A stretch of DNA of 64,000 nucleotides from Fibrobacteria bacterium (GCA_041746255.1 JBGTHM010000032.1:1-64000); one strand, 5' to 3'; numbered from the stretch's first letter, positions 1-64,000 are shown. The notes: generated from the sequence alone by a model not told the origin. A program made the numbers and translations.

Positions 1-237
1 GGCGCGAAAATCCAGGCATTGCACGACCAGGCTTTGATTAGTGAGGTCGACCACCATTTCGTCGGTCGGCTGTTTCAGCAAGCGATCGAAAGCGTCCAGG
101 TAGACCTTGGTATCGAAGACTTTGCATTCGGTCTCGCCCAAGCTGCGCTGAAAGGCGTCGGCCAGCGCTCGGCCCGCCAAGCGTGCGGCGCCTTCCGGCG
201 GCAGAACCAACATCCATTTACTTCCCCGTTGCGGCAT
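1..237 (-). CDS. N-terminal part of an uncharacterised protein (possibly CgeB-like glycosyltransferase), runs off the window edge
   Basis: ATG overlaps the glpK stop (TGATG); open frame MPQRGSKWMLVLPPEGAARLAG...LTNQSLVVQCLDFRA to position 1; not in the ORF track; family guess is from recall only. Confidence 0.55.
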   Translation of the reverse strand, partial: MPQRGSKWMLVLPPEGAARLAGRALADAFQRSLGETECKVFDTKVYLDAFDRLLKQPTDEMVVDLTNQSLVVQCLDFRA

Positions 238-1715
238 CAGTCGACGGCCCAATCCCGGGAGCGTTTGACGGCAGCATGCCATCCCGCCAACCAGCGCTTA
301 CGGTTGGCATTATCCAGGCGGGGACGATAGGAGCGAATGGGAAAGGAAATTTTCGCCAGGGTTTTCAGGGTATGCTTTCTGCATCCGATGGCGGCCAGCA
401 TGGCGGCTCCCAAGGCCGTCACTTCGGGATTCACGCTCGCCGAGACTTCGGTTTTGAGCATATCGGCCTGGAATTGCATGAGAAATTCATTGCCACTCGC
501 GCCACCGTCGGCTTTGAGCACACGGGTTTTCGGGCTCTTATACTGCGTCCAAAGATCCAGGGTTTGATAAGCGATGGATTCCAGCGCCGCCCGGCAGAAA
601 TGCGCCCTGGAGGTTCCTCTCGTCATCCCGATAATCAGGCCTCGCGCTTGTGGATCCCAATGCGGCGTTCCCAATCCCGCGAAGGCCGGCACGAAGTACA
701 CGCCTTGGTTGGATGGCAGCGATTCGGCCAAGGCCTGGGTTTCGGATGCGCTGCGAATGATTTGCAATTGATCGCGCAAGTACTGAATCGCCGCGCCGCC
801 GACCATAACCGCGCCTTCGTGGGCAAAAGTGGTTTTGCCTCCCAGGTTCCAAGCCACGGTGCCGAGTAAGCCTTTGGGCGGAACCTTATACCTGTCACCG
901 ATGTTTTGCAGCATGAAGCATCCGGTGCCGTAAGTGTTTTTCATGTCGCCGGTTTTTAAACAACGGTGGCCGAAGAGCGATGCCTGTTGGTCGCCGGCTA
1001 CGCCGTTTACGGGAACACCCGATAGAAAGGGAAGTTTGATATCGCCGAAATGGGCATCGGAAGGGAGGATTTCAGGAAGGGAAGCAGCCGGGATGCCGAA
1101 AATGCGCAGCATCTTCTCATCCCAGCGCTGCGTGCGGATATTCATAAGGGATGTTCGCGAAGCGTTGCCGACTTCGATGACATGACGTTCGCCCCCGGTC
1201 AGGCGGAAAACCAGCCAAGAGTCGATGGTTCCGAATGCCAGCGTCTTATTGCGGGCGGCGCGTTTCACCTCCGCGTGATTATCCAGTAGCCACCGCATTT
1301 TCGTAGCCGAAAAATAGGGGTCGACTACCAAGCCGGTGCAGTCGCGAATGGTTTTTTCCAGCTTCTTCTTTTTGAGTTGCGCGCAAAACGCGGCGGTGCG
1401 TCTGTCCTGCCATACGATGGCGCGCGCCAAGGCGCGGCCCGTGGTTTTATCCCAGGCTACGATGGTTTCGCGTTGGTTGGTTATGCCCACGGCCGCGACT
1501 TTTTCGCAACGCGCAGCATTACGCTCCACCAGGATTTTCAAAGTGCGAAGTTGCGTAGCCAGTATTTCCTCGGCGTCATGTTCCACCCAACCCGGTTTGG
1601 GAAAATGTTGCGTGAACTCCTCCTGCACTTGGTCGACGATTTCGAAGGAAGAAGTAAAGAGCAGGGTTCTTGAGCTGGTCGTTCCTTGATCGATGGCGAT
1701 GAAATAAGTGTCCAT
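237..1715 (-). CDS. glpK: Glycerol kinase
   Basis: AIDQGTTSSR, GITNQRET, WQDRRT, DPYFSATK, GDQQA, KNTYGTGCF, ADGGAS motifs; start taken at ATG MDTYF. Confidence 0.97.
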   Translation of the reverse strand: MDTYFIAIDQGTTSSRTLLFTSSFEIVDQVQEEFTQHFPKPGWVEHDAEEILATQLRTLKILVERNAARCEKVAAVGITNQRETIVAWDKTTGRALARAIVWQDRRTAAFCAQLKKKKLEKTIRDCTGLVVDPYFSATKMRWLLDNHAEVKRAARNKTLAFGTIDSWLVFRLTGGERHVIEVGNASRTSLMNIRTQRWDEKMLRIFGIPAASLPEILPSDAHFGDIKLPFLSGVPVNGVAGDQQASLFGHRCLKTGDMKNTYGTGCFMLQNIGDRYKVPPKGLLGTVAWNLGGKTTFAHEGAVMVGGAAIQYLRDQLQIIRSASETQALAESLPSNQGVYFVPAFAGLGTPHWDPQARGLIIGMTRGTSRAHFCRAALESIAYQTLDLWTQYKSPKTRVLKADGGASGNEFLMQFQADMLKTEVSASVNPEVTALGAAMLAAIGCRKHTLKTLAKISFPIRSYRPRLDNANRKRWLAGWHAAVKRSRDWAVD

Positions 1716-1724
1716 AATTCCCAC

Positions 1725-2252
1725 CTAGCGTGTCCTTTTGACGGCTTTTATGGCTAGTCCCAAAATCAACCCGACTCCCACCACGCCCAACATTCCCCAT
1801 AAGACGCTCAGAGGAGATTTCAATACCGCGGCGAAAACAATGGCGAAAAGGAGCAGGGTGGGAATCTCGTTCCATAGGCGCAATTGCCGCGAGGTCATGC
1901 GATTACGGTCCAATTTCAGATTCCGGAGAATAGCGCCGCAGTGGAAATGGTAGGCGAACAGGAACACCAGGAGGAGCAACTTGAGATGAAACCAGGGCAT
2001 GCGATAGGCTTCCACCAGAACCATCAGCCAGATTCCAAATACCGCCGTTCCCACCATGGCCGGTACGGTGATGAAATTCCACAGGCGCGTAGCCATGAGG
2101 TGCAGTTGCGTTTGCAGAATCGATTTCTCGGAAGCAGGTTTGTCGCCGGCTTCCACATGGTAAATGAACAGCCTTACCACGTAGAATAAACCGGCGAACC
2201 AGGCCACCATGAAAACCAGATGGAGCGCCTTTACATAGAGATAAGCGGACAT
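1725..2252 (-). CDS. hemJ: Protoporphyrinogen IX oxidase HemJ (CopD/UPF0093 family)
   Basis: KALHLVFMVAWFAGLFYVVRLFIYHVE, WFHLKL, LRLWNEIPT; multiple TM helices. Confidence 0.92.
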   Translation of the reverse strand: MSAYLYVKALHLVFMVAWFAGLFYVVRLFIYHVEAGDKPASEKSILQTQLHLMATRLWNFITVPAMVGTAVFGIWLMVLVEAYRMPWFHLKLLLLVFLFAYHFHCGAILRNLKLDRNRMTSRQLRLWNEIPTLLLFAIVFAAVLKSPLSVLWGMLGVVGVGLILGLAIKAVKRTR

Positions 2253-2307
2253 GGATAAATAATACTAAGCCTGAGGCCATAGGTTCGACGGAAACCCGTC
2301 CCGGCCG

Positions 2308-2607
2308 TCAATCCGTTTTTTTGCGTTTGGTCCGTGAGGGGAGATTAGGCTTTTCCATAACCAGAGCGGGTTGGTTACGGCTGTGGAAATCCAGTAATTG
2401 GCTGTTGGAAACCCCTAGTGCCGTTGCAAGCTTGACCAGGGTGGAAAGCTTGGGGTCCACCTTGCCATTGAGGATTTTACTCAAACTTCCTTTGGGGATG
2501 GCATTTTCATGGGCGAATTGCTCTACCGTTTGATAGCCCTGCTCGAAAATGAGAGCCTTCAGCCTATCCCCAAATTCTTTGACCCCGCTCAAATGGCTCC
2601 GCTCCAT
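2308..2607 (-). CDS. XRE/Cro-C1 family HTH transcriptional regulator
   Basis: TVEQFAHENAIPKGSLSKILNGKVDPKLSTLVKLATALGV is a typical HTH_3 pattern; GGAGG/GAGG upstream of ATG. Confidence 0.88.
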   Translation of the reverse strand: MERSHLSGVKEFGDRLKALIFEQGYQTVEQFAHENAIPKGSLSKILNGKVDPKLSTLVKLATALGVSNSQLLDFHSRNQPALVMEKPNLPSRTKRKKTD

Positions 2608-2707
2608 CGCCTCAACCTCCGCATGCGCATTCGGTTTCGGCCTTTCAGTTTTTCAATTGTTCTAAACATCTCTCAACAGCCCCGCATAAAATTAGGGATT
2701 ATCCGGG

Positions 2708-2754
2708 TTTACGGGTTTCTCTAGGGAAACTATTATGAGTTTCCTTAAGGAAAC
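2708..2754 (+). promoter_or_regulatory. Sigma-70-like promoter (TTTACG-N17-TATTAT) overlapped by two GTTTC-N6-GAAAC operator-like palindromes
   Basis: GTTTCTCTAGGGAAAC at 2715-2730 fills the -35/-10 spacer; perfect palindrome GTTTCCTTAAGGAAAC at 2739-2754 covers the expected start site. Confidence 0.7.
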
Positions 2755-2806
2755 GACTTGCCCAGTGCGCCCCCGGGTCCGTCTGGCATGGAGTAGGAGG
2801 TATTTC

Positions 2807-3826
2807 GTGGGAAGGCAGGGCGCATCCGGAAATTCAGGGGAAGATGGAAGTCGCTCCCATTGGATTCCCAACCCTTTACTCAAGGGATTATTCGCTTTGA
2901 TGCTCCGGGAATGGCCGCAGCGGGGCATCGAGGATTTCTGGACCCGTCATCCTCTTGATGTACAAGGCCTACTTTTGGATGGACCGGATTTGTTCGGCTA
3001 TATATGGGATAGCGCCTTGAGCACGCCGCCTTGGTATTTCTGGTCGGTGGTCAATAGCTTGGAGCCGTTCATGCGCGCTCGCGGATATGGCAGGCCGGAT
3101 TTGATATGGAACCTGCTCTCGGGTGAACCTTCCACTCCCTACGGATGGATTTGCGGCTTGCCGATTTTCAATTCAATGCCCGAAAAGGGGAAGTCCACAG
3201 GCGATGCAAGATTTGGGATTGCGGAAAGCATTCCTTCCCTCATGAAGCATTGGTTTCCCGGAAGCGACTGCCGGTTATTGCATTGGCGGAGTCGAGCGGG
3301 AAGCAGTGAAGCGGGCTATGCCTTTTCTCCGCAGTCTGAATTCGAGGGACCGATTCCTCCTTTCGATTTCGCTTATTCCATCGGCCCGGTTTTAAAAAAT
3401 CTGCCCTTGACGAGGGGAATAGACCCCTTCGACGCCATAACCCTGCATGCAGACTGTCGCACCTACTCCCAACTTACCTGGGACGATGAGTTTCGCATCG
3501 TGGAAGACGGTTTATATTTGCGCGGCGGGCATTGGGGCCGCGTGGTCGCTTTTTCCACTTTCCTCCGTTATCAGGATTGGGTGATCGGATCCCTGGAACC
3601 CCCCGATCGCCTCGCAGTCTTGTTCGATAAGGCCTTTTTTTGTCCGGTGCGAAAGCGAGTCGTCATCGATGCGGGTAATCTCTGCGGGGCCCCCCTTTAT
3701 CTTTTCAGCCTACGCTTGGAGTCGAAATCTCCCAACCCTGAAATCTCCCTGACTAGAGTGGGAGAGCGCGAAGCGCAGTTTTGGCCCGCAGCGGAAAAAG
3801 CCTTCCGTAACTTCCTACTGCAATAA
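2807..3826 (+). CDS. Hypothetical protein (about 339 aa), divergent from the XRE gene
   Basis: Long open frame; AGGAGG 6 nt before an in-frame GTG at 2807 favours this start over ATG 2735; no family recognised with certainty. Confidence 0.7.
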   Translation: MGRQGASGNSGEDGSRSHWIPNPLLKGLFALMLREWPQRGIEDFWTRHPLDVQGLLLDGPDLFGYIWDSALSTPPWYFWSVVNSLEPFMRARGYGRPDLIWNLLSGEPSTPYGWICGLPIFNSMPEKGKSTGDARFGIAESIPSLMKHWFPGSDCRLLHWRSRAGSSEAGYAFSPQSEFEGPIPPFDFAYSIGPVLKNLPLTRGIDPFDAITLHADCRTYSQLTWDDEFRIVEDGLYLRGGHWGRVVAFSTFLRYQDWVIGSLEPPDRLAVLFDKAFFCPVRKRVVIDAGNLCGAPLYLFSLRLESKSPNPEISLTRVGEREAQFWPAAEKAFRNFLLQ

Positions 3827-3922
3827 AAGGGGTGTGATGGGGCAGTTTGCAGGGTTATTTTTACCCCTGCGGAAGCTTCGCGAATGGGATGCGGCTCCGG
3901 CAACAGGAAGCAGTAAGTACGT

Positions 3923-5113
3923 ATGGAAAATCAAGCCTGGGACATCATCACACGCGGCGCCGTGGAAATCATCAGCGAAGACGAGCTTCGCAAGAAGCTG
4001 GCTGCGAAAAGGCCGCTTAAAATAAAATTGGGCGTCGACCCCACCGCTCCCGATATCCACCTGGGTTTTACCGTGGTGATGCGCAAGCTCCGGCAATTTC
4101 AAGACCTTGGACATGAAGTAATCCTGATCGTGGGGGATTATACCGCCACGGTGGGCGATCCATCGGGAAAAAGCAAGACGCGCCCGATTCTCACCCATGA
4201 AGAGGTTTTGCTCAATGCGGAAACCTACAAACAACAATTTTTCAAAATCGTGGATCCCGCACGCACACGCGTAGTCTATAACGGAGAGTGGTTCGGCAAA
4301 ATCGCCTTCGAAGAGGTGACCAAACTGCTTTCGCAAATCACCGTAGCGCAAATGTTGGAGCGCGAGGATTTTCAGAACCGCTATCGCTCGGGTCAGCCCA
4401 TCAGCCTGCACGAATTTCTCTATCCGATGATGCAAGCATATGATTCGGTGATGATTGAAGCCGATGTCGAATTGGGAGGCATGGACCAGAAATTCAATGT
4501 ATTGCGGGGACGCGAGTTGCAGCGCGGCTTGGGACAGGAGCCGCAAATAGGCTTGTTCATGCCCATTTTGCTCGGCACCGATGGCCGGGAAAAAATGAGC
4601 AAAAGCCTCGGCAATTACATCGGGGTGTCGGAAGAACCGCAGTCCATGTATCACAAGCTTTACAATTTGCCGGATGCCCTGGTGGAAAGTTATTTGCAAT
4701 TGCTGACGGACATACCGCTCCCCGACATAGCGTCGCGCATTGCGGGAATTGCGAACGGAAGCGTCAATCCCAACCAGGTCAAAGAGGAATTGGCGCGTAT
4801 CATCGTAACGCAATACCATGGAACCGAGGCCGCGGAAAAGGCGGCGGTGCAGGAAAAGAAAATCCACTCCGGTGAGGCGCTGCCCGAAGACATGCCGGTG
4901 TTACGGCTGCCGGCGGGGGAGTATGGCATTCCCGAATTGCTGGTCAAGGCCGGCTTGGTAGCCAGCAATGGCGAAGGGCGGCGGCTGATCCAAAACGGCG
5001 GGGTGCGCCTGGACGGCGAAAAGGTGGGAGACATAAAAGCCCGGATGGAAATCCGGGCTTCGCATGTGCTTCAATGTGGAAAACGGAACTTCGCCCGCGT
5101 GGAGCCGGAGTAG
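3923..5113 (+). CDS. tyrS: Tyrosine--tRNA ligase
   Basis: GVDPTAPDIHLG (HIGH), KMSKS, YPMMQAYDS, GGMDQKFN, C-terminal S4-like domain. Confidence 0.97.
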   Translation: MENQAWDIITRGAVEIISEDELRKKLAAKRPLKIKLGVDPTAPDIHLGFTVVMRKLRQFQDLGHEVILIVGDYTATVGDPSGKSKTRPILTHEEVLLNAETYKQQFFKIVDPARTRVVYNGEWFGKIAFEEVTKLLSQITVAQMLEREDFQNRYRSGQPISLHEFLYPMMQAYDSVMIEADVELGGMDQKFNVLRGRELQRGLGQEPQIGLFMPILLGTDGREKMSKSLGNYIGVSEEPQSMYHKLYNLPDALVESYLQLLTDIPLPDIASRIAGIANGSVNPNQVKEELARIIVTQYHGTEAAEKAAVQEKKIHSGEALPEDMPVLRLPAGEYGIPELLVKAGLVASNGEGRRLIQNGGVRLDGEKVGDIKARMEIRASHVLQCGKRNFARVEPE

Positions 5114-5152
5114 CTTAAGACCGCTCCGTACCCAAGACGACGATTTACGAGG

Positions 5153-5518
5153 CTACTTGGCTTCGGCACGCTCGCGCGTGGATTCCTTGATACGGGCGGC
5201 TTTGCCCTGAAGACCGCGCATGTAGAATATACGCGCTCTGCGTACGCTTCCCAGCTTGTTGATCTTAATGGCGGCGATACGCGGCGAATGCACGGGGAAA
5301 ATTCTTTCCACCGCCACTCCGCCGGAAATCTTACGCACCGTGAAGGTTTCCATGATGCCCGCGCCGCGGCGTTGGATTACCACGCCGGTGAAGGTCTGGA
5401 TACGCTCTTTGTTGCCTTCGATAACGCGAAAGTCGACGCTGACGGTGTCGCCCGCGCGAAAAGCCGGAATATCCGTTTTCCGGTTTTCCTTATCGATGGT
5501 CATAATTATGGGATTCAT
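5153..5518 (-). CDS. rplS: 50S ribosomal protein L19
   Basis: [50 protein letters not shown]. Confidence 0.98.
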
Positions 5519-5525
5519 TTACGCT

Positions 5526-6293
5526 TCATCCTTTCTTCGAATTCCGGGAACCGGCTTTACGGTTCATCGGAATTCCATGCAAAATACTTTTCTCTTCTTC
5601 ACTCAGAACCAGGCGTTCAAAAAGATCGGGACGCTTATCACGCGTCGTTTCCAAACTTTCCTTGATCCGCCATTTTCGGATATTCTCATGATGCCCGGAA
5701 ATCAGGACATCGGGCACGCTTCGCTCCTCGAAAGTCTGCGGGCGCGTATATACCGGCCACCCCAATCGATTCTCTTCAAAGAACGAATCAGTTGCAGCCG
5801 ATTGGCTATCGCCCAAAGCTCCAGGCAGCAAACGAGTCACGGCATCGATAAGGACCATGGCCGGAAGTTCGCCGCCGGTCAGGACATAATCGCCGATGCA
5901 AAGCTCTTCGTCGACATAGGCATCCAGTATTCTCTGATCGATGCCTTTATAATGCCCGGAAATGATAAGAAGATTTTCGCATTTAGCCAATTCTTTCGCC
6001 CTTTTCTGGCTGAAAAGAGCCCCCTGGGCCGACATGTGAATCACATGGGGGCGGCTTTCGCCAAACCCCGACAGGGCTTTTTCGAAGGCGGCTTTGACCG
6101 GTTCGGGGCGTAGTACCATGCCGGGTTCGCCGCCATAGGGCACGTCATCCACCTGGCCATAGGGATTCAGGGGAAAATCGCGCAAATTATGGCAAGCCAG
6201 GTGCAGCAGTCCGGCTTTTTGGGCGCGGCCCGGGATGCTGGCTTGCAGGGCCGCGAACATTTCCGGGAACAGGGTGATAACTTCGATGCGCAT
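5526..6293 (-). CDS. trmD: tRNA (guanine37-N1)-methyltransferase
   Basis: ITLFPEMF, VDDVPYGGEPGMVL, GHYKGIDQR, IGDYVLTGGELPA, YTRP; canonical position between rimM and rplS. Confidence 0.97.
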   Translation of the reverse strand: MRIEVITLFPEMFAALQASIPGRAQKAGLLHLACHNLRDFPLNPYGQVDDVPYGGEPGMVLRPEPVKAAFEKALSGFGESRPHVIHMSAQGALFSQKRAKELAKCENLLIISGHYKGIDQRILDAYVDEELCIGDYVLTGGELPAMVLIDAVTRLLPGALGDSQSAATDSFFEENRLGWPVYTRPQTFEERSVPDVLISGHHENIRKWRIKESLETTRDKRPDLFERLVLSEEEKSILHGIPMNRKAGSRNSKKG

Positions 6294-6304
6294 GGGGCTT
6301 TTGA

Positions 6305-6850
6305 CTAGAGCAGCTCACGGAGCTGGGTCATGTCTACATGGACGACTTGAGAGGGGAGATCGATTTTTTTTACGAAATGCTCATTCCAGGGAATCAGGGT
6401 TTCCCCTTTTTGGGTGTCCACCAGGAGGAGCTCTGAAGCGGCATTTTCCAGAATTTCGCGGACTTTACCGATTTCGGCTCCGGTTTCGTCTACGACTTTC
6501 AGTCCGGGCATATCGGAGAAGTACACCATGTTTTCCGGTAGGGGAAGGCGCTCCGATTCGGGAATTAATAGTTGGCCCCCGCTTAAGTGGGATACCGATT
6601 CGGGAGTGCGATGGCCTTCGAAACGGAGATACCAGAACATGCCGTCGTCGCGGGTGGCGCCGATTTTAAGCGGAACAGGCGCCGCCTCGGTTCCTTTTTG
6701 GAAATAGACAGTAGTCAGGTGCTGATGTCGGTTGAAATCAAAAGTTTCGGGCTTGACGCGAATCTCTCCCAGTAAACCGAAGGGTTTCTGGAAATATCCG
6801 ATTAGCACAAATTCATTCGCTGCGGGGGAGGATGGTTGCGTACCGCTCAT
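6305..6850 (-). CDS. rimM: Ribosome maturation factor RimM
   Basis: IGYFQKPFGLLGEIRV, YFSDMPGLKV, IGKVREI, LIPW; synteny with rpsP and trmD; start chosen at MSGTQP. Confidence 0.93.
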   Translation of the reverse strand: MSGTQPSSPAANEFVLIGYFQKPFGLLGEIRVKPETFDFNRHQHLTTVYFQKGTEAAPVPLKIGATRDDGMFWYLRFEGHRTPESVSHLSGGQLLIPESERLPLPENMVYFSDMPGLKVVDETGAEIGKVREILENAASELLLVDTQKGETLIPWNEHFVKKIDLPSQVVHVDMTQLRELL

Positions 6851-6904
6851 GGGAAGTGTGGGGAAGAGAGTGGGCGCCGTGAAACAGCGCGCCACTTCGT
6901 AAAA

Positions 6905-7405
6905 CTAGGCTTCCGGGGTGGCTTCAGCAGGCTTTTCAGCTTCTGCAGCTTTAGCGGCGGCTTCGGCTTTGTCGGCCTCAACCTTGGCGGCGGCAGCTTT
7001 GGTAGCTTCGGCGGCTTTCGCTACTTCGGCTTTCTCGGCTTCCTCACGCTCTTTAGCCTGGGCTTCTTTGGCCTTCTTATGCAACTTGGTGCGAGGCTTC
7101 CAGGTGCGAACTGCGCCTGCGGCTTCTTCCAAAGTTTTTCCGGCTTTGACCTGGATGAACTTATCCATCAGGCCGGCACGGCGAAACAAGGTGTGTACCG
7201 TTTCGGAAGGCTTGGCGCCCGTTTGCATCCATTTAATGGCTGCCGGTTCGTCGACCTTAAGAACAGGTGGATTTTGGTTGGGGTCGTAATGACCAATATG
7301 CTGCAGGAACTTTCCCTGCGGCTTGTTGCGCGAATCCGCTACTGCGATCCGATAAATCGGAAGGTGCTTGCGGCCCTGCCTGGACAGTCTTATGACTACG
7401 GACAA
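6905..7405 (-). CDS. rpsP: 30S ribosomal protein S16 with long Ala/Glu/Lys-rich C-terminal tail
   Basis: IRLSRQGRKHLPIYRIAVADSR, IGHYDP, GAKPSETV; TTG start with GGAGG RBS. Confidence 0.96.
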   Translation of the reverse strand: MSVVIRLSRQGRKHLPIYRIAVADSRNKPQGKFLQHIGHYDPNQNPPVLKVDEPAAIKWMQTGAKPSETVHTLFRRAGLMDKFIQVKAGKTLEEAAGAVRTWKPRTKLHKKAKEAQAKEREEAEKAEVAKAAEATKAAAAKVEADKAEAAAKAAEAEKPAEATPEA

Positions 7406-7499
7406 AGAGGTTCCTCCAGTAAATTATGAGAGCGGTAAATTAGTAAAAAAGCCGCGGAATCACAGGGGATGGGATGTATCCGGGGTAAAAGGCGGGCAT

Positions 7500-8846
7500 T
7501 CACATACCCGGCATGCCTCCCCCGCCTTGCATCATGCGGGCCATTTCCCGCATTTTTCCGGGTTTCCCCGTGATTTGCTTCATCATTTTCTGCATTTGTT
7601 CAAATTGCTTGAGCACTTTGTTGACATGCTGCACCGAGGTGCCGCTTCCCATGGCCACCCTTTTGCGGCGGGAGCCATCGATGATTTTGGGGGTTTTGCG
7701 CTCAATCGGGGTCATGGAACTCAAAATGGCTTCTACATGCACCAGTTCTTTTTCATTGATGGCGCCGGTGGATAATTTGCTCATTCCGGGGATCATGGCC
7801 AGCAAATCGGTCATGGAGCCCATTTTCTTGATTTGCCGTAATTGCTGTAAAAAATCATCCAAATCGAATTTATTCTGCCGGAATTTCTTTTCAAATTGCT
7901 TGGCCTGTTTTTCGTCGACCACCGCCTGGGCTTTTTCGACCAGGGTAAGCACGTCGCCCATGCCCAGAATGCGCGAGGCCATGCGATCCGGGTGGAAGAG
8001 TTCCAGGGCGTCCATTTTTTCACCCACGCCGACATAGTGGATGGGTTTACCCGTGATATGCTTGATGCTGAGGGCCGCGCCGCCGCGCGAGTCGCCGTCC
8101 ATTTTAGTGAGGATGACACCGCTGAACTGCAGCCTTTCATTAAAGGCCTGGGCGACATTGACGGCTTCCTGGCCCGTCATGGCATCGGCCACGAAGAATT
8201 TTTCGTTGGGTTTGATGTCGGCGCAGAGTTTTTCCAGCTCGGCCATCAGGGTATCGTCGATTTGCGTGCGTCCCGCCGTATCGTAAATAACCAGATCGTG
8301 GTCATTTTCACGGGCGAAGCGCCTGCCGTTACGCGCGATTTGTACCGGATCGCCTTGGCCCTCTTCGAAAACGGGGATGCCGAGTTGTTTTCCGATGGTT
8401 TGCAGCTGTTTGATGGCGGCGGGACGGTATACGTCGCAGGCTACCATCAAGGGTTTTTTCTTTTTGTGATTGCGCAGATAAAGCGCCAATTTGCCGCAGG
8501 CCGTGGTTTTACCGGAGCCTTGCAGCCCCATCAGCACGATTTGTACGGGGGGGGAGCCTTGGTAGAGCGGCTCCCGCGATTGACCGCCCAAAAGTGCGAC
8601 CATTTCGTCATGGATGACCTTGACCATGAGCTGGCCGGGGGAAACCGACGTGAGAACTTCTTGGCCCAGGGCCTCTTCTTTGACCTTGGCGATGAATTCT
8701 TTGGCGGTTTTGAAGTTGACGTCGGCGGAAAGCAGGGCGACGCGGACTTCGCGCAGGGCGTCGGCGACATTGGCCTCGGTGAGTTTGCCCTGGCCGCTGA
8801 GCTTTTTGAAGACGCCTTCAAGTTTGTCGGTTAACTGTTCGAACAT
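7500..8846 (-). CDS. ffh: Signal recognition particle protein
   Basis: MFEQL, GLQGSGKTT, DVYRPAA, DTAGR, TKMDGDSRGG, Met-rich M domain. Confidence 0.98.
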   Translation of the reverse strand: MFEQLTDKLEGVFKKLSGQGKLTEANVADALREVRVALLSADVNFKTAKEFIAKVKEEALGQEVLTSVSPGQLMVKVIHDEMVALLGGQSREPLYQGSPPVQIVLMGLQGSGKTTACGKLALYLRNHKKKKPLMVACDVYRPAAIKQLQTIGKQLGIPVFEEGQGDPVQIARNGRRFARENDHDLVIYDTAGRTQIDDTLMAELEKLCADIKPNEKFFVADAMTGQEAVNVAQAFNERLQFSGVILTKMDGDSRGGAALSIKHITGKPIHYVGVGEKMDALELFHPDRMASRILGMGDVLTLVEKAQAVVDEKQAKQFEKKFRQNKFDLDDFLQQLRQIKKMGSMTDLLAMIPGMSKLSTGAINEKELVHVEAILSSMTPIERKTPKIIDGSRRKRVAMGSGTSVQHVNKVLKQFEQMQKMMKQITGKPGKMREMARMMQGGGGMPGM

Positions 8847-8899
8847 TTTTCTAAATTAGCAACTTTTTCCCCGGTTAAATTCTCGGAAAGGCTTATTCC

Positions 8900-9901
8900 A
8901 TGCTTAAAGTGTATACCTCCAAAGACGGTTCCATGGCTCCCCTCAAGGGCAAGACCCTGGCCGTAATCGGTTATGGCAGCCAAGGCCATGCCCAGGCGCA
9001 AAACCTTCGCGATAGCGGCGTGAATGTCATCATCGGTCAACGCAAAGGATCGGCGAATTACAAGCTGGCCGTCAAGCATGGCTTCAAACCCGTCAGCGCC
9101 GCCGAGGCCGCGCAGAAGGCGGACATCATCCAGATTCTGCTTCCCGACGAAGTGCAGAAAACCGTGTATGAAAGCGACATCCTGCCGCATCTCAAGCCCG
9201 GCAAGGCGCTCATTTTTTCGCATGGCTTCAATATCCATTTCGGCATCATCAAACCGCCCAAAGACGTGGACGTATTGATGGTAGCTCCCAAGGGCCCGGG
9301 CCATTTGGTGCGCAGCGAGTTCGTCAAAGGCGGCGGGGTGCCTTGCCTTATCGCCGTCAAGCAGGACGCATCGGGAAAAGCCATGCAAATCGCGCTGGCG
9401 CATGCGCGGGGAGTGGGCGGTCTTAAAGCCGGCGCCATCGAGACGAATTTCAAAGACGAAACCGAAACCGATTTGTTCGGCGAGCAGGCGGTTTTGTGCG
9501 GCGGCGTGTCGCATTTAGTGAAGGCCGGTTTCGAGACTTTGACCGAAGCGGGCTACCCGGAAGAGCTGGCCTATTTCGAATGTATGCATGAACTCAAGCT
9601 CATAGTCGATTTGTTTTATCAAGGCGGCCTGAGCTATATGCGCTATTCGGTTTCCAACACGGCGGAATATGGCGATATGGTGAGCGGACCGCGCATCGTC
9701 ACCGACAAGACGAAGTTGGAGATGAAGAAAATCCTGAAGGAAATTCAGAATGGTAAGTTCGCCAAGTCGTTCCTGGGTGAACTGCAAGGCGGCGGCAAGA
9801 GTTTCCGCGCCTGGGAGGAGAAGGAGAAGAAGCATCCCGTCGAAGTGGTGGGACGTCGTCTTCGCAAGAACATGAAGTGGATCGATTCGAAAGAGGTTTG
9901 A
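8900..9901 (+). CDS. ilvC: Ketol-acid reductoisomerase
   Basis: [54 protein letters not shown]. Confidence 0.98.
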
Positions 9902-9921
9902 GTTCGAATTAGAAGTCGTCT

Positions 9922-9968
9922 AGGGCGTCGGTTGGATTCCATTCATCCGGCGCCCTTATTTTTTATTT
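9922..9968 (+). terminator. Probable intrinsic terminator after ilvC
   Basis: AGGGCGTCGG (9922-9931) pairs with CCGGCGCCCT (9947-9956) with one G-U pair, followed by TATTTTTTATTT. Confidence 0.65.
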
Positions 9969-10020
9969 TCCGCAAGCACCCTCCCCGAATCCCGCACCCA
10001 ATCCCCAAGGAGGAAGCCCC

Positions 10021-10611
10021 ATGGTATCCATTTCCAAACACAAAGACGTGAAGCGCAGCGATTTGCTGCTGGATAAAACCGATTCGGTATTATTCCTGGT
10101 GGATTTTCAGGAAAAGTTCCGTCCCGCCATTTCCGGTTTCGGTAGTTCAGTCCGTAACGCTTCGGTATTAATTCAAGCGGCCAACCGGTTGGAAATACCC
10201 GTGGTATTTACCGAGCAATATCCCAAGGCTTTGGGAGCTACGGTTTCCGAGTTGGCGCAATTTCTTCTTCCTGAGCATCGGGTTTTCGACAAAATGTGTT
10301 TCAGCGGCGCGGGCAAGGGCGAAATCGTGGAGCATATCCGGCAATTGGGGCGTAGGCAAATCGTCGTGGCGGGGGTGGAGGCGCATGTCTGCGTGCTGCA
10401 AACAGCTTTTGATTTGATGGCGAATATGCAGGTGCAGTCCTATGTGGTTGCCGATGCCTCGGCTTCGCGCAAGGATTCGGATAAGGATCAGGCTATGCGC
10501 CGCTTGGACCGGGGCGGGGTGGAGGTGATTACCACGGAGATGGCCCTGTTCGAGTGGATGGAAACGGCAGGGACGCCGGAGTTCAAGGCCTTGCAGGAGT
10601 TGGTGAAGTGA
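10021..10611 (+). CDS. Isochorismatase/YcaC-like cysteine hydrolase
   Basis: LVDFQEK, TEQYPKALG, DKMCFS, GVEAHVCVLQT; AGGAGG RBS. Confidence 0.9.
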   Translation: MVSISKHKDVKRSDLLLDKTDSVLFLVDFQEKFRPAISGFGSSVRNASVLIQAANRLEIPVVFTEQYPKALGATVSELAQFLLPEHRVFDKMCFSGAGKGEIVEHIRQLGRRQIVVAGVEAHVCVLQTAFDLMANMQVQSYVVADASASRKDSDKDQAMRRLDRGGVEVITTEMALFEWMETAGTPEFKALQELVK

Positions 10612-11629
10612 GAGGTAGTAATCGGTTAATACGCCTTCCCGATATGTCGAATCCCATAATATCTATGAGGGGGTAGCGAATGCTCATTTTTCCTTGCGTG
10701 GGTATCGGCGCCCTACCCTTGGCGGCGGTTGCGCTTAGGGATACCACTCCGGAAGGCTTACCATATGCTTTTCCCACGGCAGTCAGGGAATCACCATCAT
10801 GGAGAAATGAGTTTTCGGTTGCGCCCGCTCCCACTTCTCCATATCTATGCAAACTGAACCAGGCATAACGCTCCACGAAAGGCAGGGAGTCGAGCATGCG
10901 GGCGGATTCCGAGGCGAAGGCGGCTTGTATTTCCAAGCTGGGAAACATTGGCGTATACCCCCAGGCGATGAGGCTGTATTCGGTCAGCCAGATCGGACGC
11001 TTGAATTTTTCATGTACCGAAATCAGAAAATCCCGCAATTGTTTTACGGCGATTTCCGTTGTAAAATCGTACCCATACCAGTGAAGGCAAATGAAATCCA
11101 CCCTCAGATCGCGCTCCTCCACTCCTTGCATGAATTTTTCGAGCCAACTTCCGGCCCGGTCGGGAGGATTAGCCGTACCGGGGCTTCCCAAACGCATACC
11201 GGTCTCCATGAGGCGAGGCCATAAATCCAAGGCGTGCTCCACGGTCATATTGGCTTGGTGGGTTTCGTTGGGTCCGTCCGGTTCGTTAAAGCCAAGGAGC
11301 TCGTTTCCATGCGTCTTGGCACGGTCGAGGTCCGCATCGGTTACAAATTGCCATCCCCAAATCATCGGAACAAATTGAGCGGAGGTGTTGTTGATGGGTT
11401 TTGAGGTCAGCCAATTGTAATACCAGTCCGGCTTCAGGTCATTGACGGCCTTTTCCAGATTGAAACTTTGGTGCTCCCAAAGACCGACCCCTTTTTTTTG
11501 AGAAAACCCCAGTTGGATCGTCACGGATAAGAGGACAAGAAGTAAGGATATTCGGAATCCCTCAAAGGTCTGGAAAACGGGACTGTGACGTACCGTTCTA
11601 GGGGATTGCTCAGGTGTTCGGGTTTTCAT
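10583..11629 (-). CDS. Secreted GH128-like (Glyco_hydro_cc) beta-1,3-glucanase
   Basis: WYYNW, FVPMIWG, LLGFNEPD, RLGSP, DFICLHWY, PIWLTEY, VERYAWF; hydrophobic N-terminal segment; start uncertain. Confidence 0.85.
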   Translation of the reverse strand: MKTRTPEQSPRTVRHSPVFQTFEGFRISLLLVLLSVTIQLGFSQKKGVGLWEHQSFNLEKAVNDLKPDWYYNWLTSKPINNTSAQFVPMIWGWQFVTDADLDRAKTHGNELLGFNEPDGPNETHQANMTVEHALDLWPRLMETGMRLGSPGTANPPDRAGSWLEKFMQGVEERDLRVDFICLHWYGYDFTTEIAVKQLRDFLISVHEKFKRPIWLTEYSLIAWGYTPMFPSLEIQAAFASESARMLDSLPFVERYAWFSLHRYGEVGAGATENSFLHDGDSLTAVGKAYGKPSGVVSLSATAAKGRAPIPTQGKMSIRYPLIDIMGFDISGRRINRLLPLTSPTPARP

Positions 11630-11980
11630 TCAGTACAACCTTTGTATAGGACCTACCTGCGGAATGCAACTTCTGAAAATAAGGTAGTCTAAGGGTCGCG
11701 ATTTTGGAGTTTCTCCCCAGGAGGGTGAGAATAAATTCGTTAAAAGAAATTTCCCCATGAAAGGCTTTAAAAACCTCAGTGGCTGGAGATCCACTTTAGA
11801 AGAAATAGGCCACTTTGCCCATCCAATACCAGTCTTGGGGGCGAAAGGAAATGGCCCGCGTACCCGGTGGATTGTTGTCTCCATAACCCCGGAAGGTGCC
11901 CGGCCGAAAGTGATCACTGGCCGGTCAAGTTTTTCCTCAAGGACGCATATTTAGGAGATGCGACCTGGCGGCCGCACCTA

Positions 11981-14558
11981 TCACCGCTTTAGGGAATGGA
12001 ATGAACGCACCATTGAGTCTTTTCCGGATTCAAGCTTGAGGATGTACATCCCTTGACCCAATATATCCTGGGAAAAATCAACGCGTTGTTTTCCCGTTCC
12101 CGAAAACTGCCGGGAGAGATTGTATACCAGGCGTCCCTGCCGATCGTAAATACGTACTCTTGCCTGCCCAGATTGCGGCAGGCTGAATGTGAGGCCTTCC
12201 GAGGAAAGCAAGTCGATTGCCAGACTCTTTTCCGGCCGTGCCAGGCGACTTACGGTAGTCGCAGTCCCCAGCGAAAGGACATTGAGGTGGTCCACACTGA
12301 CATTTACCTTGGGAGACAATTTCAAGGTGTTCGCTCCGCTTTTCAACTCCACGGCAATCTGATCCCAGGCCCAGACGTTCCTGCTGGAAGTGGACCACAT
12401 CGGAAGCGACAAAGTGGTCTTGCCGTTTACCACGACGGCCGCATCGGCCTGTTCCGTGGTGGCATAGCGGAATTCCAGCGCGTAGGCGCTGGCAGCGGGA
12501 ACATTCACGGTCCAAGTGATGTCACCCGATTTGGAAAAATTCACATATCCGGTGCCCGTGAACCCCGAGGTTGCCGAAGCCTTGGCGCCGCCCGCCAATA
12601 CGGCATCTTCGGCCTCGAAAACCGTCCCTCCAGAGGTGGGCTCTATCGAGGTAATGCTCCCGCCGGCATCCTTGAGAGCTTCGCCGAACATGATGCGCCA
12701 ATCGCAGCGGCCGGTACGGTTCAACCAGAGCGATTCCTTGTTCTGCGCCAGGATACTGGCTGTATAAAGGCGCCAATACTTCGCGGCGGCTTTCATATCC
12801 CCACCTACCTTGTTCGCATAGAATTTTCCCATATAAGCGATGGTGCGGATATCCCACAAAGTGAGCCGGAGTTCCTTGTTTCCCATGGGATCGATTTGCT
12901 TGATTAAATCCAGCGCCTTGTCTGCGTGCTTATTCAGGCTGGCTTCAACCTCGGCGGGGGATAATTTGAGGTTGTCCTGCTGGTTGTTGGCGGTGAATTT
13001 GCCGGCGTTATAACCGTAGGCTCCGTCTCCCCGCGAGTCCCCGGGCTGGCTGGAGCAGCATTCGATATACCATTTGTAATCGGCGCCGTCGTTCCAGTGG
13101 TAGCGGGTAACTTCCGGATAAATCAGGGAGGCCTCCTGCCAGGCCGTATAGAGCGGGTTCACATCGGTCAGGTTGAAATGCGATTTGAGAATATCCTTGA
13201 AGCGCTGGCTGGGCACATCGGGGTCATACGCCAGACGTCCCCATAACAACCAGTGGTACCAGTGTTTATCCACTTCCAATTGCCGGGGCGATTCCGGTTC
13301 CTTGCTCATGAATTCGCGGCCCCAGATGTAATTATCCGAACCGACGTAAATCCCTTCGGTAGGGCTCTTGGGAATATTCTTGATGAATTCCCTTACAAAA
13401 TCCGGGGATCCCCACCGGTTTATGAAAACGTCGTCGTTTCTCAGCGTCCACATGGTTTTATGGTTGCCGATTTTGCTCGCGAAATCCTTGTACAGCTGGG
13501 GAGTTGTGCTCGCATAGAGATGGGCATAAGCGTATTTGAAGCTGAATATGAATTTCACCTCGGGAACGTTCAAAAGCGGCTTGAATTCCGTCAAAATTTC
13601 ATTCACCGTGGTCTGGTGCTGGCGGTGGATGAAGGTGATGACCCTGTCGGGATTTTCTTTTTTGAAAAGCGGGTCTTTCACCGCGTCCTGGGTGCCCAAC
13701 CCATAAGTCTTGTAAACCCAATCCTCGCCATGGCTACCCATATTTTCACCCGTGGTAACGCCCACGCCTCCCAGGTCGGGGTAAGTCAGGATGAAGGACT
13801 TGACGCTTTTCCGGAAATAGTCGGTATTACCGGCGCCAATGTCCGTCCCATAGGTGTAAATGAGCCAGTTAACGAAATCTTACCATCGAGGGAAAATGGC
13901 CCAGGTTCCAACAGGAAATCATGTTATACCGGGAGCGGGCCAGAAAGTCGATATACCGGGTCCAAAAATCCCAGGACCACATTTCCTTGATATTATGCTG
14001 GCCGGGATCGCTCATGTCACTGTAGCTGGGGGAGCGCATATCGAGAGGGATATTGAATTTGGTGCCTCGCAGGGGCATATAGGGATTCTGCACCGCCTCG
14101 GTAACACCGGCGAAATCATGCAGCCGGACCAGCTCAGCCAATTCAAGGCCTCCATACATGGCCCCGGCGTCATCGGCGCCCAGAATCCAGTAAATGGTTC
14201 CGCTCTTCTGGGTAATCCGGATTCCGAAACCTTCTGCCTTCAGCCCTGATGGCGGGGTTCCGCCCTCCGCTTGCAGCTTGCTTTTAACTCCACTATTGCC
14301 AATGGTGGAAAGGACCACCATTAAATTGCCCGATGCGGTGGATACTTGCGAGAGAGGAACTTCGGTGACCGCATGCCCGCGGGCCCCCAGCGAGGTTTTG
14401 AGTTCTTCGGATGCAAAGGCCGACATAGTATTGGCCGGATCGCTGATAAGGGTTACTTGCGCGGACTCGGCTGCGGAAACCAACAGCGCAACCATAAACA
14501 GGGTCGCCGCACGGAAAGCCGTTACCGAAATACCGGATGAAAAATTTACAAGTCTCAT
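11981..14558 (-). pseudogene. Split secreted carbohydrate-active protein (GH67/GH115-like N domain, catalytic domain, CBM6/35-like module, C-terminal sorting-like domain)
   Basis: ORF 13869-14558 has a signal peptide and GADDAGAMYGGLELAE...RGTKFNIPLD and stops after FPSMVRFR; another frame resumes at about 13879 (DFVNWLIYTYG...DYFRKSVK...GVTTGENM) and continues into ORF 11981-13765 with FEAEDA...GFTGTGYVNF and VRIYDRQGRLV...GMYILKL. Confidence 0.75.
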
Positions 14559-14655
14559 ATAAACGTCCTAGTTAGTTGGGCACGGATGCATCGCAGAAGG
14601 TGTAGGTAAGATAAAACTTGCTCCGGAGCCTCTCAACCAAAGAGTCCTTCCGAGG

Positions 14656-15376
14656 CTAATTGGGCAGTTCAAACCAGACCCCGGCCGCCCTAGCGGGTCC
14701 ATTCCATGCCGGACCACCCTTCCTTCCAATAGAATAGCTGCCCAGCGCCCGGCCATCCAGACTGAAAATTCGGAGGGACATGTCGGAGCGGGCAGGATTT
14801 CGTCGCGGCTCAAATCGCACACTAGCCGGCCAAAATTCCAATTTCGGCTTGAGGCGGACATGCTCGACATCGTACACGGCGATGTTATCGAAATAGGCAT
14901 ACAAGGTGGCGTAACTTCCGTCGGAGTTCTTGGGCGCCCATTCGGGGGCATTGCCTCCGTGAAAGGTATGGAAAAGCACTTTGTTGATTTCCGATGCCGC
15001 TCCATCGGCCTTGCGAAATTGGATCCTGTCTCGCTTCTGAATAAGATCGCCATTCGCATACAGCCGGAACTCTCCATTGAATGCCGATGCGGGCTGGTTC
15101 ACTTTCACGTACTGGCAAATCGATTGGTAGACATCCCTTTGCAATTATCATCCAGAGGTCCCAGGCCATGCAGCTTTCCGCCGAGCACGAATTGGAAATC
15201 GGCCTCGAACAATACATCGAAACACAGGGTGGCTTCCGGCAGGTTGGTGGGCAGCATGCCGCCGAAGCGGGAAGCAGGAGTAGACACAACCCGGCTATGC
15301 CGGGAAGAATACCTCCGGCTATACCGGGTTTCCCGTTAATTGTCGGATATTCCCATTTGCATTCGACAGCATCCAT
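14656..15376 (-). pseudogene. Fragmented PL14-like polysaccharide (alginate/glucuronan) lyase
   Basis: Three frames: signal-like GLCLLLLPASAA; EATLCFDVLFEADFQFVLGGKLHGLGP; YVKVNQP...NGEFRLYANG...LFHTFHGGNAPEWAP...YFDNIAV; intervening segments appear to be missing. Confidence 0.7.
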
Positions 15377-17119
15377 TCAATATATAGCCACCTTGAAAAT
15401 GGCGTTATGCTCTTCTGAGGTTGCATGGACGAAATAGGTTCCATTGCCGAGACTGAAGCTGGCTTTCCGGACGCCTTTCACGCTTCCCCGGATTTTTCCG
15501 TGTATATCCACGATACGTACATCCAGTGCGGTAACTGATTGAATTTCCAGGGGTGAGCCGGAGCGATGTAATACTCTAATTCCACCAACCTGTTGCCGTT
15601 GCGAGAGCGCCACTGTATTTCGGCAACTTCCATCATCCAATTCGGCATCGGACAGGTAATTCAAGGCCTGCGGATCAGTGCAGCCCATTTTCAGAACCTT
15701 GGTGGAAAGCGTGCCGACGGGCCGGATATCCGCATTCACATCCTGGTTGAAATCAGCGAGCAGTTTTTTCAACTCGGCTGCCTTGGCCGCATTCGCCGCG
15801 GATACATCCTTATCTTCATGGACATCATTTTCCAGATCGTAAAGTTTTCCGTCCCTGAGCTTCCATTTGCCCGAACGCACCGCCTGCAAGTTGTAATAGA
15901 AGGCCTGGTGCGGTGATTTCGCTCCCGCCTCACCCTTGATTAGCGGCCAGATATCCTTGCCATCCAGAGCACGATTCCTGGGCAGCCCGCCACCGCTCAA
16001 GCCGGCCAGGGTGGGATAGATATCGATGGCGGCCGCCATCTCGGATTGCACCAGGCCCTGGGGTATTTTCTCCGGCCACCGCACAATCATTGGAACCCGC
16101 ATGCCGCCTTCCCAATTCGTCATCTTCCCCTCCCGGAAGGGGAAGGCCGTCCCTCCATCCTCTTGCCGGATGAGCCACGGACCATTATCCGAGGTGAATA
16201 TCACCATGGTCTTATCGTCCAAGCCCAGGGCTTTCAGCGAATCCAGCAACCTGCCCACGTTCCAGTCCATCTCTTCGATGACATCCCCGTAGAGGCCGCG
16301 CGGAGACTTTCCCTTGAATTGCGCGGAAGCGTACAAAGGAGTATGCGGCATGTTATGCGGGAGATAAACCATGAAAGGCTTTGCCTTGTTCTTCCTGATG
16401 AAGCTTATGGCTGCTTCGGTATAGCGGCGGGTTATGGTGGATTGATCAACGGGAAATTCGACGATCTCCTCATTGCGCATCATGGGCATCAGATTCCGAT
16501 GCTGGCTTTTGATTTGGTCATAGGTGAGGCTCTTCAAAGCCAGGAACTTCTCACGCGTCCAGCCATCCCGAAAAATTGCATCCGCGGCCAGCGGAGCATG
16601 AGGGTCGGTGTACATGTCGTTGCTGAAAGGTATTCCGTAATACTCGTCGAATCCCTGGCTGGTGGGCAGGAAGGGTTTTTTATGTCCCAAATGCCATTTG
16701 CCGAACATTCCGGTGGCATAACCGCGGGCCTTCAGCAATTCTGCCACGGTGACCTCGTTCTGATTGAGACCCGTTTCGTCATCGGGCCAGAATACCCCGC
16801 TTCCGAGTCCTACCCGATGAGGATAGACACCCGTCAGCAAGGCGGCCCGGCTGGGCGTGCATACGGGATGACCCGAGTAGAAGTTAGTGAAACGGACACC
16901 CTCTTCCGCCATCTTATCCAGATGGGGGGTTCGGATGGGAATGCGGTCCCAGGCATTCCAGGTTGCCCCCGCAGGAGCGCTGCCGGAACCATAGACGCCC
17001 ACGTCGGCATATCCCTGGTCATCCGTGAAAATGATGATGAAATTAGGCTGCGATTGCGCCCAGGAAGAGATGAGGCTGCCCAGAAAAAGGGAAATTAGAG
17101 AAGCTGTGAAAATCCGCAT
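15377..17119 (-). CDS. Secreted S1 (formylglycine-dependent) sulfatase with C-terminal sorting-like domain
   Basis: PNFIIIFTDDQGYAD, CTPSRAALLTG, GKWHLG, FTSDNGP, WEGGMRVP; GCTDPQALNY..DDGSC linker; signal peptide ending SWA. Confidence 0.93.
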   Translation of the reverse strand: MRIFTASLISLFLGSLISSWAQSQPNFIIIFTDDQGYADVGVYGSGSAPAGATWNAWDRIPIRTPHLDKMAEEGVRFTNFYSGHPVCTPSRAALLTGVYPHRVGLGSGVFWPDDETGLNQNEVTVAELLKARGYATGMFGKWHLGHKKPFLPTSQGFDEYYGIPFSNDMYTDPHAPLAADAIFRDGWTREKFLALKSLTYDQIKSQHRNLMPMMRNEEIVEFPVDQSTITRRYTEAAISFIRKNKAKPFMVYLPHNMPHTPLYASAQFKGKSPRGLYGDVIEEMDWNVGRLLDSLKALGLDDKTMVIFTSDNGPWLIRQEDGGTAFPFREGKMTNWEGGMRVPMIVRWPEKIPQGLVQSEMAAAIDIYPTLAGLSGGGLPRNRALDGKDIWPLIKGEAGAKSPHQAFYYNLQAVRSGKWKLRDGKLYDLENDVHEDKDVSAANAAKAAELKKLLADFNQDVNADIRPVGTLSTKVLKMGCTDPQALNYLSDAELDDGSCRNTVALSQRQQVGGIRVLHRSGSPLEIQSVTALDVRIVDIHGKIRGSVKGVRKASFSLGNGTYFVHATSEEHNAIFKVAIY

Positions 17120-17272
17120 AAGATCTTGCCTGCCGGGTATAGACTGTAATTCCAATGGCATTGGTTAAAATTCGTTCCTGGAGATAGGGTATAAAGGCAA
17201 TATAATTCTTTTGCCTGGAGCCACGGTACTCGCATTCCCTTACTCTAGGGGATCACCGCCCAATATGTCGCA

Positions 17273-18244
17273 TTGATTTCCTTGGAGCTCGCGCGCACCC
17301 TCGCGTGCATCCAATCGGCTGATAATCCGCAAGCCTCGAACCGGATTGCCGGGGAAAACCCCTACCACAAAACCTCATTGTCCGTGGCGGTGCTTCCCGA
17401 TGATAAACCTGAAACCCTGGCCTTTTTCCGAAAGTACGCCCATTCCCACGTGATGAAAACCGAGGTAACCTGGGATTACCAGGAAAAATCCGCCCGGCTC
17501 ATCTCCAGCTATGCGGCCGTTACCGAAGCCAAGGAAGGCACCGAAAGGGGGACGCTCTTCGCCCTGCTGCGCCATCAATGGCTACACGCAGCCAGCCCTC
17601 TCACGGAATATATTTACCAGTCGGCGCGTGGCGTCAGGAAGGTAGCCGCCGGTCCGGCCTTCTCCACGTCCATGGTTTTCAACGGCATTCTGCCCGCCAT
17701 GCCCAATGCGGGTCTCACGAAATCAACCCTCGCCGAAATGATTGGGCGCGAATCCTCCGAATTTGTCGTGAGAGATACCTATAACGGCGGGAAAGCCCTC
17801 GGCAAGACCGCATACCTCGTGCAATTGGTCGATTTTGCCGGAGACACGGTCAAACGAGACGCACTGCTGAAAAATCTCAAAAGCAGCCTGGAGGAATGGT
17901 TTACGACCGGGGGAAACGGGCAGTTTTACTACCATAAACCCTGGTCTACCTTGGTCAGGTATCCCGCCGACTATTTTTCGGATGCGCGTCTCACCGACCA
18001 TCATTTCCATCACGCCTATTTCATCCAGGCCGCGGCCGATACGCTTTTCGGGCGCTTCAAATACTTCGACCCCTACGAAGGCCATGGCTGGGCCGACGGA
18101 ATAGGCTTCGAAAGGGGCAACAACCAGGAATCCTCCTCGGAGTCCATGAACTGGCCGACATTTTCGCAAGGGTGGTTAGGCGAAAATTATGACTTGAAAG
18201 GGCGGTGGTTGGACCGACCGGAACGGAATCGCCTACCCGATTGA
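17273..18244 (+). pseudogene. Truncated GH81 endo-beta-1,3-glucanase remnant
   Basis: SVAVLPD, YQSARG, DTYNGGKALG, TDHHFHHAYFIQAAA, FDPYEGHGWADG, GNNQESSSESMN; no signal peptide, much shorter than a GH81 catalytic module, ends just after the catalytic Glu motif. Confidence 0.75.
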
Positions 18245-18423
18245 TCCCCCTTTTTCTGCATTAATTCCTGGGATCAACGGCCGCAACGGAGTTCCCTTTG
18301 GACGCATGCCGGTTTCCTGGCAGGAATGTCAGACCCTAAGGATAGCTTAACACTTAGAACAGGCCTTGCACTTGCGAATGGTCCCGCTATTTGCTCCATT
18401 TCCCTTTTGGATTAGAGTATTAG

Positions 18424-19539
<1,116 letters not shown>

Positions 19540-19548
19540 GGGGACTCC

Positions 19549-20514
19549 TTGATGCAGCGTTTCTCTTTGACCCCCCGCTCCGTATTTTGGCTGCGGGTAG
19601 TCCTGACCCTGGCGACGCTGCTTTTCCTCTATGCCTATTTGGCTTCGCGTCCCGATGTCGGGCCTCTCCAATTGCATTATGATTGGAAATACCTCTTAGC
19701 CGCCCTAATCGCGCTTCCGCTGTGGTTGGGGCTGCGCGCGCTGAAATGGCGGGCTTTGCTCCGTACTGCCGACGCTACGGTTAACTTCCGGGATGCCTTA
19801 CGCAGTTATTTGGGAGGCTTACCCCTGGGGATGGTGACGCCGGGCCGCATGGGCGAGTTCGCTCGCGGGCTTTATTTACCGCAGCCGGACCTTCGCGGCG
19901 CCAAAACCGCGGGCCTGGTATTGATCGACAGCTATTCCGATTTTCTCACCGTGTTGGCCTGGGCTCTGCCGGGGGTGTGGGCGATATGGGGTTGGCCCGG
20001 TTTGGCTTGGGGATTATTGGCGGCGGCGGTGTTTTGGCCGTTGGGATTCTGGTTACTGGCCGGTAAGCAAGCGGTACAAAGGATTCCGCGGCTGCGGGGG
20101 CTACGGGATTTGCTGTTGCGCTTCCTGCCCGAAGTGGCTGCGGTGCGGGGTAGGCAATACCATGCGGCCTTGGGTTGGTCGGTGGTGGCCTTTGCGGTGG
20201 AATGGTTGCAATACGTTTGGGTAGTCCGCTTCATGATTCCCGATGCCATTCCCACCTGGGAATTGATGGGCGTTATCGCCCTGGTCACCTTGCTCAATTC
20301 CTTTCAAGTGACTTTGGCGGGTTTGGGTATTCGCGAAGGGTTGGCGGCGTTTCTCCTTTTTCGTTTGGGAGTGAGTCCCGAAATTGCCGCACTCTCGGCT
20401 TTTCTATTTTTCCTGGTTACCCAGGCGATTCCGGCATTGCTGGGCCTGGCCATGAAGCCGGTTGCCTCCCGTCAAGCTGCTCCGCAGAGGAAACTGGAAA
20501 CGCCGCTTCCCTAG
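19549..20514 (+). CDS. Lysylphosphatidylglycerol-synthase TM/UPF0104 flippase-like membrane protein
   Basis: LRALKWRALL, TPGRMGEFAR, AGLGIREG; many TM helices. Confidence 0.85.
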   Translation: MMQRFSLTPRSVFWLRVVLTLATLLFLYAYLASRPDVGPLQLHYDWKYLLAALIALPLWLGLRALKWRALLRTADATVNFRDALRSYLGGLPLGMVTPGRMGEFARGLYLPQPDLRGAKTAGLVLIDSYSDFLTVLAWALPGVWAIWGWPGLAWGLLAAAVFWPLGFWLLAGKQAVQRIPRLRGLRDLLLRFLPEVAAVRGRQYHAALGWSVVAFAVEWLQYVWVVRFMIPDAIPTWELMGVIALVTLLNSFQVTLAGLGIREGLAAFLLFRLGVSPEIAALSAFLFFLVTQAIPALLGLAMKPVASRQAAPQRKLETPLP

Positions 20515-20525
20515 AGCCCCCCTGA

Positions 20526-22052
20526 TTACTTTCGGCGGAAGAGGTGGATGCCGTTCTGTTCAAAGACATTTTCCCAGACCAGGGAGCTTTGCAACCGCTC
20601 CTTTCGATGGACAAGGTCGTGCCTTCCCGGCCACCATTCCGGTTGGTACCCCATGTCGAGCAATACGTAATCGTATTTTTCCGAGTAGGCTTCCCCGTAT
20701 ACCCAGTTGGCGATATAACGGCGGTCCGCGAATCGGCTGACGGCAGGACTGTGCACCACCAGCGAAGCTTCGGGAGGAATCCGGTGTTGTAACTCCCGGG
20801 TTGTCTGTGCCCTTTGCCAATCCATCTCGCCCAGGCGGACCAGCCCTCTCCAGTTGGGATAGGAGAGCAGCATGCAAAGAAATAGGGAGAGACCCCATTT
20901 TTTCAGACGTCGGGGGTCGGCGAAAATAAGGGTTGACCATGCCATGACGCCGAAGGCCAGGGAATAGTGACGCGCGAGGTCACGGAAGCTCGGGTCGGGA
21001 AAGCCGGCGTAGAAGAGAAGGAATGGTAATGGTAAAACCGCGTATTTCCATCCGACTGCATGGAAAAGGGGAAGGAAGGGAAGCAGGGAGCGGAGAAAAT
21101 ATTCGAGATTTTCGGCGCGGGCCATAAGCAGCAGCCACTCTCCGGGTCCGCGAGGCATCCATCCCGAGTAGAGGTTGCTTCCTTCGGTGGACAGCAAGGG
21201 GACTATGAGGTACCAGTAAAAGCCGATAAGCAAGCAGCCCAGGATGAAGGGATAGGCTATCCATCGCCAGTTGCGCCTTTCAAATAGAGCAAGGAGTATC
21301 AAAGACCCGATGCCGAGTACGAAAATTTCTTTGGAAAATACCACGGCGGGGATGAATGCCAACAGACCCTTAAGGCTTTCCCTGCGGTAGGCCAGCACGG
21401 CTAGGAGCAGGAAGGGAGCGCCCAAGACGTCGGCATGGAAGCCGAACAGCATTTTCGCTGCGAAGGCGGGGGAGAGTGCAATGGCCGCGGTGATGAGGAC
21501 TTTTTCCCAATCCCAGCCGCCTAGGTTGCGGGTTAACAAATGGATGGCGAAGATGAGAAGCGCGGACTGGGCGATGATGAGGCCATAATTATCCAAGGCG
21601 AGAAATATCGGGATAAAGAGCACGCTCAGATAATTGGAATGGCCGGAGAAATAATTGGCGCTATATAGGGTAAGGTAGAGGTTACCTCGGGCGAGGTTCC
21701 AAAAGGCGGTGGTATAGCAGGACATGTCCACGTCGCCGGCGTCCAGCATGACGAAGTATTGGAACAGGGCCAGCAGGGTCAGTAGGATGGCGGGGGAGAA
21801 GGCCAGCGGAGCGAGGGTGGAAGGTTTGAGGGATGAGCCTGTTTGGAGAGGGGGGATAGGACGTTGCAACCAGGCGGCGATGGCGAATGCGGCCAGGGTT
21901 ACCAGAAAGTAAGTGGGCGAGCGATAGCGATAGAGGTAAAAGCCGGAGACGAGTAGGGGGTAGAGCCAGTAGAGGAGCGAGTGGCCGGCATTGGATGAAA
22001 ACCAGCCGAATAGACGGGAGAAGGTGGGTATCATCGATGGGTTTTTAATCAC
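20526..22052 (-). CDS. DUF2079-like GT-C fold membrane glycosyltransferase
   Basis: DMSCYTTAFWN, YFSGH, LIIAQS, FGFHADVL, SKE, RHYS; multi-TM N region and soluble C-terminal domain. Confidence 0.7.
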   Translation of the reverse strand: MIKNPSMIPTFSRLFGWFSSNAGHSLLYWLYPLLVSGFYLYRYRSPTYFLVTLAAFAIAAWLQRPIPPLQTGSSLKPSTLAPLAFSPAILLTLLALFQYFVMLDAGDVDMSCYTTAFWNLARGNLYLTLYSANYFSGHSNYLSVLFIPIFLALDNYGLIIAQSALLIFAIHLLTRNLGGWDWEKVLITAAIALSPAFAAKMLFGFHADVLGAPFLLLAVLAYRRESLKGLLAFIPAVVFSKEIFVLGIGSLILLALFERRNWRWIAYPFILGCLLIGFYWYLIVPLLSTEGSNLYSGWMPRGPGEWLLLMARAENLEYFLRSLLPFLPLFHAVGWKYAVLPLPFLLFYAGFPDPSFRDLARHYSLAFGVMAWSTLIFADPRRLKKWGLSLFLCMLLSYPNWRGLVRLGEMDWQRAQTTRELQHRIPPEASLVVHSPAVSRFADRRYIANWVYGEAYSEKYDYVLLDMGYQPEWWPGRHDLVHRKERLQSSLVWENVFEQNGIHLFRRK

Positions 22053-22516
22053 GTATTTTGGGATTCACCCAAGGTCGGTTTCTTTTTCTGTTTGGGGCGT
22101 AAGGGAGAAGTCGGCGAATACTTGCCGTCTTGGGAATGTCCCACGCTCCAACTGGCAGAATCCCCGGATGTTTCCTTGGAGACGAAGCGGTTCTGCGTCA
22201 AAGCTAATTCCTGGGCCAATTTTTTCATGTCTTCGCGCATTTGCGAAAGCCGCAGGGTGATATAAAGCAACATATAGGTGAATACCATGATGACACAAAG
22301 CAGGACTATGGTGATGTAATGCAGGTGTACTTTTTGAGCTACCCAAAGGAGCAAAGAAGGAAAGAGACCGAAAACCAGGAAGAAGACGCTTAAAGGGAGC
22401 CAAAGTAAGGCGTATTTTTCCTTGAGTGACCCGTTACGGATTAGCAACAAAATACCAAGGGTCAGAAGCAGGGCGCTGCCGCCAAAAATTAGCCGGGCCG
22501 AAAGGTCGATGTTCAT
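22049..22516 (-). CDS. DUF2304 family membrane protein
   Basis: LIRNGSLKEKYALLWL, FGLFP, MKKLAQELAL; overlaps the upstream GT2 as is usual for this family. Confidence 0.85.
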   Translation of the reverse strand: MNIDLSARLIFGGSALLLTLGILLLIRNGSLKEKYALLWLPLSVFFLVFGLFPSLLLWVAQKVHLHYITIVLLCVIMVFTYMLLYITLRLSQMREDMKKLAQELALTQNRFVSKETSGDSASWSVGHSQDGKYSPTSPLRPKQKKKPTLGESQNT

Positions 22517-23241
22517 GGGAATCCGGCGACCTTGATCGATGGAGAGTAGGGATTTTTACGAAAAAAGGAAATGAAAAAAGCCAGCGTTACGGAGAACATG
22601 TAAACACCGGCATGGAATAAACCGATGCTTGAATTTCCGCCCTGGCGTGCTTGCATGGCGACCTGGAAAGGCAGGATGTCGTAACCCGCCCTGATAAGCA
22701 GTACTTCTGTTTCGATTTCCGGAAAATCGGAAGGGAAGAAGCGGATGAATTTTTCCGCAATGTCCCTCCCGAAACAAAGCAGACCGGAGGTGGGATCGGG
22801 TAAATAGCGCCCGGTAAAAATTTTGAAGAGCATGCAAAAATAGAGAGAACCGATTTTTCGAATGCCATTGCTGGTTCCGAGGAATTCACCCCGGGATCTC
22901 GATCCTTGGATCAGTAATCCCGGACGCCAGTTCCGCACCATTTCCGGCAAACATTCGACAGGGTGTTGACCGTCTCCGTCCATGCGGATGAAAAGCGTGT
23001 AACCTTCTTTGACGCAATACTTAACCCCTAATTGCACCGCGCCCCCTATCCCGAGGGTAATTGGGCTTTGCAGTAAAACGGCTCTGGGGTGGCACCTTAC
23101 GATTTCTGCCGTGTCATCGTCGGAATTATCGTCGACCACCACAATATCGGCTTGCGGAAAATATTCGTGCACTGCATGAAGGACTCCGGCGATATTGCTG
23201 GCTTCGTTTCTGGCCGGAATAATGATGGCGGTTTTGTGCAT
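22513..23241 (-). CDS. GT2 polyprenol-phosphate glycosyltransferase (DPM1-like)
   Basis: IIPARNE, VVDDNSDDDT, LGIGGAVQLG, MDGDGQHP, DPTSG, RQGGNS. Confidence 0.9.
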   Translation of the reverse strand: MHKTAIIIPARNEASNIAGVLHAVHEYFPQADIVVVDDNSDDDTAEIVRCHPRAVLLQSPITLGIGGAVQLGVKYCVKEGYTLFIRMDGDGQHPVECLPEMVRNWRPGLLIQGSRSRGEFLGTSNGIRKIGSLYFCMLFKIFTGRYLPDPTSGLLCFGRDIAEKFIRFFPSDFPEIETEVLLIRAGYDILPFQVAMQARQGGNSSIGLFHAGVYMFSVTLAFFISFFRKNPYSPSIKVAGFP

Positions 23242-23342
23242 GCGACATGGATTGCGAAAAAGAGTTGAATCGCGATTCGCTCCTCACCCATCATATCAAG
23301 AAATCAGGGCCGGTGCCAGCAACATTACTCCCCTCCCGGGCA

Positions 23343-24902
23343 CTAAGGGGTGGGTGCAATTCGATACAAAAGCCAGGTACCGGCAGTGTATAAGGGCGGG
23401 TATTCCGGATTAACACCGTATTTTACCAATTGGTCGCAAGAATTATGGCCATCACCCCCGCAAATCGCCAAAATCTCCCCTTCCGTTTGAACTTCCCTCA
23501 GCAAGGGCAGTTCCCATGTTTGATGCAGCGACATAGCGGGTAGACTGGTTTTCAAATGGGAATAGTAACGGTCAGGTGTCAGCAGCGCCCTGGGCGGTTT
23601 TGTGAGGGTTTGGATATGACGATGGACTTCCAGGAAGTTTCCCTGCTCTTGCCGGTAAAGATAGAGGTAGGCATTGGGACTGTGAGTTGCCTGGTTGATC
23701 AGAAGGGAAAGGCTAATCAATAGGATAAATAGGGGTGCACGGCGGAGCGCGCCGCTTCGTTCCATGAGTGTGAAAGGGTATACCAGCGTGAGCAGAAGAA
23801 ATGGAAAATAGGGAAACATATATCGGTAAATATCCGTGGGTATGAAGAATAAAAACGTAGGGACCAGGGACAAAAGCCCGGCCAGTATCCAGGGCCTCAG
23901 TTCAGCTTGGTGTTTCCAAATCAGTGCGCAACCCACCAGCGACCAGGCGAAAACAGCCAAAACAACGAGACGTTTGAAGCGGTTCATCTCGACAAGGTCG
24001 TAAAGGTAGGGAAAGAGGGCCTTCGCATGCATGGAGCCGGCATAGGACCAGAAATTATGGCTGAAATTCTCCCAAATTCGGAGGAGACCCAGGAGCGGAT
24101 CTACCAGCACCGGAAATTTCCGGTTAAATAGGCCGTCGGTATATTGACTCGCACTCAGGTGTTCTCCCAGGCCGGATTCCCACATCATCCATAAGCCAAG
24201 CAGCAGAATTCCGCATAGTACCGACCCCCAGCGTTGCTTCCAGGCTTTTACAAAGAGGAAAGCGAGAAAAAACAGAATGCCAATGACACGCGTCCGGGCT
24301 AATACAAGCCAACAGAGCAGCGCAAGCGCGGAAAAAATTTTGCCTTTGGCGCGGGAGTCCGATTCTTCGTGTCGGTTACTCAGAAGCATTCCGGCATAAA
24401 GTAGTGGAACGAACAAGACCTCCGTCATGATGGAATTAGTGATGGTGATGAACAGGGTGGAAGCCGCCATGGCCAAGCTAAGACAAAATGCGGGCAACAG
24501 ATCCAAGTAGCGATTGAGCCATGCGAAAACAAGTAAGATGCCGCATGAAAGTAAGGCGGCATTAAAAACCTTGAGCCAAGCCAAATGGGGATGGAGAGTG
24601 TGCCAGTAGGCCGATAGTAATATCGGAAAGGCGGTGGGAATTCGTAGCATTCCCGTATTGGGAACGGGAGAGGCGGGATCCAGGAACCCCTTTCCCTCGG
24701 CAAAGCTTTTGGAAAGCGTCATGTATACGCCGCTGTCATTGTGTGCGGGTATGTCGGAACGGAATCCGATGGAAACGAAAATTGCGCACCAAGACAGGAT
24801 GAAAAGGTAGGCTACCAACTTTCCGTATCGCCGGAATAAGGCTGAAAAGCCACCCCAGGGAGGGGATTTGGCAAGGTCGGATGAAAAATGTGTAGTTGCC
24901 AA
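23343..24902 (-). CDS. ArnT/PMT-like GT-C membrane glycosyltransferase
   Basis: NDSGVYMTLSKSFAEGKG, PTAFPILLS, MTEVLF, TRVIG, RYMFP; about 10 or more TM helices; TTG start uncertain. Confidence 0.7.
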   Translation of the reverse strand: MATTHFSSDLAKSPPWGGFSALFRRYGKLVAYLFILSWCAIFVSIGFRSDIPAHNDSGVYMTLSKSFAEGKGFLDPASPVPNTGMLRIPTAFPILLSAYWHTLHPHLAWLKVFNAALLSCGILLVFAWLNRYLDLLPAFCLSLAMAASTLFITITNSIMTEVLFVPLLYAGMLLSNRHEESDSRAKGKIFSALALLCWLVLARTRVIGILFFLAFLFVKAWKQRWGSVLCGILLLGLWMMWESGLGEHLSASQYTDGLFNRKFPVLVDPLLGLLRIWENFSHNFWSYAGSMHAKALFPYLYDLVEMNRFKRLVVLAVFAWSLVGCALIWKHQAELRPWILAGLLSLVPTFLFFIPTDIYRYMFPYFPFLLLTLVYPFTLMERSGALRRAPLFILLISLSLLINQATHSPNAYLYLYRQEQGNFLEVHRHIQTLTKPPRALLTPDRYYSHLKTSLPAMSLHQTWELPLLREVQTEGEILAICGGDGHNSCDQLVKYGVNPEYPPLYTAGTWLLYRIAPTP

Positions 24903-25110
24903 TTTAGTCCAGGTCGTACCCGATTCCGGGAATAAAAGAGACGTATTCGCGGAAGTATACCATGAAAGAGGTGCGCGAATCAGCGAACCCGGAAAAACAC
25001 CTCAGAGGATTTTCACCTGGGATATGAGATGTAATCTCCGACGGACTTGAACTTGTGAAAACCCCGTGATATTCTTGGGTCACGGAAGTAAGGAGTGATG
25101 CAAATAAAAG

Positions 25111-25881
25111 ATGGAATCTCGATTGCAGTATCCTAGACATGCCATTTGGCGTTCATATGTTGAAACCGCACGCCGATTACTACGGCTGGAAAACCCGAAT
25201 CGACCCTATCTCGTCAGTTTCCCCAGGTCCGGGAGTCACTTTATCAGCGTTGCATTGGAAAGGTATTGCGGAGGAGCTTCCCCATTTTCGAACTTTCTTG
25301 GATTGGGAGGGCGTAGTTTATTGATATTCCGTATGCATGCGGGGGATTTTCCCAGCACCCACGACTTGAAATTGACCGAACAATTCCGGAATCTTGTCTA
25401 CCTGTATCGCAACCCAATCGACACGCTATACAGTTTTTTAGAATACGAAGGTATCGCGCAAACCGAAGCTAATATACGGACCCAGACGAATCTTTGGATA
25501 AGCCATCTGGAAAAGTGGATTTTTCGCGAATCTTATTCCAAAAAGAAGCTGATACTTTGCTACGAAAATCTGATTGCGGATTTTCCCGCCGAGTTCGGCA
25601 AGTTATTGGACTTTTTGGGTTTCCCCGTCGATACGGACAGGGTGCAAAATGCGTTGGATGGCGCCAGCAAGGAAGAAATTCAGCGATTAACCATCAAGAA
25701 GGACGCCAAAGTCATTCGGAATGATCCGAGTTATCGGAACGGCAGGGAAATTTTCCTCCGCAGCTTCGGTAGTTCAATTCTCAATTCCATGCCACCCCAA
25801 ATCCTTGCCCTGCTTGAAAAGGATGCGCAAAAGACGCGGGTGGGATCGGTAGCGAAGCTTCTTAATCGAGAAGCCTTGTAA
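25111..25881 (+). CDS. PAPS-dependent sulfotransferase domain protein
   Basis: SFPRSGSHF (5'-PSB loop), YLYRNPIDTLYS (3'-PB), YENL..D, LLDFLG. Confidence 0.85.
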   Translation: MESRLQYPRHAIWRSYVETARRLLRLENPNRPYLVSFPRSGSHFISVALERYCGGASPFSNFLGLGGRSLLIFRMHAGDFPSTHDLKLTEQFRNLVYLYRNPIDTLYSFLEYEGIAQTEANIRTQTNLWISHLEKWIFRESYSKKKLILCYENLIADFPAEFGKLLDFLGFPVDTDRVQNALDGASKEEIQRLTIKKDAKVIRNDPSYRNGREIFLRSFGSSILNSMPPQILALLEKDAQKTRVGSVAKLLNREAL

Positions 25882-26361
25882 TCATTCGGCTAAATTTCGT
25901 AAATAGCAATCCAATTCATCGAAAAGACGGGTTGGGCTTTGCATCTCGAAGGGTTTCGGGGGCTGACTCACCTTGAGAGCATCAAGGGTCGCACCCAAAT
26001 CGGCGATGTCGGTGATTACCGGGAACCCCGCCCTGGCCGAAAGCGCGAGGGAAAAAGGGATTTGGTGATCATCTATACACTCCCCGTAACGCGATTGTCG
26101 AGGAACCACTATCAAATGCTTTCTTTGTCGCAGGGCATCGAGAATACCTACGCTTCCGTGGGAAACCACGATGTCCGCCATGCGGATATCCTCCTGGATA
26201 TCCTCCTTGAATTTGAATGCGAGTGCGTGACGGGGTTGGTATTTGGAACTGCCGATTTGAATGAGCACCTTCAATTGAGGCCATGTTGCGGAATACGCAT
26301 CCAATGCCTGCACGAGTCGGTCGAATCCGGAAGTATGCATTCCTACCATTCCAAAAATCAT
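25882..26361 (-). CDS. PssE/Cps14G (Alg13-like) glycosyltransferase subunit
   Basis: MIFGMVG..FDRLV, IQIG, ADIVVSHG, IVVPR...GECIDDHQ. Confidence 0.9.
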   Translation of the reverse strand: MIFGMVGMHTSGFDRLVQALDAYSATWPQLKVLIQIGSSKYQPRHALAFKFKEDIQEDIRMADIVVSHGSVGILDALRQRKHLIVVPRQSRYGECIDDHQIPFSLALSARAGFPVITDIADLGATLDALKVSQPPKPFEMQSPTRLFDELDCYLRNLAE

Positions 26362-26411
26362 TTTAATTGCTTCCTATACTCCAAATTTTATCGGTGCCAC
26401 TCTTAGAGGGT

Positions 26412-27851
26412 CTACTGGACCTCATGATAATTCGCATTCCTGCGATACCGAAACCCCATCCATATTAACATGAATAGGCCAAAAGTAGGCAACAGGTATT
26501 TCTCAAGTCCGGACAAGAAGCCCGCGTACGCTAAAATACCCCCTCCAACCATGAGGAAATACTCCGGGAAAAAGTTGTAATGGGCAACCGTCCGGATGAC
26601 GGTCAAGCGAACGAGATTTATTATGAAATTCACCACCGCAAGGCACAATCCTAATGCGATGAGATTTTTAGTTAAGTACAAAGCCAAGGCTACGGCTAAA
26701 ATTGAAGCAAGGATATGCATAGTTTCGATACGGGTGGAATAAGTTTCGCCACCCCGGCCACCTAAAAAGGGAATTGAGAAAAACCTGGGAAATTCCAAAA
26801 ATTGAGAGGCTATTAGAAGTCCGAAAAGTACACGATAAGGCAATAATTCCGTGCCGTATAGTGAAAGCAGAAATTCGGCAGCGGTCCATAAAAAAAGAGC
26901 GATACCGAATGCAGTTATTCCGATGATGCGAAAATAATCCTGGTTGGATGCGGAAAGCAATTTCGAAGATATGGAACTCTTTGCAGCGGACCATGAGAAA
27001 AAGGCATGTGACAAGGGAAACAAAAAGACAAATCCGACCGCACTCCAGGAAAACAGAATGGAAAACAGGGACGTTTCCCTTTCTGTAAGATAGTGATGCA
27101 CTAAAAGGATTAACATTTGAGTTGTAAATACCGTTCCCAATCCCGGAATCCAAAGCCACAAGCCTAGTCGAAATGTTTCCGACTTGGACTTGACGGAAAG
27201 AGCGGATCTTTCCGCGGATCGCAATGAAAATAGGACCAAGGCAAGAATTGGAAAGGCGGTCAAAAAGACCAACCCGTTTGCCAGCAGCAAAAGGTTCCAA
27301 AATTCCATTCGAACCGTGGCTGCGATGATGCATATCGTACCCATGGCAGTGGCCGATATCACGCTGACCAACAGAGTCAGGTCCATTCGCTGCAGGCCAT
27401 TCAAAATGGCGACACTCATCGCTCGCACCGTAGAGGCGGCGTACCATAAAGCAAACCATCCCAGCAGCGCGGGGATGGGCAAATCCGGACGGACGGAGGC
27501 GTATATCGCTATTACCGGCACGGGTAAGCTACACATTCCCACCAGGGTGAAGGATGCCTTTGCCTGAGCAATGGCATTTCGAGGATTCGCTGCTATTTTC
27601 TGGGTAGTGGCGGCATTGAGCCCAAAATCAAGAAAAAGTTGCGCCAGAACTATCAAGCTGATGTAATAGACGAAGTGGCCATGGAGGGAGGTTCCGTAAA
27701 TCCGCACCAGGGTAAGGTTCAGAAGTAAAAGCACCAGGTTTTCCAGACCGTTTGCGAAGATCAAGAATAGAGCATTGAATCGAAATCGGCGCACAGGAGG
27801 GGAGGCGGTTCCGGGATTCTCAGATGGGTATCCGGGTGGAGGTGGAAGCAT
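26412..27851 (-). CDS. Wzx/MOP-family oligosaccharide flippase
   Basis: About 12-13 TM helices; LVRIYG...G, LDFGLNAA, ILNGLQRM; start uncertain. Confidence 0.75.
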   Translation of the reverse strand: MLPPPPGYPSENPGTASPPVRRFRFNALFLIFANGLENLVLLLLNLTLVRIYGTSLHGHFVYYISLIVLAQLFLDFGLNAATTQKIAANPRNAIAQAKASFTLVGMCSLPVPVIAIYASVRPDLPIPALLGWFALWYAASTVRAMSVAILNGLQRMDLTLLVSVISATAMGTICIIAATVRMEFWNLLLLANGLVFLTAFPILALVLFSLRSAERSALSVKSKSETFRLGLWLWIPGLGTVFTTQMLILLVHHYLTERETSLFSILFSWSAVGFVFLFPLSHAFFSWSAAKSSISSKLLSASNQDYFRIIGITAFGIALFLWTAAEFLLSLYGTELLPYRVLFGLLIASQFLEFPRFFSIPFLGGRGGETYSTRIETMHILASILAVALALYLTKNLIALGLCLAVVNFIINLVRLTVIRTVAHYNFFPEYFLMVGGGILAYAGFLSGLEKYLLPTFGLFMLIWMGFRYRRNANYHEVQ

Positions 27852-27958
27852 TCCGCTATTGTACCATCCTCTAAACGGCAATTGAATCTCCCGCACCGAC
27901 CGTTTTATAATGGGATGGAAGAAATTGGGTTGCAAGCGCGGATCTTCCGGGAAGCGGC

Positions 27959-28987
27959 ATGGCTGGAAATTTCGGAAACAGGGTTTTGGCCGTTGTCGTT
28001 AATTACAACGGTGGGAGGGCGGTAGCGAGATGCCTACAATCGCTACTCGATCAGACTTATTCCGATTTGGAGATAGTGGTCGTGGACAATGCATCGACGG
28101 ACGGATCCGAGGCTGCTATCGTTAAAGAGTTCCCGTCGGTTCGTCTCATCAGAAATCAATCCAATTCGGGATGGGGGAATGCCTGCAATATGGGTCTAGA
28201 AAAGGGTGAAAGCCATTACGTGGCTTTGGTCAACAATGACGCTTGGCTTGACCGGGATTGCATTTCGGAAATGGTGGCAGCGATTCAAAAACGACCGGAA
28301 TATGGATCCTGCGCCAGTAAAATACTGACGGCGGATGGCGCCAAGATTGAAGCCTGCGGACTCAATATTGTACTGGATGGTTCGTCCTGCGGCCGAGGTC
28401 GCCTGTTGCCCACTGACAGGTTGGACGAGGAGAAAGAGGTTTTTTGCGCCAATGATTGCTGTTGCCTCTACAAGCGGACCATGCTGGACGAAATCGGAGG
28501 GTACGATCCCGATTTTTTCATTTATTGTGACGAAACTGATATGGGCTATCGACATCAAATGGCCGGGTGGAAGTGCATTTATTCGCCTTCGGCGCTGGCC
28601 TTTCACTCCCATTCGTTGGCGGCGGGAAGTTATAGTCCTTTCAAGGCCTTTTATGTCGAACGCAACCGCCTGCTTTTACTCTGGAAACATTTTCCAGTGA
28701 GTATGATTCCAGGCGCATTTTGGCATGCTTTCCAACGGTTTTTGCTGCAGGTTTGGTTGTCGGAGAGAAATAAAAAAGGTGCGCTGGCACATTTTCGCAA
28801 GGAGCATTCGCTCCTCAATGGTTTGAGTATACTGATGCGTGCGCATCTGAGTGCATTGATGCTGCTGCCGCGCATGTTGAAACGCCGAAAAGCAGCCGCC
28901 CGAATCCGCCGAATGCCTACTCAGGAATTTAGGCAATTGTTCCGGCGATTCGGGATTTCCACTCTGGAGATGGCCCGCTATGAGTGA
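27959..28987 (+). CDS. GT2 family glycosyltransferase
   Basis: VVVNYNG, VVDNASTDGS, NNDA, GGYDPDFFIYCDETD, YVERNR. Confidence 0.92.
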   Translation: MAGNFGNRVLAVVVNYNGGRAVARCLQSLLDQTYSDLEIVVVDNASTDGSEAAIVKEFPSVRLIRNQSNSGWGNACNMGLEKGESHYVALVNNDAWLDRDCISEMVAAIQKRPEYGSCASKILTADGAKIEACGLNIVLDGSSCGRGRLLPTDRLDEEKEVFCANDCCCLYKRTMLDEIGGYDPDFFIYCDETDMGYRHQMAGWKCIYSPSALAFHSHSLAAGSYSPFKAFYVERNRLLLLWKHFPVSMIPGAFWHAFQRFLLQVWLSERNKKGALAHFRKEHSLLNGLSILMRAHLSALMLLPRMLKRRKAAARIRRMPTQEFRQLFRRFGISTLEMARYE

Positions 28988-30116
28988 AAAACCCATGATT
29001 CAGATGTACTCCCCCGACCTTGGAGAAGAAGAGTTGGAGGCGGTACGCAGGGTTTTCCAGTCACGCTGGATAGGGAGCGGCAAGGAATGTGAAGCTTTTG
29101 AATCGGAATTGGGCGCGTTTTGGCGCACTGAAAACGTTCTCCTGTTGAATAATTGCACTGCCGGGCTTTTCCTCGCTATGAAATTACTGGAAATAGGTTC
29201 CGGTCACGAAGTAATTCTCTCCTCCATCAATTTTGTGGGCTGCGCCAACGCGGTTTTAGCGGCGGGAGCCACGCCTGTTTTCGCGGATGTGGATCCGGTT
29301 TCCTTCACGATTCTCCCCGATGAAATCGAGCGTCTAAAAACTCCGAGGACAAAGGCCGTAATTGTTTTGCATTATGGAGGGCATGCCGCTCCGTTCGAGA
29401 GCATACGAGAAGCTGCAGGAGAGGGGGTTTTTCTCATCGAGGATGCCGCCAATGCGCCAGCTTCCGATTATAACGGGCGCGCATGTGGGACGCTTGGTGA
29501 CATTGGAGTATTCAGTTTCGATGCCATGAAGGCATTGTCCATGGGGGATGGTGGTGCGATTATTGTGCGCGATCCTTATTTGTATCACAAAGCCAAGGCT
29601 TTGCGGTACCTTGGATTCAAAGACAAAGCCGTGGCGGGTTTTTCCACTTTCCAGCAGGGGGGGAATCGTTGGTGGGAATTCGACGTGGAGGCCGCAGCCG
29701 GACGATACATTTCCAACGATATTTTGGCTTCGATCGGAAGGGTTCAATTGCTCCGATTGCCGGAATTCATCCAAAGACGAAAATCAATATGGGAGCGTTA
29801 CCAAAGGGAATTGCTCACTATCCCAGAAGTGATTCTGCCTCCCGAACCTCTCGAAGGTACCACCAGTTCCTATTACATGTATTGGATCCGGGTAGAGAAA
29901 CGTCGCGATGAATTGGCGATTTGCCTTGCCGAAAGAGGAATTTACACCGCCTTCCGGTATTTCCCCCTGCATCTGGTGCCGTTTTATGAATGCAACCAGC
30001 CGTTGAAAACCTCGGAATTATTGCGGGAAACGGGCTTGAATTTGCCTCTGCATCCTAATCTTACGGAAAATGACGTCGAACGGGTTATTGTCTCCCTGAG
30101 GGCTTTCTTTGGTTGA
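28980..30116 (+). CDS. DegT/DnrJ/EryC1/StrS nucleotide-sugar aminotransferase
   Basis: NCTAGL, GATPVFADVD, TKAVIVLHYGG, IEDAA, SFDAMK (PLP Lys), LPLHP. Confidence 0.93.
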   Translation: MSEKPMIQMYSPDLGEEELEAVRRVFQSRWIGSGKECEAFESELGAFWRTENVLLLNNCTAGLFLAMKLLEIGSGHEVILSSINFVGCANAVLAAGATPVFADVDPVSFTILPDEIERLKTPRTKAVIVLHYGGHAAPFESIREAAGEGVFLIEDAANAPASDYNGRACGTLGDIGVFSFDAMKALSMGDGGAIIVRDPYLYHKAKALRYLGFKDKAVAGFSTFQQGGNRWWEFDVEAAAGRYISNDILASIGRVQLLRLPEFIQRRKSIWERYQRELLTIPEVILPPEPLEGTTSSYYMYWIRVEKRRDELAICLAERGIYTAFRYFPLHLVPFYECNQPLKTSELLRETGLNLPLHPNLTENDVERVIVSLRAFFG

Positions 30117-30855
30117 GCCCGAAGTCGAAGTCTCGGAAGATTGGCTTGTTGCGGCTAAGCGGTTCTACCACCGCGAAGCGGTAGAAAAAAAATCCGGTGG
30201 AATCCGGTCGCAATTCGTCCAGAATTACCGTGCCTTGGCAAAAAGAATGGAATTGCAGGGCGAGTCCAAGCTATTGGATGCCGGCTGCGGTTGCGGGGAA
30301 GTAATTGAGGCCATGCAAGGCTCAGGGATTACTGTCGTGGGAGTGGACATATCAATTACTTCTCTCCAGGAGACCCGAAAGTCATGTCCCAATTCCCTTT
30401 TGGTATGCGCCGATTTGCATCAGCTTCCCTTTCGCGACGGTATTTTCCAAGGGCTGACCGCTATTTCCAGCTTGGAATTTTGCCGCAATCGTAATCGTTC
30501 CTGGCAGGAGATGGTCCGCACACTAGCCCCTAAAGCGCGGGCCTATGTAGAAGGGCGAAATGGGGATTTCATCTTTTATCGGTTAGTGGCTCCTATACGG
30601 GCTATTCTCGAAGGTTGGGGTATGCTGGCATCATACCCGGCCGAAGGTTTTCGCGACATGAAACTATTCGAGTGGGAAGAGCTATTCAAAAAAGGACAAG
30701 TTAAATTAAAAAAAAGGATGGACTCGCTATGGCCTTGGAATTATGGAGGTTTCGGCACTCGGGCAAAAAACATCCTGATTCACATATGTAAAACCTTTCT
30801 TTCCCGGAAGCACCATTATTTGATCGGATATTTGTTGGAAAAAAATATCGATTAA
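30109..30855 (+). CDS. Class I SAM-dependent methyltransferase
   Basis: LLDAGCGCG, VGVDIS, ADLHQLPFRDG. Confidence 0.85.
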   Translation: MVEPEVEVSEDWLVAAKRFYHREAVEKKSGGIRSQFVQNYRALAKRMELQGESKLLDAGCGCGEVIEAMQGSGITVVGVDISITSLQETRKSCPNSLLVCADLHQLPFRDGIFQGLTAISSLEFCRNRNRSWQEMVRTLAPKARAYVEGRNGDFIFYRLVAPIRAILEGWGMLASYPAEGFRDMKLFEWEELFKKGQVKLKKRMDSLWPWNYGGFGTRAKNILIHICKTFLSRKHHYLIGYLLEKNID

Positions 30856-30904
30856 GTTCCACGTGGACTCCCAAATTATTCGACACTTCCGCATGGCGTT
30901 GATT

Positions 30905-31348
30905 TTAAAAAACCCCGCCGTAGTATTCTGCTTTTGGGCCCAGAGAACCTAGACTTTCCGGGTTTTGCACAAAAAAGCGATCGCTGAAATGATAAAGGAT
31001 CCGACCCGTATAGGTGATATTCTCAAAACGGGTAATGGTTTCCAGATATACGGTCTTTATGCGAAGTAGCTTTGCTAGGAGAAAGACTGGTATAGCGATT
31101 TCGGATCCCGTGCTTATTACGACTCTAGGCCGTTCCCGGAGAAGGATAAAAAAAACTTTGGCAAAGGCGATGGGCGTTTCCCAAAGGCGGGCGGGAAAAA
31201 CCGGCAATACGTAATGACGGTAGGGAAGAGCGCGTACTCGGGCATAATCGTACGATATAATGAAAAAATCATGCTTTTCCAGCACAGGGAGCAGAAATAG
31301 CACTTCGGTCAAATGCCCCCCTTCGGAGGCGACGACGCATATTTTCAT
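30905..31348 (-). CDS. PssD/Cps14F (Alg14-like) glycosyltransferase subunit
   Basis: VASEGGHLTE, RERPRVVISTGSEIAIP, YLETITR, TGRILY, FFVQ. Confidence 0.92.
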   Translation of the reverse strand: MKICVVASEGGHLTEVLFLLPVLEKHDFFIISYDYARVRALPYRHYVLPVFPARLWETPIAFAKVFFILLRERPRVVISTGSEIAIPVFLLAKLLRIKTVYLETITRFENITYTGRILYHFSDRFFVQNPESLGSLGPKAEYYGGVF

Positions 31349-31462
31349 TTCCACCGATTGGCCACAATCAAACAGGCTCCTTAATCCTAGCATGCATTAT
31401 AGGTCGGTTACCATACGATTTTTGAGTTGAAATATTTCCTACGTAGACATTATAATCATCGA

Positions 31463-31648
31463 ATGAGACTCGAATTCCTTGGATTACTCATGCTAGTCCC
31501 CGCTCCAACTTGGGCATATGTCGATCCGGGAGCGGGTAGCTATCTCATTCAGATGCTGCTTGCGGGAATTCTGGGAAGTTTATTCGCATTCAAAAATTAT
31601 TGGACGCTTTTGTGGCAGCGGCTTCGGGATAAATTCCGCAAGCATTGA
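31463..31648 (+). CDS. Small membrane peptide (61 aa) with signal-like N-terminus and YVDPGAGS motif
   Basis: MRLEFLGLLMLVPAPTWA|YVDPGAGSYLIQMLLAGILGSLFAF..basic tail; similar to 58930-59208; abuts the next gene. Confidence 0.8.
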   Translation: MRLEFLGLLMLVPAPTWAYVDPGAGSYLIQMLLAGILGSLFAFKNYWTLLWQRLRDKFRKH

Positions 31649-31653
31649 CCTGC

Positions 31654-33297
31654 ATGCAAAGTGTGGGTGGCCCCAGTATTCCCCTGAATTATAACCCAGT
31701 CATTACCGTATTCCGAAAATTTTTACTGCATAGCCATGTATGGCTGGTTGGGGCGTATATCCCGATCTTTCTGTATTCCCAAAATCTGGGTCGCTTTTCT
31801 CTCTCCGTGATCTTCAATCCCTTGCTTTGTATTGTTTCCTGCCAATTCGTGCTCTGGCTGGTGGGGGCCTTGATTATGCGTGATCGGGGCAAGGCCGCTA
31901 TTTTTATGACCCTCCAAACTATGGTTTTTTTCGGCTACGGATTCGTTTATGATGGGTTGAGGCAATCTTCCTTGGCACAGACCATCGAATTCCTGGGATG
32001 GAATAACGCACTTTTCCTCGGCTGGCTTCTGGTTTCCATTTTCGTGCTCTATCGCCTTCTCCCATTAAAAGAAACTTCCAGAGGCGTTCATTTTGGGCTG
32101 CATCTCACTGCCCTTGCTCTCCTTGCAGTTCCTTTTTTTCACATTTCTAAGTTTTATTTTTCGGAACGCAGTTGGTCGTCGAAAGGGAGTGATGATGCGA
32201 CGGGACAACAACTTATTGAGATCCTGGGAGTTCGGCCTTCGCAAGGATTACCGGATATTTATCAAATCATATTGGATGCCCATACCCGGTTGGATGTCTT
32301 GCGGGAAGTATATGGTCACGATGCGGAAGATTTCTCACGATATTTGGAGAATGAAGGTTTCCATATAGCGAACAAAGCCTACTCCAATTACAGCTCGACT
32401 CACCTGTCCCTAACCTCCATGCTCAATTTCGAATACCTACAGACTTTGGTTCCGGATTTGAATGAAAATTCCACCGATTTGAATGTCTTAAACGATTTAA
32501 AAGGAAACCCACGTATCGTGCGCATACTTCGGGAATTGGGTTATCGATATATCGCCTTGCAAAATGGGTGGGAAAGGGAGGAGGGCGAGTATGCGGATAC
32601 TTTCATTGGACCCGAACGCTCATTGACTGGGCTTTTTTTGAACGAGTTTGCCAATGGCATTTTGTTCATGACGCCGATTCCCTATATTAATCGGTCCATC
32701 CGGCCGGGCGCTTCGAATAACATGGGTATTGAGCGGGAACGGATTTTGTGGTTTCTCGAATTTATGAAAGAAGTCCATGTGGAAAAAGGTCCGAAGTTTG
32801 TTTTTGCCCATGTCTTATCGCCGCATGTTCCCATTCTGTTCGGGCCGAACGGTGAACCCATCGATGATTTTCCCGAATTCAGCGAATTACGGATTACAAA
32901 TCCTCGAATGGCTGCAGATGGCGTAAGCGGGCAAAGTCATTTTCTGCATACTCATCTAAAGGAAATCATCCATTCCTTGAAAAAAAATACTCAAGGTAAC
33001 GCCATTATCCTTATACATTCCGACCATGGTGAAGCACTCTCTCCCTATGAGGATGGGGTGGAACATGTTTGGCAACAGCATGCGAGCCTACATGCTCTCT
33101 ATCTTCCTCCCGGAATGGACCGCAGCCAGTTTTCCGAGCAACTTACCCTCGTTAATACTTTTAGGATTATATTGAATGCCGGTTTTGGCGCTAAGTTGCC
33201 ATTATTGGAAGATCGGATATTCTACTCAGGAATGAAAAAGCGATTTCTGTTTCAAGACTATACCGATTCACTTGGAGGCCCGGAAAGCCTTAGGTAA
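31654..33297 (+). CDS. Multi-TM alkaline-phosphatase/sulfatase-fold protein (LtaS/EptA-like, Thr nucleophile)
   Basis: About 5 N-terminal TMs; PDIYQIILDAH, YSNYSSTHLSLTSMLN, FVFAHVLSPHVP, IHSDHG; no CxPxR motif. Confidence 0.8.
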   Translation: MQSVGGPSIPLNYNPVITVFRKFLLHSHVWLVGAYIPIFLYSQNLGRFSLSVIFNPLLCIVSCQFVLWLVGALIMRDRGKAAIFMTLQTMVFFGYGFVYDGLRQSSLAQTIEFLGWNNALFLGWLLVSIFVLYRLLPLKETSRGVHFGLHLTALALLAVPFFHISKFYFSERSWSSKGSDDATGQQLIEILGVRPSQGLPDIYQIILDAHTRLDVLREVYGHDAEDFSRYLENEGFHIANKAYSNYSSTHLSLTSMLNFEYLQTLVPDLNENSTDLNVLNDLKGNPRIVRILRELGYRYIALQNGWEREEGEYADTFIGPERSLTGLFLNEFANGILFMTPIPYINRSIRPGASNNMGIERERILWFLEFMKEVHVEKGPKFVFAHVLSPHVPILFGPNGEPIDDFPEFSELRITNPRMAADGVSGQSHFLHTHLKEIIHSLKKNTQGNAIILIHSDHGEALSPYEDGVEHVWQQHASLHALYLPPGMDRSQFSEQLTLVNTFRIILNAGFGAKLPLLEDRIFYSGMKKRFLFQDYTDSLGGPESLR

Positions 33298-34120
33298 ATA
33301 TCGGAAAAATCGCCTTTGGGAACAGGTGACGGGATATCGATTCCTGGAAAGGGTGACTCGACGAGTGGTGGATTATTTTAAATATGAATTAGAATTATGT
33401 GAATCCATAGTCATGCCCTTGTTTTCCCGGTTGAACCTGGATTTGGCAGGAAAATCGGTTTTGGATGCGGGTTGCGGACATGGAGGGGTCATAGCCGGAT
33501 TAAGCTCCGGATTCTCCCTGGGAGAGGCAATCGGGCTGGACCGCGACGAAAAAATGTTGGATAGCGCCCGAAGTCGCCGACTCGATAAAATCGAATGGTT
33601 ACAAGCCGATTTTCTGAGCTACTCGGGAAAAACCTTTGATTTGGTGCTGTTGCGGGATGTTCTGGAACATATCGGTGATGTAAAAGGCGCGCTGCGAAAA
33701 ACTTTCGACCTGCTAAAGCCCGGAGGATCGGCCTATGTGACTTTCGCCCCTTTCTATTCACCCTTTGGCGGCCATCAACACAATGGCGAAGGTTTGGGCG
33801 CCTATTTGCCCTGGGTGCATTTGTTGCCTGAGGGCCTGTTCCGTAGGCTGTTGCGTCTTCCCGGGAACAGTTATAAAACTGGAGACAAGTTACGGGAGGA
33901 TATCGATTCGGTTTTCGCTACCAAACTTTCTTTACGAAGCATGGCCAGAGAATTGCCTAGCCTGCCCTGGGAAGTGGAATACCGCGCTTATTACTTTTCG
34001 CGTCCCGACTACCGGCTGAAATTCGGAATGCCCTCCGTGTGTTTGCCTTCGTGGACTCCCTTACCCTTGGCGGAACTTGCCACCACGGGCGCCGAATTCC
34101 TGCTTCGGAAAAAGGCGTGA
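33272..34120 (+). CDS. Class I SAM-dependent methyltransferase
   Basis: VLDAGCGHGG, GLD, FDLVLLRDVLEHI, LKPGG, PFYSPFGGHQH; start uncertain. Confidence 0.88.
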   Translation: MEARKALGKYRKNRLWEQVTGYRFLERVTRRVVDYFKYELELCESIVMPLFSRLNLDLAGKSVLDAGCGHGGVIAGLSSGFSLGEAIGLDRDEKMLDSARSRRLDKIEWLQADFLSYSGKTFDLVLLRDVLEHIGDVKGALRKTFDLLKPGGSAYVTFAPFYSPFGGHQHNGEGLGAYLPWVHLLPEGLFRRLLRLPGNSYKTGDKLREDIDSVFATKLSLRSMARELPSLPWEVEYRAYYFSRPDYRLKFGMPSVCLPSWTPLPLAELATTGAEFLLRKKA

Positions 34121-34138
34121 GACGAAGGGACCCCAGCT

Positions 34139-34939
34139 ATGATTCCCGCCAACCTCACCATCAACGCCGACGACTTCGGCATCAATTTGAAGGCTTCCCG
34201 GTGGATTTTCCGCTGTATTCAAGAGGGATTGATCAATTCTATTTCGGTCATGCCCTTCCGATGCGACGAGCAGGAGAAACTTCTTAAGGCCATTATATCG
34301 GATTACCCACAGGTAAAGGTGGGCGTCCATTTGTCACTCATCGAAACCGATCCGCTTATAGCTCAGCTCCATCCCGGCCTTCCACCGCGCGACTATCGAG
34401 AGTTCCTGCTACGCTATTTTTCAGGTAAGGTGAACTTGAAATCCGTTTATGCGGAATGGAAAGCCCAGGTGGGTTTTGTCGGGCAATTTCTGGGGGGCGT
34501 CTCCCACTTAAGCCATCTTGATAGCCATCAACATGTGCATGTCTTACCGGGACTCTGGCAAGTCGCTTCCCGGTTGCAAGATGAGTGCGGCATAGCACGT
34601 TTACGAGTACCGTATGAGTCATTACGACGAGGTTTATTCCACCAATTTCCCTTCGGACCGGCTCTACAGGCGCTTGCCTATTTCCGTCGAAGGCATGAGC
34701 CGACGCGATTTATCGGTATTTTCACCAGCATGCGGTTCACTGTCACGGATAACTTGAAGGCCCTGTCTCAGGTTAGGTTAAAACCGGATACCCCCTTTGA
34801 ATTAATGGTGCATCCAGGCCAATCCCCGGAAAGCGGCAATCCGGCAATCCCATCGGATACCAGCTTGAATTTGCAAATGGGCGTGGATCCCGAAATGGAA
34901 GAATTGCGCCAGCTGCACTTTTTCCTTTCACCCCGCTAA
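34139..34939 (+). CDS. ChbG/HpnK (YdjC) family carbohydrate deacetylase
   Basis: INADDFG, VGVHLSL, HLDSHQHVH, ELMVHPG. Confidence 0.92.
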   Translation: MIPANLTINADDFGINLKASRWIFRCIQEGLINSISVMPFRCDEQEKLLKAIISDYPQVKVGVHLSLIETDPLIAQLHPGLPPRDYREFLLRYFSGKVNLKSVYAEWKAQVGFVGQFLGGVSHLSHLDSHQHVHVLPGLWQVASRLQDECGIARLRVPYESLRRGLFHQFPFGPALQALAYFRRRHEPTRFIGIFTSMRFTVTDNLKALSQVRLKPDTPFELMVHPGQSPESGNPAIPSDTSLNLQMGVDPEMEELRQLHFFLSPR

Positions 34940-35020
34940 ATCGTGCAGGTTCGATAGCCCCGGCGGCTGAAATTTCTAGTTTTGGGGTCTATTTGATAAG
35001 CCGTCAACCGAGAGTTTTAT

Positions 35021-36034
35021 ATGCAACTGGACTGGAAAAACCTGGGATTCAAATACCTTCCCACCCATGCTTTCGTGCAAATGGACTTCGCCGAAGGCGA
35101 ATGGGGTGCCCCCGAACTTAAAAAAGACCCCCATATCAGCCTCCATATCGCGGCTAACTGCCTCCACTATGGCCAAGCCTGTTTCGAAGGTTTAAAAGCC
35201 TTTCGGACCAAATCGGGCGAGGTCGCGCTTTTCCGCCCCGATGCCAATGCCCGGCGGCTGGCCCTTTCAGCCGATCGCATTTGCATGCAAAGCCCCTCCG
35301 TAGACCTGTTCGTGGAAGCCTGCCGCCAGGCCGTGCGCGCCAATCTGGATTTCGTTCCTCCCTACGGAACCGGAGCCAGCCTCTACGTACGGCCTCTCCT
35401 CATAGGCACCGAACCCATGGTGGGCATCAACCAATCCTCTACCTATTCCTTCATCGTAATGGTTACGCCGGTGGGCCCTTATTATAAGGACGGCTTTCAT
35501 CCCGTAGACGCCCTGGTGGTGGAGGAATATGACCGTGCCGCGCCCTTGGGCACCGGCATGGCCAAGATGGCGGGCAATTATGCCGCCAGTTTGAAACCGG
35601 GTAAAATCGCCAAGGAGAAAGGTTTTCCCATCGTGCTGTACGCCGATGCCAAAGAGAAAAAATACGTCGACGAATTCGGCACTTCCAATTTTATGGGTAT
35701 CACTTCCGACGGCATTTACAAGACTCCGGATTCGACCTCCATCCTGCAGAGCATCACCAACGAAAGCCTGCAAATACTGGCCCGTGACATGGGTTTGCGG
35801 GTTTCTCGCGAGCCCATCGAATTGGCCAAACTCGATCAATTCTCCGAAGTCGGAGCCTGCGGCACCGCGGCGGTGATTACCCCCATTCATTCGGTGCAGT
35901 TTCGGGAGCGGCGTTTCACCTTCGGAGAAAAAGCCAAAGCCGGAGAGACCTTGACCCGGCTTTATGAACAATTGCAGGCTATTCAATACGGCGACTCCGA
36001 AGATAAGCATGGGTGGCTGGTGATAGTAGCATAA
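35021..36034 (+). CDS. ilvE: Branched-chain amino acid aminotransferase
   Basis: LHYGQACFEGLKA, FRPDAN, PPYGTGASLYVRP, KMAGNYAAS, GTAAVITP. Confidence 0.96.
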   Translation: MQLDWKNLGFKYLPTHAFVQMDFAEGEWGAPELKKDPHISLHIAANCLHYGQACFEGLKAFRTKSGEVALFRPDANARRLALSADRICMQSPSVDLFVEACRQAVRANLDFVPPYGTGASLYVRPLLIGTEPMVGINQSSTYSFIVMVTPVGPYYKDGFHPVDALVVEEYDRAAPLGTGMAKMAGNYAASLKPGKIAKEKGFPIVLYADAKEKKYVDEFGTSNFMGITSDGIYKTPDSTSILQSITNESLQILARDMGLRVSREPIELAKLDQFSEVGACGTAAVITPIHSVQFRERRFTFGEKAKAGETLTRLYEQLQAIQYGDSEDKHGWLVIVA

Positions 36035-36166
36035 CTTTCCTGCAGCTTCTCCGTGACTCGGGTGCCCCCTTACCTTCCTCTCAGTAATTGCTTGACCCGT
36101 TCCCTTTGGTTTCGGTAGGATTAGAAAAAATGGATCCTCACAAGTCGAAGGGAAAAGGGCTAACAA

Positions 36167-37606
36167 GTGCTATTCCATACCCTGGATTTCGCGGTTTTCC
36201 TTCCGACGGTTTTTCTCCTTTATTGGTTCGCTACCCAGGGCGATCGTAAAACCCAAAACGTTTTATTGGTATGTGCGAGTTACATCTTCTACGGATGGTG
36301 GGACTGGCGGTTTTTATCGTTGATGTTACTTAGTACCCTCGTCGACTATTCTGTGGCGCGCGCGCTCTCATCACAAAAAGGCATCATTATAAGGAAAGGT
36401 TTGCTAGGAACAAGCATATTGGTAAACCTGGGTGTCTTGGGGTTATTTAAATATCATGGATTCTTCATAGGGGAATTTTCGCAAGGGTTTTCCTTTATGG
36501 GCCAAGAAATAAAAGCGGGCTCCCTCAATATTATACTTCCCCTGGGCATAAGCTTTTATACACTGCAAACCCTGGGTTATTCTATAGACGTATATCGCAG
36601 GAAGGTTGAACCGGCGAGCGATTTCGTGGCATTTTCCGCTTTCGTGGCGTTTTTTCCTCAGTTAGTAGCGGGTCCGATAGAGCGGGCTAATAACCTACTT
36701 CCGCAATTTTATGGAGAAAGGAGATTCGATAACGGCAAAGCGGTAGACGGGTTAAGGCAAATGCTTTGGGGGCTGTTCAAAAAAGTCGTCATCGCGGATA
36801 ATTGCGCGCCATATGTCAACATGATTTTCGCCAATCCATCCGAATATTCCGGAAGCACACTGGTCATGGGGGCAGTACTTTTCGCGGTACAAATTTACTG
36901 TGATTTTTCGGGTTACTCCGATATAGCCATCGGCACCTCCCGGCTTTTCGGATTCGAGTTGAAAAGAAATTTCGCATTTCCCTATTTTTCCCGGGACATC
37001 GCCGAGTTCTGGAGGAGATGGCATATCTCCCTCTCGACTTGGTTTAGGGACTACCTCTATATCCCGTTAGGAGGAAGTCGAACGGGTAGGTTAACGACCC
37101 TCAGAAATACGTTACTGATTTTCATAGTGAGTGGAGTATGGCATGGAGCAAATTGGACCTTTGTGGCATGGGGCCTATTGCATGCGCTTTTCTTCTTGCC
37201 TTTGGTACTGTTGAATAAAAACCGTGTCCACCTGGGAATCGTCGGGGAAGGAAGATGGTTTCCTACGCTAAGCGACCTGGTGAAAATAGGAGTCACTTTC
37301 GCATTGACGGTAATGGCATGGATATTTTTTAGAGCGGAAAGTATTAACCATGCCCTGAGCTACTTCTCTGGAATTTTTTCGGTCTCGCTTTTCTCCTTCC
37401 CGGATTTCATTCCCAAGACTGTGATACTATTTAGTGTCTTCTTCCTGGCTATTGAGTGGTTGGGGCGGGGGCAACAATACGCCATAGAAATTCTCACAAT
37501 TAATTCCGGAAGACCTATCCGGTGGGGGGTGTACCTTGGCCTGGTTTTGACCATATTTTTCTTCTATCCGAGTAACCCTCAAGAATTCATTTATTTTCAA
37601 TTCTAA
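36167..37606 (+). CDS. MBOAT O-acyltransferase (AlgI/PatA/DltB-like)
   Basis: SYIFYGWWDWRF, LPLGISFYT, FFPQLVAGPIER, YCDFSGYSD, FWRRWHISLSTWFRDYLY, GVWHGA, C-terminal FIYFQF. Confidence 0.95.
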   Translation: MLFHTLDFAVFLPTVFLLYWFATQGDRKTQNVLLVCASYIFYGWWDWRFLSLMLLSTLVDYSVARALSSQKGIIIRKGLLGTSILVNLGVLGLFKYHGFFIGEFSQGFSFMGQEIKAGSLNIILPLGISFYTLQTLGYSIDVYRRKVEPASDFVAFSAFVAFFPQLVAGPIERANNLLPQFYGERRFDNGKAVDGLRQMLWGLFKKVVIADNCAPYVNMIFANPSEYSGSTLVMGAVLFAVQIYCDFSGYSDIAIGTSRLFGFELKRNFAFPYFSRDIAEFWRRWHISLSTWFRDYLYIPLGGSRTGRLTTLRNTLLIFIVSGVWHGANWTFVAWGLLHALFFLPLVLLNKNRVHLGIVGEGRWFPTLSDLVKIGVTFALTVMAWIFFRAESINHALSYFSGIFSVSLFSFPDFIPKTVILFSVFFLAIEWLGRGQQYAIEILTINSGRPIRWGVYLGLVLTIFFFYPSNPQEFIYFQF

Positions 37607-37609
37607 GAA

Positions 37610-38572
37610 ATGAAAATATTCCTGGTAAAAGTCGTATTTTTCGCGTCGGCATCGCTTTTTTTGATCCTGACGATCGGAATTGCGGCTTCCAAAATCGTTG
37701 CATCCCAGGCGATATTCGCCGCCCGCAGCGAAACCAAATACGTTATTTTCGGACATTCGCATCCGGAAGTCGCATTCAATGATGCCTACATTTCCAATTT
37801 TCAAAATTTCTCCAAATCGTCCGAACCCTACATGTATATTCTCCCGAAAGTAAAGAATCTCATCCATCAAAATCCGAATATCGAAGTCGTTTTCATCGAG
37901 TTTACCAATGATCAGATCATGGAAGGCTGGGACCGTCGAATTGGATCCAGTCGGCTGATGAATGAATGGATGCCACTTTACGGCGCTTTTTTGGAAGCGT
38001 CCGACTTATTTTTCTTGTTTCGGGGGAACCCAATTGGTTTGGTTGAGGCATTGACTATTTCCTTCCGGATCCAATTCAAAAAGATGTGGAGCCGCAAATA
38101 TCCTGCTGAAAATATTGGGGGGTATTTTAACCTGGAGAGGGATAATACCGATTCCCTTTTACAGTCTCTTACGGAATCCGGTCATGATGAAATCGAATCG
38201 GGAGATGAGAGGCTTTCGGAATATCATATTCAATGCTTGAAGAGAATTGCCGCTTTTTGCAGGAATAGCCGGAAAAAAGTTTTTTTAGTCCGAAGCCCTC
38301 AGCATCCATCATGGATTAGGCGGAAAAATGAAAGTTTGTTCCAGCAGGTAAGGAAAGAAACTTTCCGAGACCTCGACTTTCTGGATTTCAATGATTTCCC
38401 CATTTCCAATTCGGAATTTGGGGATTTGAGACACCTTAATCATCGAGGTGCCTATAAATTCTCGGTTTGGTTCAACCAACTACTGGAAGATGGGCTATTG
38501 GACAGGGGGAATAAGTCGGATTATATCGAAAAAAAAATCCGTGAAATGGACAGCACCCTTAGTTCCAATTGA
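37610..38572 (+). CDS. Membrane-anchored SGNH-like partner of the MBOAT (AlgJ/DltD-like)
   Basis: N-terminal TM, FGHSH (GxS), FGDLRHLNHRGA (DxxH); immediately downstream of the MBOAT. Confidence 0.75.
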   Translation: MKIFLVKVVFFASASLFLILTIGIAASKIVASQAIFAARSETKYVIFGHSHPEVAFNDAYISNFQNFSKSSEPYMYILPKVKNLIHQNPNIEVVFIEFTNDQIMEGWDRRIGSSRLMNEWMPLYGAFLEASDLFFLFRGNPIGLVEALTISFRIQFKKMWSRKYPAENIGGYFNLERDNTDSLLQSLTESGHDEIESGDERLSEYHIQCLKRIAAFCRNSRKKVFLVRSPQHPSWIRRKNESLFQQVRKETFRDLDFLDFNDFPISNSEFGDLRHLNHRGAYKFSVWFNQLLEDGLLDRGNKSDYIEKKIREMDSTLSSN

Positions 38573-38688
38573 GAAAAATTCCAATTCCTGCTCCAACATT
38601 TACTCAAACCAGCTTGTTTCCGCCCTGCCTTTTAACCGATAATTAGGGGCAATGAAAGAGATAACCCCTGCAACGGGCTCATAACCCC

Positions 38689-39897
38689 ATGCCCGAATTC
38701 GCCTATGATGTTTGCGTAGTCGGAGGTGCGGGCCATATCGGCCTCCCCCTAGCCTTGGCTCTGGCCGACAAAGGCCGGCGGGTGATTGCCCATGACATCG
38801 ACGAAAAAGCCTTCGCACTCATAGGTAGCGGAAAGATGCCCTTCATGGACGCAGGGGCCGAGGAAGTGCTGGCCCGCGTTTTGGGAAAAACCCTCACCTT
38901 AACCACTGATCCTTCCGTAATCAGCCAATCCGAATATGTCATCGTCACCATTGGAACGCCGGTGGATGAACATCTCAACCCCGTCTTTCGCTCCATGAAA
39001 GACTTCGGTGAAAGTTTGGTTCCCTATTTGCACGACGGCCAGGTCGTGATTCTCCGCAGCACACTTTATCCTTCTTCCACGCAACGCATGCGCCAGATCT
39101 GGCAGAAGCACCATCCCGGCTTGGAAGTCTGTTTTTGCCCCGAGCGCATCGCCCAAGGCCATGCTTTGGAAGAACTTCACTCCCTGCCCCAAATTGTGGC
39201 GGGCTTTGAGCGCTGGGCCATCGATAAGGCGGCCAAACTTTTCCGGCTGCTCACTCCCGAAATCGTGGAAGTCAATCCGTTGGAAGCCGAGCTGACCAAA
39301 CTTTTCACCAATTCCTACCGGTACATTCAATTCGCGGCGGCCAATCAATTCTATATGATAGCCGGCGACTACGGCGCCGACTTCAAGGAAATTTACCGTG
39401 CCATGACCCATGAGTATCCGCGCATGCGCGACTTCCCCAAGGCGGGTTTTGCTTCGGGGCCCTGTCTCTTCAAAGACACTATGCAATTGTCGGCCTTCAC
39501 CAATAACCGGTTCTCGCTGGGCCATAACGCCATGCTCATTAACGAAGGCTTACCTCACTTCCTGGTGGAAAGGGCGAAAAACGCCTATCCTCTGGTTGAC
39601 ATGACCACGGGTATTTTGGGCATGGCTTTCAAAGCGGAGTGCGATGACAAGCGCGATTCCCTATCTTATAAGCTCAAAAAAATCCTGGAAATCGAAAGCC
39701 GCGAGGTAATTTGTTCCGATGAATATATCCGGGAAAAAGATTTCGTGAGCGCTGAGGAGTTGGTGGAAAAATGTGATTTGATATTCCTGGGCGCGCCGCA
39801 TAAAAAATATCGGAGTCTTAACTATCAAAGCAAGCCGGTCATGGACGTATGGAATGCGCTCGAACCGGAGCGGAACCAGGGAAAGCGGGTCTTGTGA
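38689..39897 (+). CDS. UDP-glucose/GDP-mannose/UDP-ManNAc family nucleotide-sugar dehydrogenase
   Basis: GGAGHIGLP, TIGTP, LRST, CPERI, AELTKLFTN, GPCLFKD, GMAFK. Confidence 0.93.
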   Translation: MPEFAYDVCVVGGAGHIGLPLALALADKGRRVIAHDIDEKAFALIGSGKMPFMDAGAEEVLARVLGKTLTLTTDPSVISQSEYVIVTIGTPVDEHLNPVFRSMKDFGESLVPYLHDGQVVILRSTLYPSSTQRMRQIWQKHHPGLEVCFCPERIAQGHALEELHSLPQIVAGFERWAIDKAAKLFRLLTPEIVEVNPLEAELTKLFTNSYRYIQFAAANQFYMIAGDYGADFKEIYRAMTHEYPRMRDFPKAGFASGPCLFKDTMQLSAFTNNRFSLGHNAMLINEGLPHFLVERAKNAYPLVDMTTGILGMAFKAECDDKRDSLSYKLKKILEIESREVICSDEYIREKDFVSAEELVEKCDLIFLGAPHKKYRSLNYQSKPVMDVWNALEPERNQGKRVL

Positions 39898-40913
39898 AAG
39901 CATTGGTTACCGGAGCGAAAGGGTTCATCGCGGGGTACCTTATCCAGGACTTGCTCGACCAGGGCTTGGAAGTGGTCGGCCTCGACGACGGATCCAAGTA
40001 CGGTGAAGTGGCGAAAAGCTATGACGATAATCCCCGCTTCCGATTCGTCCGGGGTGACGCCAAAGACGCTTCCCTATTGAAGGAATTGCTCGAAGGTTGC
40101 GATCACTTCGTCGCCGCCGCGGCCATGATTGGCGGCATATCCTATTTCCACGCACTGGCCTACGACCTGCTTTCCGAGAATGAAAGAATCACGGCAGCTT
40201 CTTTCGATGCCGCCATCGCCGCCAATAAAAAAGGTGGTTTGCAAAAAATCACGGTGCTTTCCTCTTCCATGGTATTCGAAAACGCCACGATTTTTCCCAC
40301 TTCCGAAGGGCATCAAAAAGAATGTCCGCCACCGACCTCCACCTATGGCTTTCAAAAATTGGCCACCGAATATTTTGCCCAAGGAGCCTGGACGCAATAC
40401 GGGCTTCCGTATACCATAGTTCGGCCTTTCAATTGCGTCGGGGTGGGTGAGGCGCGGGCGCTTCGCGGCGAAGGCACTCTCTCCGGAAACGTCCAATTGG
40501 CCATGTCTCATGTCGTACCCGACTTGGTGCAAAAGATTTTGAAAGGACAGAATCCCTTACGCTTGCTGGGAGACGGTTCGCAAGTCAGGCATTACACCTA
40601 TGGCGGCGATTTAGCGCGCGGTATCCGTTTGGCGATGCTTTCGGAAGCGGCACGCAACGAAGATTTCAATATTTCCACCCGCCGCTCCACCACCGTATTG
40701 GAGTTGGCGCGAATGATATGGACCAAGATCAACGGGGCGGAACCCTTTCGCTACGAAAGCGACCCTCCCTTCCCGCACGATGTGCAAAGGCGGGTTCCCG
40801 AAGTTTCCAAGGCGGAGCGAGTCCTCAACTTCACCGCCGATACGCCTTTGGAAACCGCGCTCGACGAAATCATTCCCTGGGTGCGCTCCCAGGTGGAGAT
40901 GGGCCGGATTTGA
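39894..40913 (+). CDS. NAD-dependent epimerase/dehydratase (extended SDR)
   Basis: VTGAKGFIAG, SSSMVF, YGFQK, RPFNCVG, GDGSQVR; GTG start overlapping the upstream stop. Confidence 0.92.
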   Translation: MKALVTGAKGFIAGYLIQDLLDQGLEVVGLDDGSKYGEVAKSYDDNPRFRFVRGDAKDASLLKELLEGCDHFVAAAAMIGGISYFHALAYDLLSENERITAASFDAAIAANKKGGLQKITVLSSSMVFENATIFPTSEGHQKECPPPTSTYGFQKLATEYFAQGAWTQYGLPYTIVRPFNCVGVGEARALRGEGTLSGNVQLAMSHVVPDLVQKILKGQNPLRLLGDGSQVRHYTYGGDLARGIRLAMLSEAARNEDFNISTRRSTTVLELARMIWTKINGAEPFRYESDPPFPHDVQRRVPEVSKAERVLNFTADTPLETALDEIIPWVRSQVEMGRI

Positions 40914-41653
40914 ATCACCTGGAGTTGGATATCGTCATCCCCGTGTATAATGAGGGGAAGAATATCTTCGAAACCCTCGAGGGCTTAGCCCGCCATGTCG
41001 GCGGCAAAGCGAGAGTATTGCTGGTGCACGATTCCGAGGAGGACAATACCCTGGCTCCGGCCTTGGCCTTCGCCAACGCCCATCCGGAACTGCCTATCCA
41101 GCCGGTGAAAAACCGGTTTGGGCGCGGGGCGCTCAACGCCATCCGCACGGGTTTCGCGGCTTCTACCTCGGAATATTGCCTGGTCTGTATGGGTGACGCC
41201 TCGGATGACTTCGCGGCGATCAATCCCATGCTGGAAAAAATTCGGAACGGTTATGACCTGGTATGCGGTTCCCGCTACATGAAGGGCGGCCGGCAAATCG
41301 GGGGGCTTTGGTTCAAGGTTTTGCTTTCGCGCACGGCCGGCTTGACCTTGCATTGGTTGGGCGGCCTTCCCACCCATGACGCCACCAATAGTTTCAAGAT
41401 GTACCGCAGCTCCGTGCTGCGCGAAATTTCCATGCAAAGCACCGGCGGATTCGAAATCGGCATGGAATTAACGGTGAAAGCCTATCTTGCGGGCTATCGT
41501 ATCGGCGAAGTGCCGAGTATCTGGAAAGACAGATCGGCGGGAGTGTCCCGGTTCCGCCTCTTCCGCTGGCTACCCAATTACCTGCGGTGGTATTTTCTGG
41601 GATTGACGGGTCGTTTTTCTTCGTGGTATCGCGCGGCTATTAAGCCGGCTTAG
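40910..41653 (+). CDS. GT2 polyprenol-phosphate glycosyltransferase (DPM1/ArnC-like)
   Basis: IVIPVYNE, MGDASDD, GSRYMKGG, HDATNSFK, GFEIGMELTVKA, RSAGVSRF; TTG start overlapping the upstream stop. Confidence 0.9.
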   Translation: MNHLELDIVIPVYNEGKNIFETLEGLARHVGGKARVLLVHDSEEDNTLAPALAFANAHPELPIQPVKNRFGRGALNAIRTGFAASTSEYCLVCMGDASDDFAAINPMLEKIRNGYDLVCGSRYMKGGRQIGGLWFKVLLSRTAGLTLHWLGGLPTHDATNSFKMYRSSVLREISMQSTGGFEIGMELTVKAYLAGYRIGEVPSIWKDRSAGVSRFRLFRWLPNYLRWYFLGLTGRFSSWYRAAIKPA

Positions 41654-41664
41654 GTCCCCCCGCC

Positions 41665-43308
41665 ATGAAACCCCTGGCTATCGTCACTCCCGTTTACCTC
41701 CTCTGGTACGCGCTTTTCCTGTTCGCCCCCGGCCTCGTCCGGATGGACGATTTCGGATATTTGCAAAGCGTCGGAGAATCCCTGGTTCAAGGACGTATCC
41801 TTACCCATGATTGGTTGGCCCCGTACAATGTTCCTCTAACGGCCTTGAGTTCGCTCGCCTTTATCGTCTCCGGAAATTTCCATCTTTCCACCTGGGGCCT
41901 GTTGGCCGTATTCAGCCTGGCCAATTTTTTCCTCCTGTATCTTCTACTGCGGTCACGATTGGATGCCTGGACCTCATCGTTGGGCGCCCTGGCGATATCC
42001 ACCTTTCCAATTTATGCGCATAAAACCTCCGAATATGCCGGTCATGTTCCCGCGTTGTTTTTTATGCTGGGCGCTTTACTGGCTTATCGCTATGGAAGGT
42101 GGGGTGTATTTTTCGCTTGCGCTTTTCTGGCTTTTGCCACCCGGCAAAATCAATTTGCCCTGTTGGCGCTTCCCGCCCTTTGGCTGCTGCAACCTGTCGG
42201 CGAAAATCACCGTCGCATGCCACCACTAATCGGCCTCGGTTTTTTCGCCTTCGCCGCGCCGCTTTTGCATTTTTTAACTAATCGCACTTTCTCACAAACT
42301 CAGGATATGTACGCCCATGCGGGTTGGCGGCAGGTGGTTTCCATATTGGAGACATTCGTAATCGGAATGATGGTCGTCACCTTGGTGCTGGCGATATGTC
42401 GATTGTCCTTCTCTGAAAAGGCCAGCGAGGAGGTTTCGAAACCACGCCACGCTACCTTCAAGCGATTGGGTATGGCGTTGGGATTGCTATTGTCGGCCAC
42501 GGGACTTTGCCTGATGCTGATGCGGCCTTTCCCGTTCATTTCTTTTCTGACTCCGCTGGTGGGTAGCCTGGACGGGCGTTGGATGCTGCAGTGGGCGCTT
42601 GCCGTGGCCATGTTGGCGGCTTTGCCTTTCGCACCGCGACTGTGGAATTTTCCCATGCCGTATTGGACTACGCTGACGGGCTTTATCGCTATCAGTAGTT
42701 TGCGCGGGTTTTGGTATGATTTTTACTTCCTCGAATTCTTTTTGTTGGCTTTGTTCGCGTATTTGCAAAACCGGCAGGTTCTCCATTTCAGTTTTACGGG
42801 AAAGCTGATGTTGGGCTTGGTATTGGCGGTTAATCTTGCATGGGCATACGGCTATAAGATTCATTGCGATAAGCAAAGGTTGTCGGCGGAAGCCTATGAG
42901 AGACTGGAAAGAGCCGGGTCGGTGCAGGTGTCGGAAATGACCGACGGGTCGTTCGGCTTTCTAGGGTGGAAGTTGTTCGACCATTATCGGGATAATCCCG
43001 GCCCCGGAAGAGCTTCGGATTTTCAATGCTATGTGCAACGCGACCGGGTGGTGGTGGAAAGCGAGATTCCCTGGCGTCGGAGTTTCAAGCGTGACCTGTC
43101 TGACGGCGAGGTTGTCCTGGACCGGGGAGAGGCGCCGGTGGGTTTTTTCACCCTAGGGTACCGGGTAGTGCGGTTGCACGCCTCCGATGCGTCCTCTTTA
43201 TGTGGAAACAGGCCCATTTCTCTGGAAAACTCGGGTTATACCCCCAAGCCCTTCCCCCTCAACGCCTCCGAATGGAAAGCGTATGGTTTAGGCCAATTTC
43301 AGCCGTAA
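41665..43308 (+). CDS. GT-C-like multi-TM membrane protein (ArnT/PMT-like)
   Basis: MDDFGY acidic pair in the first loop, AFATRQ, about 12 TMs and a soluble C-terminal domain; last gene of the dehydrogenase-epimerase-GT2 run. Confidence 0.65.
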   Translation: MKPLAIVTPVYLLWYALFLFAPGLVRMDDFGYLQSVGESLVQGRILTHDWLAPYNVPLTALSSLAFIVSGNFHLSTWGLLAVFSLANFFLLYLLLRSRLDAWTSSLGALAISTFPIYAHKTSEYAGHVPALFFMLGALLAYRYGRWGVFFACAFLAFATRQNQFALLALPALWLLQPVGENHRRMPPLIGLGFFAFAAPLLHFLTNRTFSQTQDMYAHAGWRQVVSILETFVIGMMVVTLVLAICRLSFSEKASEEVSKPRHATFKRLGMALGLLLSATGLCLMLMRPFPFISFLTPLVGSLDGRWMLQWALAVAMLAALPFAPRLWNFPMPYWTTLTGFIAISSLRGFWYDFYFLEFFLLALFAYLQNRQVLHFSFTGKLMLGLVLAVNLAWAYGYKIHCDKQRLSAEAYERLERAGSVQVSEMTDGSFGFLGWKLFDHYRDNPGPGRASDFQCYVQRDRVVVESEIPWRRSFKRDLSDGEVVLDRGEAPVGFFTLGYRVVRLHASDASSLCGNRPISLENSGYTPKPFPLNASEWKAYGLGQFQP

Positions 43309-43310
43309 AC

Positions 43311-43338
43311 TTGACATTTCCTAAGTGAATCCTATAAT
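43311..43338 (+). promoter_or_regulatory. Consensus sigma-70 promoter for the cimA leader
   Basis: TTGACA (43311-43316) - 16 nt - TATAAT (43333-43338). Confidence 0.85.
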
Positions 43339-43348
43339 TTGAAGACGT

Positions 43349-43474
43349 ATGCCTGTTTCAAGACCTGACCTTAACTCCCTATCGTCCCGAAATGGCGGCC
43401 AAGCGGCTCACAAGGCTCCTATTTCCGCTATTATTATTCCCATTCGGGAAGGGCGAGCCGTGGGAGCAGGTTAA
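43349..43474 (+). CDS. Ile-rich attenuator leader peptide (41 aa) of cimA
   Basis: MPVSRPDLNSLSSRNGGQAAHKAPISAIIIPIREGRAVGAG*; five ATT codons within eight codons; lies between the promoter and the terminator. Confidence 0.75.
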   Translation: MPVSRPDLNSLSSRNGGQAAHKAPISAIIIPIREGRAVGAG

Positions 43475-43498
43475 TTCATCCGGAAAACCAACACCCTC

Positions 43499-43527
43499 GG
43501 CCCGCTGCAAAAGCGGGCCTTTTTTTT
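43499..43527 (+). terminator. Attenuator terminator upstream of cimA
   Basis: GGCCCGCT-GCAAA-AGCGGGCC perfect 8-bp stem followed by T8, 50 nt before the cimA ATG. Confidence 0.88.
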
Positions 43528-43576
43528 GGTCCGTTTGCGGTAAGCGGGTCTTCGAGAGGTCAACAAGGACAAAAAA

Positions 43577-45166
43577 ATGAAAAGCGTGAAAATCTACGAC
43601 ACCACCTTACGGGACGGCAACCAAGCCAAAGGGCTTTCCTTTTCCCTGGAAGACAAACTGGCCATCGCCCGCAAGCTGGACGCTTTCGGCGTGGACTATA
43701 TCGAAGGCGGTTGGCCTAATCCCAGTAACGCCATCGACGCCGAGTTTTTCGAGCGCGCCCGCCGCATGGAATGGAAGCATGCGCGCATCGCGGCCTTCGG
43801 CAGCACTTGCCGTCCCAAAATCCATCCCAAGGACGATCCCGTGCTGCGCTATGTGGTGGAATCCCAGGCCCCGGTGATGACGATATTCGGCAAAAGCTGG
43901 GATTTGCACGTAACTGAAGTGTTGCGTACCACGCTGGAAGAAAATCGCCGCATGATCCGCGACACGGTGGCTTACCTGAAAGAAAAAGCCGGCGAGGTGG
44001 TGTACGACGCCGAGCATTTTTTCGACGGTTTCAAGGCCAATCCCGAATACGCCCTGAGTACGCTGGTGGCAGCGCAAGAAGGTGGAGCGGATTGTATCGT
44101 TCTGTGCGATACCAATGGCGGCATGGCGTTGCCCTGGGAGGTGGAGGAAATAACCGCCCGCATCCGCGCCGAATTGAAATGTGGAGTGGGCATCCACGCC
44201 CACAACGATACCGGAACCGGAGTGGCCAATTCGCTGGCGGCGGTCAGGGCCGGGGCCGTGCAGGTGCAGGGAACCATGAACGGCTACGGAGAGAGATGCG
44301 GCAACGCCAATTTGGTGGTGGTGATACCTAGCTTACAAATTAAAATGGGGCATAGCCTGGTATCTGAAAGTCAACTCAAGGGTTTGCGCGCTCTTTCGCT
44401 GAGCATCAGTGAAATCGCCAACCTTTCGGAGGACATTCGGCAGCCTTATGTGGGTGATGCCGCGTTCGCCCATAAGGGCGGAGCGCATATCGACGGTGTC
44501 ATGAAGATAGCGCGCAGCTTCGAGCATATGGATCCCGCGCTGGTCGGCAATGCCCGAGATTTCATCGTCTCCAATCAAAGCGGCAGTAGCCTGATCGTGG
44601 ACAAAATCAGCGCCATCAGTCCCGACCTGGACAAGCGCAGCCCGCAAGTCGCGGAAATTCTCGGCGCCGTCAAGCAGCTTGAGGATGAGGGTTATCATTT
44701 TGAAATCGCCGACGCGAGTTTCCAATTGTTGGCTCGGCGCAAGCTCGCCCTCTTCAAGGACCGTTTCGAATTTTTGGGGTTCCGTTCGATCGAAGAACGC
44801 CGTGAAAGCGGGGAAGTCTATTCCGAATTCACCATCAAGCTTAAGGTGGGGGATGAAATCGAGCATACGGCAGCCGAAGGCAACGGGCCGGTCGATGCCA
44901 TGAATTCCGCCGTGCGTAAAGCATTGATGCGCTTCTTTCCGGAGCTGCAATCGGTGGAATTGGTGGACTACAAGGTGCGCGTGCTGGATAACAATAAAGG
45001 CACGGGCGCCAAGGTAAGGGTGTGGATGAGCTTTCACAACGTCTCCCATCCCGAAGCCGAGCCCTGGGGCACCATCGGGGTTTCGGCCAATATCATCGAA
45101 GCCTCTTGGCTGGCGCTGATGGACGGCATCAACTACCGATTGCTGCAAGCAGGAGGCCGCGCATGA
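43577..45166 (+). CDS. cimA: (R)-citramalate synthase
   Basis: YDTTLRDG, IEGGWP, FGKSWDLHV, YDAEHFFDG, HAHND, GERCGN, AFAHKGG, DYKVRV, NIIEASW; CimA clade of the LeuA family. Confidence 0.93.
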   Translation: MKSVKIYDTTLRDGNQAKGLSFSLEDKLAIARKLDAFGVDYIEGGWPNPSNAIDAEFFERARRMEWKHARIAAFGSTCRPKIHPKDDPVLRYVVESQAPVMTIFGKSWDLHVTEVLRTTLEENRRMIRDTVAYLKEKAGEVVYDAEHFFDGFKANPEYALSTLVAAQEGGADCIVLCDTNGGMALPWEVEEITARIRAELKCGVGIHAHNDTGTGVANSLAAVRAGAVQVQGTMNGYGERCGNANLVVVIPSLQIKMGHSLVSESQLKGLRALSLSISEIANLSEDIRQPYVGDAAFAHKGGAHIDGVMKIARSFEHMDPALVGNARDFIVSNQSGSSLIVDKISAISPDLDKRSPQVAEILGAVKQLEDEGYHFEIADASFQLLARRKLALFKDRFEFLGFRSIEERRESGEVYSEFTIKLKVGDEIEHTAAEGNGPVDAMNSAVRKALMRFFPELQSVELVDYKVRVLDNNKGTGAKVRVWMSFHNVSHPEAEPWGTIGVSANIIEASWLALMDGINYRLLQAGGRA

Positions 45167-46443
45167 GTTTGGTGCAAATCATCAAGCTGAATAACCTGCG
45201 CCATCCGGACGTGCGATTGATAACCAACCGCGATGCCAGTCCTTCTCCGGTGGTTACTGAAACCGTGCGAAACATATTGGCCGACGTGAAGGCCGGCGGC
45301 CACAAAGCCGCCGTCAAATACGCGCGGCAATATGACGGCCTGCGCGCGGGAATGGCGGTTACCCACCCTCAACTTCAACAGGCCGCCCAGAAGTTGGACG
45401 CCACGGTCAAAAAAGCTATTCGTCAGGCCATAACCAACGTGTGCCGTTTCCACGAAAACCAGGTCGAACAAAGTTGGAACGTGAAGGGCAAGGAGGGCCA
45501 AGTTCTGGGCCAGATCATCCGTCCCTTGCGGAGGGTAGGGGTTTATGTTCCGGGGGGAGCCGGCGCTTATCCCAGCACTCTCATCATGAATTCAGTCCCC
45601 GCCCAGGTGGCCGGTGTAAAGGAAATCGTAGTGGTGACGCCGGCACCGAAAGGCCTTCACCCCAGCCTGGCATACGCCATTTTACAACTGGGTATTACCG
45701 AGGTTTATAAAATCGGAGGAGCCCAAGCCGTAGGCATGTTGGCCTATGGAACTGAAAAAGTAACCCGGGTGGATAAAATCGTGGGTCCCGGAAACGTCTT
45801 TTCCACTTTGGCCAAAAAGGAGGTTTTCGGCATTGTGGACATCGACATGATCGCCGGACCTTCCGAGGTGCTTATATTGGCGGACGAAACCGCGGATCCG
45901 GATTGGGTGGCCGCCGATATGCTGGCCCAAGCTGAGCACGGGTCGGGTTACGAGGCCGCCATTTGCGTCACGACCTCCACCAAAATGGCCGAGTGGGTTA
46001 GCGCTTGTGTTGAACAACAAGTAGCGGAATCGCCCAAGCAGGAAATTTTGAAAAAAGCCCTATCCCGGTTCGGCCGTATTTATATAGTCCAGGATTGGGA
46101 GGCCGGATGCGAATTGTCCGATGCCATCGCCCCGGAACACCTCGAAATCATGGTAAAAAAACCGGAAAAGCTCTTACCAAAAATCCACAATGCCGGCGCT
46201 ATTTTCATCGGCCCTTATTCCGCCGAGGCCGTGGGCGATTATTTTGCGGGGCCCAACCATGTACTCCCCACGAACGGCTCCGCGCGCTTTTTCTCACCCC
46301 TGGGAACCTACGATTTTTACAAGCGCACCGGGTATTTGTCCTATACGGGCGAAGCGATGCGGAAAAATGGGGAGCAGATTGCCGCCCTGGCCGATGCGGA
46401 AGGATTCTATCACCACGCCCAGTCGGTGCGCAAGCGGCTCTGA
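45163..46443 (+). CDS. hisD: Histidinol dehydrogenase
   Basis: [55 protein letters not shown] overlap with cimA. Confidence 0.97.
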
Positions 46444-46487
46444 GGGCTATGGGAGAGGACATCCCTCCCCGACAGGGGATATAGGCC

Positions 46488-46516
46488 TTGGCCCGGAGGG
46501 AGGTGGGAGCTATATT
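46488..46516 (+). promoter_or_regulatory. Probable sigma-70 promoter of tRNA-Pro
   Basis: TTGGCC - 17 nt - TATATT ending 12 nt before the tRNA. Confidence 0.5.
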
Positions 46517-46528
46517 GTCGGGTTCAAT

Positions 46529-46605
46529 CGGGGCGTAGCTCAGTCTGGTAGAGCATCTGCTTTGGGAGCAGAAAGTCGCATGTTCGAATCGTGTCGCCCC
46601 GACCA
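46529..46605 (+). tRNA. tRNA-Pro (anticodon TGG)
   Basis: CGGGGCG/CGCCCCG acceptor stem, TAGCTCAGTCTGGTAGAGC D arm, TCTGC-TTTGGGA-GCAGA anticodon arm, TTCGAATC T loop, encoded CCA. Confidence 0.97.
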
Positions 46606-46758
46606 ATTTCTCCGCATAGACCGCAAAATCCCTTAGGTACCAATCCAAGCATCCGATTCCAGGGTCTTCAGCGGGTTATCACTCAAAAAAAGTGCCTCGG
46701 TAGGCTCCATGACCCGAAATTCTTCAGGAGGCCCTGCATTGGGGCCTTTCCCTACACG

Positions 46759-48807
46759 CTACTGGAATTTCACTCCCGAGAGCTGGAACTCCTTTTTAAA
46801 ACCCGGGGGTTCGTTTTCGTATGTCCGCAGATGGACGCCCATGCTCCGGAAAGTCCGGCCGTAGCGGGGCGGAATTTTTCCCGCATAGGGCTTCAGATAA
46901 CCGTTGACGTTGTCTTGGGTGAAGAGATCCGTGCCGTCTCCGTAGGGCCCTGCGGTGGAAACGGTACCGTTGTTTAGGCGCAACTCAGTGCCCCACAGCA
47001 TAAGATTCGCTTCCCAGTTTTCCAGGATATTGGGGCTCATGAAATCGGTTGAACCATGGCTGGAATTTTTCAGGTAGAAGGATTCATTGATATTGGGCAC
47101 GCCTTGGACAAAGGTTCCGACATAGGCGCCGGCGCAGGCATCCGCGCCTCCCCGGATGCCGTCCTTGAAAGGATCGCGTTCCAACATATTGGCCCGGCCC
47201 CGCTTGGGTGAGGCACTTCCGTGTCCGTATTGGTCTTGATGCCATTTGAACGAGAGAAACCAGATGCGGTTTTCATTGGCGATGACGGCGGCATTCTTGA
47301 TATTGGACGTGTCCATATAGGCCGGAGAAGCGGGGTTTCCGATGCGGCCGGTAAAATCCATGTTTCCGTCGGTGTTTTTACCCACATTGAAATCGCCGGA
47401 AAGGTAGACTTCACCGAAGGTATGGATGGTGATATCCTTCAAAAGCTTGGAAGCGTTATAGATATACAGGTTGGAGCTGTCGCCATCCAGAATGCCTCCG
47501 TTTTCGGAGCTCGGGTAGAATTTGGGGTCGGATAAATCGATTTTTTTGACGTTGATCCAGCGTCCGCTTTTCCAACCGCCCAACCAGACTTTGAAAGTGG
47601 GATGGGTAACTTTGTTGATGCCGCTCACCAACTTACTCATCGACTCGTGTTGATTATGAGCCTTTCTTGGATATCGATACCTGTCCTCATCATTCGCGTT
47701 GACCTCGAGCACCAGAGGCTCATAATGACCATAGGCGGAGTTGAAAATCACGTCGTTGGCCACGCCGGATACGTCGTTCAATCGGAGCACTTCGTCCGCG
47801 CAGGGGTTCTCCCCTGAGAGCGTGGCGGTATCCACCATGGGAATGGTTACCAGCGGGGCCCCATCCTGCACCACTCCTTTGAATTGGGGTTCGATGACCT
47901 CTTTCCAGGTCGGATTATCGCTATCATAAGAATCCGTCGGACCATTGCGGAACATTTCCTGATATACCCCGGCAACTTTTACGAAAACCCGCCCCGAAGC
48001 CAAATGAGAAGTGAAATTAGCCGGCCAATTCCATCCGGCGGCCGCTTCATAGAAAGCGACTTTGTTGTCGTTGATGTATTGTTGTTTCGCCAAAATATGG
48101 TCCTGTCCCGAATTCCGATAGACATGGATTTTTCCACCGGCCGTAATCGAGCCACCGTCGTAAAGAATGGAATCCGTGCCCACTTCCTGCCCACTCAGGT
48201 AAAGGTTGCCGTTGGTGTGGACCTTGCCCTGCACGAAGGATCCGCGGCGCCAGTTGGCGTCTAAATCCCCGTTGGAAAGAAAGGTATAGTTATCAATTTT
48301 GAGTAGGGTCAGGGTGTAGGTGGCTTTCAGTCCGGTGCGCCCATTGATTTCCACTTGCGATTCCACCATCAAGGTGGCCGAATCCTCCATCCAGGATCGC
48401 ACTCGAACCGTTTCGTTCTGTACGTTGCCGGCGAAACTTTCTTCTCCCGAGGCCGTTCGTTTAATCCAACCATCCTCCAGGGTGACCTCTCCACCTCCCA
48501 TGTCCGGTAATTTAGAGACATCGAGCGAGTCGCAGGAGGAATAGGGTGTATCCGAATCGGAATGGGTCAGGAGTAACCCCGATGGAGTACGGTTCATCGC
48601 TTCCAGGATCCAGGCGAATCCGGTTTCGGCGGCTGATTTGGCCTGGATCCTTTCCCAGTAATGGTGTGAGCTGGTCAGCTCGGTTTTGGCGTTGCGTAAC
48701 ATGTAGGAGCCCAGCATGGTTCCCACGAGCAGAATGCCAAGTACCATGGCGATACTGGCGCCCCGCTGGCCGTGTTCGTAACGGTTATCGGGCTTTTCGG
48801 TGAACAT
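46759..48807 (-). CDS. PilX-like type IV pilus/pseudopilus protein with a large C-terminal domain
   Basis: QRG|ASIAMVLGILLV (no Glu+5), QAKSAAETG, GKVHTNGNLY; GGAGG RBS; follows PilV- and PilW-like genes. Confidence 0.75.
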   Translation of the reverse strand: MFTEKPDNRYEHGQRGASIAMVLGILLVGTMLGSYMLRNAKTELTSSHHYWERIQAKSAAETGFAWILEAMNRTPSGLLLTHSDSDTPYSSCDSLDVSKLPDMGGGEVTLEDGWIKRTASGEESFAGNVQNETVRVRSWMEDSATLMVESQVEINGRTGLKATYTLTLLKIDNYTFLSNGDLDANWRRGSFVQGKVHTNGNLYLSGQEVGTDSILYDGGSITAGGKIHVYRNSGQDHILAKQQYINDNKVAFYEAAAGWNWPANFTSHLASGRVFVKVAGVYQEMFRNGPTDSYDSDNPTWKEVIEPQFKGVVQDGAPLVTIPMVDTATLSGENPCADEVLRLNDVSGVANDVIFNSAYGHYEPLVLEVNANDEDRYRYPRKAHNQHESMSKLVSGINKVTHPTFKVWLGGWKSGRWINVKKIDLSDPKFYPSSENGGILDGDSSNLYIYNASKLLKDITIHTFGEVYLSGDFNVGKNTDGNMDFTGRIGNPASPAYMDTSNIKNAAVIANENRIWFLSFKWHQDQYGHGSASPKRGRANMLERDPFKDGIRGGADACAGAYVGTFVQGVPNINESFYLKNSSHGSTDFMSPNILENWEANLMLWGTELRLNNGTVSTAGPYGDGTDLFTQDNVNGYLKPYAGKIPPRYGRTFRSMGVHLRTYENEPPGFKKEFQLSGVKFQ

Positions 48808-48830
48808 ACTTTCCTCCTCCCGCCTGGGAA

Positions 48831-49430
48831 TCAATTTCCAGCCAGCGACAGATTACGGGGAGCTACTTTGAAGTTTGTCGACCGGGTCATAAGCGAATCG
48901 CCTTGGAATTTCCCCCGCCGGAATGATCGAAGGGAAACTTCGACGCTACGTACGTTGGCGGCGGCTCCGGTTACGTTTCCCGAGGCCGTTAAATAACGGA
49001 ATTCCAGGCTGTCGACGCCTTTGGCCATGGGGTTTTCCTGGATTCGATCCGAACCCGAGGCGGGCCGGCAGGTCAGTTTCCGCATCAATTCCGCATCCGG
49101 GCTGAGGAAGAATTCCATGGAAACCGTATCGGCTTTTTCGCAGATCAGGCTGTCGTCCGCTAAAAACCGGATGCCGAGGCTATCCTTCTCCGCGGTTACG
49201 ATGGCCACAGCCGATGGGATGCGATACCCCGCCCGGCTGATATATCCGGTCATCTGGCTGGAGATTCTTTTATTGGCGAGTTGCAATTCCACCACGGTAT
49301 TCTGACGGTGTGAGGCTTCCCGCTGACTTCGATAGACGATCATCGCGATGTAAACCACCATCGAGACCAGGGCGGCGGCTATCATCAGTTCGACCAAGGT
49401 CACGCCTTTTTGCCCGTGGAGGTTATTCAT
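48831..49430 (-). CDS. PilW-like prepilin
   Basis: QKG|VTLVELMIAAAL class III signal; ISRAGY; VDSLEFRY, VRSVEVSL, APRNL. Confidence 0.85.
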   Translation of the reverse strand: MNNLHGQKGVTLVELMIAAALVSMVVYIAMIVYRSQREASHRQNTVVELQLANKRISSQMTGYISRAGYRIPSAVAIVTAEKDSLGIRFLADDSLICEKADTVSMEFFLSPDAELMRKLTCRPASGSDRIQENPMAKGVDSLEFRYLTASGNVTGAAANVRSVEVSLRSFRRGKFQGDSLMTRSTNFKVAPRNLSLAGN

Positions 49431-49848
49431 TTCTTCCCTGTATGTAGGACTGCAGGGAAATGGATTGCGAATCGGATTCCGTGCCTTTTTTCAACCAGTT
49501 CACTTGTGTGCGTAACCTAAGAAATCGTTCTCCCAGGCGACCGCGGGTAAAGGAATTCGTGATCGAGAATTCGGTATGCTCCAGCGTTTCCTTAACCGCA
49601 GAAATGAAATAAACCGAATCGGCATCGACATAGGCGGAGAATTGTTGGAAGTGGGCCGGTTCCGCCAAATAAGATGCGTAATACTCAACTTCGTTTTGGA
49701 TCAAACCGGCGGCTTGGGACAGGTCGCCGCTTTTTTTGTTCAAACCGCCGGCCGTCCGGCTATAAATCGTGGTAAAAGCCGCCACCAGGGCCAGCAGAAT
49801 CATCCCAATGGCGACTTCCAGAAAGGTAAAGCCTTTTTGCATGTACAT
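49423..49848 (-). CDS. PilV-like prepilin
   Basis: QKG|FTFLEVAIGMILLAL class III signal; C-terminal VNW. Confidence 0.85.
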   Translation of the reverse strand: MYMQKGFTFLEVAIGMILLALVAAFTTIYSRTAGGLNKKSGDLSQAAGLIQNEVEYYASYLAEPAHFQQFSAYVDADSVYFISAVKETLEHTEFSITNSFTRGRLGERFLRLRTQVNWLKKGTESDSQSISLQSYIQGRNE

Positions 49849-50060
49849 AACTGATATTATATCACTTATTGCAATGACTCAAACATTGCCGGAGCGTCCT
49901 GAAAAAGCGCAAATCCCGTTATTAGCCGACCGCCGGAGAGTTGCGACGTCTCAATGATGGGTCATGGAGGGGGTAACTTTCCCATTCACCCGTGTTTTAC
50001 GGGTAAATCAGGCCACATATCCCCTAAAAGTGCGAAATTTTGGCTAAAAATACAAAAAAT

Positions 50061-50080
50061 CTGTTCCCAAGTGGGAACAG
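50061..50080. promoter_or_regulatory. Operator-like palindrome CTGTTCCCA-AG-TGGGAACAG
   Basis: Perfect 9-bp arms in the intergenic region between the divergent pilin and secreted-protein genes; 17/20 identical to 56061-56080. Confidence 0.6.
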
Positions 50081-50218
50081 AAGTTGGAAACCCCAACCAG
50101 TTAAAACCGTCGAACCCCCTAATATAGAGAGAGTTGAATTGCATTTTTTCGGAATCTTCTTGGGATTTGGGAAAGAATACAGATTGCGGACAGGTAACCT
50201 AAAATTGATAGGGGTAAT

Positions 50219-51151
50219 ATGAAATCCATTAAATATTTCTTGATGATTTTTATGGCGAGTACATTTGGTTTAGCGGATCTGACCGCCGCCGTTTATCAGG
50301 AAGCGGGCGGGTATGTCGTGATGGAAATGGAGAAAACGGAAACGAATTTCAGCCAATGTTGGACACTGGAGACAACGAAAAATCCGGAAGGCGGCGGCGC
50401 GTTAAGACAAGCGAAATGCAATAACCCTAGTGTGGGCAATCCCCAAAATCCCCTCAAATACACCTTTAAAATTAACAGCGCAGGGGTATACACCTTATTC
50501 CTGAAGATTTGGAAAGATCATAAAAAAACGAATTCCGAGCCTGATAAAAGTAACGATGTATACGTGCGTGTAGAGGGTGATTTCACGACGGGTGGAGATG
50601 CCTCCACCGAAGCTTTGAAACAAGATCAGAAACACTATGGTGGCGCAAGTGATGCTTATGCCTGGACTGGTGGAAAACTTGATTACGATCACAAAAAATG
50701 GGACAGTAAATACACTTTTAAAGCGGGTCAAACCTATAATCTGTTTATCTCCGCTCGCGCTCAACATACCGTAGTGGATCGAATTCTCTTCGCAACCTCC
50801 GCGGGTGCGGCCAAAGGCAAGGCGAACGGGACCCCCGAATCTTCTACTTCGGGAACCACCGGCACCCTAATAACAGCCTCTCAATCCCTTGCCATGCCCA
50901 GCATTGCGGCGCATCCCGGAGCCCAGAATATTGAATTCAAGCTGGCGCAAATAGAAGCCTCAGGGGAAAAAGCGGCCGTATTGGAAATTTATAACGTGCA
51001 GGGAAACCTCATGAAACAAATTCCCGTGAAGGCGGAAAAGTTAAGCTGGGATAAAACGGATGTTCGAGGGAATAAGGTTCCCAACGGCATGTACATCGCT
51101 GTTGTGCAGATGAAAAACTATAGCATTCAGCAAGCTTTTCCGGCTTTTTAA
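50219..51151 (+). CDS. Secreted protein, unassigned carbohydrate-binding-like domain plus FlgD-Ig/T9SS-like C-terminal domain
   Basis: Signal peptide; VYQEAGGYVVMEME, PLKYTFKINSAGVY, DKSNDVYV, VDRILF; Ser/Thr/Gly linker; LEIYNVQG..WDKTDVRGNKVPNGMY. Confidence 0.7.
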   Translation: MKSIKYFLMIFMASTFGLADLTAAVYQEAGGYVVMEMEKTETNFSQCWTLETTKNPEGGGALRQAKCNNPSVGNPQNPLKYTFKINSAGVYTLFLKIWKDHKKTNSEPDKSNDVYVRVEGDFTTGGDASTEALKQDQKHYGGASDAYAWTGGKLDYDHKKWDSKYTFKAGQTYNLFISARAQHTVVDRILFATSAGAAKGKANGTPESSTSGTTGTLITASQSLAMPSIAAHPGAQNIEFKLAQIEASGEKAAVLEIYNVQGNLMKQIPVKAEKLSWDKTDVRGNKVPNGMYIAVVQMKNYSIQQAFPAF

Positions 51152-51486
51152 GAATCACAACCGATCCAGAGCATGGCTTAAGGAACTCTCCGGTTTTAAG
51201 TTGCCCAAAGTAATTGGGGCGCAGCGATAAGCCCTTCTTTGGAACCCAAGATTTCCCTCCCGAAAAATTCCGGGAACACCTTTGCAGTCCATGGTGAACA
51301 AGTTGGCGGAGCCGTGAGCTTCTGCTTGTTGTTTTCCGACCTAAGAACTGGATTTTCTCCGCTTCTGCGCATACACCCGATACCTTATGGGCATAGTACC
51401 GAATAGGGAGAAAAAGATCGATTCGTGGCCTTTGCTGAGTTTCATGCGGGAATGGCTGACGGTACACAATTAGCAATTGGATATTT

Positions 51487-52548
51487 ATGGAAAAGAAAAT
51501 TTCCACGCAGGCGTCATTTTGGTTTATGGGTTTAGCGATGCTATTCTCCCTTGCTTCACCATTAACCGCAGAAATCCTGTGGTATGGCGATCCCGAAAAA
51601 CCTCTCGAGGAAAGTTTCAGGCAGTTGAATACCGAGGCTGGAGAAGACGGTTCAGCCATCGTTGTAAACGACCCTGATTATGGAAAAGTTTGGAAAGTAA
51701 ATAAACCAAAAAGCTCCAAGCGCGCTGAATTAGCCAGAACCACTCCCAAAAGCGAAGTAGGGGGATACACGATACGAGAGGGAGATAGGGTTTTCGTTGG
51801 GTGGCGGGTGAAAGTGGAGGTCGCCGGAAGTAATAAACCCGATTGTGGATTTGCCCTTTTCCAGTTGAAATCCCTGGGAAATGCACAGCAAAACCATCCC
51901 GTATCCTTGGATTATAACGTCGCCAAGGGAGTGTTGGCCGTACAGGGCATAGACCAAGGTTCCGGCTCTGTCGACTCCAGAAAATTTGATTTTGCCACCC
52001 ACCCGATGAAGGAAGGCGCCTGGATGACGGTTGTCCTGGGGCTCAAATTTTCCAGAGAGCCTAAATCCAAAAAAATAGGGTTTGTGGAAGCATGGATAAA
52101 CGGGGTTAAACGGAATCTTATCCATCAAAATGAACAGCAGCAATCGTATTTCCGGACCCATGATGATGATTTAATGTATTTCAAATGGGGAGCCTACAGT
52201 GCCTGCATCAGGTCCCATGACATAAACGTATACATGGGTGATATGCGGGTCGGCACCACCTTGGCATCGGTGATGGATCCGCTCCAAGGGAAAACCAATT
52301 CCGCCTTAAAACATCCTCGAGGTGAAGCGAACCAAGCAAAATCATTTTCACGCGGATTCGCTCTGGAACCCGGTTTCTTTCCCTCCGACATGTCACTTAT
52401 GGATGTGCGTGGCAAGGTTATCTGGTCACGTAAAAACGTAACAGCCAACCCAATTATGGAACAGGAACACCGGGAAAATGGGATGTTCATTCTGAAAATA
52501 AAAACCGAATCGGAACTTCATAATTTCAAATGGATAAATTCAAAATGA
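51487..52548 (+). CDS. Secreted polysaccharide-lyase-like jelly-roll protein with C-terminal sorting-like domain
   Basis: Signal peptide ending LTA; KRAEL, FQLK, GFVEAWING, YFKWGAY; DVRGKVI...GMFILKI. Confidence 0.7.
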   Translation: MEKKISTQASFWFMGLAMLFSLASPLTAEILWYGDPEKPLEESFRQLNTEAGEDGSAIVVNDPDYGKVWKVNKPKSSKRAELARTTPKSEVGGYTIREGDRVFVGWRVKVEVAGSNKPDCGFALFQLKSLGNAQQNHPVSLDYNVAKGVLAVQGIDQGSGSVDSRKFDFATHPMKEGAWMTVVLGLKFSREPKSKKIGFVEAWINGVKRNLIHQNEQQQSYFRTHDDDLMYFKWGAYSACIRSHDINVYMGDMRVGTTLASVMDPLQGKTNSALKHPRGEANQAKSFSRGFALEPGFFPSDMSLMDVRGKVIWSRKNVTANPIMEQEHRENGMFILKIKTESELHNFKWINSK

Positions 52549-52574
52549 AACCGATAATTTTGGAAAATACCGGA

Positions 52575-53678
52575 CTATTTAATCTCCAAGGGCAATGGTA
52601 AGAATTCGGTATTACCCCCCTTACTTTGCACCATGGCGAAAAATGCTCCTTTTTGAATATACTGCCTCGGAATAATCTGTGGACTCGTCACTTTATTAAA
52701 ACGCCACAATTCCCTCCCTTGTAAATTTTTGATGGAAATATCCAAGGGATATTTTTCTGCGGATAGGCTCAAACCAAGCGGAGTATGGTTGAGGACATAA
52801 GGTGAGGTTAATGCCCGGTTGCTCGGTCGGACACTATTAGGACTTTCCTTTTTCCCGTTTATGGTCGCACCGGTAACAAAAATTAGGGAGGTTTCCGCGG
52901 GTGTACTGCGGCCAAAATACATTCCCCAGCGAAAAGTAGATGAGCCATCGCGAGTGGAATAGGAGGACTTATAGGCTAATTCCCCATTGAAATACACTTC
53001 GGAATTCAATCCGTCATCGCGAATTTTGATATCAAAACTCTTGCCTCTGACATCCTTAGCGAGCGTTTTAGACGCCGACTTTAGATGATCCGCAATAAGT
53101 TCTCCAGAGGATTTCAATTTCAGCATGACGCTCCAGCAGCAGCCACCGTCTTTTACCTGAAAGATTCCGCAATAATGTGGACCCACGCATCCACGGACAT
53201 CCACGATGGTATAGGAACCTTCCCAAGTTTGCCATCCATCGCCTTTTTTAAAGCTGCTCCCATAAAAGGACTCAATTCGGGCAGCACCCTCTCGCTCGTT
53301 GCGGACATTGTATTCGCCCTTATGGATGCGGTAGACTTGTGTGTTTCCATCCTCTTGATACCAACGGGTCCATTTGGGAAATTCACTGCGAGGAATTTGG
53401 CTGCTTCCGGGGGAATGGATTTTGATATCCTGGGGTATTCCATGGCTTCCATAGGTCAGTTTGTCCATTAAATCATTATTAACATCAATGCGTGATCCCG
53501 TTATCCCATCGGTTGAATTATGCCCAATGGGGATTTGCTTATTTTTGATTATGGAGTCCCAAGTTGGGTCGGTTCCAATTTGCGTGTAATATTCCTGAGA
53601 GAAAACAGGCACATTAACAGCAATACAAAGTAAAAAAGCGGTTGTTGTCCGCTTGAGAATTTCAATATCGGCTCTCAT
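52575..53678 (-). CDS. Secreted PL7/PL20-like lyase-fold protein with C-terminal sorting-like domain
   Basis: Signal peptide ending VFS; ARIES, IFQVK, IRDDG..EVYFNG, FRWGMY; IKNLQGREL...GAFFAMV. Confidence 0.65.
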   Translation of the reverse strand: MRADIEILKRTTTAFLLCIAVNVPVFSQEYYTQIGTDPTWDSIIKNKQIPIGHNSTDGITGSRIDVNNDLMDKLTYGSHGIPQDIKIHSPGSSQIPRSEFPKWTRWYQEDGNTQVYRIHKGEYNVRNEREGAARIESFYGSSFKKGDGWQTWEGSYTIVDVRGCVGPHYCGIFQVKDGGCCWSVMLKLKSSGELIADHLKSASKTLAKDVRGKSFDIKIRDDGLNSEVYFNGELAYKSSYSTRDGSSTFRWGMYFGRSTPAETSLIFVTGATINGKKESPNSVRPSNRALTSPYVLNHTPLGLSLSAEKYPLDISIKNLQGRELWRFNKVTSPQIIPRQYIQKGAFFAMVQSKGGNTEFLPLPLEIK

Positions 53679-53760
53679 TTTGCATCCTATTCCTTTAAGC
53701 GACGTCTGCAATATGACAGTACTGGCTAGTTAATCAGAAGAAATGGGACTTGGATTATAA

Positions 53761-53782
53761 CTCGTTTCTTTTTGGAAACGAG
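53761..53782. promoter_or_regulatory. Palindrome CTCGTTTC-N6-GAAACGAG next to a minus-strand TATAAT
   Basis: 8-bp arms; core GTTTC-N6-GAAAC identical to the sites at 2715 and 2739; minus-strand TATAAT at 53754-53759 upstream of the lyase-like gene. Confidence 0.5.
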
Positions 53783-53835
53783 CGACGGGTAATGGCAGGA
53801 AAATACGGAAGCGTTTGCCCGCACGGAACGGGAAG

Positions 53836-55056
53836 TCAGGGAGCTTTTTTAAGGTCCTCGACAGTAACGCCGAGTAAATGGACCTCGTCGATCAGGCAGG
53901 ATTCGGCATCCTGAATCTGAAAGGAGATCCTTTCGACCTGAGTGTTAACATCACTCCAGGTAAGGCCTCTGCTGGTGGAAGAACCGTTCGGCTCAGGTTG
54001 CTTAAGATCTTCGGGGAAAACGAAATAGCGCTCCCATTGCGATGACAATGTGACCTCCGTAAAGACGGCAGGTTCTGGAGTGGAAATTGCTTGGGTAGCT
54101 GCCCTGATAGCCAATTTTCCCGGCCCCTTGGCGTAAAAAGAAATTCCTTTCAATTTGGACAGATTGTAATATCCTTTTCCGAATGGCATTAGGTAGGGCG
54201 CTCCGGTAACCACTGAGAGACTGCGTCCGGTAGGCCCGCCGAAATCTTCGACTGTGATGGGCATTTCGGAGGTTAATTTGCCTGCATTAATATCGGAAGC
54301 ATCGAATAATTGGCCTTTCAGTAAATTTTGCGAATAATCATTTTCAAAGTCGAAAAGCATCAGCGAGTCTGATAACAGGTTGATGATTCTGTAAACACTA
54401 TCGGATTGAATTCCGAGCCGTATCCTAAGTTGTTCAAAGTGATGGGGCTTTAGAGCGGTATTACGGGGAATAATTTGATAGTCGCCATCAGGAAGGGATG
54501 AAAAGTAGAAGGAACCCAATGAATCCAATTCGGCAAAAAACGGCGTTCCCGGAATGGTCAGCGTATCCCCTGATATAGAAGTCAATATCTTGCCGGCCAT
54601 TTTATTGGCGGGCAGTAAGTCCCATTCCTTTCCATTCAGTCTCTCCAATTCCGAAAATTTCACGGTAGGACTGATCAATATTGAATTCGAGTCGGACTGG
54701 TAGAACTGGAAGAATACCGAAGAATCGCCGCTGGATTCGGCCTCGCGCAACCAATCAGCGAGAGCGGATTTGTTCCATTCCAGTTTGAATTTACCCTTGG
54801 CATCGGTGCTGGTGGAGGCAAGCATGGGGTAATTTTTTGCAGGCTGAGTCGCCTGCGTATCGGGTGCGTATACGCCTCGCATCATGTAAACCAAGCCTGT
54901 ATTGACGAATTCTTCCTCGAAATAAACAGTCCCAGCAATGGAATTGGGATTATCAGTTCCCTGGGCATGCTTTTCGGTCGATTTCCCCAAAATGCAGGCA
55001 TTGAAAAAAAACGCTGCCACTAGGAGCAAAGCCAGCCGAATCAGGTAAATACTCAC
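53836..55056 (-). CDS. Lipoprotein with Ig-like/carboxypeptidase-regulatory-like and CBM11/CIA30-like domains
   Basis: GGAGA RBS plus GTG; lipobox FFNA|C; GTDNPNSIAG; IPGTPF..DSLGSFYFSSLPDGDY; DFEN, YNLSKLKGISFYAKG, W..V..ISF. Confidence 0.75.
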   Translation of the reverse strand: MSIYLIRLALLLVAAFFFNACILGKSTEKHAQGTDNPNSIAGTVYFEEEFVNTGLVYMMRGVYAPDTQATQPAKNYPMLASTSTDAKGKFKLEWNKSALADWLREAESSGDSSVFFQFYQSDSNSILISPTVKFSELERLNGKEWDLLPANKMAGKILTSISGDTLTIPGTPFFAELDSLGSFYFSSLPDGDYQIIPRNTALKPHHFEQLRIRLGIQSDSVYRIINLLSDSLMLFDFENDYSQNLLKGQLFDASDINAGKLTSEMPITVEDFGGPTGRSLSVVTGAPYLMPFGKGYYNLSKLKGISFYAKGPGKLAIRAATQAISTPEPAVFTEVTLSSQWERYFVFPEDLKQPEPNGSSTSRGLTWSDVNTQVERISFQIQDAESCLIDEVHLLGVTVEDLKKAP

Positions 55057-55090
55057 GATTTTTTCTCCAAATTCCGGACTTTTCCCGTCA

Positions 55091-55960
55091 TCAATTTTCT
55101 CTTGTGCTTTCAATCCAATGCTTACTAAGTGGGTAGAGTTGGACGCTAAAGGCGTAAACCGCTTCTCCCTCCTTGGATTCATTCGCCTCTGCCAGGAACT
55201 TTTGCCTTAATTCATCGATTTCCCAGCACATCTCGAGGTATTTTTTCCGGCTAACCGTAAAAGTACAATAACTCAAATGCCGCATTTCGACGGGCAGAGA
55301 ATCGCCCGCACTTATGGCTTTCAGTATCAATTCGGTCCGGGTACTTTTCAATACATGCGAGGGAAGCCCTTTGGAAGAGATGATCTCATCTGTCTGCGCA
55401 TATTTCCCTCCCGCTCTTTTTTTCAACAGGCCCAATTTTATAAGGGTATTAATACCCTCCTTCACTTGGGATTCGGACAACGGCGGATCAAAAAATTCTC
55501 CCATCCGTTGAAAGCTGCCGTACCACGGTGCGTAGACGGCCAGTTCACGCAAAACCTGTAGATACCATTTGTCAAAATAGGCGTATTGATCGGCTTGTAC
55601 GGCCGGTATATTATCCTTTGGGCGCAGGTTTTTTAAGTGCTGGAGAAATCCATTCTTCTCCACGTGGTCGTTGCTTTGATTGTAGAGGATAAGGGTATTG
55701 AAATATTCCTGCTCCTGCTTTCCGAATCCCAGTGATTTTCCGATTTTCAAGGCATTTTCAAGGGATAACTGGGACTGGCCCCGCAAAATTTTAAAGAGCA
55801 CGGTATGTGAATTGAAGTTCGATCTTTTCGCAAAATAACGCCATGAAAACTTGGGGTTCCGGGTCTTTTGATAATTGAAATAATCGTTTAAATAAATGAT
55901 AAAATTATCATATTCGAACAGGTCGAGCTTCGACGAATCTGCAACGGTATTTTGTTTCAT
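55091..55960 (-). CDS. TIGR02147 family protein (N-terminal HTH plus DUF4423), putative regulator
   Basis: LFEYDNFIIYLNDYF, FSWRYFAKR, EQEYFNTL, YFDKWYLQVLREL, LIKLGLL, VQLYPLS. Confidence 0.88.
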   Translation of the reverse strand: MKQNTVADSSKLDLFEYDNFIIYLNDYFNYQKTRNPKFSWRYFAKRSNFNSHTVLFKILRGQSQLSLENALKIGKSLGFGKQEQEYFNTLILYNQSNDHVEKNGFLQHLKNLRPKDNIPAVQADQYAYFDKWYLQVLRELAVYAPWYGSFQRMGEFFDPPLSESQVKEGINTLIKLGLLKKRAGGKYAQTDEIISSKGLPSHVLKSTRTELILKAISAGDSLPVEMRHLSYCTFTVSRKKYLEMCWEIDELRQKFLAEANESKEGEAVYAFSVQLYPLSKHWIESTREN

Positions 55961-56060
55961 CTTTACAGGTATTTCGTATTCAGGAGAAACTCTTCCCCTG
56001 GCTAGGCACACACTGAAAAATAGGCATTCCCAAGGAATCCGCCGGAAATTCCCAGAGTTG

Positions 56061-56080
56061 CTGTTCCCAACAGGGAACAA
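56061..56080. promoter_or_regulatory. Operator-like palindrome TGTTCCC-AACA-GGGAACA upstream of the TIGR02147 gene
   Basis: 7-bp perfect arms about 100 nt upstream of the TIGR02147 ATG; near-copy of 50061-50080. Confidence 0.6.
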
Positions 56081-56334
56081 ATTTAGTCCAAATTGGGTAC
56101 CCATCCTCGACTATTACCATAATACCCCAAAAAAAAGTCAATTTCATCGAGTAATTTTATCCGGAGCCGATGGGCGTGTGCCTTTTCCCCAGGCGAGGTC
56201 ATAGGCGCCAAATGAACTATCCGGTACACTTGGGATTGAACCAACTGGTACAAGTCTAACCTTCCGGGGTCGCTCCTCCGGGACCGTTCTCGCATCAAAG
56301 CGTTATTTTCAAGCAAAAATGGGATTTGGGGTTT

Positions 56335-56350
56335 TGGCATTGCAGTTGCT
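56335..56350 (+). promoter_or_regulatory. Sigma-54 (-24/-12) promoter
   Basis: TGGCAT-TGCAG-TTGCT, exact GG-N10-GC spacing, 63 nt upstream of an ATG with a GAGGAG RBS. Confidence 0.7.
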
Positions 56351-56412
56351 TTCTCCAGTTACAACCTCGATAACAGAGGCCTGGTTTGCTAAACCTGATG
56401 AGGAGATTGAAG

Positions 56413-56866
56413 ATGAATAAGACGATTATGAGTTCCCTGATAGCCGGTTGCCTTGCTCTAGGTCCGGCTACTGCCGGCAACCCCGATACGAAGATTGATC
56501 GGGAAACCAAGAAGGCTGAGTTTGAAGCAAAAATGGCCGAGTACAAAGCTGAACTCGAAGCTCGCAAAGGACGAAGAAATGCTGTATCTCTCCTGGGACA
56601 TTTCCCGTCGTTTGCAAGTTACCGGCAAACAAAAAGATCTTTCCCACGAAATGCGTAATCACTTCCCACATTCTCCATTTTTACCGGGATTTGGAACGAC
56701 GGTTGGCAGGCCTATGCCCGTGGTGAATACGGATACCGCTTTCTCACCTTACAGGCGGAGTGGGGAGTGGCTTACGACGCGCCGCGCCTTTTCGCGGAAA
56801 CCGCCCTGCAAAAGCTCGACTCTGCGGATACCTGGACCGTTGGTCAGGGAAGGCTTAGCCTATTAG
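56413..56866 (+). pseudogene. Frameshifted remnant of an exported protein
   Basis: Signal peptide MNKTIMSSLIAGCLALGPATA and a helical segment, then protein-like sequence continues in another frame (KDEEMLYLSWDISRRL...FPHSPFL). Confidence 0.45.
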
Positions 56867-57019
56867 GCAATTTCAATCCTGCGAAGGCGGGGGCGGTTGG
56901 ATCCGGGGGGTACATTTGCTTCGCTTCCGTGACGATTGGAAATCCGTGCTAATGAGCCACCACCACTTTTTTTTCTTCGAAAAATTCGCGTTGAGCGATT
57001 CCTTTTGAGGAGGCAGGCA

Positions 57020-57430
57020 CTGGCTGCAATTGCCGCGGTGCGCGACGGCGATTTTCGCGAAGACTTGTATTTCCGTCTCAACATCTTTCCCATTTTCGTG
57101 CCGTCGCTTTCGGATCGCACCGAGGATATCCCGGCGCTGGTGGATATTCTCTTGCGTAAGTTCAACCATTACCATGGACTGGGGGAGGGTTTTCTCACCC
57201 GGTTGATGGAATATGCGTGGCCCGGAAATGTGCGCGAGTTGGAGAATTGTCTGGCGCGCGCAAGCATCATGGCGGGCGAAGGCCCCTAGGAGGTCTCGCA
57301 CCTGCCGGAATATTTCCGTTCCAATCGCGTGCTCGAAAGCCCTACCGCTTTCAAGCTCCCCGAATCCGGCCTATCCCTGGAAGAACTGGAGAAAAACCTT
57401 ATTCTCCACGCCCTGGATCGACAGGGACTT
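57020..57430 (+). pseudogene. Fragment of a sigma-54-dependent enhancer-binding protein (NtrC/Fis family)
   Basis: GDFREDLYFRLNIFPI..PSLSDRTEDIP, YAWPGNVRELEN, in-frame TAG at 57287-57289, then SLEELEKNLILHAL; Walker A, GAFTGA and the Fis HTH are absent. Confidence 0.85.
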
Positions 57431-57450
57431 ATCGTAATATACTTCTACCC

Positions 57451-58833
57451 ATGCCCCCGGAAATTCTGCCCAGTTCCTTTCGCGATCCATCCGGATTCGT
57501 CTTCAAAAAGGATGGCGAGGTTTTCCGGCAGGTCAATTCCAGCTATAGCGAAAACTATTCCCGGTTAATCGACTCAGGACTCTATTCCCGTCTGGTGGAA
57601 AAAGGTTTACTGCTGAGCCATGAAGAAGTTGATTCCCTTTTCGTGGCGCCGGGTGGCTTCAAGGTATTACGACCTCGTCGTGTCCCATTTATAAGCTATC
57701 CCTTCGAATGGAGCTTTACCCAACTTAAAAATGCAGCTCTCACAACACTGGAAATTCAACGGGAATCCATGAAGTCGGGTCTGTCCCTCAAAGATGCGAG
57801 CGCCTACAACATCCAGTTCGTGGAAGGCCGGCCGATATTGATGGATACCTTGTCGTTCGAGGTTTTCGATCCGGGAAAACCCTGGGTGGCCTACCGGCAA
57901 TTTTGCCAGCATTTCCTGGCCCCCTTGCTGCTCATGCGCTATAAAGATGTGCGTTGCGGACTGCTGTCCCGGATTTTTCTGGACGGCATTCCCCTGGACA
58001 TGACCAGCGGAATGCTACCGAAACGAACGTATTTCCGATTTTCCATTTTCGCCCATATTCATCTGCATGCTTACTTCCAGGGTAAAAAAACCGGTGGTTC
58101 AGTCAAGCCGCGGAAGTTACCGGATAATGCCATTCCAGGATTGGTGGACGGTCTTTTCCGAGCGGTAAAAAACTTACAGCTGCCGGCGCTTAAATCCACT
58201 TGGTCCGATTATTATCACAATACCAATTATTCGGAAGCGGCTTTTCAGCATAAAACCTCGGTGGTAGGGGAATGGATACGCGCCGTAAAGCCTGCGCAGG
58301 TTTGGGATTTGGGGGCCAACACGGGTGCGTTCAGCCGGCTCGCGGCTCAAGAGAAAATTCCGGTAATGGCCTTCGACTTTGACGCGCGGGCGGTGGATAT
58401 CCATTATCAAGAACTGATGACGAAAGGCGAAAAGAACATTTTGCCCTTGGTGATGAACTTGGAAAACCCAAGTCCGGGGCTGGGTTGGGCAGGAAGAGAG
58501 CGAATGTCTTTGGGGGAGAGAGGGCCTGCCGACATGATTATGGCATTGGCGCTTATCCATCATTTGGCCATAGGAAACAATCTGCCCTTCCGGATGATAG
58601 CGGGCTATTTGGCCGAATGTTGCCATACCTTAATCATCGAGTTCATCGAAAAGGAAGACTCCCAGGTGGTGAGAATGCTGGTCCATCGCCAAGATGTATT
58701 CCAGGGCTACAACCGGGCCTCCTTTGAAGAAGAATTCGGTAATTTTTTCGAAATCTCCGAGACCACCGCCATTCAAGAATCCCAACGGGTATTGTATCTC
58801 ATGCGATCGAAGCGCCATTCCGCTCAGCCTTGA
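57451..58833 (+). CDS. NoeA-like protein: kinase-like N domain plus class I SAM methyltransferase
   Basis: SFRDPSGFVF, FISYPFEWS, LKDASAYN, MDTLSFE, WVAYRQFCQHFLAPL; WDLGANTG, LALIHHL; start at ATG 57451. Confidence 0.85.
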   Translation: MPPEILPSSFRDPSGFVFKKDGEVFRQVNSSYSENYSRLIDSGLYSRLVEKGLLLSHEEVDSLFVAPGGFKVLRPRRVPFISYPFEWSFTQLKNAALTTLEIQRESMKSGLSLKDASAYNIQFVEGRPILMDTLSFEVFDPGKPWVAYRQFCQHFLAPLLLMRYKDVRCGLLSRIFLDGIPLDMTSGMLPKRTYFRFSIFAHIHLHAYFQGKKTGGSVKPRKLPDNAIPGLVDGLFRAVKNLQLPALKSTWSDYYHNTNYSEAAFQHKTSVVGEWIRAVKPAQVWDLGANTGAFSRLAAQEKIPVMAFDFDARAVDIHYQELMTKGEKNILPLVMNLENPSPGLGWAGRERMSLGERGPADMIMALALIHHLAIGNNLPFRMIAGYLAECCHTLIIEFIEKEDSQVVRMLVHRQDVFQGYNRASFEEEFGNFFEISETTAIQESQRVLYLMRSKRHSAQP

Positions 58834-58929
58834 AATCCCCTGGGTAGGGTGGTAGTATCATCCTATCGAATATGCGTTACGCGAACAGGGTCGATTTTTC
58901 CTTCCATGATGGGGCTTGGGGTTAAGTAA

Positions 58930-59208
58930 ATGCCATACCCGGCGATGGTGATTTTGCTTTGGGCTGGTTTGGGTGAAGCCCAGGCTTATATTGATCCCGG
59001 TGTCGGTTCGGCTCTTTTCCAAGGCTTGTATGCGCTCCTCTTCGGCACTGTTTTCGCCTGGATCCTGAAGCCTTGGGTTTTTATCAAGGTATTTTTAAGC
59101 CGGTGGAGTAAGCGGGAAACGAGCGTGCCCGGCTCAGCGTCCCCGAAAAGCGGCCAAGCGGATCCTGATTCCGATAAGCGCTCGAACCCTTCCAAGCAAC
59201 GGGAATAA
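58930..59208 (+). CDS. Small membrane peptide with signal-like N-terminus and YIDPGVGS motif
   Basis: MVILLWAGLGEAQA|YIDPGVGSALFQGLYALLFGTVFAWILKPW..; similar to 31463-31648. Confidence 0.8.
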   Translation: MPYPAMVILLWAGLGEAQAYIDPGVGSALFQGLYALLFGTVFAWILKPWVFIKVFLSRWSKRETSVPGSASPKSGQADPDSDKRSNPSKQRE

Positions 59209-59213
59209 TCCGC

Positions 59214-61052
59214 GTGCAGAAAATTCTGGCCATACCTTGGTTGTATGCATGCCTGATATTCATTTCGATTCATGTTTTGGCCCGCGATGATCTCCTGCTC
59301 CAATCCGACTTCTTAAGTCTGTTACTTTATGCCTCCGGAATAATCGGAATTCTGTTTATCGCATTCCTGCCGCCAATCCTATTGTCCCACAGGGTACTGC
59401 CTGCACATACGGTCGGGAAGCTCCTGACATCGGCGGCGGGCGGAGCGGCGGTAATCTTGGGATGGCTTTTCTTGATCGGCTCGTTTCGATGGGTTTTTCC
59501 GGATGTTCCTACTGCCGGGTGGCAGAGGTCGGCCCTGTTTTACGGCGGTGCGCTGGTGGCAGCCATGCTGCTGGTACGTCTACGACCCGGCCGCCTCTCG
59601 TTGGATAAACCGGTACTGCAGGTGGCCACGCTGGGCCTCATGCTCTGGGGGCTTACCTTGGTGTTGGCATGGCCCTATAAGCGCTTCCAAGCCATGGGTC
59701 CTCCTGCGATGCAGCAGCGCCATGCCGCGCTTCTCGTTCTGGACGCGCTTCCGGTGCAAGCCTTGCAAAGTTTCAATCCTGCCACGCCGCTATCCAAGCT
59801 CGACGAGGTACTTGCCAATGGGACCCTCTGGGACAGGGTATACTCCTGGAATCCCTGGACGCATGCCTGGTTCGGAACCCTCTATAATGGTCGCAGCCAT
59901 TGGCAAAACGAAAAGGGGGTTATGCAAAAACCACTGCGGAGCGACCCCAATCTATTCGGCTTGCTCGCGGAAGCGGATGTACGCTCGCGGTGGGTGGTTT
60001 TCCATCGCAACGGCAGTTGCGAAGGTAGCGCCGGTCATACAACCGGTTATCCAGGGGTACGGTCACATCTGCTGGGACCGGGACTCGCTTGGTTGCCGGC
60101 CGTACTGGGAGTGGATTTTCATCTCATGCTATCCAGTGATTCACCTACCGAAAAATTTACGGGTAACCCGGTGCGTCGTTTGATTTTTTCTCTTTTCAAT
60201 CCGGTGGGGCCGCAAGCAAACGTTTTCATGGAGACATTGCTACCGGAATTGAAAAGACTGCGACGGAATTCGTCCAACTCGCTGTTGGTTTTCCATGTGC
60301 GGTGGGACCATACCGGTGCGACGGCTTTCCAGCCCGTTTTACGCACCCTGGAGGATTCACGGGTAGCCGAAAATATCCGCCGGCACGACTATGCCTATGC
60401 TATTTCAGATAGTGACGCCGTGGTTTTCGCGCAAGAGATACGGGAGGGGTTCCGGGACGAAATGAATCTGTTGGGGGCTCGGCTTGCAGCTTTTCTGCAG
60501 GCGTTGAACGAAGATTCGAATTTGAAAAATACCGATATTTTTTTGACATCGGATCATGGCACCGTGGCGGATGATGGAAAAATATGGTATGGATACCATA
60601 CGGATGAGCGGGTGGTACGCATACCCTTCGCCCATCTCACCGGCGCGCCGAAGCGCCCCGATGGCATGTTTTTCACTCCGGATATTCCCGCGACCTTTTT
60701 GGATTGGTTCGAGGCTGAGGGGAGTCTTGGCCTAGGCCGTTCGCTGCTGCGTCATCAAGGCCGCGACTCCCTCTTCTGCCTGGCATTGAATTCGGAGACG
60801 CGGAAATCCTGGCCATTGGCGCTCTATCGGCGGGATTGGAAATTCGAGATAAATATCCACCCCCAATCCGACCTCACCTGGGCCCAGGGACGCATCCAGG
60901 GGATGCATTTCCATACGGAGGAGAGCGGTTCCGGGCTACCCTCCGAGATGGCGCCTTTTGTAGGCACGGCTTTGCATTCGCTGGGGGTTCCGCGAGGAAA
61001 CCTCCATCCCGGTTTGCTGGAACTTACTCGAGACCACACCGGAAATTTTTAG
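59214..61052 (+). CDS. Multi-TM alkaline-phosphatase/sulfatase-fold protein (Thr nucleophile)
   Basis: About 5 N-terminal TMs; LLVLDAL, YSWNPWTHAWFGTLY, FHVRWDH, FLTSDHG, YGYH..VVRIP, DIPATFLD. Confidence 0.78.
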   Translation: MQKILAIPWLYACLIFISIHVLARDDLLLQSDFLSLLLYASGIIGILFIAFLPPILLSHRVLPAHTVGKLLTSAAGGAAVILGWLFLIGSFRWVFPDVPTAGWQRSALFYGGALVAAMLLVRLRPGRLSLDKPVLQVATLGLMLWGLTLVLAWPYKRFQAMGPPAMQQRHAALLVLDALPVQALQSFNPATPLSKLDEVLANGTLWDRVYSWNPWTHAWFGTLYNGRSHWQNEKGVMQKPLRSDPNLFGLLAEADVRSRWVVFHRNGSCEGSAGHTTGYPGVRSHLLGPGLAWLPAVLGVDFHLMLSSDSPTEKFTGNPVRRLIFSLFNPVGPQANVFMETLLPELKRLRRNSSNSLLVFHVRWDHTGATAFQPVLRTLEDSRVAENIRRHDYAYAISDSDAVVFAQEIREGFRDEMNLLGARLAAFLQALNEDSNLKNTDIFLTSDHGTVADDGKIWYGYHTDERVVRIPFAHLTGAPKRPDGMFFTPDIPATFLDWFEAEGSLGLGRSLLRHQGRDSLFCLALNSETRKSWPLALYRRDWKFEINIHPQSDLTWAQGRIQGMHFHTEESGSGLPSEMAPFVGTALHSLGVPRGNLHPGLLELTRDHTGNF

Positions 61053-61074
61053 CGGCGCCGAGGTAAAGTCCTTT

Positions 61075-61317
61075 TCAGGCACAACGCTGCAAGAGTCTAT
61101 TTTCACGTCTCCGGTATTCTTCCTTCAGCGCCTCCAAACGAAACCGTTGGTCCGGGGCCAAGGGCGCGCTTGCGGTCCTTGAGCGATAAATCCATAAATG
61201 CGCGGCGATTTCTTCCAGGGGAAGGCCCTTGAGCCATTCACGATAACGAAGGCGGCACTCTTCTTCCTGCAATTTCTGGGGAAAGATTCCATATCGGGTA
61301 TTAACCATCTTTTTCAT
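61075..61317 (-). CDS. Small hypothetical helical protein
   Basis: Fills the gap between convergent and divergent neighbours; charged helical composition; no motif recognised. Confidence 0.4.
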   Translation of the reverse strand: MKKMVNTRYGIFPQKLQEEECRLRYREWLKGLPLEEIAAHLWIYRSRTASAPLAPDQRFRLEALKEEYRRRENRLLQRCA

Positions 61318-61457
61318 TTCTATAGAATAGCTCGACTTACTGGACAATTTCTGTCCCCGCAAATAGTCGTCCTTTCCAATTGAGGCTAATGCTACTTTTC
61401 ATCCGGAGTGCCTGCGTTCCCGGTTTGCAATGGGAAGCGGCAACGGGGATTTTGCTT

Positions 61458-62627
61458 ATGAAAACCATGCTCTTCGACATGCATTCGGGCGTTTCCGGTG
61501 ATATGATTTTGGGCGCGCTTTTCGATTTGGGAGTGGATTTCGATGCTTGGAATTCAGAAATAGCCAAGCTGGGCCTCCCGGTAAAGGTGAAAAAAAATGC
61601 GGTCATGCGGTCCGGTATGGCCGCAACCTATGCCCAAGTGGAATTTCCCCATGAAGTCCATACCCACCGGGGATTGTCGGAAATCAGCACGATCATCTCC
61701 AGTTCCGAATTGAACGCCGAGGTGAAACGCCGGAGTCTGGCCATCTTCCAACGTCTGGCCGAAGTCGAGGCCCGGATACACGGTGTTACTCCCGAAGAGG
61801 TCCACTTCCATGAATTGGGAGCGCTCGACACTATCGTCGATATCACGGGAGCATGCATTGGCTTTGAAATGCTGGGTATAGAGGAGTTTTTCTGCACGTC
61901 ATTCCCTTTCGGAAAAGGGTCGATTCGCGCGGCCCATGGAAACCTTCCGCTTCCCGCGCCCGCTACCCTTGCATTGACGGAGGGATTTCCTTCGCATCGT
62001 ACGGACATCACAGCCGAACTGTGTACGCCTACGGGTGCGGCGATAGTCACCCACTTTGCCCGACCCCTGCCTTCAGGCATGCCTATGCGCCTTAGGCGCA
62101 TCGGTTACGGAGCGGGAACCCGCGACTTGCCTGACGGACCGAATGTATTGCGGTTGTGCTTGATGGAAAAAACCGACGCTCCGCCGGAAACGGAAGTTTT
62201 TCAGGTCGAATGCAATATCGACAATATGCCCCCCGACTGGCTGGCCCATGCCTCGGGGCTTCTCTTCGAAGGAGGGTGCCGGGATGTCTGGCAGGAGCCC
62301 ATCTACATGAAAAAAAACCGGGCGGCCGTGAAGCTTTGCGCCCTGGTGGATACCGAAAAATTGGACGCCATTCTCAGCCTATTCGTAAGGGAGCTGTTGA
62401 CCGGAGGAGTCCGGTATTACCCCGTGAAGCGGCTTGTCGCGGAAAAGTCGGAAACCATCGTATCCACGCCCTGGGGCGATTTGCGCGCCAAGCGGGTGAC
62501 GTTTCCCGCGCAGGGGATAGAACGGGTCGAACCCGAGTATGAAAGTCTGCGGACGCTGGCGGCAGTGCGCGGAATACCTTTACATGTATTACATCGCGAA
62601 GTGATGGAGTATTTAAAATCCTCGTAG
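61458..62627 (+). CDS. larC: Nickel-pincer cofactor biosynthesis protein LarC
   Basis: SGVSGDMILGAL, AEVEARIHG, VHFHELGALD, PAPAT, TPTGAA, GYGAG, NIDN, MKKNR, PEYE. Confidence 0.95.
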   Translation: MKTMLFDMHSGVSGDMILGALFDLGVDFDAWNSEIAKLGLPVKVKKNAVMRSGMAATYAQVEFPHEVHTHRGLSEISTIISSSELNAEVKRRSLAIFQRLAEVEARIHGVTPEEVHFHELGALDTIVDITGACIGFEMLGIEEFFCTSFPFGKGSIRAAHGNLPLPAPATLALTEGFPSHRTDITAELCTPTGAAIVTHFARPLPSGMPMRLRRIGYGAGTRDLPDGPNVLRLCLMEKTDAPPETEVFQVECNIDNMPPDWLAHASGLLFEGGCRDVWQEPIYMKKNRAAVKLCALVDTEKLDAILSLFVRELLTGGVRYYPVKRLVAEKSETIVSTPWGDLRAKRVTFPAQGIERVEPEYESLRTLAAVRGIPLHVLHREVMEYLKSS

Positions 62628-62664
62628 GCTGTTTTACCAAGGCCCAATAACGCACCGGTGAACT

Positions 62665-63042
62665 TTATCGTACCAGCTTCCGGATTTTTTGACGCAGCAT
62701 GGCGGGTTCGAAAGGTTTGGGAAGGAATAAAGCCGATTTCTCGCCCAGTTCATTCTGAACGACGTCATTCATGGCATACCCCGAAATGTATATCACCTTT
62801 ATTTCGGGCCGTAATATACGCATGCACTCGGCTAATTCGCTGCCGCTCATGAAGGGTGGAATGACCTGATCGACGATGAGTATGTCGATGGCGGCGGCGT
62901 AATCGTCGCTGAGCCGCATGGCTTCGTCGCTATTCGTGGCTTGCAGCACACGATGCCCATCCGCCTCCAAGACCCGGGCGATGAGTCTTAGGATGGATGC
63001 GTCGTCATCAACCAATAGAAAAGTAAGTTTGTCTGCTTCCAT
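62665..63042 (-). CDS. Stand-alone response regulator receiver protein
   Basis: LLVDDD, IDILIVD, MSGSELA, YISGY, LPKPF. Confidence 0.92.
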   Translation of the reverse strand: MEADKLTFLLVDDDASILRLIARVLEADGHRVLQATNSDEAMRLSDDYAAAIDILIVDQVIPPFMSGSELAECMRILRPEIKVIYISGYAMNDVVQNELGEKSALFLPKPFEPAMLRQKIRKLVR

Positions 63043-63180
63043 GAAATTTCCCCGTCAAACCTCACCAAAACTTACAAAAGGTGAGAAAAGACCTGCAAAT
63101 ATATGCTCGAACGGTGACTTAAAAACCGTCACATCCGGAAAAATCGTACCTGAGTGCGGATTTTTGAGTCCGCACCCCCG

Positions 63181-64000
63181 CTAGGTTGTGCTCAGGTGAG
63201 ACAATTTTTGCACCCGGGAAGGATGTCGCAAGCGCTTCAAGGCTTTTTCCTTGATTTGCCGGACCCTCTCTCGAGTCAGGTTGTACCGTTGCGCAATTTC
63301 TTCCAAGGTGTAGGTTGTTTCCATGCCGATACCGAAATAAAGCCGGAGCACTCTCTCTTCGCGTTCCTCCAAAGTTCCCAGCATCTTAATGATTTCTTCG
63401 CGTGTGGAGCTGTCCAGTGAGGTTTTGTCCGGACTTTGCACGTTATCATCCTTCAGGACGTCCTGAAGTTTTCCCTCTTCGTCATTCTGAACCGATGCGT
63501 CCAACGACATGGGGGACGAGCTGAGTTGCAGACATTCGTGAATGTCGAGGACATTGATTTCCAACGCTTCCGCCAGCTCATTCGCATCGGGTTGTCGGCC
63601 GAGCTTTTGTTCCAATTTTATGCTGGTTTTCCCGATTTTATGGATTACGCCCACTCGGTTAAGGGGGATGTTGATGATGCGGCTTTGATCCGCCAAGGCC
63701 GAAAGAATCGCCTGGCGAATCCACCAAACTGCATAGGAGATGAACTTGAAGTTCATGGTTTCATCAAATCGTTGGGCGGCTCGGATGAGTCCGAGATTTC
63801 CTTCGTTAATCAGGTCTCCCATCGGTAGGCCTTGATATTGATAATTGCGGCAAACCGAGACCACGAATTTGAGATTGGCCTGGACCAGTTTATTCAATGC
63901 TTCCTTGTCACCTTTCTTGATGCGACGCGCCAATTCGGCCTCGTCTTGAAGGCACAGGGATTTGTTATGGCTGATTTCTTTCAGATAATTGGAAAGGCTT
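63181..64000 (-). CDS. RpoD/SigA-family sigma-70 factor (5' end beyond the window)
   Basis: YLKEI, LVQANLKFVV, DLINEGNLGL, KFISYAVWWIRQ, TLEEI..YNLTRERVRQI; frame open to the window edge. Confidence 0.95.
   Translation of the reverse strand, partial: SLSNYLKEISHNKSLCLQDEAELARRIKKGDKEALNKLVQANLKFVVSVCRNYQYQGLPMGDLINEGNLGLIRAAQRFDETMNFKFISYAVWWIRQAILSALADQSRIINIPLNRVGVIHKIGKTSIKLEQKLGRQPDANELAEALEINVLDIHECLQLSSSPMSLDASVQNDEEGKLQDVLKDDNVQSPDKTSLDSSTREEIIKMLGTLEEREERVLRLYFGIGMETTYTLEEIAQRYNLTRERVRQIKEKALKRLRHPSRVQKLSHLSTT

Follow-up and report, generated by a model that had tools for sequence, protein, structure and literature searches.

What does a 61-aa membrane peptide do beside a putative envelope enzyme? 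The question is raised by positions 31463–34120 of the window, by which we mean the whole 64,000-nucleotide stretch of Fibrobacteria DNA that was analyzed (GCA_041746255.1, JBGTHM010000032.1:1-64000). A preliminary description of this DNA proposed a trio consisting of a small ORF with a leader-like segment, a multi-TM enzyme of the alkaline phosphatase (AP) superfamily starting within 6 nt of it, and a SAM methyltransferase. All three genes were found:

31463..31648, + strand: microprotein copy 1, 61 aa (ORF, family profile; matches the small ORF upstream of noeA)
31654..33297, + strand: NoeB-like membrane AP-superfamily enzyme S1, 547 aa (PF00884, comparison with NoeB, alignment)
33272..34120, + strand: class I SAM methyltransferase, 282 aa (PF08241, E 1.5e-15); a glycan-cluster neighbour, not a conserved part of the unit

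The microprotein reads MRLEFLGLLMLVPAPTWA-YVDPGAGS-YLIQMLLAGILGSLFAF-KNYWTLLWQRLRDKFRKH, with a leader-like segment at residues 1–18 (ending TWA), YVDPGAGS at 19–26, a membrane helix at ∼25–43 and a basic tail at 44–61. No clear Shine-Dalgarno sequence precedes its ATG. Its stop codon (31646–31648) is separated by 5 bases from the ATG of S1 at 31654, and S1 carries the LDAH and SDHG motifs and a Thr in place of the CxPxR motif, as had been described. Nearby genes encode a Wzx-type flippase, GT2 proteins, a sulfotransferase and an MBOAT protein, as well as a DegT aminotransferase, YdjC, a UDP-sugar dehydrogenase and an epimerase. We somewhat favour the view that the first two genes form a two-gene unit within a surface-glycan gene cluster, a judgement made jointly for this and the rest of the explanation developed below.

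The trio was also said to recur at 57451–61052. That region does contain all three gene types:

57451..58833, + strand: NoeA-type protein, 460 aa (kinase-like N-domain 1–245, class I methyltransferase 247–457, without membrane segment)
58930..59208, + strand: microprotein copy 2, 92 aa (AQA-YIDPGVGS, membrane helix, longer charged tail)
59214..61052, + strand: divergent AP-superfamily membrane enzyme S2 of the cassette, 612 aa (PF00884, E 2e-7)

The gap between microprotein and S2 is again 5 bases. However, the gene order here is NoeA, microprotein, AP-fold enzyme, which is not the order of copy 1; the methyltransferases of the two copies are unrelated (BLASTP best E 1.6); and S1 and S2 share just 23% identity, with the BLASTP match confined to the membrane part. 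A third pair, consisting of a microprotein (G000:C117:14908-15090) and an adjoining 527-aa enzyme, has no methyltransferase alongside. Microprotein and NoeB-like genes number three each in this genome and adjoin in every case: among 6,796 ORFs of at least 150 aa, a NoeB-like HMM gave exactly three strong matches, each directly 3′ of a microprotein gene. All three small ORFs encode (A/G)-Y-x-D-x-G-x-G-S and a membrane helix. NoeA accompanies one of the three pairs, and no NoeA-family gene was found adjoining copy 1 or the C117 copy. Membership of a methyltransferase in the unit, as originally proposed, has to be abandoned in that form. The 282-aa protein was rejected as a part of copy 1, being unrelated to NoeA and absent both beside the C117 copy and beside a related microprotein/AP-fold pair in another genome (G071), and the copy 2 protein, earlier taken for an ordinary methyltransferase, is NoeA.

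The 460-aa protein aligns with NoeA over 97% of its length at 34% identity (E 5e-71, in a comparison with 65 plasmid records). On pSymA of Sinorhizobium meliloti, the gene order is nodL, a 71-aa ORF (..VPAHA-YLDPGTGS..), noeA and noeB (nodL operon, nod box n5). When run against pSymA, HMMs of the cassette families scored NoeA at 8.7e-139, the 71-aa ORF at 2.4e-17 and NoeB at 3.4e-30, the last with a model built from cassette enzymes that included S1 and S2. Pairwise, both enzymes are distant from NoeB: S1 matches it by BLASTP in two segments, the Asp/Thr region and the His/Asp-His region (8e-5 and 1e-4), and the match of S2 is not significant (0.023). The noeA and noeB genes, nodulation genes of rhizobia, have reportedly been in the literature since 1995 as a host-range determinant. 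A 2022 paper on the Legionella kinome (PMC9758233), in the sections covered here, describes the neighbourhood as Lani_1193-1194-1195 of Legionella anisa, gives the two neighbours frequencies of 65% and 38% among 816 neighbourhoods, notes that the kinase Lys is replaced by Arg and assigns NoeB an AP fold. Three families are common to pSymA, Lani_1193-1195 and the genome studied here, and hence the set is the small ORF–noeA–noeB cassette rather than the new system first supposed. Relative to that cassette, copy 1 and the C117 copy lack NoeA, and copy 2 has its own order. The same sections of PMC9758233 label the microprotein a 'hypothetical protein' and do not describe its motif, family size or fusions.

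We built a family profile from 19 microproteins and ran it against 1.84 billion cluster representatives, obtaining 13,565 matches at E ≤ 1e-3 and 4,503 at E ≤ 1e-10; the microprotein is the most widely shared part of the cassette. An exhaustive profile search was needed for this, as a word-indexed homologue search with the 61-aa protein gave 2 hits, only itself. No Pfam or NCBIfam model matches it, and ESM Atlas linked it only to clusters of 'hypothetical protein' (best score 0.90). In literature searches, the strings YLDPGTGS, YIDPGTGS, YLDPGSGS, YIDPGSGS and DPGTGSY were not found in papers, and nothing relevant was found joining WbdD, kinase, methyltransferase and sulfatase with a small membrane protein. 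The missing domain match and the lack of a clear Shine-Dalgarno sequence would suit a chance or regulatory upstream ORF. However, the two closer microprotein paralogues show pN 0.23 versus pS 0.77 in the annotated frame, with pN exceeding pS in both other frames. This pattern, together with the size of the family, argues that the ORF did not arise by chance, and in-frame fusions point the same way.

Across 147 members, the Y, D, G, G and Q of the motif are invariant, and its further hydroxyl residues are nearly so (T/S in 143, S in 144). The residue at −1 to the Tyr is A/G/S/C in all 147 and that at −3 is A/V/S/T/I/G in 144; the uncharged run before the Tyr has a median of 14 residues. We infer that the microprotein spans the membrane once, with its N-terminus outside and C-terminus inside. 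The preliminary description further proposed cleavage that would expose an N-terminal Tyr. The small residues at −1 and −3 fit a cleavable leader; by contrast, a SignalP 6.0 supplement table in PMC9758233 gives NO_SP for 5/5 Legionella homologues listed (SP probability 0.08–0.36). In one genus, the module lies behind nine extra residues and has no leader (MNFGNKKG-YLDPGTGN), and hence a free N-terminal Tyr is not universal.

To survey gene neighbourhoods, we retrieved 456 tblastn-confirmed loci with a 5-member alignment and the pattern [WCH]AY[LVI]DPG[TA]G, keeping best hits only. The best 80 of these, a nonrandom sample from many phyla, were tabulated. In these 80, the commonest partner of the microprotein is NoeA, not the AP-fold enzyme: the NoeA family is present in 70/80 loci and directly downstream in 61/80. 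The NoeB-like HMM finds an enzyme in 46/80 and Pfam PF00884 adds 4, so that an AP-fold enzyme is present in 50/80. Upstream genes are heterogeneous. Among the 57 of these loci with at least 3.2 kb of downstream sequence, 13 have no AP-fold gene, indicating that the microprotein does not always need an AP-fold neighbour. The earlier suggestion of an obligate subunit is supported indirectly by the one-to-one adjacency in the genome, the neighbourhood tallies, the fusions and, weakly, the complex prediction described below.

We then scored 7,998 candidates for fusions and obtained 93 longer module-bearing proteins (E ≤ 1e-3); in 88, the module lies among the N-terminal 60 residues. NoeA is the fusion partner in three, PF04464 (TagF-like) is present in 57, and in one, P0165, the partner is a NoeB-like enzyme with membrane helices of its own. 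At another locus (L112), the module is fused to an arylsulfotransferase domain. In 32/36 dereplicated loci, the gene after a module-bearing TagF-like protein begins with a YidC-type domain (PF02096), and 17 of those 32 genes also carry PF00884, some reaching 2e-151 with the NoeB-like HMM. AP-fold enzymes thus accompany the module in another type of system as well. For the NoeB-like enzyme, a YidC-like nature of its own membrane part was considered and rejected (hhalign probability 0.7%).

S1 matches the Pfam Sulfatase family PF00884 over residues 236–472 (E 2e-7; 31.1 bits, cut-off 25), and ESM Atlas places it in PF00884 clusters. Hydropathy indicates at least three strongly hydrophobic segments within the first 170 residues (57–75, 120–138, 144–165) plus weaker ones, and the catalytic domain probably faces outward. 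In a 26-member alignment, D208 (ILDAH), T249, H386, H391, D457 and G459 (SDHG) are invariant (S1 numbering), and H458 is a further putative metal ligand beside D457; the putative catalytic roles follow from aligning sulfatase motifs. A PDB search with the single S1 sequence gave one hit, nothing useful (E 0.91). The family profile, in contrast, aligns to sulfatase metal motifs (PDB 6s21, E 3.9e-6), and its matches to EptA-type structures are marginal and weaker than those to hydrolytic sulfatases (5fgn, E 0.022; 4kav, E 0.006). That its best PDB matches are sulfatases would favour an ordinary sulfatase. Against this, all 26 aligned sequences have Thr at the nucleophile position, within SNYxxTxLSL and with no Pro or Arg; the formylglycine-sulfatase motif C/S-x-P-x-R is absent there in every one; and several membrane passes precede the PF00884 domain of the enzyme. 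We regard an ordinary sulfatase next to a chance or regulatory ORF as scarcely credible.

A PDB search with the single NoeA sequence found no match. AF2 models of NoeA had pLDDT values of 90.9 and 93.1. The whole model, when used for fold searches, drew matches solely to its methyltransferase half, and the N-domain was therefore modelled on its own. All 50 VIA matches listed for it are kinases (Z 8.2–9.9, 163–205 residues aligned, rmsd 4.2–5.3), the best Foldseek match is amicoumacin kinase (E 3.6e-5), and D115, N120 and D132 are invariant in its alignment. For the methyltransferase domain, WbdD gives the best match by sequence in the PDB (E 1.5e-4), and the weak matches of the family include CypM, a peptide N-methyltransferase (E 0.0085). 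Fold comparison does not discriminate among ChlM and a methylphosphate-capping enzyme (Z 17.7), BCDIN3D (17.1) and WbdD (16.4). NoeA has no domain beyond these two; it may methylate a phosphate.

Physical association, for which a complex prediction had been suggested, was modelled with S1 and microprotein residues 19–61 in three runs, using custom alignments and 3 controls. The ipSAE was 0.54 (runs 0.56, 0.54 and 0.53), compared to 0.00 for the best of the controls; the runs agreed in at least 95% of contacts, with a partner pLDDT of at least 75. The pass mark is reached by 116/157 solved complexes and 2/215 mismatched pairs, and scores that pass without exceeding 0.60 come from just 18 of the 157 and from both passing mismatches. 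The pass is therefore a weak one, and the models give slight support to a predicted association of S1 with the microprotein.

Collectively, these data lead us to lean, by a little, towards an explanation in which envelope enzymes that install phosphate groups share the microprotein as a membrane subunit, paired with an outward AP-fold enzyme. The cassette would probably add a phosphate-based group to the cell surface. The AP-fold enzyme, through Thr249 and a metal site (D208, D457 and H458, with H386 and H391), would take a phosphate-containing group from a donor bound to the membrane and attach it to a glycan of the envelope, as for LtaS, EptA and BcsG. The microprotein would act as the shared subunit or adaptor, joining the AP-fold enzyme within the membrane. 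In full cassettes such as copy 2, its basic cytoplasmic tail may also recruit NoeA, a soluble kinase-methyltransferase that would generate a phosphate or methyl-phosphate substituent inside the cell.

Alternatively, the microprotein might be purely a membrane tether whose basic tail anchors cytoplasmic enzymes (NoeA, TagF-like), in the manner of BcsF and BcsE, with no functional contact to the AP-fold enzyme; its outer motif would then serve only YidC-type insertion, as in M13 procoat. Procoat has a leader, AxA, a short acidic outer tail, a helix and a basic tail, a layout that the microprotein resembles. The prevalence of NoeA among the 80 loci, its lack of a membrane segment, the cytoplasmic enzymes in 60/61 identified fusions and the YidC-type domain beside TagF-like genes are in keeping with such a role, for which BcsF is a precedent (PMC11470070, sections covered). 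Yet two of the three pairs in the genome have only the AP-fold enzyme, with neither NoeA nor a TagF-like partner, and P0165 attaches the module to an enzyme already held in the membrane by its own helices. The five invariant residues seemingly exceed what an insertion signal needs, and the weak complex pass with S1 also speaks for contact. We consider both the anchoring role and the insertion-only motif unlikely. If the microprotein were instead a substrate, NoeA would phosphorylate and methylate it (on the motif Tyr, Thr or Ser) before insertion, as in clusters for ribosomal peptide natural products. The short ORF directly upstream of a kinase-like/methyltransferase gene, the conserved hydroxyls and the CypM match agree with this. 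However, microprotein/AP-fold pairs occur without NoeA, the module serves as an N-terminal membrane segment on TagF-like, NoeB-like and NoeA proteins, and the motif is predicted outside and NoeA inside, making this reading very improbable.

It has also to be asked whether the outer Tyr of a cleaved microprotein is transiently phosphorylated or sulfated and hands the group to the AP-fold enzyme or glycan, much as DltX carries D-alanine. The Tyr is invariant and directly follows an AxA-type site, and L112 fuses the module to a domain of a family that acts on phenols. LtaS and EptA, on the other hand, use their own Thr nucleophile and lipid donors. DltX itself is a precedent (PMC12148441, sections covered), and the present module likewise occurs stand-alone or fused. 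In the TagF-like and NoeA fusions, however, the Tyr would lie across the membrane from the catalytic domain, and both the leaderless module and the published NO_SP calls (PMC9758233) count against this carrier role, which strikes us as quite unlikely. We are equally sceptical of a broader version, in which a covalent or phosphate-binding shuttle on the outer face forms a DltX-like relay for phospho-substituents after procoat-like insertion through YidC and cleavage of the leader. There, the N-terminal Y-x-D-P-G-x-G-S cap, which has a Gly-rich turn and then a Ser…Gln pair three residues apart at the helix start, would be the holder or carrier of a phosphate- or sulfate-type substituent that travels between NoeA or TagF-like enzymes in the cytoplasm and the AP-fold enzyme facing outward, and the YidC-like domains fused to AP-fold enzymes in TagF-type systems would join the relay.

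Thousands of genomes carry the noeA/noeB cassette, and they span many phyla, candidate-phyla bacteria included. The cassette and its neighbourhood were already known; added here are the size of the microprotein family, its fusions and its pairing with an AP-fold enzyme without NoeA. The module is reused at the N-terminus of TagF-like transferases, with YidC-like/AP-fold fusion proteins encoded next. As a small, mutable hub, the microprotein offers a handle on mechanism, and S. meliloti is a tractable host. If the Tyr/Asp cap binds or carries the transferred group, this would be a second microprotein relay across the membrane, after DltX. If the microprotein is merely an anchor, the result is an ordinary yet useful annotation for a very large unannotated family.

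Comparison with known systems places the subunit reading in context. BcsG has a Ser, not a Thr, as nucleophile, and BcsF is not known to have a leader or the YxDPGxGS motif. The layout of BcsE-BcsF-BcsG is nevertheless similar, with a single-pass peptide that has a cytosolic tail and whose gene lies between those for a cytosolic protein and an AP-fold transferase in the membrane, and BcsG, like the enzyme proposed here, modifies a glycan outside the cytoplasm (phosphoethanolamine cellulose; PMC11470070, sections covered). The likeness is one of layout. E. coli BcsF is encoded beside BcsG yet contacts only cytosolic BcsE (PMC11470070, same sections), so gene adjacency by itself is no proof of contact. 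DltX, as described in the sections covered of PMC12148441, is a membrane microprotein with an invariant outer-face Tyr, stand-alone or enzyme-fused in related pathways; it is an acyl carrier with a C-terminal FxYxxF and MBOAT and SGNH partners. The microprotein lacks this DltX signature, having instead an N-terminal YxDPGxGS, a basic C-terminus and PF00884, NoeA and PF04464 proteins as partners.

WbdD of E. coli O9a combines, in this order, a class I methyltransferase, a kinase fold and a C-terminal coiled coil (PMC3482155, sections covered). NoeA likewise has a kinase-like domain (catalytic Asp, Asn, Asp) and a class I methyltransferase, and WbdD matches the latter structurally (Z 16.4, rmsd 3.1, 190 aligned), tied with many methyltransferases. 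The domain order in NoeA is reversed and the coiled coil is lacking; WbdD, for its part, has no microprotein or AP-fold partner. S1 differs from LtaS/EptA-type enzymes, which have Glu as first metal ligand, in having the sulfatase-like Asp there. In common with LtaS, EptA and MCR-1, it has an N-terminal multi-pass part, a PF00884 domain that probably lies on the outward side and, as judged from its sequence, a Thr nucleophile with an Asp-His metal site.

Two sets of a small membrane protein gene with its neighbours are present in the window:

31463-31648 (+): microprotein of copy 1, 61 aa, with a hydrophobic leader ending in TWA, the motif YVDPGAGS, one membrane helix and a basic tail
from the ATG at 31654: enzyme S1, 547 aa, with several hydrophobic segments within residues 1-170 and a PF00884 (Sulfatase) domain
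33272-34120: class I SAM methyltransferase of plain type, third gene of copy 1
57451-61052: copy 2 set, comprising a 460-aa methyltransferase-type gene, a 92-aa microprotein (AQA-YIDPGVGS) and a 612-aa PF00884 membrane enzyme

The open reading frame at 31463-31648, which stops at 31646-31648, just ahead of the S1 start, bears out the preliminary description of its product (TWA leader end, YVDPGAGS, helix, basic tail). S1 matches PF00884 with an E value of 2e-7 and scores above the curated cut-off. The same trio had been said to recur at 57451-61052. A second microprotein/PF00884/methyltransferase set is indeed found there, but its gene order is unlike that of copy 1, the two methyltransferases show no relationship to each other, and its enzyme (S2) is only 23% identical to S1. 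A third microprotein-enzyme pair lies on a separate contig of the same genome (C117), with no adjoining methyltransferase.

Judged by sequence similarity, the small ORF, the 460-aa protein and the AP-fold (alkaline-phosphatase superfamily) enzyme are the noeA/noeB cassette. The 460-aa protein aligns, across 97% of its length, with 'nodulation protein NoeA' of Sinorhizobium symbiotic plasmids at 34% identity (E 5e-71). On pSymA the gene order is nodL, an unnamed 71-aa ORF (..VPAHA-YLDPGTGSMLVQ..), noeA and noeB, and our own HMMs score NoeA at 8.7e-139, NoeB at 3.4e-30 and the small ORF at 2.4e-17. The NoeB-like HMM finds exactly three strong matches among 6,796 long ORFs of the window's genome, each of which comes after one of the three microprotein genes. 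The genome also holds a second, divergent NoeA-family gene (G000:C115:86851-88158 (-), equal to L116:3852-5144; 431 aa, HMM E 1e-49), which has no adjoining microprotein or NoeB-like gene.

The small ORF is a genuine gene, and its family is very large. Between the two closer paralogues, 77% of synonymous and 23% of non-synonymous sites differ in the annotated frame, and the pattern is reversed in the remaining two frames. Matches occur in 25 of the 296 genomes of the phylum, and a 19-member profile run against 1.84 billion proteins retrieved 13,565 cluster representatives at E ≤ 1e-3, of which 4,503 also pass E ≤ 1e-10. The 150 highest-ranking matches are 62-161 aa long, and 147 of them carry the strict motif. 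All 147 share the Y, D, G and G and, eleven residues past the Tyr, a Gln; Ser is present in 144 and Pro in 133, position -1 to the Tyr is A/G/S/C in all, and position -3 is A/V/S/T/I/G in 144; these figures are somewhat circular, because the source sequences of the profile already had the feature. No Pfam or NCBIfam model hits the microproteins, and NCBI labels two top matches 'hypothetical protein'. The top-scoring match (P0003, 161 aa) contains two tandem whole modules, each with leader, YLDPxxG motif and helix.

With one genome scanned per species, at least 598 pattern matches were obtained, of which 456 were confirmed; neighbourhoods were read in the best 80 of at least 456 confirmed loci, from many phyla, the best hits being chosen through a motif pattern. 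The NoeA-type family is encoded in 70 of these best 80 loci and lies immediately 3' of the microprotein in 61. Our own HMM detects a NoeB-like AP-fold enzyme in 46, and four more loci found with PF00884 bring those with an AP-fold enzyme to 50. In 29 loci the microprotein is followed by the 460-aa protein and then the AP-fold enzyme, the most frequent arrangement, and 4 others have it with additional copies of the enzyme; among 57 loci whose sequence extends at least 3.2 kb downstream, 13 show no AP-fold gene. Since the genes upstream of the microprotein show no kinship between these loci, the three genes form a self-contained cassette. At L104:5980-9050, a TagF-like gene (PF04464) and a PEP mutase/nucleotidyltransferase fusion come after a stand-alone microprotein, an arrangement that suggests a phosphonate-decorating variant.

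In S1, D208, T249, H386, H391, D457 and G459 are conserved throughout a 26-relative alignment and fall within the stretches ILDAH, SNYxxT, AHxxxPH and SDHG, two of which had been picked out beforehand as metal ligands; the family profile aligns these stretches with metal-site motifs in sulfatases of known structure (6s21, E 3.9e-6). The proposal of Thr in place of the CxPxR motif likewise agrees with the alignment: CxPxR is absent and the predicted nucleophile position is Thr.

AF2 models of NoeA are confident (whole protein pLDDT 90.9, pTM 0.92; N-domain alone pLDDT 93.1). For the modelled N-domain (1-245), each of the 50 structural matches listed is a protein kinase (Z 8.2-9.9, over 163-205 aligned residues), and the top Foldseek match is amicoumacin kinase (E 3.6e-5). 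D115, N120 and D132 are invariant and are spaced as in the catalytic loop and metal-binding Asp of a kinase. A class I methyltransferase makes up the C-domain; among PDB sequences it matches the methyltransferase of WbdD best (E 1.5e-4), although by structural score WbdD ties with many others. A search of the NoeA sequence for a membrane segment found none. According to PMC3482155, WbdD phosphorylates a terminal mannose and methylates the phosphate; by analogy, not demonstration, WbdD would be the nearest functional model for NoeA.

The module also occurs within longer proteins. A search of proteins of 162-2000 aa (7,998 candidates scored, E ≤ 1e-3) found it in 93, in 88 of them inside the first 60 residues, and 57 of the 93 carry PF04464 (TagF/TagB glycerophosphotransferase family). 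Three are in-frame NoeA fusions via a Lys-rich linker, one of these from a Legionella metagenome bin, and one is a fusion to a NoeB-like enzyme. In one genus of the window's phylum a TagF-like fusion lacks the leader. In a Planctomycetales locus (L112:4041-5408) a leader-YVDPGTGG-helix module is fused to an arylsulfotransferase (PF14269, PF05935), with TPR proteins on both sides. Among the best 80 of 414 confirmed TagF-like fusion loci from metagenomes (L118-L197), for which gene calls are crude, the fusion gene was recovered in 57 and a downstream gene in 53 of those. After dereplication, the downstream gene starts with a YidC/Oxa1-type PF02096 domain in 32 of 36 loci; 17 of these 32 genes also contain PF00884. 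Four downstream genes score 1e-127 to 1e-151 with our NoeB-like HMM. Examples of the PF02096/PF00884 fusion, directly after module-bearing TagF-like genes, are L155:1917-4124 and L122:6291-9149; the upstream module reads YLDPGTGS. We know of no described YidC/AP-fold fusion. A YidC-like membrane part in ordinary NoeB-like enzymes was considered and rejected (hhalign probability 0.7%).

We read the module as a small unit, with its N-terminus predicted outside and its C-terminus inside, which is used free or fused by enzymes that would add phosphate-containing groups to envelope polymers. Next to it, two different kinds of system encode an AP-fold enzyme that apparently faces outward. We consider a shared membrane subunit or adaptor the leading reading of the microprotein, at somewhat better than even odds. 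The two pairs of this genome that lack NoeA, the NoeB-like fusion and the one-to-one adjacency speak for a genuine partnership with the AP-fold enzyme, and the existence of NoeA and TagF-like fusions shows that the tail end joins cytoplasmic enzymes. Controlled complex prediction of S1 with microprotein residues 19-61 weakly supports an association, with an ipSAE of 0.54 (best control 0.00), at least 95% contact agreement between runs and partner pLDDT of at least 75. Of the solved complexes, 116 of 157 attain the mark applied, versus 2 of 215 mismatches; only 18 of the 157, and both passing mismatches, attain it at ≤0.60.

A pure tether resembling BcsF is an unlikely reading; in PMC11470070, BcsF contacts BcsE, not BcsG. 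The AxA statistics and a likeness to M13 procoat make leader cleavage before the Tyr plausible. The SignalP table of PMC9758233 contradicts cleavage (5/5 NO_SP). That the Tyr acts as a carrier has a precedent in DltX, as presented in the pertinent part of PMC12148441, and we think it rather improbable. That the microprotein is a peptide substrate we regard as very improbable.

Copy 1 sits within a surface-glycan cluster, whose content fits glycan decoration:

Wzx-type flippase, GT2 genes
sulfotransferase, DegT aminotransferase, two methyltransferases
split Alg13/Alg14-like genes, YdjC, MBOAT, UDP-sugar dehydrogenase, epimerase

Given this location, the extra methyltransferase of copy 1 is best read as a neighbour. 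The Sulfotransfer_1 (PF00685) gene at 25111-25878 (+) makes a sulfated glycan possible. The Alg13-like (Glyco_tran_28_C; 25885-26361 (-)) and Alg14-like (30905-31393 (-)) genes are about 4.5 kb apart, the latter immediately 5' of the microprotein and in the opposite orientation to it. The MBOAT protein (PF03062, 36167-37606 (+)) ends in ..EFIYFQF, in agreement with the FxYxxF acyl-shuttle motif that the corresponding part of PMC12148441 gives for DltX and PatA-type MBOATs. The adjacent 320-aa ORF (37610-38569 (+)), which has no Pfam match at 1e-5, may be an SGNH-type partner.

The trio had been put forward as a new system. Given the noeA/noeB identity and the Legionella description, it is instead a known one, though functionally unsolved. 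In the portions of the Legionella pan-kinome paper (PMC9758233) that concern it, the NoeA family appears as Lani_1194, of unknown function, a kinase with Arg replacing the usual Lys; in 94% of some 2,000 homologues it is fused to a methyltransferase. Its neighbours Lani_1193 and Lani_1195 occur in 65% and 38% of 816 neighbourhoods; the same portions assign the AP fold to Lani_1195 and NoeB, and treat Lani_1193 merely as a hypothetical protein without a domain. According to papers citing Ardourel et al. (1995), the noeA/noeB operon is flavonoid-inducible and required for nodulating particular Medicago species.
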